DNA of 63,746 nt, the filler included, from Globobulimina sp. (Eukaryota): the NCBI GenBank assembly GCA_003354225.1. It is 23 parts of 23 records of this genome, joined end to end, with 100 filler letters (N's around TTAATTAATTAA, not from the genome) between each part and the next. Parts side by side here need not be neighbours in the genome. Positions count along the whole stretch, not along the records: positions 49,976 to 52,650 come from PIVH01005411.1; 22 more parts are not named here. One strand, 5' to 3'. The notes below the pieces were generated by a model that worked only from the letters and a program-made list of their open reading frames with translations, was not told where the DNA came from and made no database searches. Positions 1-63,746 of the stretch are shown here, one piece after another. The translations under genes were made by a program, and so were the position numbers. The number at the start of each line of letters is the position of its first letter. Positions within the stretch are counted from its first letter, which is position 1.

Positions 1-489
1 GCGTAAATTGATGAGGTTCCATGGGGTTTGTTTTTGTAAGTCTAGATTTGGTACAACGCCCGCATGGACTACGCGTATTTTGGGATGCGGTGATAATGAG
101 AGTGGCATTGATGCCATGTATTGCAGGTTTGATGGAGTTAAGGATTTCGCACATTCGATATGCCGATGCATTAATAATGGATCATGCGAATATTGCGCAA
201 ATTGGAAGGTTGGGATTTTGATGTTTGGACTTAAAATGTTTGTGACCCGCGCCACCCGCAAGACTTCGTAATCATGATTGCCCATTACACTGTACGTTCG
301 TTCTGTTGTTCGTACAAAGTCCACCACTTCATTCGATTTTGGACCTTTGACTGCTAAATCGCCAACAAAATATAATTCATCTCGTTTTGGGTCATGTTTT
401 AATCGAGTTAATAATAACATTAACTCATCAAAACAACCATGCACATCACCTACAAATATCTTACGACAATACCGAGCAAGGCTGCTCAT
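1..489 (-). CDS. ApaH-like/PPP-family metallophosphoesterase (3' part runs off the window; absent from the ORF track)
   Basis: Manual minus-strand translation from ATG at 489 gives MSSLARYCRKIFVGDVHGCFDEL...FVGDLAVKGP...VMGNHD...VVHAGVVP. These are the GDxHG, GDxxxKG, GNHD and HAG calcineurin-like phosphoesterase motifs. Confidence 0.9.
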   Translation of the reverse strand, partial: MSSLARYCRKIFVGDVHGCFDELMLLLTRLKHDPKRDELYFVGDLAVKGPKSNEVVDFVRTTERTYSVMGNHDYEVLRVARVTNILSPNIKIPTFQFAQYSHDPLLMHRHIECAKSLTPSNLQYMASMPLSLSPHPKIRVVHAGVVPNLDLQKQTPWNLINLR

Positions 490-567
490 GATTTAAATTA
501 AAATAAAAACTTGCAAGTTTTTTTTACATTAATTAAATAATCCAGATATTAAAGTAAAACAGCTTAA

Positions 568-1910
568 ATGAAGGATCCTGTCAGGAAACTACGGTCGCAA
601 TTATTAGTCAGTGGATACGTTAGAAAAACCACGCCTCAATACATCCATAGAGATATTACTAGTGTCATTCATGCATTCCATTATGCAGCATATAAAATAT
701 TGGAATTATATTCTATTGGTAGTAACAAATATGGACAACAAGGAAATGGAGGAAATGAAGATATTAACAAAATAACAAAAATAAAAACATTTAAAAAACA
801 AATAAAAAATATTGTTACTTGTGGTGGTTTTGGCGGTGTAGCAGCATATATTTTATTTGATGATAAAACATATGAATGTTGCGGTTATAATGCAAGGGGT
901 GTATTAGGTGTTGGACATTATTATAATATTAATATATGGCATCAAATAAAAGATATTAAAATAAAAAATATATTTTCAGCACCAAATGGATCAGAACATT
1001 CATTTTGTATTTCAAATGAGAATAAATTACATGCGGTCGGAGATAATTTTAATAATAAATTTGGTATAAAAACAAACAACAACTATAATAATAAATGGAC
1101 ACCAATTAATACATTATTATCCATTCAAAAAGTAGTAACAGCCTGTGGATATACAACATTTTTAAGTGGAAATGGCAAAATATATGTTGCTGGTTATGAT
1201 TATGCTGGTTGTTTAGGATTAGGTAAAGATACTAAATCATCAACAAATATTCAAGAAATTCCAGTAAAAATAAAATTTAAGGATATATATTGTGGATGGT
1301 GGCATACATTAGCAATTGATGAGAATTATGGTGTTTGGTCATGGGGGCGTGGTGCAGATGGACAATTAGGGCATGGGGATGATAATAATAGATATTTAGC
1401 AACAAGAATACAATATTTTATTCAAAACAATATCAAAATTGGTAAAATATGCTGTGGTGTTACAGATAATATATTATTGTCATTAACTAATAACGTTTTG
1501 ATCTTTTTATGTTTATTTATTTTATATTGTTTTGTCATATATACCAATATATTTTTAAAATAAATAAGATATATTGCTTTGGAAGGAATGCGTCGTATGA
1601 ATGCGGAAATGGTTCAGATAAAAAGGTATATTTACCACAACAGAATGAAACATTGGAAAAGGAAACAATTATTGATATTAAATGTGGCAAACATCATAAT
1701 ATTGTTAAGACAAACGATAATAAATATTATTTATGGGGAGATAACAGATATAATCAATGTTTATATGTTCATGATACCAACACACCATTATATATTAAGA
1801 AACCATTATCATTTAATTCAAATTATTTTGGTAAAGATAAAGAAATAATTGATATTTATCCTGGATTTAATGAAACACGAATATTAATTGGTAACGAAGA
1901 TACTTTATAA
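568..1910 (+). CDS. RCC1/BLIP-II repeat beta-propeller protein, one intron (~1495-1568)
   Basis: Repeats such as GSNKYGQQG, CGWWHTLAID..VWSWGRGADGQLGHG and CGKHHNIV..WGDNRYNQC. ORFs 568-1563 and 1509-1910 join in frame through a GT..AG intron (LTNN|IYCFGRN). Confidence 0.88.
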
Positions 1911-1970
1911 TTTAAATTGTAAATAAAAACTTGCAAGTTGCTAAATTATATCAGTCCTCACAGGCTCATA

Positions 1971-2678
1971 ATGCCTTCACCGTTTGTCTGGGCTTACTCT
2001 ATGTCATATGGGATTTTCTTAGCATGCATTCCTTATATTTATGTGACATATCCTGGACATGTATTGCCATTGTTATTTGGTGGTGTTGTATTTCAGATTT
2101 TAGATTTCTTTGTTTCAGACCAACCGTGGAAGAATTTAGAAATTTCTCATAAGACAGGCTATACAAATACAAAATTGATTGCTTATTGCTTGATAAATAT
2201 ATTTTTATATCAATCGATTTGGATGTTTATCAGTCATTTTATATTGAAAACTGTAGAAATTAGTTATTATTTTAATATCTGGTTAATTGCAAAAGTTGCA
2301 ATCACATTAATAATCGGAGACATTTATTTTTATTTTGCCCATAAAGCAATGCATGAAAGTCATATTGGAGCAACAATCCATTTGTTACATCATTGTACTG
2401 TGTATTGTTCAATGTCAAGTGCAGTGTGGTTTAATCCCATTGATATATTGATTGAATTTACCGGACCAAATGCCATATCATTGATGGCTTATTACACTTT
2501 TGATGATGCATGTTTTTTGATGGTGGTTGGTACGATAGTAATTGTTTGGTATGGCCTGGCTCACGACGACTGTCTTAAACTGCATCATCATGACCATCAT
2601 ACATACTGCAATGGCGATTATCCAATTTATAAAAGGATTAACAATTTCAATAGAAAAGATCTGCTTAAAAAATTAATT
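1971..2678 (+). CDS. Fatty acid hydroxylase/sterol desaturase superfamily membrane enzyme (stop codon not reached before contig end)
   Basis: Hydrophobic protein with histidine boxes YFAHKAMH, IHLLHH and HDD..HHHDHH. Confidence 0.85.
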
Positions 2679-2778
2679 NNNNNNNNNNNNNNNNNNNNNN
2701 NNNNNNNNNNNNNNNNNNNNNNTTAATTAATTAANNNNNNNNNNNNNNNNNNNNNNNNNNNNNNNNNNNNNNNNNNNN
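2679..2778. other. Artificial contig spacer (44 N + TTAATTAATTAA + 44 N); 22 copies in the window, about every 2.78 kb
   Basis: An identical 100-bp linker starts at 2679, 5457, 8234, 11011, 13788, 16565, 19342, 22119, 24896, 27672, 30448, 33224, 36000, 38776, 41551, 44326, 47101, 49876, 52651, 55425, 58199 and 60973. Contig lengths fall monotonically from 2678 to 2674. Confidence 0.99.
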
Positions 2779-3487
2779 TACTGTATCTGGTAAATAGAAA
2801 AATAAAAATAGCGCTTGTAAGAGCAAAATTAACCAGGACATGATGTACGTACTAAAAAAAACTGTTCCTAACTATTTTTCACAAAATCAGCACACTGCAC
2901 AGTGCACACAACTCAAGCAACCAAACAAAAACTAAAAATACACAACACAAAATTTGTTTAAATAACAGCGAAAACAAATGCTCATAGTAATGACGACTCA
3001 ATTGATGTCAATGATACTTTTGTAGCAGTCAACCACTTATCATCCCAGCCTGACATCATTACAATAATAAATACTTCATCTGGTAAATTAATTTGCACTT
3101 TATGTTTCTCATCTTGACCACTCCAAATCCAACCAACTTTCAACCTCATATTGACAGATATAATTAGCTTTGGCACCGCTTGTTCCAAGATCCAAATGTA
3201 CCGTGACTTTGTCTTTCCCACTTAAAAGCTTTCCAAATCTACACCATCGATGATTTGGCAGAAATTAGCAAACAAAAAGATCTATTAATTTGGCAATAAC
3301 GTATTTATTTGTACAAAAACATAAAATCTGGTCATCAAAATCACAAAACCATGTTGAACAATAACCAAACAACAACAAAAAAAATATAATAATACTTAAA
3401 GTCTAATTTAGAAGGAAAAGAAACAAAAATGAATATACCGCTAACATATATTCACAAATTTAATTTTGTATGAAAAAAGATTTATAT

Positions 3488-5456
3488 TTACACAAAAACG
3501 ATTGCCGACACAAATACCATTCCAACCATTATTCCCATTCGATTTGCACTGCCGCCCATAACGCTTTGTGTCGTAGTTGTGTCTGCCACACATTCAAAAC
3601 AAACACCATCCAAATCCCACTCACATGTCCCCACACCATCACTATTTGAACTGCATGGATCACCTTCCTCACTATGCCCACATCCGGCGCTGCAACACAC
3701 GCAATCCGTACAATAATAATGAGCCGCACCCAACGCATCAGCACAATCCGCTGCCGTTTCACACTCACACCCACCACTTGTACTTGTTTCTGTGCCGTCT
3801 GCTGGCGTATCCGTCGTACTTTGGTCCGCCACAACTGTACATCGTCCGCATCCCCCTACATTCGTAGCGGCAGCAGTACGGTCACAAACCTCTCCGTTTG
3901 CACACTGAAAATCAACACAGGCACTGGGAATACTATCGCACGCTACGCAGGTTTTGCATGTGGTCGTCGTATCCTCCACACATTCTCCTGACGCACAATA
4001 AGCGCCCAAACTGCATGTGTCACAATTTGCCGCTGTACTACTTACAATTACATCTAATATTTATTTTATATGTTATCGTATCACTTTGCCGTGTAAATGA
4101 GTTATATGCATACCTGTTGTGGTTGGATGAGCTTGACAGGTTCCACAAACACCGGAATCTGCCTGACAGAATTGGCCGGTGCCACAGCCCGGATGCACGC
4201 CGTCTGGATCGCATTCACATTCACAGAGACCGCATTTACCCGCATCGCGTACACAAACACCATGCAAACCAGCACCGACTAAACAAGCACTGCCAGCATC
4301 CGCCTCATTGCATTTCCCAAATTCCTCACATGGCACACACGCCAAACATCCACTATTTGCAGTCATGCATTTTCCGGTAATAAGTCCGGAGCCATCCGTA
4401 CAAAATGTATTCGCAGCACATTCGTCAACACAGCCTGTTAAAAACGTTTATATCTCATGTGCTGTTTGTGTTATTTATAATAGATACACACCGGTTATAT
4501 CTACGCATATCTTACAATACAAACTGTTTCCGTCTAAGTCTATACCCGCACTCACACACTCCCGGTCTGCGCCACATACATCCGGATTGGCATCAGTACA
4601 CACCTCGAAATCGGGAGATCCATATATCTCACCACACGCTGTACAAACGGGACATTGTAACGTTAAATCATCCGCGCATTGACCGGGAGTGTCGACGCCG
4701 TGGTTATCATAATAACATGGATCAGCACATACATTCACACACGGATCCACAGCCGCGTCTTATACATATATATTAATAACACGTTTTTGTATAAATAGGG
4801 AGTAATATATAGTACATACCGGTGGTGGTTGCAATTATAGGCTCACATATCCAATGACAACCCCCTGCAGTCTGCATACATGCACCATCCGCACCATCGG
4901 CTGTCTGACAAACAGCGCTAGGATCAGCCACACAGTCGGCAGAACAACAGGTGCCGCACGCTGTTAATTGATTAGCTGTAAAACAGGTTTGCGTCGACCC
5001 ACATTCAGCTGTTTCGACGACACTACAGCCATCGGTATGCGTTCTGGAGCACAACTGACATATATTGCAACTATTTGCGACTGGCGTACATTCGCCGTAT
5101 GCTGCAGTTGCATCATCATAACATGCATTATCTGTGCTTGCATCATAGACACAAGCATCCGAGCATGGAGCTGTGGTGTTTTTTGTTTAACATGTTTTTG
5201 CGCCGTATGCGTGCAATATATGTGTGTGTGTACCTGTTGTGGTCAACGTTGGATCAACTTGACATGTTCCACATACCCCAATGACATTGGGTTCGCATAT
5301 TTCATTTGCTGCGCAGTCTCCAGCATCTGGTAAACATCCGACTGATACGCCGACTTCAGTGTATTTCACGTGACAAGCTTCGCATTCATTACATTTCCCA
5401 GCAAAGGTAGCTGCCGTACATTCACCTAAAACGGTACCGCCCGTTAACGTACACTC
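3488..5456 (-). CDS. Cysteine-rich repeat secreted/surface protein with a C-terminal hydrophobic (GPI-signal-like) tail; 5' partial; four phase-1 introns
   Basis: Cys-rich ORF pieces splice in frame through introns 5171-5233, 4759-4819, 4435-4491 and 4033-4113. Thr-rich linkers separate the modules. The protein ends GGSANRMGIMVGMVFVSAIVFV. Confidence 0.8.
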
Positions 5457-6037
5457 NNNNNNNNNNNNNNNNNNNNNNNNNNNNNNNNNNNNNNNNNNNN
5501 TTAATTAATTAANNNNNNNNNNNNNNNNNNNNNNNNNNNNNNNNNNNNNNNNNNNNTTCAGAAGTTGGTGGATAAAAGTATCGTAGAATTGGATTCTTGT
5601 TTCATTAATAATTCAACTTCTGAACCTCTCAACTTCTAAATGCAAAACTTCCGAACATCTCAACCTCTCAAACCTCTGACTTTAATGCATTTCTTTCAAT
5701 TATTCTGACATTGCGGTTCCTGTTCAAATTGGTGTTTCCAAAACCTATCCAATGTATCCACGTCAATGATGCCTTTATGATTCTGTGTGATTTGGAACTC
5801 TATTTTTTTATAAATCAAATGCTTGAAAATATTCTTCAATTCCGAACTCTGTAAAGGCTCCTTGATCATTCCCAATCTTCTTCTCATCGTCGCGACATGG
5901 ACCTAGGACCTAGGGCTAGGGTCCAATTTTAATTACGTCATTTTCCAACATTCCCTAAACGCAGTATATTTCTCACCGGGTTATATGTTAAATAATTCAA
6001 CTTAAGTCAGAGCCCTAAAAACTTTAAGTAAAGAATA

Positions 6038-8233
6038 ATGGGTGCTGCTGTGGCATACGGCATTGAGAAATCTAGTGAGAGTCGTTTACCTCCAGTGGAC
6101 GGAACATTATCATTGCCATGTTTAGACAAAGAAGGCACAATAAAGTACGATACATGGGGTGTACCACGTATGTATTATCATTCTCATACTACAAAGTATA
6201 AACCATTGCCATTGTTTAGATATTTACGCCCAAACAAGAAAAGATGGCTATAGATTGCAAGGATTCATTACTGCTCAACACCGCTGTTTTCAATTAGTTC
6301 AAACCTATTTAGCAATGCATGGCAAATTATCATCGGTCATTGGTGCCTCTGCCAAACCAATCGACATATTTTCCAGAACTTGCAACTTCACTCAGTTAGG
6401 AAAAAATGATTGGGAGTTCATCATGAAACATAAAGAGAGCTATCAGCCGTCCATCGATATGATCTCCTGCTACGTCGAAGGCATAAATGCGTGGCTCAGC
6501 CATCCTTTATTTGTGAAACCCGTGGAACTAAGCACATTGATCTTAAATTCTGATCCACCATTTTGGACTCCGTCGGATGTGCTAACCGTTGGGCGATTGT
6601 TGGGCATCAAAATGAGCCCTAGCTGGGGATCCAAAATGCTCTCAACTTTATTAATTCAAATTGTTGGCTATAAAAATGCTGAGTGGTTCTGCTTTGATAA
6701 CGAGAAAGTGTACAATTGCCCTTATGAGGATATCCCAAATAAAGTCGGTGACTTTTATCTAAAATTAAAAGATATTGGCAAGCTTTTGGAGAAGCAAAAC
6801 CAGCCCGTTGCGGTTATGGGAATACAACATTCATATTTTAAAAACAAAGAGAAATATGTCTCGCCATATCAGCCACTCAAAAATGATGAAAAAGTAGAAG
6901 TTGAAGCTACTGTCATGGACATGATGGATGGTGGCGCATCCAATGGATTTGTAATCGGTGGCAATGTGACCGATACTGGCAAACCAATATTATGCAATGA
7001 CCCGCATTTAACGTTAAATATTCCAAATACATTTTTCCATTGCCATTTAACTGTGGAATCTGATGAAAATAAAGAAGAATATTTGCATTGGACGGGAGTG
7101 CAAGCGGGTTATATATAACATATATTTTCAATTTTCGACTTTTATAATACATTTGTATAAATACAACAGTTGGAATGCCTGGAATGTGTATCGGACACAC
7201 TCAACATTTTGCAGTTGGAATCACCGTTGGGTACGAAACAGTTTTTACATACTTTTGAATCCGACACGCACATAATTTACAACTGTATAATGTATATATA
7301 CACAGATGCTGTGATGTAACCGATATTTTTGTAGAACGATTTAAAGACGAAACGTCAAATGAATATCAAGTGGATGGCGAATGGAAGCAATGCGAAGTTC
7401 GAGAAGAAGTCATACAGATTAAGGGCGAGCCGGATTACGTATTAAAAGTTAGGGAAACACATCATGGCCCCATACTAACTCCCACTGATTTCGATAACGG
7501 AATGGAAAAAGGTCCGTATTCGCACTTAGCAGACACAAATAACGGCGAGAATGAAGAGTATTTCCTGCGGTATTCATTTTGTGCGTCATTCTTGAAAAGC
7601 ATACCTGACACAAACAGTGCTGTGGAGCTACTTCCATTTGTAATAGATTCGAAGGATATATTGGAAGCTAGCGGTCATTTAAGAAAAATGGGCTTTCCGT
7701 GTTTAAATTTTATGTTAGCAGATCGCGATGGTAATTATGGCTGGACTACAAATGGACTGATACCCATACGGAAGCATATGGAGACATACAACCCACAGTT
7801 ACCGCAACCGGGATGGCTGTCGCAATATGACTGGAACGGCTATATTCCAATGGAAGAATTGCCCATAAGCATGAATCCAAAGTGTGGATATGTCGTTTCC
7901 TGCAATAACAACATGGTTGATCCTGAAAAGTATCCCTATTATTTGGGTTTTAGGTTTGCTATGGGATTCAGAGCAAAACGAGCATCGCAATTAATCGATA
8001 AACAGCTGATAAATAATACAAAAATAACAGTTGAGTACATGAGCTCTATTCAAACAGATGTATATGATGTGTCAGCTGAGGAATTGATTAAAAATGTGTT
8101 AGCTAAATTGGATTTGTTTACTTTGATCGAGAAACATGACATTGCGCTGGAAACAAAGCAGTGGGTGCAACTTACGATGAATTCTGTTATACCGAAAGAC
8201 ATTAGAAATAATATACAAGTTGATGTGGCTTAT
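6038..8233 (+). CDS. Penicillin acylase/acyl-homoserine-lactone acylase family Ntn-hydrolase (peptidase S45); three introns; 3' partial
   Basis: The spliced product contains YDTWGVPH|IYAQ...QGFITAQHRCFQ, GASNGFVIGGNVTDTGKPILCNDPHL (beta-subunit N-terminal Ser), GMPGMCIGHT, VRETHHGP, NFMLADRDGN, NPKCGYVVSCNN and FRAKR. Introns at 6168-6219, 7108-7169 and 7231-7305 restore the frame. Confidence 0.93.
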
Positions 8234-8333
8234 NNNNNNNNNNNNNNNNNNNNNNNNNNNNNNNNNNNNNNNNNNNNTTAATTAATTAANNNNNNNNNNN
8301 NNNNNNNNNNNNNNNNNNNNNNNNNNNNNNNNN

Positions 8334-8451
8334 GCTTTTATTTGGAGTGATTCCCGAGGCAGATGAAGCAATGCAAGATATTCAAACAAATGTTGCAAAA
8401 TGGTTTAATGAAAAGAAAATAAAAATCATTCTCGAAACTGCGCAAAAATAA
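8334..8451 (+). CDS. 3' end of a gene, possibly the C-terminal helix of an alpha/beta-hydrolase (esterase)
   Basis: Translates to LLFGVIPEADEAMQDIQTNVAKWF...TAQK*. This resembles the PEAxxAxxxI terminal helix of HSL-type esterases, but the fragment is very short. Confidence 0.35.
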
Positions 8452-8737
8452 TGTATTATATATATAAATGTACTGTACATTAATACTAATACTATCCTAT
8501 ACTAATTATATTACATTTATTTTTTTATTTCCTTTTTTTCGACGTATACATCTAATACACCATGAATGTCCATGATTCTTTTTTACATCTTAACGTTTCT
8601 GTGGAATCATCACTGATTTGAAATATAATAATTGTTTCCAGAGTTTCATTCAAATTCTGTCTTTATTAAAATTGAAAACAGATGACAGATTAAATAAATC
8701 TGTTTTTAATTTTCACATATCAGAAACGCAATAAAGT

Positions 8738-8827
8738 AAAGAACCTGTTGTACTTTTTGCTGCGAATAACCGTCAGGGGAATTTTTAGAAATATACAGAT
8801 TATGGCAAAAAGTACAACAGGTTCTTT
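8738..8827. repeat. Perfect 23-bp inverted repeat with a 44-bp spacer
   Basis: AAAGAACCTGTTGTACTTTTTGC (8738-8760) is the exact reverse complement of GCAAAAAGTACAACAGGTTCTTT (8805-8827). Confidence 0.92.
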
Positions 8828-9130
8828 TCTCAGTTTGTAGGAATTAACATATTTAAATTACCTTTTTTGATCTTAAAATTAGTAAATAAGAAGCAAACAA
8901 AAAATTATCACCAACAAAGAAGAAATATCACCAACAAAGAAAAAATATCATCAAACAAAGTATTGTATGAAGGAATAATGGAGAAAAAAATCAAAAAAAA
9001 AAACATAAAATGTATATATTTTTTAACACTATGAATTTAACATCATCACATTTTACACATACTACAATATGAAAAACATAAACAAACAAAACAAAAAAGT
9101 CCACAAAAACAACATCGTAAAACACAAAAT

Positions 9131-11010
9131 CTATGACTCATTCCTATTTTTACTATTTTTACTACTATCATTCACAACATTGTTATTATTTTCTTGATAA
9201 CAAACAGAATGCCAAAATAAATCTTGTTCCATCTCTTGAGTAGTTTTATATTTATTTTTCTCTCTGTTATGAAGAATAAAATGTCTCGTTACAATCTGTA
9301 ACAACCGATTGTCTTTGGACCTTTTCGAATATCTCAATTTATAATAATCACAATATTTTATCAAAGCAGAGCGTGGCATATGTTTCAAAACTGGAAAACA
9401 TTCGTTTTCGAGCAATTTCATATCGCCCAAATGCAAACTCTCTGCGTATGCCACAATATAAGCATTGCCAGATATCGGCTCCGCACAATTTAACATATCT
9501 TCCCTATACGCAATCATTCGTTCTTCCGCATCAAACTCTTTGTCGATATTACACATTCTCTTCTTGCGTTGCCTGACTTTGTTACCCTCATTGTCCCCAT
9601 TATGCGCATCCATATATTTATAACTCTCATCCGACCCATCCGAGTTCATAGCACTCACAGTCGACCTCGACCGCGTAGAGGTGGCAGACGGCGATCTCTT
9701 CCGTTTCCGCTTCCTTCTCGTCATGCTTTTAATGGATATCTCCGAATGCACCGCATTTGATATAATCTCCGCTTTCGCACTTTTCCTCTTTTTTTTATTT
9801 CTCCGCTTTTTTTTCAATTTGGACTTCAATTTCGATGACGCGTCGTCTTCATCGGAGACCAATGTCACAATTTCTATATTATTTTTAATATGATTGTTTT
9901 TCTTCGGCTTTTTTAATTTTTTCTGTGAATGCAAATTTGAATTTGAATGTGAACGTGAATTTGCATTTGAATTTGTGTTGGTATTTGACAGCGAATAGTT
10001 AGTGGCCACGAGATTGGATATATTCCTATTTTTGGCTAACAACATATTCATGGAATTATTTGCATTATTTATATTCTGGATATTTTGCAACGACGCCATT
10101 AAATTCACCAAACCGCCGCTATTGTTGTTATTATTATTATTATATTGCTGATTATGTGTCTGTGTCTGTGCAGATCGAGTGGCATTTATAGCATTTAATA
10201 AAGCATTCTGTTTCTCTGTATTTTGTTGGATTTGCTGCTGTTGTTTTAATCGCAATAACGACTGTAACATAGCTGTATTATTATGTGCTTTATTTTTATT
10301 CATCATATTCATTAAAAGCTGTTGTGGGTTGTTGTGGTGTCCCGGTTGCATATAATTGGCCAACAAATGCTGTACATTTTGTTTATTATTACTATTATGT
10401 GCTTGATTGGGAGTGGTGGAGCCTGAAACTGATGTCGTTTGCGACTGATTTTGGCTTTGATTCTCTTGATATTTCGCAAACTGTGACTTCAAATATTGCA
10501 CCAACTGCACCAAGGTCACATCAATGGGCTTTTTTACTTTTTGTGCCGGATTTAGTAAAAGGTTTTGTTTGCCGGCAAGCAAAGAACGTTGCAAATTATT
10601 CAATGGATTGGATGTAAATGTTGGATTTGTGCCTGCGACGTGGTTATGATTATGAAGATTTAATAAATTATTATGATTCACATTGCTATTATTTACTACA
10701 AATTGTGTCTGTGCATTCATATTGGTTTCTATCTTCTGGCGCTTCCGCTGCGGAGCCGATGATATCGCATTAATATCATAATTGGGCGGATCTAGCGGCC
10801 TCTTACGGCCATTACTCTCCATAACATGGTGTTGGTTGACTAATTTAGGAATGGTTGGCGAGGAGGAGCCAGAGACAGGATTTGAAGTTGCGACACTGGT
10901 CTGATATGAATGTGAATTGCTGCGGGTTAAATCAATGGGGGTCGAGGAGGTGGTGCCTATGCCATTAATGCCTATGCCATTGATGCCCACAGTGGAGGAG
11001 GAGGAGGAGG
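9131..11010 (-). CDS. Q/N-rich low-complexity nuclear protein with a C-terminal SAP30 Sin3-binding-like domain (5' partial)
   Basis: Long ORF with N/Q tracts and basic NLS-like runs. The C-terminal LKHMPRSALIKYCDYYKL...KDNRLLQIVTRHF resembles the SAP30 motif LxxxxLxRYxxxYKL...LxxAVxxHF. Confidence 0.65.
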
Positions 11011-11110
11011 NNNNNNNNNNNNNNNNNNNNNNNNNNNNNNNNNNNNNNNNNNNNTTAATTAATTAANNNNNNNNNNNNNNNNNNNNNNNNNNNNNNNNNN
11101 NNNNNNNNNN

Positions 11111-13276
11111 AATACAAATTATTATACCATCCACCCAGCGACCACTGCCAAAATATAATAAATTATCAATCTCAAAATCTGAATCATCACATTCATCGTC
11201 ATCGTCATCGCCATCATCATCATAATAGGATAAGGGATGGGATAAAATGGTATCAAATGTTATAAATAATTGTACTAAATCGCCAAACAAAAACGGCGAC
11301 CCATTGTTACAAATGGTATTCTCCTCAATCATAAATTGTGGCAATTGTGTTTTTGAATAATTTGATGAGCGTTGACATATTCGTTGATGAATATGTATAT
11401 ATTTTGCCAATGGCAATTGTCTTCTTTTCCAAATGCATTGGTTTGAATAATTATTTTTATTCGAATGGATTTGTCCGGGACTTACATCTTTTTCATTGTC
11501 ATGGAACCATTGCTCAACAATGGATACATAATCGCAGTTATTATATTTCGTTTCCTCCACTGCTTTTTTCACCTTTTCTTCAAATTGTTTCATTTTGCTT
11601 TCATTACTATTGTTATCCTCATATTCTTTCTCAAATCGGCGATAAAGCATTGTATGGAAATATGAGGTACAATGAAACGAACAATACTCGCAATTTAAGC
11701 CGCCATCCATATCATATTCACCATTTATTACAGTCACATATCCGGCAAACTGACCGCCTAATTCTTTATTGGGTGACCATATCATTATCAATCGTACATT
11801 AATGCCATTGTTAGAGACGTAGCCAGTTACATGGCATTTTAGTGGCGAACACACAAAGCCTCGCAACTCAAATGTCACACGATTGTGACATAAAAATAAA
11901 GTGTCATTATTTATAGGTTCATCGTTAGCATTGCTGACTGAATTATTATTATTATTCACTGAATTATCAAAATACAACGACCAGGCACCGGTTAAATCAC
12001 ATTCTAAATATTGGTCGGGCATTAATGGCCATGTTGTTTGCGGCCTCTTTTTCTGTTTTTTTCTTCTTTTTTGTTTTTTTGAAGGTGGAACATATAAATT
12101 ATCGTTTGTGGCCTTATTATTTCGATTTCGTTTTCGTTTATTAATATTAGTTGTTTTTTGCATTAATGATTTTGGCAATTTAGTGCCTTTCCTGGCTGCA
12201 ACCAATGATCCGCCTTTTCTTAAATATAAGCGATCCGTGTACCACATGCCATTTTTTATAATATCATTACCATCAAAACTGGCTTTCCCAAATATCTCAT
12301 CATCTTCGCCATACATTGTATAGGTGAATGTTTTCCCTTTTTCGAGCTTGCCGGTCAATAAAAAAGTCCATGCGGCCGGACCACTGTCATCAATACATTT
12401 GCCTTCAATGTTGCCGCCAATATGTTGCTTTAACTCCATCTCATATCTTGCTTTGGTCATATCTGTGTCGCCGATTATATCCCAGCTATAATAAACTACC
12501 CAGACACCGGTTAAGCTCTTACTCTCTGACGACGATGACGACGATGCTGCCGACGACGAAGACGACGATGATGATGATGACGACGACGACTCTGAATTAA
12601 CGGATGATAATGATGGAGATGAAGAAGAAGACGATGATGGAGATGATGATGATGCTGCTGATGAACAGCTGGAAGAAGCAGAGGTCGAATCATTTGCTTT
12701 ATTGATGGGTGGCATTGATGACGAAGAGGATGATTGTTGTATGGTGGGCATGTATGGATTTGTTTTTATAGAATTTATAGGAAATGGCGGATATAGATTT
12801 GCAATAAATGGCGGTGCTAAATGATGATGATGATGTATATGATCATGTGTGTGATGAATGGGTGGATATATTGGTGCCGTGGTAGTGGTAGTTTGTGTGG
12901 TAATGATTGTATTTAATGGATGTGTTGTATGCACTGTATGTAATGCACTCAAATCTGGCAATGCATGCAATAAATTGGATTGAGTTTTGTTTTGATTTAT
13001 ATTTGGTGTTGATGGTATTGATGGTGTTGAAGCTCCATTTAATGGGAATGTGTGTAATGAACTTAATTCTGTTTTTTGTAGTTGTACACTGTGGATTGGA
13101 TTTGTGATTGCTAACACTGCTGATTCATTATCTGCTATTTTTGTATTATCTATCTGTGCAGGGTTTGACTTTGATGATGCGTTGTTAGTATTATTTGTAT
13201 TGGTTGCATTTGCAACAGAATGAGACTGTGGACTTGATGGTGGGGTTGGAAGACAATCGTTTGTATTAGAATTCAT
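11111..13276 (-). CDS. Large protein with S/H/T-rich low-complexity N-terminus and two LTGxW-initiated beta-rich domains (3' partial)
   Basis: Uninterrupted ORF of more than 720 codons from ATG 13276. No confident family assignment. Confidence 0.75.
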
Positions 13277-13421
13277 TTTTTATGTTCAAGTTTTGGGCGC
13301 CATCTACTTTTCTAAATGATTTGTTGTTTCTTACTAAAAAACGGTAGGCTTACATGACTATAAAAAAAAAAGGAAAAAGGAAAAAGTCAAATTAATCAAT
13401 TATATATAACAAAAAGTAAAA

Positions 13422-13787
13422 TTATTTGTATTCATAATCAAGCTCCATTTCTTTTTTATTTTGTGGATCATCTTCCGGATAGGCAAATACTCGGATTTTG
13501 GTGTCACTAAAATACAATTCAACAATAATAGATAGTTCAGTTGAATTTGAAGGGAAAACAACCGTGGTTTTCGCACAGGGCTTATTTTTCACAACTTTTG
13601 GATCCTGTTCATCCGATGAATATACACTGATTCGTACTTTTTTTTGTTTGATATTAAATCTTTTATATTTCCGAATGATTGGCTTGTCATCGCCATGGAT
13701 AGTTTGATTCTTTCGCGCGTCGACACTAAATATATTTCGCACACGTAATACGCTTGTATGATCGCAACGATATTGATTGGCCTCTAA
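13422..13787 (-). CDS. C-terminal fragment of an HSPA12-like atypical Hsp70 protein
   Basis: NIFSVDARKNQTI...QKKVRISVYSSDEQDP...IIVELYFSDTKIRVFA matches the HSPA12-type C-terminal pattern (IxIYxS..DP; IxVxxxFxxTxIxVxA). Confidence 0.6.
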   Translation of the reverse strand, partial: LEANQYRCDHTSVLRVRNIFSVDARKNQTIHGDDKPIIRKYKRFNIKQKKVRISVYSSDEQDPKVVKNKPCAKTTVVFPSNSTELSIIVELYFSDTKIRVFAYPEDDPQNKKEMELDYEYK

Positions 13788-13887
13788 NNNNNNNNNNNNN
13801 NNNNNNNNNNNNNNNNNNNNNNNNNNNNNNNTTAATTAATTAANNNNNNNNNNNNNNNNNNNNNNNNNNNNNNNNNNNNNNNNNNNN

Positions 13888-15049
13888 TGTGTCATACTAT
13901 ATTCAATCGTGGAGCACTGACGACGAAGATAAATTGGGCAAATGTAATGATTGTAATGTTCAAATTGTGCCTGCGCATTATATATTGCAATGCATTGCAG
14001 CTCAAAAGATTATCTCATTCAAGCAATACTCGATTGACGAATATAATAAGAATAAGAATAAGAACTCAAACACAAATATTTGGGAAACACTCATTAGTGA
14101 TAATAATTCCGACTTATTTGTGGAGCCATGCCTACACAGTTTGGAACACGAGTCAATCCCACAAACTGTGCAAGAACTCAGTGCATACAATTGTAAATCG
14201 ACAGCAAAGCATAAAATAATCTATATTTTGCCCATTATTTCCGAAAGAAAGTCGAAACGAAAACATAATAATAATAATCTGAACAGTGGTGCAATGAACC
14301 ACAAATTATTGGAATTGATCTCAGAGTTTGTGTCTGTCTATTTCCAATTGAATGTGCAAATATTAAACAGTATTAGTTTGGCAATTAATGACGTCGACAC
14401 AAAACAGAGCGCAAACATGACAGTCAATAATAAAGTGTTTAGTGTCAATGCAAATGAGACAAAGGAAAACAAGACACATTTGCAGTTCGAAGTGTGTGAC
14501 ATTATCGACGCAGTGTTGGAAGTGTATGAAAATGAGAGAAAATGTGCAGAAATGTTATTGAAAGACAGCGGCTATTGTATAGTTGGCATTACAAGCGAGG
14601 ATATCTTTGAGAAAGACTCAGGCTTTGCTATATTGCGAGGCAGAGCCTTTGGAGGTTCGAGCGTGGCTGTCTTTTCGTCGCATTCTTATTACACTCAAAC
14701 AGACACAGACACAGACAAGGATAGCAATAATAGTTTGTTAATGTTACTCAACACAGTCGCTCATGAATTATTGCATTGTTTTGGAGAGGACCACTGTGTA
14801 TATTACGCATGTGTTATGAATGCGTGGAGTGATATCATCGATGAATATCGGAACTGTAATGACAAAAATAGTGAAACCATAGTGTCTGTGAGTCCTATGC
14901 ATTTGTGTCCCATTGATTTGAAAAAGTTATCAATCATAAATCCGACATTTGATGTGTTGAAAAGATATGAAATGTTGCATGTGTTTTACGAAAAATATGG
15001 AATGGTTCAACAAACCAAATGGGTGAAAGAGGTGATATGTCGATTGTAA
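13888..15049 (+). CDS. Archaemetzincin (peptidase M54) zinc metalloprotease, 5' partial
   Basis: VAHELLHCFGEDHCVYYACVMN and PMHLCPIDLKKL, plus IYILPI, CIVGITSEDIF and DVLKRY, match the archaemetzincin signature. Confidence 0.9.
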
Positions 15050-15177
15050 AAGAATGACTGTCAGATCTTTATATTTACATTTCTTTATATCACGTCAATT
15101 GTCAGCTACTGTTTAACTTACTTAGAACGCGTCGACTGTTTCAAAAGGACAAATTAAGCGTGACATGTTGAGTTTTG

Positions 15178-16474
15178 ATGACTAAAACCACACAAGATTC
15201 AAGATTCAGAATGGCATCAGAACAGCTAGATATGATGTACAATTTTGTTCAATCCAATTTGAAAAACGTGGCTACAACATTGGATCTTTTACCTTTTATC
15301 AACGCTTTAATGACATTTAAAAATTTAAAAGTTCAGTTGTCAATGGCATTACATCGATTTTATAGTGAATCAAAAGCAGATGAGACAGCAAATGATAAAC
15401 ATGGTACAAAGTATAATGCGATCCAATCATTATTTTTTCAACTTCAACGACTTGGAAATGTGAAAAATGAATCACTCAAATCATCAAAATCATCGGTCTC
15501 ACTATTTAACGATGCCATTGTTGATAAACATTGTTTATCCTCGACTTCATGCATTGCATTACATCGTATTACCAAAGCATTATTATACTATGACAATATA
15601 TTAAATAAAGCATCTGTGAGAAATACACAAAGCGTTAATAAATTACTTTTAACGTATTTTAATGAGACAAATTATAAACATTTATTAAATGATTACCATC
15701 ACATTTGTTGTTATCATATAAATAAAAAAAATATAAATGAGTCAAATGATGAATTTGAATTAATTTACAACCAAATCATAAAATATGTGCATCCTTGTGA
15801 TGTTACAAAGTGTATGAAATTCAGAAGGAATCGGAGAATTCGCGAAGATGAAAATATTAAAATATTAAATTGCGACAATGATCTAAATACAAATTTTTAT
15901 GTAGACACTTTAGATTCCATTCATTGTTATTTCTTACATTCATTCGATATCGGTATGAGAATAAATCAAAATCAATTATTTGTTGATAATGACAGCAATA
16001 ATAAGAAAACAAAGAAAATAAAAGTGGACGATGATCAATTTTATACTGATACAAAACTCGAAAAATTAAAAAAAATTATAAATGAAAAATTATTACCATT
16101 AAGGAAACAGTATGTGATTAAAGGTGGACAAAATAAATATTTTTCAAATATGAATGACGAAGCAGGTATATCTACGAATAAATACACACAAACACACACA
16201 TTAAATATATACATTACATACAATTACAGAGACATCGTTGTTGCGCACATTGGCGCCACTTTGTAAAAACGTGTTTAACTCGGATAAACAAGGAAAGTTC
16301 GAGACGATTGTCTCGGAAATATTGCCAGATTTAAAAAGCAGACTCTTGGATATAATTAAATGGCTAATCAAATATATCCATGATGACTGCACTTTGCTTG
16401 TAAACTGTTGCACCATATTGTCTGAACAACTCCTGCTGAATGTATTGTTGATACATTCCCTGCAGTTATATTAG
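15178..16474 (+). CDS. Uncharacterised protein with a His/Cys module shared with 36100-37700; probable intron ~16167-16229
   Basis: Contains CIALHRI..LLYY, LLNDYHHI, CDVTKCMKFRRNRR and LDSIHCYFLHSFD. The last exon is inferred from a GTATAT..TACAG intron, so the 3' end is uncertain. Confidence 0.65.
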
Positions 16475-16664
16475 AAATCTGCCCATATGGTAATAAATAT
16501 TCAATTTTATCGTCAATTACTGTATAGAATATATTGGTACTAAAATTTATATTCTCAACAATCTNNNNNNNNNNNNNNNNNNNNNNNNNNNNNNNNNNNN
16601 NNNNNNNNTTAATTAATTAANNNNNNNNNNNNNNNNNNNNNNNNNNNNNNNNNNNNNNNNNNNN

Positions 16665-17495
16665 GCAGTTCAATTGAATAGTGATTGCTGTTTTTGGTTT
16701 ACATTGCATGGCGAAGTGTGTTAACTACATCCACAGTTTTTTGTATTTTAATTTGAAAGGGTTGAGCATCAATGTTATATACTTTATAATAATTCTTTAT
16801 GTTTGGGCCAATGGGTGTTACTATGCTCACAAATAATTTACCAGAGAGATAGTAATAATTATTATCTTGTTCAATATGAATAACACTTAGTCCATTCTTA
16901 TCGGAACAATTCATAAGCTCCGACAATGTGAAATGTCCATCATATAAAATAGCACCACACATATATTGATAATGTGGATTATAATTGATATCAACATATG
17001 ATATTGTCCAATATGTTGATGGTGTACTATATGCCAAATATTTATCACTTCCAACATGTTGATCAATCCATGGCGATGCACTATGCTGCCACCATTCATC
17101 CCAATCACTATTTTGATAAGAAGATGAGATTCGATTTGCGCAGTTATTTGGTTTATTTATAGAATCTCTTGTTGTAAATGATACAAAATCAATGATATAA
17201 TTTGTTCCCAATTTTGTGTCAGATGTCCGTGAAGTGGATGAACCAATATATTCCAGTTCTATTTTACAATCAAAAACAAATGTTTTTGGGTTAAATGTAA
17301 ATTCAATGGATGTTTTAGGAGGAGGTCCTACTTTAACCATCTTATCCCAATCCAATTCTGTTGGTAAACATTGGTCCGAACGATTAAAACCTAGGTATCC
17401 ATACGAATTGAATGTCAGTACACGTGATATTCATATTGTTATTAACTTGTTTCAGCAAACACGAAACTGAGCCATGGTAAGAAAACTAAAAACAT
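16665..17495 (-). CDS. Secreted protein of unknown function (signal peptide in a small first exon), 3' partial
   Basis: MFLVFLPWLSFVFAET from ATG 17495 splices through a GTTAAT..CTAG intron into SFNRSDQCLPTELDWDK of ORF 16699-17355. Confidence 0.65.
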
Positions 17496-17667
17496 TTTTT
17501 CCTCTAAAAAAAGTTTACGATCGTGAAATGATTTGTTATTGACTGGAAAAACAGATGATGTTATAATAAATTTAAAAATAATAAATAATAATACATGATA
17601 AATACATGTAATGATAAAAAAAAAAGTATGAAAAAATATTTATAGCATAATAATGCATTGTAAAATG

Positions 17668-19341
17668 TTATAAAAGAGTTTCTTCATCGACATCCTCTTG
17701 AGAAGACACATTATGTTCCATAGATTTCTGTTTCTGTATTTGCTTAATTTCGGCAAATTTTTTAGTTGCAAATATAGCCTCACCATGCACCTTTTCATCG
17801 ATTAAATATGATAAATAAATGGTTTCTGTCGCCACCTCAAAAACATACATAAATAATGCAGCGATAATATAGCAAATTATCAATATAACAACAGCCGGTA
17901 ATAAATATGATGATAAATTATTTTTAAAATACTCCATATAATGCATAATAAGCACAGAAATGGCTGTCAATCCACCACTAATCATAACTTTACCCAATAT
18001 CTCTGACGATGTAGTAACAGCTGAGAGCATAACTGATGACTCAATGTTTTCTAAAACTAATTTAAAAGCACTGTATGATGAATAACAATACGAATTCCCT
18101 TTTTTTGTTGTTTGTATATACGTATACTATATATTTAATACATATACATACCATAAATAGTAACAAATATCAACCCATTTTTATTTATTTTATCGAATAT
18201 ACACTGACAACAATATAAGCAAACGTTAATGCAAGCAAACACGCAGCGACCCAGATACCCAGTCGAGTCAACCACTTTGCTCTCAATATATTTAACAACG
18301 GCGCGTATTACACGTATTACTGTCAATATCAATGCAGCAAAAGCAATACTTCCCAAATGATATCGAAGTATCATCCACAAAGATGCGCAAATTGGCCACT
18401 TCTGTTTCAATTCTTTTTTTGTCCGACTTTCGTCAGTCCATTCACTGAAATACCACGCACTGTACACTCCCGCCAATGTCATGAATTCCAAATACATTAT
18501 AAATTGAATAATATACAGCCATATCAATACATGGCACGCCAATTCTTCTCCCATCACTGGATCAAATTCTAAATACCAATATTCCTCTCCATAATTACCA
18601 TTGTCAACAAACTCGCGAGGCATTGGATTTGGTCCAACCTCCAATTGAACAGAATAAATGTAAGCAAATTCCACAACAAATGCAAAGCTAACAACCAATA
18701 TGAATATACTCATAAAAATGGGGATCAACAAAGTGGCAGGCAACTGAGTCAAAGCAGTACTCGATTCCTCCAACATTTCAATGACAAGTTCAATATTCTT
18801 TCGTTGGAACCAGGTAATCAATAATAATATCACTACGATAATTACCACTGCCGCACCACAGCCAGTTTCCCATTTTCCCAATGTTTTAGTTTCTGCATTC
18901 TCCATATCATCAATACCTAAATTATATTATATATATATATATTTTATGTCTATGAATTTATATAATTATACACAAAACCATTTGATATCAGAAAGCATGC
19001 CAAGACTCCACCACCTCCAACAATAATGACTGCAGCAAAGCACATTAAAAATCTGCCAACAAAAGCTATTATCTTAATATATATGAAGGAGCATAAAACA
19101 GCAATAATGCATATAACTACGATTAGCCATATCGCAGTTTGTATGTCCATTAAAGAGCGCTCTAATGACTGCCCGGTTGAATCAAACTTTTGATCAAAAT
19201 CTGTATCTGTTAATTCATTTAAATCTTGTGGAATGCAGTAGGAATTTAGAAACTTTTTGGATGGATAGGTGTCAATCATCATATTATTGTGGGGGTCATT
19301 TGTAAACTGATCACATGATTGACTTTCTGGGATACAAATTC
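17668..19341 (-). CDS. Choline transporter-like protein (CTL/SLC44 family), spliced, 5' partial
   Basis: Motifs RKNIELVIEMLEESS, RYHLGSIAFAALI, CLYCCQCIFDKINKNGLIFVTIYG|NSYCYSS..AF and FMYVFEVATETIYLSYLID. Three ORFs are joined by short introns. Confidence 0.9.
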
Positions 19342-19607
19342 NNNNNNNNNNNNNNNNNNNNNNNNNNNNNNNNNNNNNNNNNNNNTTAATTAATTAANNN
19401 NNNNNNNNNNNNNNNNNNNNNNNNNNNNNNNNNNNNNNNNNTTGTGCCATTAATTGTATTTCTTCACCATCAAAATTAAAAAAAAAACAGTTTTCTAAGT
19501 GCAAGGATAAAAAGTGAAAAAACACAAAATAAAACAAATACACGGTCTTTCCCATCTCAATGAATACAAAGTATATCCAAACAACACAGAAAAATACAAC
19601 CAAACAA

Positions 19608-20888
19608 TCAATAATAACTAGTACTACTGAGAAATGTATATAAATTATTTGAATCCGAATACATTTTTTCCATAATAAATTGGACATCATTTGTTTGAAT
19701 CCATTTTTTATCATTACTCCTTGTATCAAAATATCCAAAATAGTCAGCTGCAGCTCCTGAGGCACAATATAAAATATATGGATTGTCATGCAACCATACA
19801 AGTGGTTTTCCATTAACATATTTAAATTGTATTTCTTCGGCATCCAAAGTAAAATCCTCAACCAATGTAATCCATTCATTTTTATTCATATCATATTTGG
19901 CAGTATGACCAATAGTTGATACAATATAAATATATGGCAAATTATAAATATTGTTTTCAGACACTCCAAACATAGACGTTTCTTGCTGACTGAATTTATT
20001 ATATTCATAGGATTGGATTTGTTGCCATTCATATTTATTTAAATCAAATATACCACATTTTGCTGATTGTTTCATTATTAATTTTTTATCTGTCCTCAAA
20101 AACCAATTGGAAACATATGAATTTATGGCAAATATTTTCTCCTCATTTGCTAAATAACTCATTGACAAAACATGTTCATGATATTCATCATAATCTGAAT
20201 CAAAAAAGTTGTCCAGCTCCGATTGCATAACTTTCATTTGTGCAAAATTAAAATCTTTCGAATTTATGTCAATATTATTCAATTTTAATTGGTATAAATT
20301 GCAATATTTCTCATATATTATGCCATGTTTATCGCCACAAAATAAAAATTGATATGGTGTATGAAATGATGCCATTTCAATCATATTTGATGAAACAAAG
20401 GAATCATATTCGATTACTTGACATTGTTCTGTAGAGTTTGAATTTTTTATTGATTCAAAAAATAATATTAAAGGATATTTCTTTCTATTTCCAGCATCAA
20501 CTAAACCAATAAAGGCATCACAACATTTATTATCAATCATAATATTTGGAGTATAGCACCAATTTGTCCTTTCCATATTTATTTGTTTTGGTTTTAAAAT
20601 ATATTTTTGATAAAAATCTGTGAAATAAAATTCATTGTTTTCTTTATCAAACATAAATAATTTGACTGTAATTACATAAAATGAACTACATAGTTTGATA
20701 ATATTCAATGGAATGATAGTTTTATTATCGAATAACGACTCCATATTACGAATAAAACCATAAACTAGCAATTCTTGTGTCTCTTTACTGATACATAATT
20801 TTCGTGTTTCACTACAATTTGATTTAATATCATCAGCTAATGATCCTGGGCTGTGTCTAATACCTGATACTGATCCTTGTTGTAACAT
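19608..20888 (-). CDS. Divergent Kelch-like beta-propeller protein with an N-terminal LLVxGFIR box
   Basis: ELLVYGFIRNMESLFDNKTIIPLNIIKLCSSFY is followed by blades ending CGIFDLNKYEW, AKYDMNKNEW and YFDTRSNDKKW. Confidence 0.65.
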   Translation of the reverse strand: MLQQGSVSGIRHSPGSLADDIKSNCSETRKLCISKETQELLVYGFIRNMESLFDNKTIIPLNIIKLCSSFYVITVKLFMFDKENNEFYFTDFYQKYILKPKQINMERTNWCYTPNIMIDNKCCDAFIGLVDAGNRKKYPLILFFESIKNSNSTEQCQVIEYDSFVSSNMIEMASFHTPYQFLFCGDKHGIIYEKYCNLYQLKLNNIDINSKDFNFAQMKVMQSELDNFFDSDYDEYHEHVLSMSYLANEEKIFAINSYVSNWFLRTDKKLIMKQSAKCGIFDLNKYEWQQIQSYEYNKFSQQETSMFGVSENNIYNLPYIYIVSTIGHTAKYDMNKNEWITLVEDFTLDAEEIQFKYVNGKPLVWLHDNPYILYCASGAAADYFGYFDTRSNDKKWIQTNDVQFIMEKMYSDSNNLYTFLSSTSYY

Positions 20889-20959
20889 AATGTAAATTGT
20901 TCGACCAAATTGTTTTTTTTTTGTAAAAAACACTAATTCTAAGATAATTTAAAAACACT

Positions 20960-22118
20960 GTGTTTGTTACGTTTTTGCTAAAAGTTCTGAGATTAATATA
21001 CAAGTGATCGATCGAGATATTATATATATTATATGGATACACTGACACACTGATGTAGTTTTGACACACTCTCTTCGTTTTCTTTGCTCCCACTCGCATC
21101 TGCTGTATTTCTACAGTGTTAACTCGAACAATATTATCACCATCGTCATCAAACGATGTTGTTTGTCCTTTTGAACTTTGAGATCGTTTGTTTTCAGTAT
21201 TAATCCACTCAATGAAAGGAGAATAAGAAATGGAAACACTTTTTTCTTTCCTTCTCAGTACATTAATGCCTTGCTTCCACATAAAAAGAGCAATCACGCG
21301 ACATGAACTGGACAGTAATGATTGAAAAGAGATGTAACTATTTGTAGCCTCAATATGTATAATGTAATCATCTTCTGCTGACGACAAGAATTGATGCTGA
21401 AACATATAAAAAGTAAACAATACAGCACCAAATAAACTGATTAGAACTTTCCATCTTTGCTGCATCTGAACAGCATCAAGCGATGAAATAAATATTATCC
21501 ATAACACTGTAAAAATACTATTTAAAATATTTGAAATATTTCCATATAAACCTACATTCAATTGCTTATATTCATAAATAAAGTTGCAAGTTTGCAACAA
21601 AATGCAATATCCCGTTTTAACCCAAAAGTCAAATGAGCCAACAATCAATTTTAAGGATATCTTATTGAAGGATAATATTAAAAATGAAAGTAATGGAATC
21701 CAAAAACAACAACTAACGACAATGTAATACATATAAAATACATTGATGTAAAATTCAAATAATTTCACGAAAAATAATATAGTTCCAATCGCCGCACTTA
21801 CTGCAAGCAGCACCATTGTTATTTTATGAGTTAATAAATTTTTAGTTTTAATGGCATTTTCTGTGCCAACTGCCAACTAAACAATGTAAATAAGTATTAT
21901 TTACATCAAATGTATATACCAAATCGCCAAATCGACCGTTATGATTTTCATTTCTTTTCTCGTTGTTATTGTATATGTTTGCTAATGAAAATTGTTTATT
22001 TTGCTTGCTATATTTGCATGGAATGGTTAATATTTTATGTATTTGTTGCAACTCAGTTGAAGATAATATTATATCATTTGACTGGAGATATGTCGATATG
22101 ACGGCATCAATACCCCCA
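20960..22118 (-). CDS. Multi-pass membrane protein of unknown function; 5' partial; frame break near 21870; 3' end approximate
   Basis: ORF 20857-21876 has about 6-7 hydrophobic segments. Upstream ORF 21848-22051 joins it either by a 43-nt intron or by removal of a 7-bp duplication. Confidence 0.6.
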
Positions 22119-22218
22119 NNNNNNNNNNNNNNNNNNNNNNNNNNNNNNNNNNNNNNNNNNNNTTAATTAATTAANNNNNNNNNNNNNNNNNNNNNNNNNN
22201 NNNNNNNNNNNNNNNNNN

Positions 22219-24895
22219 CATTGATGGCCAAATATCATTGCAATATGTTTTTATATATGTTGTATTTGGCGGGTTTGCTCAGATTTTATTATTTTTAGCC
22301 CTTTGTGTGTTTGAATTCCATCATCGTCACAGAGATGGAGTTATCGCTGAGTTTGGAGATGGATTCGTCGAGCCACACATTGAAAATGTGAATAACAATA
22401 TAAATATCAATCAATTCGAAGGTATTAATAATAATATTCAACCGAATGAAAACCAACAAAGACAACGGGATGATGAAAATATAGACAATGCTCCGGAACC
22501 TGAACAGAAAAATGACGACGAGCCAGCCATCGAATTCAATGTAGTGCCACCAGAGGAAAACCGTGGCTTTCTCAATGTTAATGTACTATTTTTTATTTTG
22601 TTCGAATTCACAGCAAAACAGTTTGCATTTTGATATTTTCAGCCAGATAACATTCGCGATGCGCAGCCCATTGAGTTGTTAGGTTTAGGCGGCAGATTTA
22701 ATGCATTTTTTAGCACAATTATCTCCGTCACAGTATTCAACATCGTATTGATTTCCACCGTGTTTTGGTTGCCAACCTTTGTCGGACATACAATGATGTT
22801 ATGCAGTGACACTTTGCATACATTTGGGTACATTGTATCTGATGTAATGTTATATGGATATAACGCATTATATATATCTGAATTTGTAACCCATTTCCTA
22901 TCCTATGCCATACCAACACTGTCATCTATGTTTGACTTAATACGCACTTATTTTGATATCGATTACAAAGTCCTACAAATATTATTCCATAAAACCTGCA
23001 CCTTCCTGTTATTGCAAAAACCATTAATTATATCCTACATTATCTCCCATCCCATGATATTCGGTTATATCATATTAGTAATCTGTTGTCTATGCACTTT
23101 ATGTTTAGACATGGCATATTATTATTTGATGCGGCCGACACTGGTGCAGCGTCGCCAACTTTTGAAGGCTACGCAGTCTCCACAGCAAATCAGTTGGTTT
23201 TGGGTTTGCTGCGAAGAGCTCAGCAGAATCCATACAGTGTTCTGGAGATTAATCGATTCTGCGCTCCGAGTCTGGGACTTCGCCTTCCAACTCGTCATCG
23301 TGCCGTATATATTTGGTCAGGGCATCGGCTATGCCACGCAATGCATTTGCATCAAAAACCCGACATTCACTCTGCAGAAAAACACTTCTTTGCTCAGTTT
23401 ATTAGCGAGCGGGCACGAAGGCAAATTGTTAAACATTCTGGAAACTTCGGTATTGGAGCATATGAGTTATTGGATCATTGGCTTTTGGTATATCTACGCT
23501 TCGATGAAGATATTCAGCCAAGCTCGGCATTTGATGCGCATTGAATTCAATTCGTGCTGGATGCGCTTCCCGCAACCAAACCAAATCCCAATCTCGTTGA
23601 GCATCACTCGCGCGATGAAGGAAAGGCTTATTTCCATGCGGATCCACCTTCCGTTGATATTTATGGGCGTGCATATTCCCTGCAAAATAATGTTGAAGTT
23701 GTTTCCGACGGTATTTCCTGTTTATGTCTATCCTTTGAATGTGCACAAATGGCCAACTGCTGGCATGTTGTTTATGGGCTCGTGTATAATGGCCATTATT
23801 TTGAGGAGATTGAGGGTGCAGAGACGGTGGAACTTTCTTGCCCGGCGGTGGTTGGATACTGTTGGGTTTGCAGTGGGGGTTCGCTATTTTATTGTGCCCG
23901 GAACTGATGCTCCCGATGATGTGCTGTTGGAGCTGAATGATGTCAATGCACAGAATTTGTTGCTTGATGATGAGGAGAAGGAAGCTTTACTGATTGAAGA
24001 GGAGGAGGAGGAGGAGGATCCGGAGGATGTTGCAGTGCTTTATACTGATTCGGATGGGTTAGGAACAGAAGAACATCAAAATGCAGCTGGCTCCGAGTCA
24101 TTGCTCTATGATTCGGAGAGTGATAATAAGGTTGAATTGGAAGAAGAAATTACAATTTTAAAGGAGAAGCAAGAGATATTACGCAAAGAGAATGAATCGT
24201 TGAAAGCGAAGATTGATGTTTTAAAGAAGAAAAAGGAAAATTTGGTAGCAACGTTACAGAAAAGGAGAGATGATATATTTTTGGAGAAGCATGCCTGGGA
24301 AAAGGAGAACGAAAATGATATTTATTTGAGATTACAGAAAGAACGGAAGGAATATATTGATCGATGTAAATTGTACACAGTGGGTATAAATCATTTGAGA
24401 TTGCGTCTATTTTCATTTGTAATGTGTTTATGGATAACCCAGATTTTAACGTTTTCGATGTTATTTTTAATCCCGTTGGTAAGTGGTCGGGTCATTTTTA
24501 AAGGATTGTTTTCAGAGAATATTCAAATCGAAAATGTGGACTGTTTGTCGTATATTATTGGCTTAATTTGTTGTGTAATAATTCCAAATGAGATTCATTT
24601 CTTTTTATCGTACCATTTTCAAGGGAGATTGGTAAATAATTTAGAAAAGTTAATAATTGATATGTTTATATTTGTGTTGATTCCATTATTTATTGGTTTT
24701 GGTTGGAATACAATGATTTATCACTTTATGCATTCAATGTCCTTAACACCGATTTATTGCATTTTGGAGGTATACTGTACGGGTATTTATATTGCAATTA
24801 TTTTATTATTATTTCAAAACCATAATGAACTGCAAAATGTGTTGGTGTGGGTGCAAAATAATAATAATGGTCATAACTTATATAGGTTTTGTAAG
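22219..24895 (+). CDS. DOA10/MARCH6-like ER membrane E3 ubiquitin ligase (internal transmembrane region; both ends missing); intron 22577-22642
   Basis: An acidic loop precedes IELLGLGGRF...VTVFNIVLISTVFWLPTFVGH, followed by many TM helices, HMSYWIIG and LFLIPLVSGRVIF. The RING-CH domain is not on this contig. Confidence 0.7.
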
Positions 24896-25526
24896 NNNNN
24901 NNNNNNNNNNNNNNNNNNNNNNNNNNNNNNNNNNNNNNNTTAATTAATTAANNNNNNNNNNNNNNNNNNNNNNNNNNNNNNNNNNNNNNNNNNNNAAGTA
25001 AATATGCGCATAGAAATACAAGAAATACATATTATATTCTTGTACATGTATCAGATTCTAACGCGTTGTTTTAAGTCAACATTTGACGTTCAGTGAGAGG
25101 AACAGTTTTGTCATCCCTTCATTGCATGGAAAATAAAAAAAAATAAAAATTAACTGTTAATTTGAATAGGCATCCAATTTCATTGTAATTTATAATTCAT
25201 AATTTTATAATTACTCATCAATTGCGGTCACGGTTCCAGTCATTATTCTGTGTGATTGTGTTTTGTGTATAAATTGAATGTAATCAATTCATTATGACAA
25301 ATAAAATAGAGATTGATAAACAGTAAAATATTTGAAATTGCAAAAAAATTATTTTTGTCCATCCTGGCAGATAATGCCTATATTCCATGTCAGACAAAAT
25401 CTGTGTTTGATTCGTATTGGACATTGAACACATACATTAATGACATACCGTATTATTTTCGCATCAATGCGTTGGGAACTTGGCATTGTTTGGTAGTAAG
25501 TAAAGTTTGGTGTAGTAATTTTTTTA

Positions 25527-26444
25527 ATGGAGTTAGATCCACTGGACTCAATTGATAATGATAGTATTGATAATATACGAGATTACGACAAGATATTTCC
25601 ATGGCGATTGTGCATCTCTGGAGGATGGATGGACTTAGCATGGTGCAATGAGATATATCCAGGACCAGTGATAACCGTAAATGTTAAACATAACAAACAT
25701 TTTAAAGACAGATGTGGTCTCGCAACATCCTCTCGGAAACTAGGCATAAAATTATTTAATGCTTCCTCCAAAGTCAACCATTTAACTGCTATGGAGGCAG
25801 CACGCTTTTTATGGGGTGCTGAAAATATGCAAAGCTTTATGAATGTAAACCCATCGCGAGTTACAACAGAATATAAATATATTGCTGGCTCACAGGACCA
25901 TTTAGGACTATTCTTGCCTGGTATTAATTATCTGTATTATAATGGCAGTCATTGGCCGAAAAAAATAATCTCATTAAATGATGCACATAAATATAAGGAT
26001 ATTTATAAATGGTTCGAGTCGGTTTTGTATTTGGTTGAGATACCATTTGAAGCGCGGCCAAAGGGATATTCTTCACAGAAACCAAACTATTTAAAAGATG
26101 CTAATGTGGCATTTAAGGAGAAATACAGAATGGTTAAGAATTTAAGTGATGCAGCGGAATTAACATGGAATGGAATATTAAATAAAGACATTGTTAAAGT
26201 AGGCAAAGGGTTTAGTGGTACTATGAGTGCATGGAAGGAGATGTTGCCTGCGACAGTGCCGAACCATGAGGAGCTTACAAAATGGTGGAAACAATATGAA
26301 CGGAATAGTTATGGCTGTTTGTTTAGTGGCGCTGGTGGTGGATTTCTAATGGTAATCAGTGATAAAAAAGTTAAAAATGGATTTCAAATTCATATAAATA
26401 ATGAATATTATGTCACTAAAGGATCAAAACAATCTAAATTGTGA
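25527..26444 (+). CDS. GHMP-kinase-like (sugar kinase fold) protein
   Basis: PWRLCISGGWMD, RCGLATSSRK, AGSQDHLG and C-terminal LFSGAGGGFLMV correspond to GHMP motifs I-III. The gene is intronless. Confidence 0.75.
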   Translation: MELDPLDSIDNDSIDNIRDYDKIFPWRLCISGGWMDLAWCNEIYPGPVITVNVKHNKHFKDRCGLATSSRKLGIKLFNASSKVNHLTAMEAARFLWGAENMQSFMNVNPSRVTTEYKYIAGSQDHLGLFLPGINYLYYNGSHWPKKIISLNDAHKYKDIYKWFESVLYLVEIPFEARPKGYSSQKPNYLKDANVAFKEKYRMVKNLSDAAELTWNGILNKDIVKVGKGFSGTMSAWKEMLPATVPNHEELTKWWKQYERNSYGCLFSGAGGGFLMVISDKKVKNGFQIHINNEYYVTKGSKQSKL

Positions 26445-26592
26445 TCTTTCACAGTTATCATGATACATACAATGTTTTTTAAATGTAATTTGTCGTTAAA
26501 GTCAACTTTTTGAAAACACTCGGTAATATTAATTAGTCAGTTTAGGAGTGAACTGGCCTATTGCATTGAGTATTGCATTGAGTATTGCAATA

Positions 26593-27435
26593 ATGTTGTC
26601 ACCATTATGTAGATTTTCAACGTCAGCTGTTCAACAATCAAACCCTATGCGTGTTTTAATAACTGGTGGTTCTAAAGGAGTTGGATTAGGCATAACAGAA
26701 ATATTCGCTTCAAAATTATGTAACATACTAACTGTAGATATCGATAAAGACGCAAATGATATGCTCACATCATCTGAAATAAATAAAAATGCTAATATTC
26801 ATTGTGTAACAGCAAATGTAACTGACCCGGAAACAGCCATACAATGCATCGAATTTATGACAAATAAATGGAATGGAATTGATATATTAATAAACAATGT
26901 TGGTGTTGAAATAGCAAACGATAAAAAAATACATGAAATAGATGACGATATATGGCACAAATCATTTGCAATTAATATAACATCATTCTTTTATTTCAGC
27001 AAATATGCAATCAGACAAATGTTGAAACAAAAACAAATTAATCTGAAACAATATAATGATGCAAATTATAATATAATAAACATAGCATCACCATGCGGTT
27101 TGAGAGGAGCTTGTTTTCGTGGCGCATATTCTGCGTCGAAAGCAGCTGTCAATGGGTTAACTAATCAAATGGCGATGGACTATGCGCCCGATATTCGAGT
27201 TAATGCAATAACGCCTGGACCAATCTTGACTTCATCAGTACGGAATGCATTAAAAGAACAATTTAATTATGATAATCCTGATGATTTTGTTGCAGATCAA
27301 CCAATGAAACGATTTGGTAAAGCAACGGAGATTGGTAATATGGCCTGGTATTTAGCAAGTGATGAAGCAAGATTTATCACTGCAGCAAATATGGTGGTGG
27401 ATGGAGGAATAATAACAAAAGCTTCTTGGTCATAG
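26593..27435 (+). CDS. Classical short-chain dehydrogenase/reductase (SDR)
   Basis: Motifs VLITGGSKGVG, IDILINNVG, INIAS, YSASKAA, IRVNAITPGPILT, PMKRFG and VVDGG. Confidence 0.95.
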   Translation: MLSPLCRFSTSAVQQSNPMRVLITGGSKGVGLGITEIFASKLCNILTVDIDKDANDMLTSSEINKNANIHCVTANVTDPETAIQCIEFMTNKWNGIDILINNVGVEIANDKKIHEIDDDIWHKSFAINITSFFYFSKYAIRQMLKQKQINLKQYNDANYNIINIASPCGLRGACFRGAYSASKAAVNGLTNQMAMDYAPDIRVNAITPGPILTSSVRNALKEQFNYDNPDDFVADQPMKRFGKATEIGNMAWYLASDEARFITAANMVVDGGIITKASWS

Positions 27436-27909
27436 ACACCTGACGCGTACTATTGTAGTTCAGTTATGTTTAATTTAAGTGTTTCAAGTTCTGCACCTGT
27501 ACCAAAGCGTATATAAAGCATTTTAATTAAAATTTGTATAATAAAATAAATATTATTTTGTGTCTGGCATGTTTATTTTTGAATATATGGCAAGAATTTT
27601 CAGAGCCATGCAATAAATCTAAAACAAGGTTGTACGTACAACTGAGACAATATACTGCACATACTCGCAAGNNNNNNNNNNNNNNNNNNNNNNNNNNNNN
27701 NNNNNNNNNNNNNNNTTAATTAATTAANNNNNNNNNNNNNNNNNNNNNNNNNNNNNNNNNNNNNNNNNNNNGAGCAGAAACTGTCTAATTCTAAATAGCA
27801 TGAAAAAAATAGTAATGCATATCGGGTTTTAGACAGATGAAGCCATGAAGGAGTTTCTACACTTTATCCAACAGGATTAAGTGCGCATTATTTCAAGTTA
27901 AAAAGTGTA

Positions 27910-29298
27910 TTACAGTTTAGAAGATTTACTTGCCAACAGCTTTGGCAATAATTTTAATTTTTGTGCAGTTCTCTCAATAGTTTCATCCGAGGTGCAATAC
28001 GCAAAGCGGACATAGCCAAATTTAGTATCCTTACTAAAACCTGAATAATCATAAAATGCAGAACCCGGCACCACAGCAACACCAATGTGTTCACATAGCC
28101 ATTTCGCAAACTGCCAATCATAAAAAGTGGTGGGATCCCTCAAATCCAATGGTTTAAACCTCTGCATCCTGATCAATTCCTCAATATATGTACTCGCATC
28201 CACCATAATATAATAAGCTCCCGATGGTTTAATAGGTTTCATCCCTCCCAATCTTATCGCAGCTAACATCAATTTCCGTTTTGCTGCATACATACTATTC
28301 AGCCATGCGTAATAAGTCTTAAATCCCTATATAAAAATTAGAAAAATTATAAAAATAACTGCCATCAGCGATGCAACAAAAAGTAGTCAAACAAGCATAA
28401 CAAAATATGGTTTTCCTGCAGCAGCCAAGACGTCAGCAATGGCTTTCTGACACGGCGTGTTTACAGTCCAACAATGTCCACGGCATGCAAAATTAATGTA
28501 TTTTATCAAATGTCTGGGTCCAATGCACCATCCAATCTTCCACCCAGTGACCGAGAAAGTTTTCGCCGCTGAAACACAACAAATGGTTCGGTCAAATAGG
28601 TCTTGTGCCAAACTCGCAAAATAATGTACAGGTTCAGACGATATATAATGATAAACTTCGTCAGTTAAAATTAATATTTTTGGATATTGCCGCACAATGT
28701 TTGCAATCGCATTCATTTCTTGCAACGCGATGACATATCCAGTGGGATTATGCGGTGTATTCAAGATAATCATTCGTGTTTTCTTAGTGATGGCTGCTGC
28801 AATTTTGTCAGTGTCTAATTTATAGTGTAAGTCGCCAGTGCTATCCGTTAATAAATCCAGCGGAACAGCCACTATTTTACCGCCACTCTGACAAACCTGA
28901 GTTCTATAAAACGTAAAGAAAGGCTCGATTACAATGACTTCATCGTCGTTGTTGATAAAAGCACGAAAGGTTGAGTCTAATGCGCCAGCACAACCGTTTG
29001 TAATTTGAATGTTTTCCGGGCATAATTTAAATTTGTGGCCGTAGAGTCGAGTATATGTGCTCACAATTTGTTGTTTAAGAGCAGGTAATCCTGCATTTGG
29101 TGCATATTGATTGAAGTTGTCGTCAATTGCTTTTTTGGCTGCTTCTTTGACGAAATCTGGAGAGGCCCAATTTGGGAAACCTTGGCCATGGTTAATTGCA
29201 TTATTTTTAACACGATGATGATTTACAAATGCCCAGACATCTTCTCCACCATCGATATCGTTTTTTAAACGTGTCGCTGGTTTCCCTGAAAGCATCAT
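27910..29298 (-). CDS. Class I PLP-dependent aminotransferase, kynurenine/glutamine transaminase K type; intron 28327-28401
   Basis: Motifs AINHGQGFPN, NQYAP..G, ILNTPHNPTG, ILTDEVY, SAAKTFSVTGWKIGW, PSGAYYIMVD and YVRFAYC. The C-terminal SKL is a possible PTS1. Confidence 0.93.
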
Positions 29299-29586
29299 CA
29301 CCACTAAGTTTTGCAAACAAGCATCCACTCTTCAACACTCGAGCTCCTTCTGTTATGTATTTGTCATTTATGAGGTGATGACACTGCTTTCAAGATTTGC
29401 ATAAGATTTATGTATGGCTTGTATAAGATTCTCCTTCAGACTTCTATTTACACACAAAAATAGCGGAAAAAACTTGCTCATTTTCTAAAAAACTTTGGTT
29501 TGAGTCAACGGAGCTTCTCTGTGCAAGGATATGGACTTAATTTGACAGCTAAACTATTACATAAATAAAATTGAAAGAAGCATGCA

Positions 29587-30213
29587 TTATAATGATTCAT
29601 CGACAGTAAAATATTGAACATGTGGCGTATGAAAACGAGCCCATAAAACACCAAATATTATAACAACAACACCAATGGACATCGTTATAATACCACCTGT
29701 TTGTACAGCAGGCTTTGATTGAATATACATAATCAATCCACTTAAAATAATTATAATACCGACTGCCACTGATAAAACAATCGTTTTTCTTGTTTTAGCA
29801 TATTGTGGGCCTCTCGCCATTTCTTTATAATGTTGTTCATGGTTTTTCAACTTGTTTTTTTTTGATTTACTTTTGGATTTATTTTTATTTAATAATTGTT
29901 CATTTGTTGGTGATTCGTTATTATTAATACAGTCATTATCCCCAATTGCAATGTTTTCCATTTTTTGTACATCACTTTTGTTTACAATCATTCTCGAATT
30001 TGTGTGTGTGACAATTACAATATATTCCATTGTTGATGGTAAATAACATTCGATTTTACACTGGGTACCATTCGCTACGAATTGTTGGTTGTAAAGTAGA
30101 CATTGGGTTCCATCGGGTATTATTACGTGATTTACGTCTTTTTCAGTTTCATTCGCATTTTTTTGTGATATTGGTTCGCCTCCATTATCATCCAGAAGGC
30201 CTGAAGTTGCCAT
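29587..30213 (-). CDS. Small protein with two C-terminal transmembrane helices
   Basis: 208-aa ATG ORF with two hydrophobic segments (IVLSVAVGIIIILSGLIMY and GGIITMSIGVVVIIFGVLW). Confidence 0.65.
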   Translation of the reverse strand: MATSGLLDDNGGEPISQKNANETEKDVNHVIIPDGTQCLLYNQQFVANGTQCKIECYLPSTMEYIVIVTHTNSRMIVNKSDVQKMENIAIGDNDCINNNESPTNEQLLNKNKSKSKSKKNKLKNHEQHYKEMARGPQYAKTRKTIVLSVAVGIIIILSGLIMYIQSKPAVQTGGIITMSIGVVVIIFGVLWARFHTPHVQYFTVDESL

Positions 30214-30902
30214 TACTGGTCACAGTCACCTGACTCACAAAAGTAGTAAAATGTAGAATGACATAAGATCGAGGTATTTATCCGATAACCGATAAAATAC
30301 GAAATACAAACAGTAAAAGCAAACATAAAATGTAGTATATTGACATATTATACCCCCTATTGTAAGCCCCTAAGCAAAAACTATTGTTAGTCCTTAAATT
30401 AGTACTTCACCATTTTTCGTCAGAACTCACGATATACCACATCTGGTNNNNNNNNNNNNNNNNNNNNNNNNNNNNNNNNNNNNNNNNNNNNTTAATTAAT
30501 TAANNNNNNNNNNNNNNNNNNNNNNNNNNNNNNNNNNNNNNNNNNNNTCATGGGAATTATTTTTTTCACGGAAATATTGTTTTTCACGGAAATCCAAAAA
30601 ATCGAAAAAAAACTGTTTTTATGAAATTAAAAGTTTTGAGGAATAAAAAAAAAACAAACTTACAAAAATACATCATTTCGAAAGTAGTAATAGTATGGCC
30701 TGTATATAAAAAAAGAAAACACTTTTGGGGACGAATTAGTGTCGCTCTTTGAACATAAATAATCTATGAAAAACTCTTTAATTTAATTTAACGAAAAAAA
30801 AAAAAAAAAAAACATAAATAATAATAAAACCACAAAAAAATAAAAAAAAAAAAACAAAAAAACATATAATTAAAAAAAAAATAAATAAAATTAAACTACC
30901 AA

Positions 30903-32695
30903 TCAACCATTAATACTCGCCAATAAATCCGTTTGTTCCTTGGTAATATTCGTTATTCTGCCATCAAAATCGTTCCAATTCGCCTTCGTCAACTTCACCA
31001 GCGACCTCCTGGTCATTTTCTGCAACGTAAACGGACACAAATTCTTATGCTTTGACGTCCGTAATATCTTAGTCCAGGTATCGTATCCCAACACGTGGCC
31101 ATACGGAGAGATGGCCGGCTTAACCACCACTGTCCCCGTCATAATATCGATAAAGTCCGGAATTGGATTATCATCCTCCACCACGCCGCCATTCACACTC
31201 ACATTGCAATGGAACGCCTCATCATTTCCGTTATTTCTCCGCCTTCGTTTCACCGGCTTACCGTCCCAATCCTCATCATCATCGTCCATCTTCTTCCGCT
31301 TCTTTTTCTTTTGCTTCTTATTCTTATTCTTCTCATTCATTTCGCTCACAGCGCCGCTCAGAGCCTCTCGTACCTCGTTACAATACGCCTCGCTCGGATG
31401 CTTGGCATGTTTTTGCGGCAAATCCCGCCACACTTTGCTCACATCGCGGTTCACCGTAATGGCATATTTGCGATACTCAGACTTGATGGAAAAGTGCTTC
31501 GTATTGCGCTTGAAATGCAATTTCTTGCCATCGTAATGATAATTTGGATCGGAGACATCGCCGTCTTTCACCAAACCGCGCCAATAATTACTACATTGAT
31601 AGCCCACGCGGCCCGGGATAGTTTTGCTGAAAATGCCCCATTGATCGTTCACTCCGAACTCAATCACCCGCTTCATAAATAATGCATGTTCGGCCACCGT
31701 CCATTTCCCGTTTTTCTGCGGCTGTCCGGGCACATTAAAGCGATAAAAATACGCATTGGGAGAGCTCCGCCGGTTTTTCCACGCCTTTTGACGGGCTTCG
31801 CTCCATCCTTCCATCGACGAGGTGTTTTTTAATGCGTCGTTTAGTAACAATCGGCCGCAACGGACAGAGCCATCTAAATTGCGCATTTTGCCCACGTTTT
31901 TATTTTTGCGTTTGGCGGCGCGCGAAGCCTTTTTCCTCTTTTCGTTGGCGACCCAATCTTCGTCGTCTTCGTCGTCAGAGTTCGTATCTGGCCATTCATA
32001 GTCGGTGCTGTTGTGGTTATTATTTGTGTTATCGGTGTTGAGTTTGCTTTGTTCCATCATTTCTTTCATAGATTGTAGAAATGGTAGGCCTTCGTCTTGT
32101 AATTGTTCCTGTAAATTATAGTTATTGTCTTCCACGAATTCGATGATAAATTCGGCCTCTTCGTCGTTCACTGTTATGCCGAGATTGAATTCTATCGAAT
32201 GTTGAGCTGGAAAAGTAGTGTTTATTTGTTTTTTATGTACGGAAAAATGTGTATTTATATACTAAACTGTCTTTGATTTGGCGCGTTTTTTCTTTTTCTA
32301 AGTGGTGGTTGTATCCATTCTGCATTATACCCATTCGCTGTTTCATTTTGTTGATGTCTTCTTTGCTTAAACCGGTAAACATTTCATTGTCAGAATCGTC
32401 ATCAGATTCATCCTCGGAAGATGAGGACTCGTCATCTGGGCTCTTGTTAGAAATATTGGAGATATTTTCAGTGTTCTCAGTGTTTTCTTTCTTGGAATCA
32501 ATGGTTAGATCCTTAAGGAGAAAGATATAAAATTGTTAGGGTCCGGGTCCATTTGCAAATGAAATGGATTTAATTAACTTGTTTTAGTTCTGGTGTTTCT
32601 TCTTGTTTTAATTCTGAAACATTGCGTGATTTTTTATTTTTTAGATCTGATGATGATAATTTTGTTGATTTCGCAGTCTTTGTTGATGATGACAT
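30903..32695 (-). CDS. Myb/SANT-domain plus C-terminal U-box-like protein; two introns
   Basis: Myb: KWTVAEHALF...QWGIFSKTIPGRVGYQCSNYW. U-box: PIPDFIDIMTGTVVVKPAISPYGHV...CPFTLQKM. Upstream exons from ATG 32695 splice via 32512-32578 and ~32207-32267. Confidence 0.85.
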
Positions 32696-33448
32696 AGATT
32701 GGATTTGTTAGAACGAATGCTTTGCCGATGGATTATAAGTAAATATCCAATTGCAAACTGCAACAAATAACTGATTATGAGTACTAACGCGAATGTATAA
32801 AAAGATTCAACCAATGATCATGAAAGTGCTGGTTATTGTAAAAATATAAATATGTTAACTTGTGGTTTTTTTTCTGTTTTCAAAAGATGTTGAGATTATT
32901 AGTAGCTAGTACTATTATTTAGCAAAAAAAACCAACACATCAAAAACACTCTAATTTTGTTATACGAACTGCAAATACTTTTTATAACTGCATCACAATG
33001 AGTGATAAACGAAGTACTCTTAATTTAAATTTATTTGGTAGTTGCCACACTGGCAACCAATCGTGAAAACAAGCAACCAATCAATTATTAATTTGCAACC
33101 AATCGTCTTGCCCTGGATGCTCTTCTTGCTGTTAAACCAGATATATCGACGTCTTTTTTTTCAAATTGGCAATTTTTATTGTCTGTAGCATACGCATTAT
33201 TACCGACATACAATTCATTGCCGNNNNNNNNNNNNNNNNNNNNNNNNNNNNNNNNNNNNNNNNNNNNTTAATTAATTAANNNNNNNNNNNNNNNNNNNNN
33301 NNNNNNNNNNNNNNNNNNNNNNNCAGTGCCGTTTTTAATGCAATATCTCTCCGATAACTTGCCAAATTCTGTCAAATTAATGATGCAATTCATTGGATTG
33401 GAGGGTATTTCTGCAAACATTAATTTTGTATTTGATTTTATTAGTTTT

Positions 33449-34261
33449 TCATATTAATATGTGTTTACTACATACACAATGAACCGACTGCATTATAATA
33501 AATAACAGATAAACATGTATTGCATAGTCCAATATTGGATGATGATCTTTTTTAAATGCTTTATACAACATTCTATACTGACTTATCATATCTTGCATTG
33601 AGTTGCTATCCGAAGATATTAACGTTGTAACTTGTGATAAATAAGATGCATATTTGATGAATATGGCGGCTTGCACGGATAACAAAGCTAATAATGGTAC
33701 GTATAACAATGGCCAAAGACCAAAAAAAACCACGCAATTTCCCAATATCTATCACTGAAATTATAACGAATCCAAACTATTTCACAGATCCGCAGCACAA
33801 ATAATAGGAAACCTAATACAAAAACGGTAGTTTTTATGAAGCAGACATTCTTTTTACAAAATAGATCAACCTCAATTTGTGAGTGACAGATAAATCCTGA
33901 CACATTACGATGCCATGGGTAATTAAAATGAAAATAAAAATAATATACCCCCATAATTCTGGACACATATAATACGGTTCCCGTCATTGGTATAATTATT
34001 CGTTGTATAATGTCGGACGAAACTAGTATCTGCCAGATGTTCACTACAAACATATCACCACAGATCCAGGCAACATTTATTTTTTGATTTACCTGATATT
34101 GTTTTGGTAGCCCAAGTTGGGGAATATGATATCAATTTATTCAACCATTTGAAATGTTTTTCAACGCCATTTTCTGTAGAAATACTATCCTCATGATTTT
34201 CATCTTCATGCAAGTGATATTTAAAATCCAATTCAGATGATTGAACGTGCAAATGCTTCAT
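33449..34261 (-). CDS. Multi-pass membrane protein with one 49-nt intron and an apparent frameshift in a T8 run (~33722-33729); possible pseudogene or assembly error
   Basis: TIS|VNIWQ is joined by a GTAAAT..TGTAG intron. The frame switches at AWFF../FFGLWPLLYVP within a homopolymer. Confidence 0.5.
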
Positions 34262-34565
34262 TTGTGACTCTGTTGTTCACTAAGTCACAATTTAAGGTTT
34301 TTAAAAAAAGATATGCGGATTGGAATCATTTGTACACTATGAAGTACAGCCCTGTAATAATTACGCTTAATTTCAATGTGAATGGTATTGGTTTTAGTAA
34401 TCGTTTCTTATCCATAGTTGCTTTTATGATACAGCTGCGATTAAATTAAATAGCTGTGATAATTGCGCTATTTCGCATTGCGGAGATTCAAAAAGTTCGT
34501 TATTATTTACTTCAAAAAGGTATTGGAAACCGATCAAAATACAAATAACAAATTAGTCCTTCAAG

Positions 34566-35999
34566 ATGCAACAACAAATATCACCAAATCAAACATTAGA
34601 AAGAATAATAATAATACCAGCAAAGCCTAATAGCACACCCCCAAAAAATAAAAAATACAAAACGTGTTGTTGCTGTGGTATCATTTGCGTATTAATAATT
34701 GTTTGGATATGTACAAGTATCCGTGATCACGCACAACCCCCAGAACCTATTCCTGTGCCATCAAGCTCGTTTAACCAAAGTGGCTTTGTAGTGCAAATTA
34801 TGCTGCAAGGAAAATTCGCATACGATGCAGACTATGGACCCTATTACGAACAGAACAAACATGAATTGCACGAATTTGCATACGACAAAGATTTTCAAAT
34901 CACAGATGGACGAGTTATAAATCTCAATATTCAGATTGGCACAGATGAAAACTCAATACGTGGTAAACTATGTTTATTCGATGAATGTCAAGATTTTACA
35001 GCCAACGGTGAAGGTGACATAATCAAACATATGTTTCAGTATGCAATAAATTTAAGATTTTTTACACTGAGTACGGAGACATATTCTATCGGTACCACAT
35101 TACATGATATTTTGAGGAGAAACCAACACATATCACAGTGGAGTAAACCCCCAATACGAATGAAACGGTTCGGATGGCAAGTTATTAGAGCCCGTTTTGT
35201 TGAATTCAATCGAGATTCTATTAGAAATCCGTCAACAATTATGCAATATTTGTCGCAGCATGAAATAACGCAATACTTTCCATTTGCGTTTTCTTCACTG
35301 GACACAATGACATTTTTTGAGAACGAAGCAGGATTGGATTGGGGCGGAGTGTCCCAGGATGCCCTTCAATTATTAATGAAACAATTAGCACTGCTATTAA
35401 CCGACAATGGTGTCTTGAAAGATGGTGTAAATGATATTGATATGAAAATATACGCGACTGTCATTGGAATGAATATCGTGAATCATAACGTATTGATGCA
35501 TCACAGATTTGGGGTGTTAAAATCTGTGATTACTGCTAAAAAAGTGAATAAATTGTATTTCAAAACTGCACTCATGGCCACATCTGCCGAGAGACAGAGC
35601 AAACAGCGGCGTTCCTATGCTTTGGGTAGTTTGAAAACAGCATTGCTTGATTCGAATACTGCTGGTTTGGTGCCTGAAGAATTCATGGTTGCATTGAGAG
35701 GAATAGATTTTTGTGAAGCAGAATGGCTACAGGTACCGCCTCAAAGTGATATTTTGTTAAAATATGGAGTCGGCGATGAAAGAAGCTGTGTGGTGGATGC
35801 TTGGAATTGGATTTATGAGAATAGATTGCAAAAATTTGGCAGCATATTACGTGGTATGATTCAAAAGGATTTGGATTTCACTTATTTTCGTCCGGATAAT
35901 CGGGAGTTGTTTATCAATGAATATTATTCGCACAGTGATATTCCAGCAGAAGAAATACAATCATTTATTGAAAGGGTGCAAGATGACAAATATTGGAAT
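34566..35999 (+). CDS. Single-pass membrane protein with a degenerate HECT-N-lobe-like motif (3' partial)
   Basis: KTCCCCGIICVLIIVWIC forms a TM anchor. Later, TFFENEAGLDWGGVSQDALQLLMKQL resembles the HECT motif FxGExGxDxGGxxRExFxLL. Confidence 0.6.
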
Positions 36000-36099
36000 N
36001 NNNNNNNNNNNNNNNNNNNNNNNNNNNNNNNNNNNNNNNNNNNTTAATTAATTAANNNNNNNNNNNNNNNNNNNNNNNNNNNNNNNNNNNNNNNNNNNN

Positions 36100-37700
36100 A
36101 AAATGAAATTTCTATCGTTCCAATAAAAAAATATAGCATAGTCAAATCTGGAGCCTTTCTTCGAGATCTCGACCAATACGCCAGATTGCGAAATGTTTGA
36201 GCATTCAAATTGGAGAGAAGATAATGCAGCCACTATTTATTAATATTTTAGCTGTACAGAATCAAAACTTTTCGTTTTATGCATACAAACAACGGAGATT
36301 TTATGGAATATCAAATTTTACATCCTGTGATACAATACCTTAAATAATGTGGATAATTGGCAATAGTTTGTATTTAATAATAATACAATAATATGTTTAA
36401 TTGAGATGGGAGTTTTTGAATGAATCTGTGTTTTGTTATTCCATTTTGAAATATTATTGGCAAGCATCGATTTACCAATCAAACAATACCGATATTTCAT
36501 GGCCTTTTCGCGAATAATATTCCATTCCGACACATCTAATGAATAGATATTATTATACAATATCTCTTGTTTTAGCCGTGTATATTTTGGAGAGACATAG
36601 TTTTTACGTAATTTATCACAAAGCCAATAAGTAAAATTATGATTATTACCATTATAATCACTCATAAACTTGCTATATTTAATGGTGTTATCCTGTTGTA
36701 CTGGAATATCAATATCGATATTTTCTTTCATTTCTTTTTTTTCTTTAATTTGTTTATCAAAATTATGTGATATAAAACAATGAAATGTGTCCAATAATTG
36801 CATTGCGACCACATCTGATGATTTTGTATATTTATAATAAATTTTATTTCTGTTATTTCTGTTTCTGTCGCGATTATTCCTAAAATATATATAACAGTAT
36901 TTATTATTATTGACACAAACTCCCAATTCATTGGTGAAATAATTAAAAAAATGCGTTTTGTTTTTATAGTAATGTGAAGTGACATGGTGGAAATCATTTA
37001 TTAATTGAATTGTATTATAAGTACCAAATCCAAATTGATGTTTTATAATTGACTCAATTGAAATATGTAAATGATAGTTACAATGTAATGACAAACACCA
37101 AATACGATAAAAATTTAAAATAAAAATTATTCGTTTAGTACACTGACAAAATTCCATACATATACAATTTATGATATTTAATGATTCCATTTCCATGCGT
37201 TTCACTGTGCGATCATAAATAACGGACTTCCATTTTTTTCTATATTTAGCTATATCTAAACTGAATTTTAACCAATTTTTAATAGTTAATATCCACTCAT
37301 TTCGATCATTCTCACTGTTTGCAATGAATTTATATTTATTATTATTATTTTGTCCGTCATCGCTGCCATTTTCAATGATAAATTCAAATTCGTTATTCTC
37401 GTTTTCCTCTTTTATATTTACAAATTGTCTTAAATCGATATCTTCCGTATGATATTTATAAAGTTGTTGTTTTTTATATGAATAGATATGATTTGGTTGG
37501 AACACAATCCATCTTTTTCTATATTGTTGAAGATATTTACTTTGTTTTTTTAGCCATCCTTCTTTAATGATCGGTTGATCAGTGTTCATCAAAGGGATGC
37601 TATCTTTTATATCTTCATGAGCCTCCAATAAATCATCTCGAGACTTGATTTTATTCAAATCTGGTTTTGCTGGTTTCGAGCTCGACGAACTATTGAACAT
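36100..37700 (-). CDS. PH-domain protein fused to a His/Cys module and the start of an ART-like domain; intron ~36233-36338; 3' partial
   Basis: The PH domain reads IIKEGWLKKQSKYLQQYRKRWIVF...YKFIANSENDRNEWILTI. It is followed by LINDFHHV, LLDTFHCFISH, YVSPKYTRLKQEIL and ISIKHIIVLLLNTNY. Confidence 0.8.
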
Positions 37701-37755
37701 GTTTCAAAAACATTAATTATAACTAGCTCAAGTACTAAATATTAACTAGCTCAAG

Positions 37756-38214
37756 TCATGTAAGTTGATCTCGAGCCATTTGATTTAACAATTGACAAAT
37801 CTGCGAGAATGAAGGCCGTTGCGTAGCATGTTGTGACCATGTTGAACTTAGTAATAATTTTAAATGATTTATGTTTGATACATAAAGCTGCCATTCCTTC
37901 CATTCATTATCGCTTATTTTTAGTCTTTTTGATTTTTTAATCATTAAAATCATATCAATTGGTTTAAATCCTTTGTATGGCAGTTTTGAAGTAATTAAAC
38001 AATAAACAATCATGCCGTAGGAATAAACATCGGTTGCAAAATCGCATGATATTAATGGATCTGGAACCGCATTGTTCATATTATCCATATTGTACATGTT
38101 AATTCCTTTTTTTTTCACTAATTTTAATAATATTTCTGGTGCTAAAAAAGCCGGCGTCCCGACATCTATCGTCCTCTCAATCTCTTCAAATCTTACATCA
38201 ATCGCATCATCTCC
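37756..38214 (-). CDS. C-lobe exon of a protein kinase (TKL-like); N-lobe not found on this contig
   Basis: VGTPAFLAPE, TDVYSYGMIVY..ITSKLPY and QRPSFSQI cover subdomains VIII-XI. A CAG splice acceptor precedes the exon. Confidence 0.8.
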   Translation of the reverse strand, partial: GDDAIDVRFEEIERTIDVGTPAFLAPEILLKLVKKKGINMYNMDNMNNAVPDPLISCDFATDVYSYGMIVYCLITSKLPYKGFKPIDMILMIKKSKRLKISDNEWKEWQLYVSNINHLKLLLSSTWSQHATQRPSFSQICQLLNQMARDQLT

Positions 38215-38370
38215 CTGTCCGTGACACAAATAAACAACAAATAAACAAAACTCATGCAAATAATAAACAAAATAACATAAATAAAGCAAATAATCAACAA
38301 AAGTCACAAATAAATAACAAAACACATAAAGAAAGCAAATCGTGACATAAATAACAACAAACAATAAAAA

Positions 38371-38577
38371 TTATAAATAAGTCTTGTTTTGTAAGACATA
38401 CGCACGGCATATCTTATGTTCGTTGGATAAAGATGCCGCATCCAAACGAGAGAAATAAAAATTATAAACACTGAATATTCGCTCCACGTCGGCGGTGGAG
38501 ATGCAAACCATTAATGTCCTAATAGCAATTTCTTGAGGTGATCCTTTTTTCCTTTGCTTAGAGTTTTTCCCTTTCAC
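38371..38577 (-). mobile_element. Relic of a hAT-superfamily transposase C-terminal dimerisation domain
   Basis: EIAIRTLMVCISTADVERIFSVY matches the hAT motif (L/I)AxxxLxxPxS(S/T)AxxERxFS. The rest of the transposase is absent. Confidence 0.65.
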
Positions 38578-38875
38578 TGAATATTTAATATTTGTGAGAA
38601 AAATTTTTTTTTGGTTTGCTTGCTTGCTTCAAACAATTAAAATGTAACAAAAAAAGTTTTTTTAGCATTGCTTGCTTGCTTCATTGGAAATATATCAAAT
38701 ATATTGCTGATATATAGAAAAAACTTTTTTTATCCCCCTGTGCCTAATAGCAATACTCGATAATATCGGCCAAATNNNNNNNNNNNNNNNNNNNNNNNNN
38801 NNNNNNNNNNNNNNNNNNNTTAATTAATTAANNNNNNNNNNNNNNNNNNNNNNNNNNNNNNNNNNNNNNNNNNNN

Positions 38876-39609
38876 GCGGCTGCGGACGGCGCCGGGCATC
38901 GGACGAGCGACCGTTGTGGGAGTTGGCTCGCGAGCTGGTACGAGGACCGTCGCCGGGAGACCTGAACCAGTCGCTGGAAAGCCGGGTTCTCGAAGAGCCA
39001 TTGCAAGGCGTATTCGACTGTCATGCAGCCCATCATAGCGGCGCTCTTTTGCAAGGCGTACATGGCTTTGTCTCTATGTATTTAATTTGTGTGTTTGTGC
39101 GGCACTGTGAGTGCAAGGATGGTTTTGTTTGTATTGGATGTTGTTTAGCAGTACCTGGTGAATCCCATTTCGATCAGAGGGTCGATTAAGACGTGGGGTA
39201 CGTTGTTGTTGTGGTTTGGAGAGAAGGAGTCCATGATTTGGGAGAGATTGTTATGGAGAGGCTGTGTGGAAGAGTTATTTGTGGAGTTATGTTGTATTAA
39301 ATTAGTGCCCGCTAACATGGATTGTGGGGGGTTTTCATTGTCGAAATGCTGCAAAGAGGCCAGTGTTAAACTGGAAGGGGGTTCGGGCGCGGGGTCGCGG
39401 TTTTGGATGATGGTGTGATGTGTGTTGGCATCTGCTGGGTAGTCAGTGGTATCGATGTGGTTTTGCAATGAGTCATTGTCACAGAAATCGTTATCATCGA
39501 GCGTTGCTTGCTTAGATTCGTGTTGTGGATTATAGTTTGCGTTGACTTTAATGTCATCTATAAGTGAATTGGTATTGTTGTTAACCTCAGAATCTGGCAG
39601 CTGTGCCAT
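38876..39609 (-). CDS. UBA-domain protein (N-terminal part), intron ~39064-39153
   Basis: LIDPLIEMGFTR|YALQKS...TVEYALQWLFEN contains the UBA MGF motif and terminal helix. Confidence 0.75.
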
Positions 39610-39682
39610 AATGGAAGGTATGGGAATTTTCACTCAAAGTTTTCACTACCTTTTAGATGGCATATTTTTCAAATACCGCGTA

Positions 39683-41533
39683 TCAGTCAATCAGATTTGC
39701 AGACCGTCCAAACTTTATGCGCTTATAAGTCATATTGAACTCAACACAGCGCAATGTCAAAGCATTCCAATCCTTTTTATTTTTCACAAAATGCCTATGC
39801 ATTCCAGCCGAGATGCCATGTCCATATAAGCCATCAAAGTCCATTTCCGTGGCAAACCTTTTTGCAATTAAATATCTGGGCAAATGAACGCCAGGTAGCA
39901 ATGCAATAAATTTGTTCAGGTAACAATCTTCATTTAGTTGCTGGAACTCTTTTAATTGTTTGTTTCTTGGATATGTTTGCAACAAATTCACCATAATACG
40001 CTTGCTACGCAAACTCAATCCGCCATTTCCTACCCTTCCATTGAATTCTTTGTCTTTTACTTTCCACGGCGCGCCGACATAATCATAGTGCAGAAAATCT
40101 TCAATTTTATATTTTGAATTACTGCATAAAACACTGTCTGTCTGAAACAGTAATATTTTCTCATATTTTATACTTTGCCAAAATTCCATATTTTCATAAT
40201 ATTGCAGTACGTTGTCCTTATAAAATTTGTTTAAATCCTCCAAAATTATTTTTTCTGTCTTGAAATATGGCGATAAATACGGATGATTTTGCCATAACGT
40301 TTTCGTTTCGTTAGTTACAAACAATTGGAATTGCCAACTTTGATGTAAATTGATCATGAAATTTAATACGATTTTAACCATATCATCATCGAACCTGTTA
40401 TCACAAAGCACTGCGGATTTGTCAAAACGTTGAAAATCCCTTTTCCGAGAAATTAAATCCTTATTTTTGTCCAAGTCGCGTTTGATTACAATCAAAATAT
40501 CATCAATGGATGTCTCGTGTATATATTTTTGTGCATTTGCAAGAAAAAAACAATTAAATTTCTGCATTTTATGACTATTCAACATCATGTTTATATTATT
40601 ATTATTATCATTATTATCATTGTTTAATTGTAATATATGTCGCATTTTATTTTGCAAATATTGTGAGGAAAATATATGTTTGGATCCGATAGCAAACGTT
40701 TCTCCGTATAAATGTTGGTAAAAAGGGGAGATTGCGAGGTATGGCATTATGTCATTAAAGTATAATATATGCAATTCATTATTGAATATATTGAGATTAA
40801 TATTGTTATCTTCGATGATTTGATGCATTAATAAAGCGACAATATGATTGGAACTAAATTGTGAATCATTTGCAATTGGAATGTATACGTTATTTAATGG
40901 GAATATTATATAATTTAATTTAGAATAAATAAGATATGATTGGATCATTTGTATATCATTCATCTCATTCAAACAGTTTGTAATCAATATAAAACATGTA
41001 ATATTTATTTTATTTGCATATTCAATTAATTCAAAAGTTGATTTTAAGTCAATATTATTATAACAATTTATAAAACAATAAATATAATCAAATGTATGCA
41101 CATCATACCGATATTGATGCTCTTTGTTTGTATGAAAAGGAGCATGGATTAAATTGTTATTTGCATTGTAGAGATCTTTTGCTTTTCCTACAAATTCATC
41201 AGAGTCTATCACCCAAAAAGATGCTGCTCTTTGTAATGTTTTTGTAATTGTTTGTAATCCTAATTTTGCAGAACAAAACTCAGCAAACATATTTGTAAAT
41301 GCCTTGTTACCAACAATTAATGCCAACTCATTCGAATGTGTCATTGTATGTGATTGTAAATTTACTGCTCCATATTTCTGATTACATTGATATTGCAACA
41401 CTTTGTTGAAGGCATCATCCGTATTATTGTTATTAAAAGGAAAGTAATACAATAGAAATAAGAATGTGAGTGATATCCATATCAATGGCAATATCCATAA
41501 ACATGTCAAATATGTCTTATTGGTTGTGGACAT
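39683..41533 (-). CDS. Type II membrane protein with a C-terminal DUF5672 (glycosyltransferase-like) domain
   Basis: N-terminal TM, then EFWQSI..EKILLFQTDSVLC, DFLHYDYVGAPW, VGNGGLSLRSK, NEDCY and AKRFATE. Confidence 0.85.
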   Translation of the reverse strand: MSTTNKTYLTCLWILPLIWISLTFLFLLYYFPFNNNNTDDAFNKVLQYQCNQKYGAVNLQSHTMTHSNELALIVGNKAFTNMFAEFCSAKLGLQTITKTLQRAASFWVIDSDEFVGKAKDLYNANNNLIHAPFHTNKEHQYRYDVHTFDYIYCFINCYNNIDLKSTFELIEYANKINITCFILITNCLNEMNDIQMIQSYLIYSKLNYIIFPLNNVYIPIANDSQFSSNHIVALLMHQIIEDNNINLNIFNNELHILYFNDIMPYLAISPFYQHLYGETFAIGSKHIFSSQYLQNKMRHILQLNNDNNDNNNNINMMLNSHKMQKFNCFFLANAQKYIHETSIDDILIVIKRDLDKNKDLISRKRDFQRFDKSAVLCDNRFDDDMVKIVLNFMINLHQSWQFQLFVTNETKTLWQNHPYLSPYFKTEKIILEDLNKFYKDNVLQYYENMEFWQSIKYEKILLFQTDSVLCSNSKYKIEDFLHYDYVGAPWKVKDKEFNGRVGNGGLSLRSKRIMVNLLQTYPRNKQLKEFQQLNEDCYLNKFIALLPGVHLPRYLIAKRFATEMDFDGLYGHGISAGMHRHFVKNKKDWNALTLRCVEFNMTYKRIKFGRSANLID

Positions 41534-41650
41534 GTCTTGCAGTATTATTANNNNNNNNNNNNNNNNNNNNNNNNNNNNNNNNNNNNNNNNNNNNTTAATT
41601 AATTAANNNNNNNNNNNNNNNNNNNNNNNNNNNNNNNNNNNNNNNNNNNN

Positions 41651-41888
41651 CATTGTTGCCAGTGAGTTTTACATCGAATCTGTTTTCCATCCATAACGGC
41701 AATGATGCAAATACATAGATCATAGACACTATGGCTTCACTCAAAACAATTAGAGGATATCTCTTGGTCACGATAATCAAATGCTGGATTGATTTAAATC
41801 GATAATAGCCAAATACTTGTACAAATCCCAAAATATAACAAAGCACCACCAGGATAATCCATATTTCAAATACAAATGCTTGCAACAT
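41651..41888 (-). CDS. N-terminus of a multi-TM protein paralogous to the adjacent 7TM-RGS gene (3' partial)
   Basis: A TM helix is followed by YRFKSIQHLIIVTKRYPLIVLSEAI. This aligns with YKLKQHWNSQFIIKRRKWLILLEFV of the neighbouring gene. Confidence 0.6.
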
Positions 41889-41971
41889 GAGCACCAACGT
41901 TTTTGTGAAAACCTGAGTATAAAAATCTAGCCGTTTCTAAGAGATTGGCGCACATATTTGACAGCAACAAA

Positions 41972-43411
41972 ATGACACATATACGGGATAAACAGGAAGT
42001 GATACAAACTTTTGGCATGGTTTATTTCTTTGTATTATTAGTATTTGCTATTCCAATGTGTTTATTATGTGGATATAAATTAAAACAACATTGGAATTCG
42101 CAATTCATTATCAAACGCAGGAAATGGTTAATTTTATTGGAATTCGTAGTATTTATTTGGCACTCATTTTGTGAGTTTCCTTTCTTTGTTATATTTATCT
42201 CTTTTAATCTCCCAATGAAATTATTTTCATTGTTTGGGGTTATTTACGTAATTTCGGTTTTCATGCGATGTCTAACTGCATCATTATTCCCATTAAGAAT
42301 TTATTTATTATATTTTGACCATCAATATGAAAGAATATTGTCTGAATCCAAATGGCAAATATTAATTGACCCATCCATTGAATGGACAAACTGGTTTCTC
42401 ACAAACAGACGACATAAATTTGGAAATGCGTCATATTTGATGAAATGGGTTTTGTTTCCAGCTGTTTTGCTGTATTTCACCCTGTTTTGCAGTGTGCTAT
42501 TTACGACTGCAAATTATAATTCTTTATTAAATGATAAAACAGCATTATTCTTTACAGCCATTTGGTGCATTATTTTGGTGGTTGTTGGTGCTTATTATTG
42601 GAGAAAATATCCAAAGCTTCTCGACGAATGGGATATTCGAACAGAAATTGGTTTAAGTATCAAGATATTGTCTGCCTTCCCTGTTATGCTGATGTTGGGT
42701 ATTATACTGTTAATAGTTGGTGTTATTCATGCTTCCGTCTCACTTTTATTGATGTTTATATCATTGGAGCTATGTGTGGTCGGTGTATTTTATTTGTTGG
42801 TTCCATATACAGCAAAAAAACAAAAGAATCAAGCTGAAGTTGACAGTGTTTCTGCATACTCTGCAGATAAAAATGGACACATATCGAGTTGGAAGGATAC
42901 AATTAAAATAAATGATGGGTATCAACAATTTGCTTGTTTTTTAGAAAGTGAATTTGCAGTTGAAAATATTTTATTTATTACGGAATATGTGCAATTAAAA
43001 AGTGTGTTGATGGAGAAAGAATGTTTGAAACATATTATTGAAAATAAATTGAATTTAAGATATGAAATAAGCATTGCTCAATCTGCAGATGTTCCAATGA
43101 GCATTATTGCCAAACAATTGTCTGAATTCATTCATAATGAACATATTAAGAAACCGTTTATTGCAGCAACTCAAAAATTGGTCAACAAATATACCGATCA
43201 TAGAGCACCGTTGGAGGTTAATCTTGCTTCAAAAATAAGAAGTGAATTAATAAATGTGTTTCAAACTGTTGATCAGTCAGAGGATTCCGATGAAACTGTA
43301 ATTCAAATGATTTTACCATTATTGGAGGAATCTGTTATTCACATTTCGTATTTGATCAATGATTCTCATATACGGTTTAAAAGGACATCGGTCTTTGCTC
43401 AATTAATATAG
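41972..43411 (+). CDS. 7TM-RGS protein (multi-pass N-terminal domain plus C-terminal regulator of G-protein signalling domain)
   Basis: About 7 hydrophobic helices and DEWDIRTEI, then RGS motifs GYQQFACFLESEFAVENILFITEY, KY..RAPLEVNLASKIR and LINDSHIRFKRT. Confidence 0.88.
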   Translation: MTHIRDKQEVIQTFGMVYFFVLLVFAIPMCLLCGYKLKQHWNSQFIIKRRKWLILLEFVVFIWHSFCEFPFFVIFISFNLPMKLFSLFGVIYVISVFMRCLTASLFPLRIYLLYFDHQYERILSESKWQILIDPSIEWTNWFLTNRRHKFGNASYLMKWVLFPAVLLYFTLFCSVLFTTANYNSLLNDKTALFFTAIWCIILVVVGAYYWRKYPKLLDEWDIRTEIGLSIKILSAFPVMLMLGIILLIVGVIHASVSLLLMFISLELCVVGVFYLLVPYTAKKQKNQAEVDSVSAYSADKNGHISSWKDTIKINDGYQQFACFLESEFAVENILFITEYVQLKSVLMEKECLKHIIENKLNLRYEISIAQSADVPMSIIAKQLSEFIHNEHIKKPFIAATQKLVNKYTDHRAPLEVNLASKIRSELINVFQTVDQSEDSDETVIQMILPLLEESVIHISYLINDSHIRFKRTSVFAQLI

Positions 43412-43541
43412 CAAACGGATGGAGCATATACATGGCATTTATCTGTACAAAATAAGTTTGTTTTTTAATTTTAAGTCTGATCATGGCTTCGTTATGTCTT
43501 GTTTTTTGTTGTTTGATTAAAAATCATTGTAATATCACCAA

Positions 43542-44325
43542 CTAATTCACGAATCCGATAACTTCACATTTATTATAATTTGTCGATATTCCGTACTTAT
43601 TCCAATCCTTCCGATTCACCAAATTATTATCAGCATCATAAGCTTCTGTCACACAAATATCGACATTAATTATCACCGGATTATTTTTATCCATATTTGC
43701 AGTGTTTATGACCAAATGTTTAGCTCTTCTTGCTCCCATATCATATACCCATTGACTCTTAATTTTAATGACATCATTCTTCACTTTCCATACAACGGTA
43801 TTGCCCTTTTTAGGAACATTCCGTCGCTCTGTTTTACAATATCTCAGCCTCACAGTTTTTATTTCATATCCTTTTCTGTTTCCAATTATATTTGTTGCAT
43901 ATTTTAATCTCACTGTAATATACGACACATTGATTGGCAATGACAATAATCGCAAAAAAACACAAAATCCGTCAAGCCGCACTGTCCCAATCAGAATCCA
44001 ATAACATTTGTTTCCAAACTTGGAGCTAAATACATTTCTTTGCTGGTAAACATTTTGTATCATCCATTTACATTTTACATTAATTGGCATTAAACCAATT
44101 GGATTTAATTCGCAGTACCTATAATTTGTATATTTTCTGTATTCAATTCTTATTAATTTAGCAAATAACTTTATTTGTGTCAGTTGATCTATAAAAGTAT
44201 TATTTGTTATATCGTTTTTGACACATACTGGCAATGCAGATTCTTTCTGGTCATGTTTTTTATGAAACCGTGCAATGTCAATATCCAATAACTTATTATT
44301 CTAGTATGTGATTTCATAATATAAC
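43542..44325 (-). CDS. Uncharacterised protein with a possible MATH/TRAF-like beta-sandwich (5' partial)
   Basis: The pattern VKCKWMIQN...FSSKF...FCVFLRLLSLPINVSYITV...VIINVDI is similar to the MATH-like region of 50278-52650. Confidence 0.5.
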
Positions 44326-44611
44326 NNNNNNNNNNNNNNNNNNNNNNNNNNNNNNNNNNNNNNNNNNNNTTAATTAATTAANNNNNNNNNNNNNNNNNNN
44401 NNNNNNNNNNNNNNNNNNNNNNNNNCATTTAGCAAAATCAATCACAGTTTGCTTTGAATGGAAAAAAAATGAATCAAAAAAACCAATCAACCAAAAAAAT
44501 AAATTTAAAACAATAAATAAATGCTAAATAAAATTTAATATATTACATTATACTCAATAACAAAAACTAATTCATCACAAAATAACAAAACAACAGTTTA
44601 TAAAACATCTA

Positions 44612-47100
44612 TTATACCATGGCACTTTGCGGTATAATATGTTGCGATGGTTTATACGGTTCGATCCCCCCTTCAATCGCAGCTCTCGTATCGCAACTTA
44701 ATTGTTGTCGATGTCCAACACCGATATTAATATCTTGTATATCATCAATATCATCTTCCTCTTCTTTGGTATTATTGATCTCTTCTTCTTTATCACCATT
44801 TATCTCCTGATAATCGTCAAATGTTTCTTGAATAATATTCAATGAAGAAATGGAATTCGACCTTTTTTTCTCGCGTTGTACCGCAGCATCGGCAGCCTCG
44901 ATACCATCACTTACCAATTTATTCTGCTCCTTTTTACTTTCAATTTTCCCCTTTTTCAATTTTTTAAATTGTTGATCAATTTGCTGTGCACGGTGCACCG
45001 TATTAAAGTAAGTCATATCGCGTAAATATTCATGTCGCGTTTTATAACTTGAATACGTCGGCGTCGATGACGTGTTTCCTGGGCCAGTCATCCTGCGAAT
45101 ATACTGTTGTTTTGGTGTTTCATTGTCATCTCCGACGCCATTCGTTAAATTATATAAAGTGATATTGCTGCAATCCCAGACACCATTCGTTACATTCACG
45201 GAGGACCGTCTCTGTGTTCATTTGTTTTATTATGTTATCGCCACACATAAATATACAAATTAACTGAGATGGAATCGGCAGTGAACGTGGGCGAACATAG
45301 CCTATTTTCATTTTGATTCGCTTTTATTTTATTACTTTCAGTATGGTTTTGCTGTGGGATTTGTATTAATTGCACATCATCCTCGGTCACGTCATGAGTA
45401 TGCACACTATCTTCCAAATTATTTTCCATACCAATCGAGTGAGTATCTTCCCCGTCGGATGAGGCGGATTTCTCTTCTTCGGAACTATCAAAAGTATGCA
45501 TCATCAGTGCGAATTTGGGCAACATCGGCTCAGATAATGTCTGTTGATGATGATGGATATTTATTACATAGTTCTTTCTTTTTAAATTGCCGATATTATT
45601 AATTATATTCACCTCTTTAATATTATCGTCAAATGTTAATTGTTCGCGGGAAGCACGGCGTTTATTATGTTTCCGCAACGATTGCACCGTTAAACTTAAC
45701 CGTTTGTCCACGTTTTCAACATCATTATTTTCAGTGTTTGTATCATTTACAATCTCGTCACAAAACTTAAAAGCATCCTCCATTATATTGGCACCAGCTT
45801 CCTTTGGAATTGGTGTCGCGATATCCGACATCGCATCGGTTGGCGGCAATAACTGTTTTTCATCCTAAATATATACCAATATACAGAAACAATATTATTA
45901 TTTTGCAAAAAAAAGTATTTTATCTCAGAAAAAAGTATTATAATTTATAACCTCATTATTTTCAACTTCTGCTAATTTCTCCTCAGGCGATGAAGCTATT
46001 GAATGTGTCACCAGATTTTCAAGGACATCGGCGGTGCTATGCACCGTGGCAGCGGTGGTGTTGTTGTCTATCAATCGCGGCAAATCATCGTCATTTGTAC
46101 CGGTGTCGTTGGATGATTCCGATGAATTATCTGTTAATTGGCGCATCGTGTCGGTATTCATGAGATCATTAATATTGCCAATACTGATCTCATTATCGAT
46201 TATCTCGATTTCTTGTGCAATATTAATTTGGTTTAATTTGTTTTTTTTTAAATCCGCCAATAATTGTTTCAATTGAACTGAATCCTGATTGGCTACGTGT
46301 TGTATCCTATTATTTATATTCATGGATTCTCGCATATCAAAATTCATTGCCGATTTTGGACGAGTATGTCCCGGCGATGACACCTGTAAAAAAATCATAT
46401 TTTCCCTTAATTCAAAATCCACCAAAATAATTTTTCAGTTTGAAACCCAAAAAAATACACAATTTTCAGTTTCAAACTAAATATCATAACAAAAGTCCGA
46501 AACGAAAACGATCGTTTCTACAGAAAATATTTTAAGTTCAAGTCATATCGCAAAATAAAAAAAAGTTCAAGTCCGAATCTATAGTAAATACCGAGATGGC
46601 CAAAGACGATAAGTCTCGATTTTTATCAGCCGAGCCACCGACACTGGTCATCTTAACATAGCGATTGGAGTCATTCCAATGGTTTAGCGGTGCGTGCGTA
46701 TACATGGAGGATGAGGGATGATGGCCGGTGCCAGCCCTGCTCCGCTGTGTATTCATAGTCTGGTCAGATTTTTGTGAGTTTTCAGGTGATAATATGGTGG
46801 GTACTTTGGGTAATTCATTGCCTGCAATTTTAACGTTAACCGAAATTGTTTTGGGCGCTTCTGCTGTTTTTGTGTCTGGTAATTCACACAATTTCTGTTG
46901 GGTTTGGGTCTCTAATTTGGCATTGTCTGCCTCTTCGAGTGGACGCGGTGTGTCTTCATTATTTATGACCACCGTCGTGTGTGAAATGGCAGGCGATATG
47001 GGGGCCACATGCGGGGATTGTGAGACTTTATTGGCAGTGGATGATATTTTTAAGGTATCGTTGGGATTTAATACATTTGGACTGGGCGGCTCCGGCGTTC
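44612..47100 (-). CDS. Spliced, largely disordered protein of unknown function (5' partial)
   Basis: Four consecutive same-strand ORFs (46538-47008, 45925-46425, 45235-45849, 44612-45199) are separated by AT-rich intron-like gaps with AG acceptors. Confidence 0.65.
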
Positions 47101-47473
47101 NNNNNNNNNNNNNNNNNNNNNNNNNNNNNNNNNNNNNNNNNNNNTTAATTAATTAANNNNNNNNNNNNNNNNNNNNNNNNNNNNNNNNNNNNNNNNNNNN
47201 ATGAATTAAATGAAATGAAAAGAAATTATTTTGTTGAGTATGAAATTAATCAATCTACACTCAATATTACTATTTCGAAAACATAATTTGCAGCATCTTG
47301 TAGTTTCTGTTTTTAGTGTTTTAAATCTTTAAAATTATTTTTTCCATCAACAATCAATACATTCAGTTTTTATGCAAACTCAAAACAAAGTAATAACTTC
47401 CACCATATCCATAATTCCATGCATGATTTTCCGCATCTACACCCTTCAAAACATAAAGTTTTTTTTTATGTAA

Positions 47474-49568
47474 ATGAATCTCTTTCGTTTAACAAAGATT
47501 GCAGCAGCAACAGATGCTCAATTACTAGCAAGGAATGCAATTGACAAGTTTGTACTGTTATGATTTCTTTGATGGATATCTGTAAACATGTTGTTGTAAA
47601 ACATAAAAAGATGCAAGATTTTACTGTCACAAACTATGAATGAAGCAGCATCTCGGAACACAATACAAAACTTAGATAAAATCTCACATCTAATTTGCTG
47701 TGCAATTGATCCATTATCAGCATGTTCTCGAGTTAAATATCCACAAAAAGTTCAGGGAAAAACTTAAGAGAACAATTAATTGATTGTTTTATATATATTA
47801 TATGCAGTTGCATCCAAAGATAGAGTTTCAAAGAGAAGCCAATGAGGCAACGAGAGAATTGCAGCATTTTATGAATGAGTTGAATAATGATGAAAACATT
47901 TATGATTTACTAAATAAAATCAAATGCGATGCGGAATTGTTCGGTTCTTTGAGCGAGGAAGAAAAACAGATTACAAATGTAAGTTTGTTAGAAATTAAGC
48001 TATCCACTGCCATTCACAAAAAACACCCGGAAAGGGATACGATTAATGATTTGCGGCATGACATTTTATTGAAAGAAGATGAGTTTTATAGATTATGTCA
48101 CGACGTACAAGAAAATGCAATGCTTTTCAATGAGCAACAATTGGTTGTAAATCATAGCAGTTTCGGCACAGCAATGAAAACTTGGACATCTGCGGCAAAA
48201 CGAAAAGAAATGTTTGAACTATTTTATTCTGCTTCGGATATTCGATTAAATGCATTGCAAACTTTGCGAGAATACAGACACGATTTAAGCCGACAAATTG
48301 GATATGGTTCATTTGCCGAATTAAAATCAGAAACGAGTTTATTTGAGGGGAATATCGATAAAATATATTCATATTTAATTAATGCGCAGGAAGACATTAA
48401 AGAGGAATGCAAGAAAGAAGCGGATGAATTGCTTAAATATAATGACAAAGGCATAAAATTATGGGACTTAACTTTGATAAAAAGATTACAATTTTTAAAT
48501 GACAAACAAAGCAACAATCAATGCTCGGAAAGCAATGTTTTTGTGGAACACATTGAGAATTATCTGGATATTGAAAATTGTCTGCAGTCATTGCAAAGAT
48601 TAATGAATATCTGTTTTAATGTTGAAATGGATAAATGTTTGTTTGATGACGAATATATCTTAAAATATGAGCTAAAACAAGCACTGTCTGGAGAGCTGAT
48701 TGGTGTTTTATATTTGGATTTATTTGGAAGGCCAAACAAAGCACAAACTGAGTGCATCACATATCCCTTATATTGTTCATCAAAATATAACGAGAAACAA
48801 AGAGGAGCAGTTGTAATATCTATGAATTTATCACAAAATAATTGTAAGTTATCTCATTATGAATTGCAAGCATTATATCATGAATTTGGCCATTCGTTGC
48901 ATTATTTGCTCAGTGATACAGAGTATCAGACATTGAGTGGTTCTCGTGGTCTAAGTATGGAATATCTGGAATTTGCGTCATCTTTGTTTGAGAATTTTGT
49001 CTTTGATCAGTTCTTTATAAAATATATTGTTATGGATAATAATATGATACATATTCCATCTCAAAATGCGTTGAATTCCATTAAAAGGCCATTCCATACA
49101 CATTTACATCGTATGCAGCAAATTACAGATTCTTTACTGGATTTGCAATTGTTTGGTGATGAGAAGCAACAAAAGGAATCGATTCAAGATATTGTATGTC
49201 AAACATATAAACCATTGGCAATGATACTGAACAATAATACAAATGGGAGTGATTTGGATGAGGCATTGAATGGATATTTATTGAGAGCATCGAGATTTTA
49301 CCATTTTATTGATTATCCTGCCAATTATTATGCGTATGTTATTGCAGAGGAAATAAGTGATAAAATATGGCAAGATACATTTGCAAATTATGCACAAATT
49401 GAGAATGGTGTGGATGGCCATGACAATGATAGATATTTATTTGAGCATTGGAAGAAACATATGAGATATCACGGACAGAGATTATACAAAGACGTGTTTG
49501 CATTTGGAAGTGTCAAATCACCGATACAATGTCTGAATAACTTTTCCGATTCTCGCATTTCTCTGTAG
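47474..49568 (+). CDS. Peptidase M3A, mitochondrial intermediate peptidase (MIP/Oct1)-like; two 5' introns
   Basis: Motifs LYHEFGHSLHYLLS..YQTLSGSRG, EYLEFASSLFE, LYLDLFGRPNK and HFIDYPANYYAY. Upstream exons give NLDKISHLICCAIDPLSACSR|LHP, a MIP N-terminal motif. Confidence 0.88.
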
Positions 49569-50211
49569 ACTGTAGTTGATTTTAACTGGCATAGCACAGT
49601 ACATCAAAAAAATTTAATTCAAAAATTACAAATTTGAAAATTTTTAGACTTTAATCATTATCTGACGGTTTCATTTATGACTTTCTTCTGTCTTCGACTC
49701 AGAAGAAATTTTTACTTCTTCTAACAATGCAATCAAGTCATTTACTTCACTGACACCTCTTGCTGTTTTTTGCCGACACCAACAAATTTTGGGATTATAC
49801 TTTCCCGGACAAATCTTGTATTTAGGAGTTACTCTAAAATTTGGAAATTCCTTTTTTCGACCCATTGTTTGCAATNNNNNNNNNNNNNNNNNNNNNNNNN
49901 NNNNNNNNNNNNNNNNNNNTTAATTAATTAANNNNNNNNNNNNNNNNNNNNNNNNNNNNNNNNNNNNNNNNNNNNCCTTGCACTAAACTTAAAAAACTCT
50001 AGTCACCTCGTGAAAATCTTAAAATCAGTGGTACCATCTCACAAACGACAACTGTTTCGTCTCGTAACTCTCGTTGTGATATTATGTGATCTAGAAGTAT
50101 TTCTAGTCAATTCTAGAAAGTGGGCACATCAATCATTAATTAAAAAAAATAGCTATATATAAAACAGTAACATAACACACTCTCGTACTCAATATGAATC
50201 ATTTACACCTC

Positions 50212-50259
50212 TCTCGTAGTCCATATGAATAATATATATTATTCATATGGACTACGAGA
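50212..50259. repeat. Perfect 48-bp palindrome
   Basis: TCTCGTAGTCCATATGAATAATATATATTATTCATATGGACTACGAGA equals its own reverse complement. Confidence 0.95.
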
Positions 50260-50277
50260 CACACAACATATACATTT

Positions 50278-52650
50278 TTACGTTTCATTCAATTCATTGT
50301 GTGTATCACTTCCTAAGACAGCAGCAATAGATCTCATGGAGCCCTTCCACGGATTCTCTGATGGATGTTTGAATTGAGCTCTCTCATTTACATGATCCAA
50401 ATACACCAACATTCCATCTGAAGTATATCTTGTAGTCCATCCAGATGGTAACGGCTTAAGCATTACCTTTTTCTCTTCTTTTTCATCACATTCAGTACTC
50501 AAAAGTCGTGAACTGGGCATAGGAGTTCGTTGCAACATAGCGTCCGTGTAATAACTATCAATCTTATCACCAATAACATATTCTGAATTAGATACATCCC
50601 ACATACTCTTCTGCTCACTCTCCAAATCATGCGTCGACATCCCATCATCAAATGTGATTTTATCCCATGGAGATCTGGTCGACTGTGTCATATCCGTCTC
50701 AGTCTCACTGTATACACTAAATCCTGTATCCATACGAGAATGGTGTTTGCTCTCTTTATTTTTTAGCGCTGATTTCATCAAAAAATTACGATAATAAATG
50801 TTATACGATCCAGGCCTAGGTTCGGTATGCACTTTTTTGGATTTTGGTTCATTTTTCAAGCCAATAATGCCAATTGGACTTCCTACGTTGTTCATCATGG
50901 ATTTGTCAGATGGCGACATCACATTATATCCTTTATATGTTGCCAACACCTCACTTGCTTTCATGCCATGCGATAACATGGACTTTGAAAGCTCAGAGTA
51001 TTGGTTCCAAACACTTTGCGCACGAAACGTTTCTGATACAGAAGTATTGCACAAAGCAGTTGAATCGCCGCATGACTCCATAACAGCAGTTTGCTTGATT
51101 TTTGCCATAGATTCCGCTTCGTGGATTTCCCTGCTGTATGAATTGACGATGGCTAATGTTGTACTAGCTGGTAATTTTACATCCTGTTGTTGCAGTTGAG
51201 TGGATTTCTTAGTTTGCTTATCTTTGGTTTTAGTGTGCTCCATCAATGCACTAAACGCATACAACACTTTGTGTTCATCATATTGACGCAAAGCAGTGGC
51301 CAGGTTTTGATCGGCAGCATTTTTATATTGCATTGATACGATTTTAACGCCAATCCTCCAGGTAATTGAGGTTGAAGTTTGCAGCATTTTGTTGGAAAAT
51401 GCTTGAAATCCACAATATAATTTACCTTTATTTAACCATTGCGGGAGCATTGCATTTTGATAGATGTGTTTATGACCGGTGCCACCATCACATACTAAAT
51501 CATATTCTATTCTTACAGCTTGGATATGTTTGGGTAAAGTATGAATATCTAAATGCAAAAACATTGCACATTTTGCAGAGTCGTCTGAATATTTGTTGCA
51601 ACATTTGAGATGAAATTGAATTACATTTTGGCCTAACAAATATTGATAAAGTTTGCTATGAATATATTGTCTGGGACTTAAGCTAATAAATTGTTTGTAC
51701 GCATGGTTGTTAATAATCCATTCGAACTGTTGTACTGTATTAATATTAGCTAACTTTATATCAAAATGGTTGAAAAACTCAGCACAGCCCGACAATAAAC
51801 ATTTTAATTTGTTATGTTTGAGCTGGTTTAATTGCAAAGTATTTATCCATAACATTTTACAGTTATATTGTCGTTTCATTCTAGATATCATATTCTTGAA
51901 CAATGCAGCTATATATTTTGGAGGTGGTTTGGAAAATTGCTCGTCGTATTGTAACAAATCTGTTATTAATGTGTATAAATGAGCGTCAGTGTCTTTTTTG
52001 CAATTCATGATAAAATATCCATTGATTATCTGTTCAAACATTTGAAGGGCACAAATATATTTTTTATGCCATTCGCCATTGATGTAAATACCGACAATTT
52101 GCAAAGATGAGCCCATTATTAATATCGCATCCTTTTGCTTATTGTTAGTAATCAATGAATAATCAAAATACTTTGTTTCAGAGTGTGCTTTTAATTGTAA
52201 GATAATGCCGTTTTTATTATATGTGCATGTTTTATGTGAGCGTTGCAGAGTTAATGGGTATTCTATTTGTAATCTCATTGAATTAAATATTAACTGTTTT
52301 TCCAATGCACAATAAAAATAAACATTGCTGTTGTAATTGCTCTCAACGCTGTAAAACATACAGCTTTCATTTAGATATCGACGCCAATTTGCAAATTCAT
52401 TTTGTCTTTCAATATGATGCAAATGTAATTTAAATTTATTTGTTATTTGAGGGAAATCAGTGTATAATTTAAGTGATATTAAATGATTTATTGTTATTTC
52501 TTTACCTTTTGGAATATTGTGTTTATTATTATTAATACCAACATCATTTGCTCTCAATTTACATTTTTTTATTTTTATACATTGTTTATATAAATAATAA
52601 TATTCATTTTCGGACAATTTACAGATTTTATTGTTTAATCATTGGTTTTT
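50278..52650 (-). CDS. Multidomain protein: degenerate ADP-ribosyltransferase-like domain, MATH-like domain and C-terminal WW domain (5' partial)
   Basis: ART-like part: ITINHLISLKLYTDF...EFANWRRYL...FYCA...GIILQL..KYFDYS. MATH-like part: FEWIIN...FHLKC..CAMFLHL. WW: PLPSGWTTRYTSDGMLVYLDHVNERAQFKHP. Confidence 0.7.
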
Positions 52651-52842
52651 NNNNNNNNNNNNNNNNNNNNNNNNNNNNNNNNNNNNNNNNNNNNTTAATT
52701 AATTAANNNNNNNNNNNNNNNNNNNNNNNNNNNNNNNNNNNNNNNNNNNNCCCATTCTCAAAGATTCAAGTCCGAGCAAAGGATGTTATCTGTTACGTAA
52801 TATTTAAATATATCATTTAATAACATATTAAGCAATGTCTAT

Positions 52843-54702
52843 TCACAATTTAGATAGCAATTTTGGTGAAGTTTGTGGATTACAAATATAATTCAAAGGC
52901 ATAATCCTATAGTACCTTTGCTTCATTTTAACATCACCAAACAATTTATTATCATGAATCTCGCCGTTGATTAATCTCTGTTGTATATCACAAATATCTC
53001 TTGTTATTCCCATATTTAAATTTGAGTCTCTTTTTAATTTATACGCTGGATGCTGATCCACAAAATATCTCAACCATTTCGCATTGGTCCATATTGTGCC
53101 ATTTGCTCTGTTTTGTATAAATAATAAATACTCGTTTACTGTTTTTAATGTTTCCCCGCCATTACACCCAATCACCTTTAAATAGGATCGAATAATTGGT
53201 ACTAATCCGCGACATTCATTGGTTCCCAATAATATCTGCTCGATACTCAACCGTTCCATATTCAATTCGCTCCCAATATTATTGGATGAACAGGTCCTCC
53301 ACCAAAATCTCTCCGTATTTATGCTATCTCGCTTATGCGCCAAATGAAAATTTTCATCCACTTTACTTAGCGGAACATAATAATTCAAGCCATAATATAA
53401 TATCGCGCGGGAAGCTAAAGTTATAAATACGACCAACGCCGCATTCTCAAACTCTGTAAACTGTAGTTCCATGCTTCGAAATTCCACTCTCCAACCAATA
53501 TCAGAGCCAAATGGCGGCGGTTTAAAGCGCACATTTTGCCAATTTGTCGACTGAATCGTCTCAAAATGGTGAGTCGTTTTAGTATCGTCCAATTCAATTA
53601 AATGTGAAAATATTACTAACGGATCGCGTATAAATAAATGGCCGATATGCTTGGATAATAAATCATCGATTCCTTCTTTCTTACATCTATTATACGCATA
53701 TTCATCATACGTGATATCAATATCATTATAGATCTCTACATTGGATGTTAACCAATCACATTTGGATAGAAACGTATCAATGGTATCGTAGCGTGATTTT
53801 GCTGGAATATTCTGTTTTAATTCTCCACTGGTTCTATCATCCACAGATTGTGCAATCACTGTCCATCTACAATCAAAATCTGATATTTTCCCTTTTAAGA
53901 ATGGAGTGGAGGCAGACAACGCCATCATTATAGGCGTCAATACCGCCAATTGGTCGTATAAATGCCGCGCTTCATCAATCTCGCGACATTGATAAGTGCA
54001 TTGCAAGCAGCAATTGCCCATTCCAAAGGCCATGGCGTCCATAAATATGGAGTTCTCATGTTTTGGGGTGTTCAAATCACGAAATATAGGCACATGGATA
54101 TCAACGGGGCCACGTTCGCCTCGTCGCAAACGAATATTTTCGGTCAATGCTGCAAATCGGGGATGAGGATTGATCATAGCATCGGGGATAAATTGTGATT
54201 GTGCAATGGGTCCATGTGCTTTGTGAACATCATAGCAGCCCATCATTGGGAATGTAGATAATGTGCTTAAATATTCATTGTTATGCAATGATGATTCTAT
54301 TATTTTGCGTCGTTGATACATGTTTCGTTCAACTAACAATAAATCACAGCCAGAGTCGCCATATGGTTTAAAAGGTGTGGCTTCGATCATAAATGAACCG
54401 TATTCTGGATGTAAGATTATTTTGTCCATTGGGTCTAGAATTTTAGTATTTTTGTTTGATTTTTCTTGTGCTTGTGCTAGTATTTCGGTTGATCGTAATG
54501 ATAATTTTGCGAGTTTCTCGTTTGGTGGGGCATAAATTACTAAGTATTCCAATTCATCGCCCCATTTAAATGCATCGCAACAACGTCTTTTTTGTGAATT
54601 GTATAAATTAATAAACTGTTCCACTCCATGTTTCTTCACATAATCAATGTATTTTTTAGACTCGTGCCATTTCAATGGTTTGCCTTCTGTCAATAAGCCC
54701 AT
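52843..54702 (-). CDS. GCLC: Glutamate-cysteine ligase catalytic subunit (gamma-glutamylcysteine synthetase, eukaryotic type)
   Basis: Motifs MGLLTEGKPLKW, FKWGDELEY, HPEYGSFMIEATP, FMDAMAFGMGNCCLQ, SVDDRT, KSRYD, HLFIRDPLV, QSTNWQ..RFKPP and GWRVEFR. Confidence 0.97.
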   Translation of the reverse strand: MGLLTEGKPLKWHESKKYIDYVKKHGVEQFINLYNSQKRRCCDAFKWGDELEYLVIYAPPNEKLAKLSLRSTEILAQAQEKSNKNTKILDPMDKIILHPEYGSFMIEATPFKPYGDSGCDLLLVERNMYQRRKIIESSLHNNEYLSTLSTFPMMGCYDVHKAHGPIAQSQFIPDAMINPHPRFAALTENIRLRRGERGPVDIHVPIFRDLNTPKHENSIFMDAMAFGMGNCCLQCTYQCREIDEARHLYDQLAVLTPIMMALSASTPFLKGKISDFDCRWTVIAQSVDDRTSGELKQNIPAKSRYDTIDTFLSKCDWLTSNVEIYNDIDITYDEYAYNRCKKEGIDDLLSKHIGHLFIRDPLVIFSHLIELDDTKTTHHFETIQSTNWQNVRFKPPPFGSDIGWRVEFRSMELQFTEFENAALVVFITLASRAILYYGLNYYVPLSKVDENFHLAHKRDSINTERFWWRTCSSNNIGSELNMERLSIEQILLGTNECRGLVPIIRSYLKVIGCNGGETLKTVNEYLLFIQNRANGTIWTNAKWLRYFVDQHPAYKLKRDSNLNMGITRDICDIQQRLINGEIHDNKLFGDVKMKQRYYRIMPLNYICNPQTSPKLLSKL

Positions 54703-55005
54703 TTTATGTTAAATTAACACGACGTTCGCGTTATTAACTAGTGAGTAGTGACTTAAGTATCAAGAAACATTATCCTTGCACACAAAAAAACTGTTCATTT
54801 TATGAAACGATATTTGGAATATATCTGAAAAAATCATTCATGTATAATATAAAAATAGAAGTCATTATGTATAAAATAAAAAATCATCCCAAACAACAAA
54901 AAAATAGAAAAATCTATGCAAAGATTACATTTTGTATACAGTAATAAGAATATAATCATTGTGTATGATGCATAGATCATTGTGTATGATACAAATAATT
55001 AAATT

Positions 55006-55424
55006 TTAATCCCGCAACAAAACAACTAAATAACCAACAATATGCAAAACCAGAACATTAATATATGTTTGTTTATTACATATTGTTGTTTCTATTTCTT
55101 TATTGTTGGCTACCACAGAATGTATAGTTGAATATGGTAGTTTGCATTGATAGTTTTGTTTCATTTCAATTTCTTTGCGAATATTATCATATAAACTAAT
55201 TCTTTCTTTTAATACATCTTCCACGACTTTCTCCACATTATTGCATGATGCTGGATGTGTTTGCATATATTTTTTAAATGATAATTTAATATGATCAGAT
55301 TTCCCAACATCAACTAATGAATGCAACGGGAATATTACAATCTTATCTTGAGTCAATGCTGTATGCTGTTTTAAACCCTGCCATATATATTTGTACAAAT
55401 TAGATATAATTTCACCCATTTCAC
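55006..55424 (-). CDS. 3' fragment of an unidentified gene
   Basis: The reading frame is open from the contig edge to the stop at 55006. No motif recognised. Confidence 0.35.
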
Positions 55425-55574
55425 NNNNNNNNNNNNNNNNNNNNNNNNNNNNNNNNNNNNNNNNNNNNTTAATTAATTAANNNNNNNNNNNNNNNNNNNN
55501 NNNNNNNNNNNNNNNNNNNNNNNNAATCTTTTTATATATTTTCAAAATTAATTATGTGATATAACTCAGATATA

Positions 55575-55737
55575 TCTAGATGCTTCTCAGATGTATACAG
55601 ATGTATACAGATGTATTTCAGCTATATCTCGATACATATGGGATATATCATATGTCTCTAGATATATCTAAGCTATATCTACATATATCTGACATATATC
55701 AGATCCTTCCTTAGATCCTTCCTTAGATCCTTCCTTT
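55575..55737. repeat. Cluster of short tandem repeats downstream of V-ATPase A
   Basis: About three copies of CAGATGTATA, several ATATATCT variants, and three copies of AGATCCTTCCTT. Confidence 0.75.
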
Positions 55738-55867
55738 TCAGAAAATCCTTTGTAAAAAAAGGTTAAAAACTTTGTTTGAAGTGATCGAGTCGAGTCATTC
55801 TACTATTTAAGTTAGTTAGTAATTAATTAATTACAAAAACAGGGTCAAGTCAAAATCCCTTGTGAGG

Positions 55868-57748
55868 TCACATGGAGTCACTGATTTTAGTAAAGGCAGA
55901 ATCAATTTCATCCGTTAATTTGCGAAAATGATTTTGTATGTCTTTTGGTTTCGCAGTAGGAAGAACATCCATTTTTGAATTGATAATTTTAATTAATACA
56001 TCTTCCGTATGTAACTTGATTTGATTCAAAGTAATTTTATGTTCATCGGAAGAATTATCAATTAATGATTTAGCATTTGTATAATAAGTGATAATCACCT
56101 TTAACATTCCAACAGTTTTTTCAAGCGGACACGTATAATCATACGATGTGTAGGCATTTTGTTGTAAAAAATCTTCCCGTAAAATGCGAGCAATTTCTAA
56201 TATTAATTTTTGATCCTCGGATAACGAATCTTTTCCAACTAACTGCACAATCTCTGACAAATCATTTTCTTGTTGGAGTATTAACTGTGATTGTTTGCGT
56301 AATGACGAATAATCGCTATCTTTCTCATTAAAAAAAGGTTCTAAGACTTGCATATATTTTGTAAACGATATTAGCCAATTCACAGAGGGAAAATGTTTTC
56401 TTTGCGCCAATTTCTTATCTAAGCCCCAAAACACTTGAACAATGTTTAAGGTGGCGGTTGTAACCGGATCAGCAAAATCGCCGCCGGGAGGCGACACCGC
56501 CCCAACAATGGTGACACTCCCTTCCCTGTACGGCGAACCTAAGCATTTGACCCGGCCCGCTCTCTCGTAAAATGCAGCTAATCGCGTAGCTAAATAGGCG
56601 GGATACCCACTATCGGCGGGCATCTCTCCTAAGCGGCCAGATATTTCTCGCAAGGCCTCCGCCCATCTGCTCGTCGAATCGGCCATCATCGACACATCCA
56701 TGCCTTGCTCGCGAAAATACTCCGCTAAGGTGATCCCGGTGTATATGGAGGCCTCTCTCGCCGCCACCGGCATATTGCTGGTGTTGGCCACCAAACAGGT
56801 TCGCTTCATTATGCCCACCTCTTTGCCCTGCGGTGTAATCATTGTTAACTCCGGGAAATCACGCAAAACCTCCGCCATTTCGTTGCCACGTTCACCGCAA
56901 CCGACATAAATCACGCAATCACTGTTACTATGCTTGGATAAGGACTGCGAAATTACGGTTTTGCCGCAGCCAAAGGCGCCCGGAATAGCACAGGTCCCGC
57001 CCTGACATGATGGGAATATCGCGTCCAACACCCTTTGCCCAGTTAATAGTGCACATTTTCCCGGTAATTTTTCAATGCATGGCCGTGGAAAGCGAACTGG
57101 CCAAAAATGGGTCATTGTCAAAGTGCACTTCTTTCCGGATTTAAAATGTTTAACCACCATAAGACATTTATCAATATTATATTTGCCATTTGGTGTAATA
57201 TCCACAATGGTTCCAGCTATTTTTGGTGGAACCATAATTTTGTGTTTTATAATTAATTCATTTTCATAGACGGTTCCAATCACATCGCCCGGCGATACGG
57301 TATAACCAATTTGTAATTTGTTATTTGTTGAATATTGCCATAAGTTACTTCTATTTAAGGCAGAGATTGTAATGCCACGTGGTATAAATACCGAAGAACC
57401 CGTGGTTTCGCGGGCAAATTTGGCAATATCTTCCAATGGACGTTGAATTCCATCAAATATATTATCCAAAATACCTGGCCCTAATTCGACAGACAATGAT
57501 TGTCGTGTTCGTGTAACTGGATCGCCAATGGTTAGGCCAGCGGTCTCTTCATAAACTTGTATAAATGCTTTCTTACCTTCAAGTTTAATTATTTCACCGA
57601 CCAGCAATTGTTTACCAACACGTACCAGTTCATACATAAATGCACCATACATCTGGTCAGCCACAACCAATGGTCCTGCTACACGTGAAATAAAACCACG
57701 ATCATCATCATCATCGTTTTGTTTTTTTTCCTCTTTTGATTGAGCCAT
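55868..57748 (-). CDS. ATP6V1A: V-type H+-ATPase catalytic subunit A (no intein, no intron)
   Basis: Motifs [33 protein letters not shown] (P-loop), [49 protein letters not shown] and [11 protein letters not shown]. Confidence 0.98.
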
Positions 57749-57940
57749 CTAGTGATTGGTGGTACAACTTTTAGTGAAAAAGCTTATTTTTAACATACTG
57801 TACTAGATTTAAAGAAGATTAAAAGTAAAACATTTGTGGGGCTTTTTAATAAAAATAATTCGAAGAAAAAACAGATTTGAGAAAAACGAAATTTAATTTA
57901 ATTTATAAATATACAAAAAAACGCAGGTACGTACGGTTAC

Positions 57941-58186
57941 TGTGATAGCTGACTGGTCACCGAAATGAGCTGATCGATCAGGTTATAATTACCCTAATTA
58001 AATGCATCCAATCTGAATTATCTGATCTGATCGGGACTAAATTAGGTCAGGTATTGTCTAAATCTGACTGGTCATAATAATATGCAGAGCTAAAGGGAAA
58101 TTACTATAGGAATAGCATATTGGTATGCTGACCGGTCAGATTTGTTCCTTCGGTCACTGCATTTCGCTGACCAGTCAGCCATCACA
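57941..58186. mobile_element. MITE-like non-coding element with 27-bp terminal inverted repeats
   Basis: TGTGATAGCTGACTGGTCACCGAAATG (57941-57967) matches the reverse complement of 58160-58186 at 25/27 positions. CTGA-N4-TCA(G) palindromic motifs recur internally. No clear target-site duplication (TSD). Confidence 0.65.
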
Positions 58187-58298
58187 ATTCAGGTCATANN
58201 NNNNNNNNNNNNNNNNNNNNNNNNNNNNNNNNNNNNNNNNNNTTAATTAATTAANNNNNNNNNNNNNNNNNNNNNNNNNNNNNNNNNNNNNNNNNNNN

Positions 58299-59434
58299 TT
58301 TGCCATATCATCGGCTATTTCATTGCCAATCTCATTATTATGCGCTCTCACCCAAATTAGGTGTATATCTATGTCAAAATCCTCTAAATCCATCATCATT
58401 TCATACAATTTCTTGACTTTGTTATAAATGTTTAAATTATCAATTTTATAAACGCCAGCAATCCATCTTACCACTGTTTCACTATCAATAATTAGACAGA
58501 GATGACTTGGAACTAATTCCGAGTCAATTTTATAAACTTCGTAGAAATATTGATACGCTGCGTTCAATCCTTTGATGGCTGCATCCAATTCACAGTGATC
58601 AATTGAGCTCCTTAATGCAGTCGGAGATGCACCAAAGAAATAGTCACTGTATTTGTTGTTATACGGCCCTTCGCTTTGTCGGTAATTCTTTCTTCTCAGA
58701 TCACTCAAATCCGCCTTTGTTAGATAATAATTTAGGTCACAAGACCAAAAGCCTGCGCCTCCAAATCCATCTTTGTTCGATCCATCGGAGAATAGTAACT
58801 GTATTAAATTCCAATTTACTTTCTTATCGTTCAGACTCTCATCATGATGTTTCTCTAAATTCTCAGCCCAATTCGTGACCCAATTTATATCAAATGATAT
58901 TTTTTGCCCATTCACATCTTCAATATGACTCTTTAAATTATTTGGTGTCTTCATAATTTTTAAATGGTACGATAACCGCTTTGGGACAATACTGAAATCG
59001 ACGTTTTTCATGTATTTCACGTCGGTACTTTTCAATTTTATCGCTGCGTCAAACAATTCATGAAATATGTGATATCTTTTTTTGATTTTCTTTCTGATAT
59101 TTACCGTTATAACCGATTTATCCATAAATTCATCGCTTTTATTATCTTCATCATCGACAAATATCCACGTCTCATCCAAATCGTTTCTGTATAACTTGTT
59201 ATCAATTTCAATCATATTTGCATCAAATGTTTCAACTCCGCTTATCTTAATTCCTTTATTTTCTTCTCTAAAATCATCATTTAAATCCAATCTGTCTTCA
59301 TTCCATATCTTCCAATACTTTTCGCTGATAATTTTACATAAAATATTAGATGACGGTGATCTTATAATCCTCGACCAATATGTTGACTTTTTCTGCATAA
59401 CTAAGTCATTAAAATCTATCTCTCCAATTTGCAC
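58299..59434 (-). mobile_element. 5'-truncated non-LTR retrotransposon fragment: RT-RNase H connection plus RNase HI domain
   Basis: LFSDGS...GAGF, CELDAAIKGL, IIDSETVV and IHLIWVRAHNNEIGNEIADDMAK retain all four RNase H acidic residues. The upstream YWSRIIR linker is typical of LINE ORF2, and the ORF has no ATG at its 5' edge. Confidence 0.8.
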
Positions 59435-60063
59435 TAAGCTATTAATTGATTTGATTCTGACTCTGACTCTATTAATATTTCTCGATTAATATTCCGATAT
59501 CGATTGATAATAATTATAAATAATGGCAATAATAATATGGGATAAAGTATTAAGGGAATAGATAATGCAAATTGCACAGAATTCATTAATTTGTAGATTC
59601 GATATGTAAATACGTTGTTGGACGCAGCAGCTATTGATATCATTGCAACATAGGCACTCATAACGAATCCATATTCGTTTTTATTAAAGAAATCCACTAT
59701 ATACACTTTTAAAGTAACATTCAGCAATTCATTGCCCATTCCAATGATAATTCGCCCAGCACAGAGTGTTAAATAATTTCGGAAACCTGAAATGGCCGAA
59801 ATACTTACTAAGACACCACCGAATATTGTTACAATCCAAGCAATAAAAAACGTTTTATTTAGGCCTATTTTATCGATTATAATGCCACAAAATAACAATA
59901 ACACTGCATTTGGCCAGGAATATAATGATTGTAATAGATTGTAATTCACCGCATTTATGTCATAATAGGAACTTAATTGATCTTGTATTGGGATTAATAT
60001 GTACCGATTTACAGTGTAACCGATTTCTATGAGACAAACAGCAATTAAGATCAGCCATTGCAT
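59434..60063 (-). pseudogene. MFS transporter (MFSD1-like) N-terminal half, truncated at the retroelement junction
   Basis: YNLLQSLYSWPNAVL..FCGIIIDKIG and GRIIIGMGNE are present, but there are only about 6 TMs. The stop codon directly abuts the RNase H-containing ORF. Confidence 0.65.
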
Positions 60064-60198
60064 GACCACTTTTAAAAGTTCCTTCGAGCTCTGCTAAAAT
60101 GCAAGTTTTCGTGAGCTAAAAGTTCTTTTATTTGCTTCTTTCTGAAAACCAATGTTTCCAGCTCAAAAATTAACACAGAAATAAGGCAATGATTTAAT

Positions 60199-60972
60199 TT
60201 ACTCTAAATTTTGCAAGATTGTTTGCAAACGCATTTTCCAGTGATTTCCAGTGTGTACTTCAACAATATGCACATATTCAACAACAACAAATAAAGCCAT
60301 TAATCGTATCACAGAATCTGGAACAAATGTGTTCTCACAGAATTCTGTTAATTTCCAAATGCTTCGAATATATCCAAACACCAAACGTTCCAATTCCAAT
60401 TCATTTCCATTCAAACAAACACAAACACAATCATTTGTAGCTGGAATTACAATTTTGCTTTTTTTAAATTGCATCGTTTCTATATTTAAAATATTAATAT
60501 TCAGATTTTTACCAAATTCATTCCACTTTTTAGTATCTCCGTGACTCTCCACTACAACAACTTTTTCATCAATACTTAAAGCACTGCACATTGCTGCTGA
60601 CATAAAAGTGGTTCCAATATCAATCTTTTTGACTAATTTATATTTTCTTTGTTTAATATCACATAAATATACATTTATATTACATTCATATTTAACAACC
60701 TCCAAACATAAGACAGTGTTTCTGGATTTGAGATGAAACAATTTACTGTTTCTAGCGTACATCTGATTGTTGAGTGCAAATCGTTCATCAAATACATTTT
60801 CTATATCATTCCAAATCAACTGTTCTTGATCACAAATTACATGCAATTCACCATTAATAAACAAAGCGGAATGATGTGGCTCAACATCAATATCTTTAAC
60901 AGTTAATACTTTGTTGCTCTTTATATCAATTTTAAACATAGTTTGATCAGATAGGACATATAATTTTTGGTT
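60199..60972 (-). CDS. Divergent Kelch-like propeller protein with a C-terminal LVFGYIR box (5' partial)
   Basis: Blade-like segments are followed by LERLVFGYIRSIW...FVPDSVIRLMALFVVVEYVHIV..GNHWKMRLQTIL. Confidence 0.6.
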   Translation of the reverse strand, partial: NQKLYVLSDQTMFKIDIKSNKVLTVKDIDVEPHHSALFINGELHVICDQEQLIWNDIENVFDERFALNNQMYARNSKLFHLKSRNTVLCLEVVKYECNINVYLCDIKQRKYKLVKKIDIGTTFMSAAMCSALSIDEKVVVVESHGDTKKWNEFGKNLNINILNIETMQFKKSKIVIPATNDCVCVCLNGNELELERLVFGYIRSIWKLTEFCENTFVPDSVIRLMALFVVVEYVHIVEVHTGNHWKMRLQTILQNLE

Positions 60973-61438
60973 NNNNNNNNNNNNNNNNNNNNNNNNNNNN
61001 NNNNNNNNNNNNNNNNTTAATTAATTAANNNNNNNNNNNNNNNNNNNNNNNNNNNNNNNNNNNNNNNNNNNNTATTTCACTGCAACTGTTTTTTCGATTA
61101 TTTTCTCTGCAAATTCTTATTATTAATGTATGGATTGACATTGCATTTATTAATCGTTATATTTTAAAATGTGTCTGGCGAAGTTGGTGGGGCACGTTCC
61201 CGGCGTTTCGCTGTTAAACTGGTTGCAAAAATCATTGTTGACTTTAGAACTATCTTTTTGTTCGGACTTAAATTCATAATTTTTCACTTATCCAACACAA
61301 AAAAAAGCATATAAAAATAATCCCCAATGCGATTATCCACTATATATAGTTGACAACATTTTCAAAAATCAAGTGAAGAATAATGATGACTAAGCTAACA
61401 ACCAGAAAAACAAAAACAGCGTCAGAAAAATGGAGAAA

Positions 61439-63264
61439 TTATGATAACAGAATAACCAAAACAGAGGAAAATATGGTTAAATGAATGAATTGATGTGGTA
61501 ACGTCATTGAGGATATATAGTTTACAAAAGGAAATAATACATTCTGTTCCGAATACACATATATTACCAAAAACGAAAGCAATTCGTACATGTTTGATAA
61601 TATCATATATCTCAAAACAGCATCATACTGTCTATCATATAAATAAACAACGTGGAAATCTTTCTCATTCACTGATATTAAGATTAATGTTTGTGTTAAA
61701 GTGCTAAGTATCGATGCATAAAATCGTAATACAATATCCATTGAACATCTGTAATTAGTCACAAATTATGTTTCATATATTGTTTATTTTGAATTGATAT
61801 CGTTAATTTTTAATTTATTTTCAAAATAAACAATATATGCAACCTATTTTTCCATTGTTGTTGAGTTGAATTATCGTCAAATAAATCGGATAAAAAACAC
61901 TTGTTCTCAATCTCATCCATAAACTGTTTGGTAATATGATAATATGAATTAAATAGTTTACACGTTAACGGCAATTCAAACAACGCGTGCAATGATAACA
62001 AAACTAAATAAACTGAAATATTTGGAGTGTAGTACGCTGTTACAAATCTAAACAAAATATAGTATGTCAGGCAACAATACCATTCCATTAAATATTCAAT
62101 GGACACAAAACAATTATATCTATCTTTCAAATGAATCAATTCATCACATTTTCGACCAATCCGCGTTAAAATACATTGAAAAATGAACACCATAAATCTC
62201 ATCAATATGAATATAATAAAAACATTATCCATAAATAAATCATACTTTAAATCCATATAAATCTCCAGCAAAACTAAAAAAAACGCATAGCACGATGTGA
62301 ATAACAGAGCATAACACATTGCGATGGAACCAGTGTATTTATCATGTTTCTGATTGTTTGCCGGCGGAAGAGATATTTTTGATAATTTTGATTGACTGGA
62401 TTTAGAAACAGTTAATTCGACAATGGGCGACATGTTGCTATCATTGAAATGATGATCAAATGGTAACAGATGATATTGATTTGATTGCGACATTTTAACT
62501 ATTTTGTCATTTGATGATGTGTCAACTGAACTATTTCTTGATTTCGTTCCAGTGATTGTGTCTTTAAAAATTTTAGCAAAATCTACAATGTGATTGATTT
62601 GCTGTGGTGGTTGGTTCCGTGTTGATTCGCTGGGATAATTATTATATGTCACCTCCAATTGAGCTGGACAGCATATTATCGACATTGTGTACCATGTAAT
62701 AATACCAACCGACGGAGCAATACAGGGAATCAGAAAATGATTGATCACAAAAATTAAATTTATATGTGAACATTCCAGTATTTTACAATTAAGTTCTAAT
62801 GTACTAAAAGCAATATTGTACGCTGTAAAGTACAATATTAAATATGGAATCATGCCAACGAATGTTAATAATAATAGTATAAAAATCATAAACAACATGT
62901 ATTGGCAACATTTATTATGAAGTGTTGAGCCAATAATTAATAAATAACAAATAGCATTGCGAGTCATTGCAGAGGTCAACAATATGATAATAGAAACGTT
63001 GAAAATTGTAATAAACAGCATGTACAATAAATTGTACACAAACTGTATTGTATTTGAATCATGGAAATGTTGGTTATGATAATATCCATAATCAATCAAT
63101 AACCTCCATACAAGCAACAGAACGGAATATATCATAATTATGGTTGTGTAAAATATGAACTTGCAAAATACTACAAATTGAGACCCAACAACGTCATCCG
63201 GATAGTGTCTAGCAATGGAAAAAAAGTGTTTGTAGTTGCCATTAGAAGTTGGGAACGATGGCAT
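61439..63264 (-). CDS. Multi-pass membrane protein of unknown function, probable intron near 61760-61850
   Basis: ORFs 61810-63327 and 61439-61762 are same-strand and hydrophobic. The likely start is ATG 63264 (MPSFPT). Confidence 0.65.
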
Positions 63265-63301
63265 GTTTTTTCTCAGTTTTTTTTTTTTTGCTTTACTGTC
63301 C

Positions 63302-63746
63302 ATGTCAACGTCCCTGTATTTTGTCATATGTTCATGGTTGAGTGTTTATTTAACAGCAAGTGATTGTAGATTTGCTAAAAAGTATAGCATATCTGACATA
63401 TTAAGTAATGAAGCAATTCGAGAGCAATTTATGGAAGATTATTTTCTATGGGAAAACAATTTTACCCAACCAGGCATTGGATTTGATGCGAATACAAGTA
63501 TGACATTTGATGGATGTAACTTAAATACTGAAACAGGAACAAAACTGGAAAATCGTGCAAACTCCGCTGCATCAAAAGAATCAATTCATTTAATGTTCAT
63601 TGCGCATTCTTTGAACGATTCTAATTTTAAACCAGCGGCAACCGCTGGACCATTTGTAAAGAAATTAGTTGTTATTTACATTCAATTTTTATTTTCTTTA
63701 ATACAAATTGTGTTAATCACATTCATATTTTACGAATATTTAATTT
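63302..63746 (+). CDS. Secreted endo-beta-1,2-glucanase-like protein (GH162 family), N-terminal part; absent from the ORF track
   Basis: Manual translation gives MSTSLYFVICSWLSVYLTA-SDCRFAKKYS...YFLWENNFTQPGIGFDANTSMTFDGCNLNTETG...SAASKESIHLM. As recalled, this matches the fungal GH162 N-terminus (CRFA..Y, WEGKF.Q, MSYDG, SAASKESL). Confidence 0.78.
   Translation, partial: MSTSLYFVICSWLSVYLTASDCRFAKKYSISDILSNEAIREQFMEDYFLWENNFTQPGIGFDANTSMTFDGCNLNTETGTKLENRANSAASKESIHLMFIAHSLNDSNFKPAATAGPFVKKLVVIYIQFLFSLIQIVLITFIFYEYLI

Follow-up and report, generated by a model that had tools for sequence, protein, structure and literature searches.

The window (the whole stretch of Globobulimina DNA analysed here, 63,746 nt) contains an open reading frame (ORF) that raises a question: what kind of protein, and what kind of family, is represented by a gene with the outline of an ADP-ribosyltransferase (ART) in which the active-site residues are substituted? 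An earlier note on this DNA had proposed a recurrent family with an ART-like domain, and all of the peptides that it quoted were located in this one ORF of 786 aa (Table 1). The host contig spans positions 49976-52650 (2,675 nt) and is joined to the other contigs of the window via N spacers. As the window strings together contigs of about 2,675 nt that are unrelated to one another, with N spacers between them, the neighbours are uninformative on gene context. The 5' end of the ORF is cut by the contig edge, and the reading frame begins within the ART domain. No overlapping contig carrying the missing 5' part was found in the Globobulimina assembly itself (the own assembly), and two loci considered as its source (L244 and L245) were rejected because both belong to other paralogues. 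A contig of run X2 covers the whole ORF without a frameshift and extends beyond its 5' end. The in-frame TGA near the contig end may be a contig-end error, a real nonsense change or unrelated sequence; TGA recoding was dropped, as the stops inside alignments were of all three kinds and mostly intron-like. Short stretches at positions 49976-50060 (repeat-like) and 52454-52498 were common to many other contigs in all four runs compared, out of ten listed. Elsewhere in the window, the ORFs at 52843-54708(-) and 55868-57748(-) were recognised by eye as the housekeeping proteins glutamate-cysteine ligase and V-ATPase subunit A, and an ORF at 58301-59485(-), with an RNase H-like end by eye, is probably a retroelement remnant.

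Table 1. Positions of the features in the window.
Feature	Position	Strand	Evidence or remark
ORF, 786 aa: ART-fold domain, helical extension, MATH, long tail, WW-like domain	50278..52638	-	5' end open
ARTC-type ADP-ribosyltransferase fold, residues 1-192, catalytically degenerate	52063..52638	-	AlphaFold2, Foldseek, VIA
alpha2/alpha3 region H52-H74 (H..LYT...F...H), His at the alpha-3 Arg position	52417..52485	-	profile alignment
beta-1 motif Y109-C110-A111; canonical [YFL]-R-x, family Y-[H/C/T]-G	52306..52314	-	
P128-L-T-L-Q132 at the STS motif; family P-x-S-T-[T/S]	52243..52257	-	
K169-D170-A171 at the ExE motif	52126..52134	-	same in X2 contig
Three-helix extension, residues 193-260, common to the family	51859..52062	-	
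MATH/TRAF domain, residues 302-439	51322..51735	-	AlphaFold2, Foldseek, VIA
Tail, residues 440-728, without family match; weakly colinear with P0009 tail	50455..51321	-	
WW-like domain, residues 730-759, Phe at the second Trp position	50362..50451	-	Pfam PF00397
In-frame TGA, 10-12 nt from contig end	52639..52641	-	
Second family member: PH domain, upstream helical domain and N-terminal ART helices	36321..37703	-	Pfam, family HMMs
ORF encoding the helical domain (His/Cys-bearing) usually found upstream of the family ART	15172..16263	+	upstream HMM, E 8.9e-30

ARTC enzymes are known mainly as bacterial toxins and a few vertebrate ecto-enzymes. The fold predicted for the N-terminal domain was that of an ART by AlphaFold2, Foldseek and VIA, as had been proposed, rather than an unrelated one. 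The AlphaFold2 model of residues 1-260 (27-sequence alignment) had a mean pLDDT of 89.9 and contained the split beta-sheet ART core with the alpha-lobe of the ARTC, cholera-toxin-like clade. The best VIA match was ART2.2 (1gxy; Z 9.8, rmsd 3.0, 163 aligned, 15% identity), followed by HopU1 (Z 9.4), 6drh_B (9.4) and XopAI (8.9). A Z of at least 8 was reached by 7 of 48,161 chains, all of ARTC type. ART2.2 was also the first Foldseek match (E 2.3e-3) and nearly all later rows were ARTC-fold chains; nothing was returned for the ART-domain model at E<=0.001, and the structural scores to ARTs were moderate. ESM Atlas features of residues 445-670 of P0010, an intact family member, scored 0.96 to ART clusters, and no usable match was obtained when the Atlas was queried with the Globobulimina ART-MATH-WW copy. 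Pfam ART models matched 4 of 27 family members at E<=0.1 (best 9.5e-5). For PF01129, with a curated cut-off of 22.3, P0069 was over (25.4 bits) and P0127 and L122 were just under, and there was no match for the ART-MATH-WW copy or for most family members. PDB sequence searches with family profiles gave no match in one search and two irrelevant matches in another, and NCBIfam gave a single stray match, in 1 of 30 family members.

The motif register was referred to an alignment of 11 PF01129-positive domains of the own assembly, in which there are 17 PF01129 matches. One of these reference domains (L034) aligned with the solved ART Vis via the beta-1 Arg and the STS motif, and weakly with the last Glu of C2-I. 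Profile-profile alignment of the family with the canonical ARTs of the same assembly (probability 96.9, E 1.8e-10) confirmed that the order of the motifs parallels the R-S-E core, as the earlier note had held. By this register C110 is at the beta-1 Arg, T130-L131-Q132 at STS, K169-D170-A171 at ExE, K70 at the alpha-3 Asn and H74 at the alpha-3 Arg; none of the R, STS and ExE of the ARTC R-S-E signature is kept in this copy.

The reported fusion to MATH and WW domains was substantiated for MATH and weakly for WW. The AlphaFold2 model of residues 258-445 (pLDDT 93.0) matched SPOP MATH with Foldseek (E 7.8e-7) and the TRAF-like domain of USP7 with VIA (Z 13.2, rmsd 2.8, 124 aligned), and a beta-sandwich of TRAF topology was present in the predicted structure of residues 302-439. 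A Pfam scan of the 786-aa protein gave no MATH match, and the assignment is therefore one of fold. The WW signature comprises two Trp and an aromatic doublet. The first Trp is kept here, and the PF00397 match (E 0.008, 16.6 bits) was below the Pfam cut-off of 26.9. The same variant, with Phe for the second Trp, ends P0009, a protein of another assembly with the same ART-MATH-tail-WW order. The tails of the two proteins, WW included, aligned at E 9e-9 with 18% identity, and no paralogue of the tail was found in the own assembly. P0009 was sister to this copy in the best tree, at a support (47/80) too low to establish sisterhood; its core is partly damaged, with the Ser and the last Glu kept. 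In one ORF of P0009, two tandem ART-MATH units were observed (residues 1-300 and 815-1613), the first retaining ExE and the second damaged and ending in the WW variant. A beta-rich ORF at 43545-44300(-) of the window, without Pfam match, is possibly another divergent MATH-like domain.

The family to which this domain belongs is very large, apparently undescribed and, judged from its named relatives, foraminiferal. Three single-protein searches of the own assembly gave 215, 514 and 562 candidates (127, 136 and 150 scored). The matches in these searches numbered 79, 142 and 156, far beyond chance, which established the recurrence of the family. Among the matches listed, it was present on at least 222 distinct contigs. 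The median nearest-neighbour identity of own-assembly members was 50%, with values above 90% in 9 of 191, so that most matches are true paralogues; the own assembly may contain more than one organism. In a public profile search, 4,776 clusters passed E<=0.001, and for 1,952 of them E was 1e-30 or lower; the best 150 were inspected. Names were available for 20 of the 30 proteins checked, and each of the 20 came from the EukProt set of Bolivina argentea or that of Nonionella stella. One cluster spanned both sets, and the species labels are therefore soft. Single-protein pattern scans of GTDB genomes, JGI metagenomes and viral contigs, which see close relatives only, gave no relative. These counts and the foraminiferal origin of all named relatives are concordant with the lineage expansion suggested previously.

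Among 79 own ORFs and another 79 proteins, the partner domains included PH, UBA, MYND, PDZ, CAP-Gly, C2/copine, kinase, EF-hand, SAM, FYVE, TPR and C1, most of the proteins being without a Pfam match. Shuffling onto PH, MATH and WW, another claim of the earlier note, is thus in agreement with the partners present in family members; it is from the partner domains alone that we infer a role in signalling. The second family member in the window matched Pfam PH (E 1.5e-13) and the family HMMs (E 1.3e-23 and 3e-19). Its helical start was recovered as described (E 3e-19), whereas the peptide FRNLAYWSR was not, as it lies in another frame and is missed by the family HMM. The upstream helical domain (about 170 aa), present in many members, has conserved Cys, Arg, Asp and His residues (C..C..R, LD..H...H) and no Pfam match, and is possibly metal-binding. 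A hydrophobic N-terminus was seen in 8 of 151 proteins by a crude hydropathy screen, which is not a signal-peptide prediction. The own assembly also contained 24 matches to the ADP-ribosylglycohydrolase family PF03747 (e.g. C98, C916, C11933, C2910), which are candidate erasers. Several loci had a particular structure. L245 (C6063) and L010 (C46167) overlap in translation, joining a CAP-Gly-like N-terminus (by eye) to an ART-subfamily gene; the family ORF at L124:2-1372(-) continues into a strong SSB match (E 2.2e-19), in a chimeric contig or a fusion; and in L243 (C7008), a paralogue from the subfamily and probably a pseudogene, well-aligned coding sequence is interrupted by two in-frame TGA.

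Whether the substitutions of this copy are shared by its relatives was addressed by a motif census. From 240 own loci, 237 unique domains were obtained, of which 163 were scorable; the other 74 had one of the seven sites interrupted by an intron or a contig end and were set aside. Both S-x-[S/T] and ExE were kept in 150 of the 163 own domains and in 157 of 170 scorable external domains (of 176). The remaining own domains kept S-x-[S/T] alone (6), ExE alone (2) or neither (5), and each Glu of ExE was 94-95% conserved in the family columns. As these samples favour well-conserved copies, dead copies are probably undercounted. Of the alternatives left by the earlier note, an ART or a pseudo-ART family, a mostly intact-looking family with a dead minority was thus found, and paralogues bearing STS and ExE were abundant. 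The beta-1 residue of the own domains (n=163) was His in 88, Cys in 42, Thr in 13, Arg in 7 and another in 13, with Gly next in 146; in external domains (n=170) it was His in 63, Cys in 39, Thr in 37, Ser in 10, Gln in 5, Arg in 5 and another in 11. The alpha-3 Arg was present in 133 of 163 own domains and a second, family-specific Arg in 135 of 163, and the alpha-3 Asn of the Y-(IN-LR) motif in 1 of 161. Two residues before STS, Pro was found in 153 of 161 domains, compared with a canonical aromatic, and the median spacing from beta-1 to STS was 17 residues, compared with 27-60 in the published pattern. Judged from the aligned domains, this is a family-wide departure from R-S-E that was missed in the earlier note. 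In a FastTree phylogeny of 291 domains (a quick tree, by which the ancestral state is not fixed), own and external proteins interleaved, with His widespread and Cys and Thr in clades. Arg was present in 10 of the 291 domains, with 4 changes, placed inside the family tree. The last Glu was lost in 13 of 291, with 9 parsimony changes (shuffled mean 12.8, minimum 10). In discrete dead copies, ExE was missing along with the alpha-3 Arg and the Ser.

The ART-MATH-WW copy is one of 4 of the 163 own-assembly domains that lack both the Ser and the last (catalytic) Glu. It belongs to the ART-MATH subfamily, whose other members typically have Y-[T/C]-G, P-[L/I/V]-S-T-T and ExE; a PH domain opens two of its own-assembly relatives. 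The losses specific to this copy are those of STS, ExE and the alpha-3 Arg, plus two small deletions in the ART domain, and its description as catalytically degenerate stands. The statement that every catalytic position is substituted was correct as to substitution but not as to decay at the Arg position, since Cys at beta-1 is typical of the family (42/163) and so is no sign of decay in this copy. The ART core was 34-44% identical to those of four intact subfamily members, which were 57-67% identical to P0010 over the same core. For MATH, the identity of the copy to intact members was 45-48%, and that of those members to P0010 was 47-52%; the helical extension and MATH of the copy were as conserved as they are among intact members. 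On these comparisons, the divergence of the copy is selective and focused on the catalytic core.

The ORF is under purifying selection. In run X2, 23 letters differ from the ORF; from the 21 listed in this one run, 12 differences were synonymous and 9 non-synonymous (pN/pS 0.19, binomial p 2e-4, or p 0.005 if 28% of changes are expected to be synonymous). In the ART region the figures were 4 versus 3 (p 0.03), and none of the 21 listed differences restored an ART motif. In run X6, 32 of 82 differing places were listed, with a synonymous to non-synonymous split of 17 to 15. The indels of the long X2, X6 and X7 contigs were of 6, 24 and net 6 nt, and the frame was kept.

Degenerate domains were also observed in other members. 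A degenerate domain precedes an intact one in 7 of the 13 external multi-domain proteins listed (P0007, P0008, P0019, P0020, P0023, P0094 and P0128), and the domains of the other 6 were intact or partly changed. In the own assembly, L147:1642-6133 (G000:C358) is a tandem protein with dead ART domain(s) ahead of an intact one, its two ORFs probably being joined by an intron. The dead domain of L147 was 67% identical to its counterpart in P0128, and the intact pair 65%. Dead domains are a recurrent feature, and their conservation can equal that of intact domains.

The reading that we favour, with a probability of roughly 0.6, is that the ORF encodes a non-catalytic pseudo-ART adaptor of the ART-MATH subfamily, within a lineage-expanded, probably active, non-canonical ARTC family. 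Typical members would be intracellular mono-ADP-ribosyltransferases using the retained Ser and ExE. Their acceptors would be Arg, as indicated by ExE under the rule in the available text of PMC3000352. With the beta-1 Arg replaced by His, Cys or Thr, contact with the NAD phosphates may fall to the two conserved helical arginines. The PH, UBA, MYND, FYVE, C2, SAM, kinase or MATH modules would direct each paralogue to its target, and the mark would be erased by ARH-family hydrolases. MATH ligands are short peptide motifs and WW ligands are proline-rich motifs. In the present copy, the ART scaffold may be retained as a binding surface with NAD turnover gone, while MATH and WW would recruit partners, the protein acting as a scaffold, decoy or regulator beside active paralogues. 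Catalysis in the family is favoured by the two Glu, which are conserved in hundreds of diverged paralogues and are lost, in discrete copies, together with the Ser and the alpha-3 Arg; the lack of the beta-1 Arg (7/163), of the alpha-3 Asn (1/161) and of the aromatic before STS makes activity on NAD uncertain. A complex prediction of this ART domain, the intact L002 domain and NAD, run without alignments, gave no support (score 0.01) and weighs in neither direction.

In an alternative that we consider unlikely, the family is catalytic but is not a protein-Arg transferase (a NAD glycohydrolase, a modifier of nucleic acids or small molecules, or an enzyme using another dinucleotide), this copy being a pseudoenzyme all the same. 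The pocket is remodelled (no beta-1 Arg, no alpha-3 Asn, Pro before STS, a short loop with a median of 17 residues against 27-60), and the changes are family-wide at positions with phosphate- or adenine-binding roles in the accessible portions of PMC3000352 and PMC6628389. ARTs without a good acceptor can, moreover, hydrolyse NAD, according to the available text of PMC10789625. This alternative is countered by the 94-95% retention of both Glu of ExE and by partner domains that are protein- and membrane-binding modules. It is more improbable that no member of the family is catalytic and that its members bind NAD, ADP-ribose or a partner, with Ser and ExE serving binding or structure. The beta-1 Arg is described as invariant in ARTC toxins in the available part of PMC6628389, and its loss looks crippling from a table row available in PMC3000352 ('R295A: 0; R->K: 1', read as per cent activity). 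A charge contact is not replaceable by Cys or Thr; however, the joint loss of ExE, alpha-3 Arg and Ser in discrete copies is expected if the rest are enzymes, and the Arg-bearing domains (10/291) are nested in the family tree. Least probable is that this copy is a decaying pseudogene, since the in-frame TGA, the stops inside well-aligned coding sequence of some paralogues (e.g. the two in L243) and the two small deletions are outweighed by 786 open codons in DNA of 33% GC, the low pN/pS, indels that keep frame in contigs up to about 3.5% diverged and a MATH domain as conserved as in intact members.

If the pseudo-ART adaptor reading is extended to the family, a foraminiferal intracellular ADP-ribosylation network of kinome scale can tentatively be imagined, although we would not yet bet on it. 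It would have several hundred ARTC-fold writers per genome, a new H/C/T-S-E site binding NAD without the 'invariant' Arg, aim provided by shuffled PH, UBA, MYND, MATH and kinase modules, erasure by expanded ARH hydrolases and regulation by repeatedly evolved, conserved pseudo-ARTs like the ART-MATH-WW protein. If true, ecologically important protists would possess a signalling or defence system that is large and for the most part unannotated. The one gene in the window is modest as a finding, and the main result is the family. Having retained Ser and ExE with the Arg exchanged for His, Cys or Thr, the family offers a natural test of the residues needed in ARTC catalysis, the beta-1 His recalls the PARP/diphtheria branch, and the matched active and dead domains are material for the study of pseudoenzymes.

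No description of the family was found in the full-text literature, and subscription papers (notably Aravind et al. 2015) and supplements could list it. It is not described in the available text of PMC12957317, 10.1101/2024.07.30.605764, PMC10789625, PMC3417536, PMC3000352 or PMC6628389. For ARTs in foraminifera or Reticulomyxa, the literature gave a PARP survey (PMC4245714, PARPs only in its available text) and a ubiquitin review, and for an 'H-S-E' ART the full-text literature gave nothing. Eukaryotes have recruited mono-ARTs several times (available text of PMC3417536), and ART families with partly non-conserved sites are reported in the accessible part of a Legionella survey, so that, as far as these sources go, both recruitment and pseudo-ARTs have precedents. 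The AACRNL Crinkler-like mARTs have a HYE-type HGT motif, a Crinkler N-terminus and a transposon context in the available text of PMC12957317, where foraminifera or Rhizaria are not mentioned; the present family combines an STS motif with the ARTC fold. Matches to the published pattern [YFL]-R-X(27,60)-[YF]-X-S-T-[SQT]-X(32,78)-[QE]-X-E numbered 5 among the 237 own domains and 3 among the 176 external ones, and each began at or near the alpha-3 Arg, not at beta-1.

The MATH/TRAF domains of USP7, SPOP and TRAFs resemble that of this protein with Z 11.2-13.2 (unrelated sandwiches <=7.4, Siah1 8.1) and differ in identity (10-16%) and in the lack of a Pfam MATH match here; known ones join peptidase, BTB or RING domains, whereas here MATH sits behind an ART fold. 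The canonical R-S-E ARTs of the same assembly (PF01129), linked by the profile match of 96.9, form separate, smaller groups, several of which keep the beta-1 Arg and others of which replace it (L035, L040, L041, L042). In the ARTC-like groups L035, L040, L041, L042, L038 and L039, the beta-1 motif was Y-T-G, Y-S-G or F-I/V-G, and L038 and L039 have ankyrin-like repeats by eye. The bacterial ExE-type ARTCs HopU1 (3u0j), 6drh_B, XopAI (6k94), ExoS (6gn0), C3 and C2/iota/VIP2 have the same fold (Z 7.4-9.4), the first three being tied with ART2.2 within 1 Z, and differ in sequence (7-16% identity, no PDB sequence match). C2-like binary toxins have a dead N-terminal ART domain before an intact one in one chain (available text of PMC6628389), an order shared by the seven external proteins named above; in the family, there is no sign of a binding or translocation component, dead copies have arisen several times, and this copy has MATH and WW. 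The best structural match was to vertebrate ARTCs (ART2.2; 1gxy, 1og4; PF01129), with the YT-motif alpha-lobe in common and, in typical foraminiferal members, an STS-like strand and ExE. Vertebrate ARTCs are few and GPI-anchored or secreted (available text of PMC10789625), whereas the foraminiferal family has hundreds of paralogues, cytosolic-type modules and a beta-1 Arg that is mostly absent.
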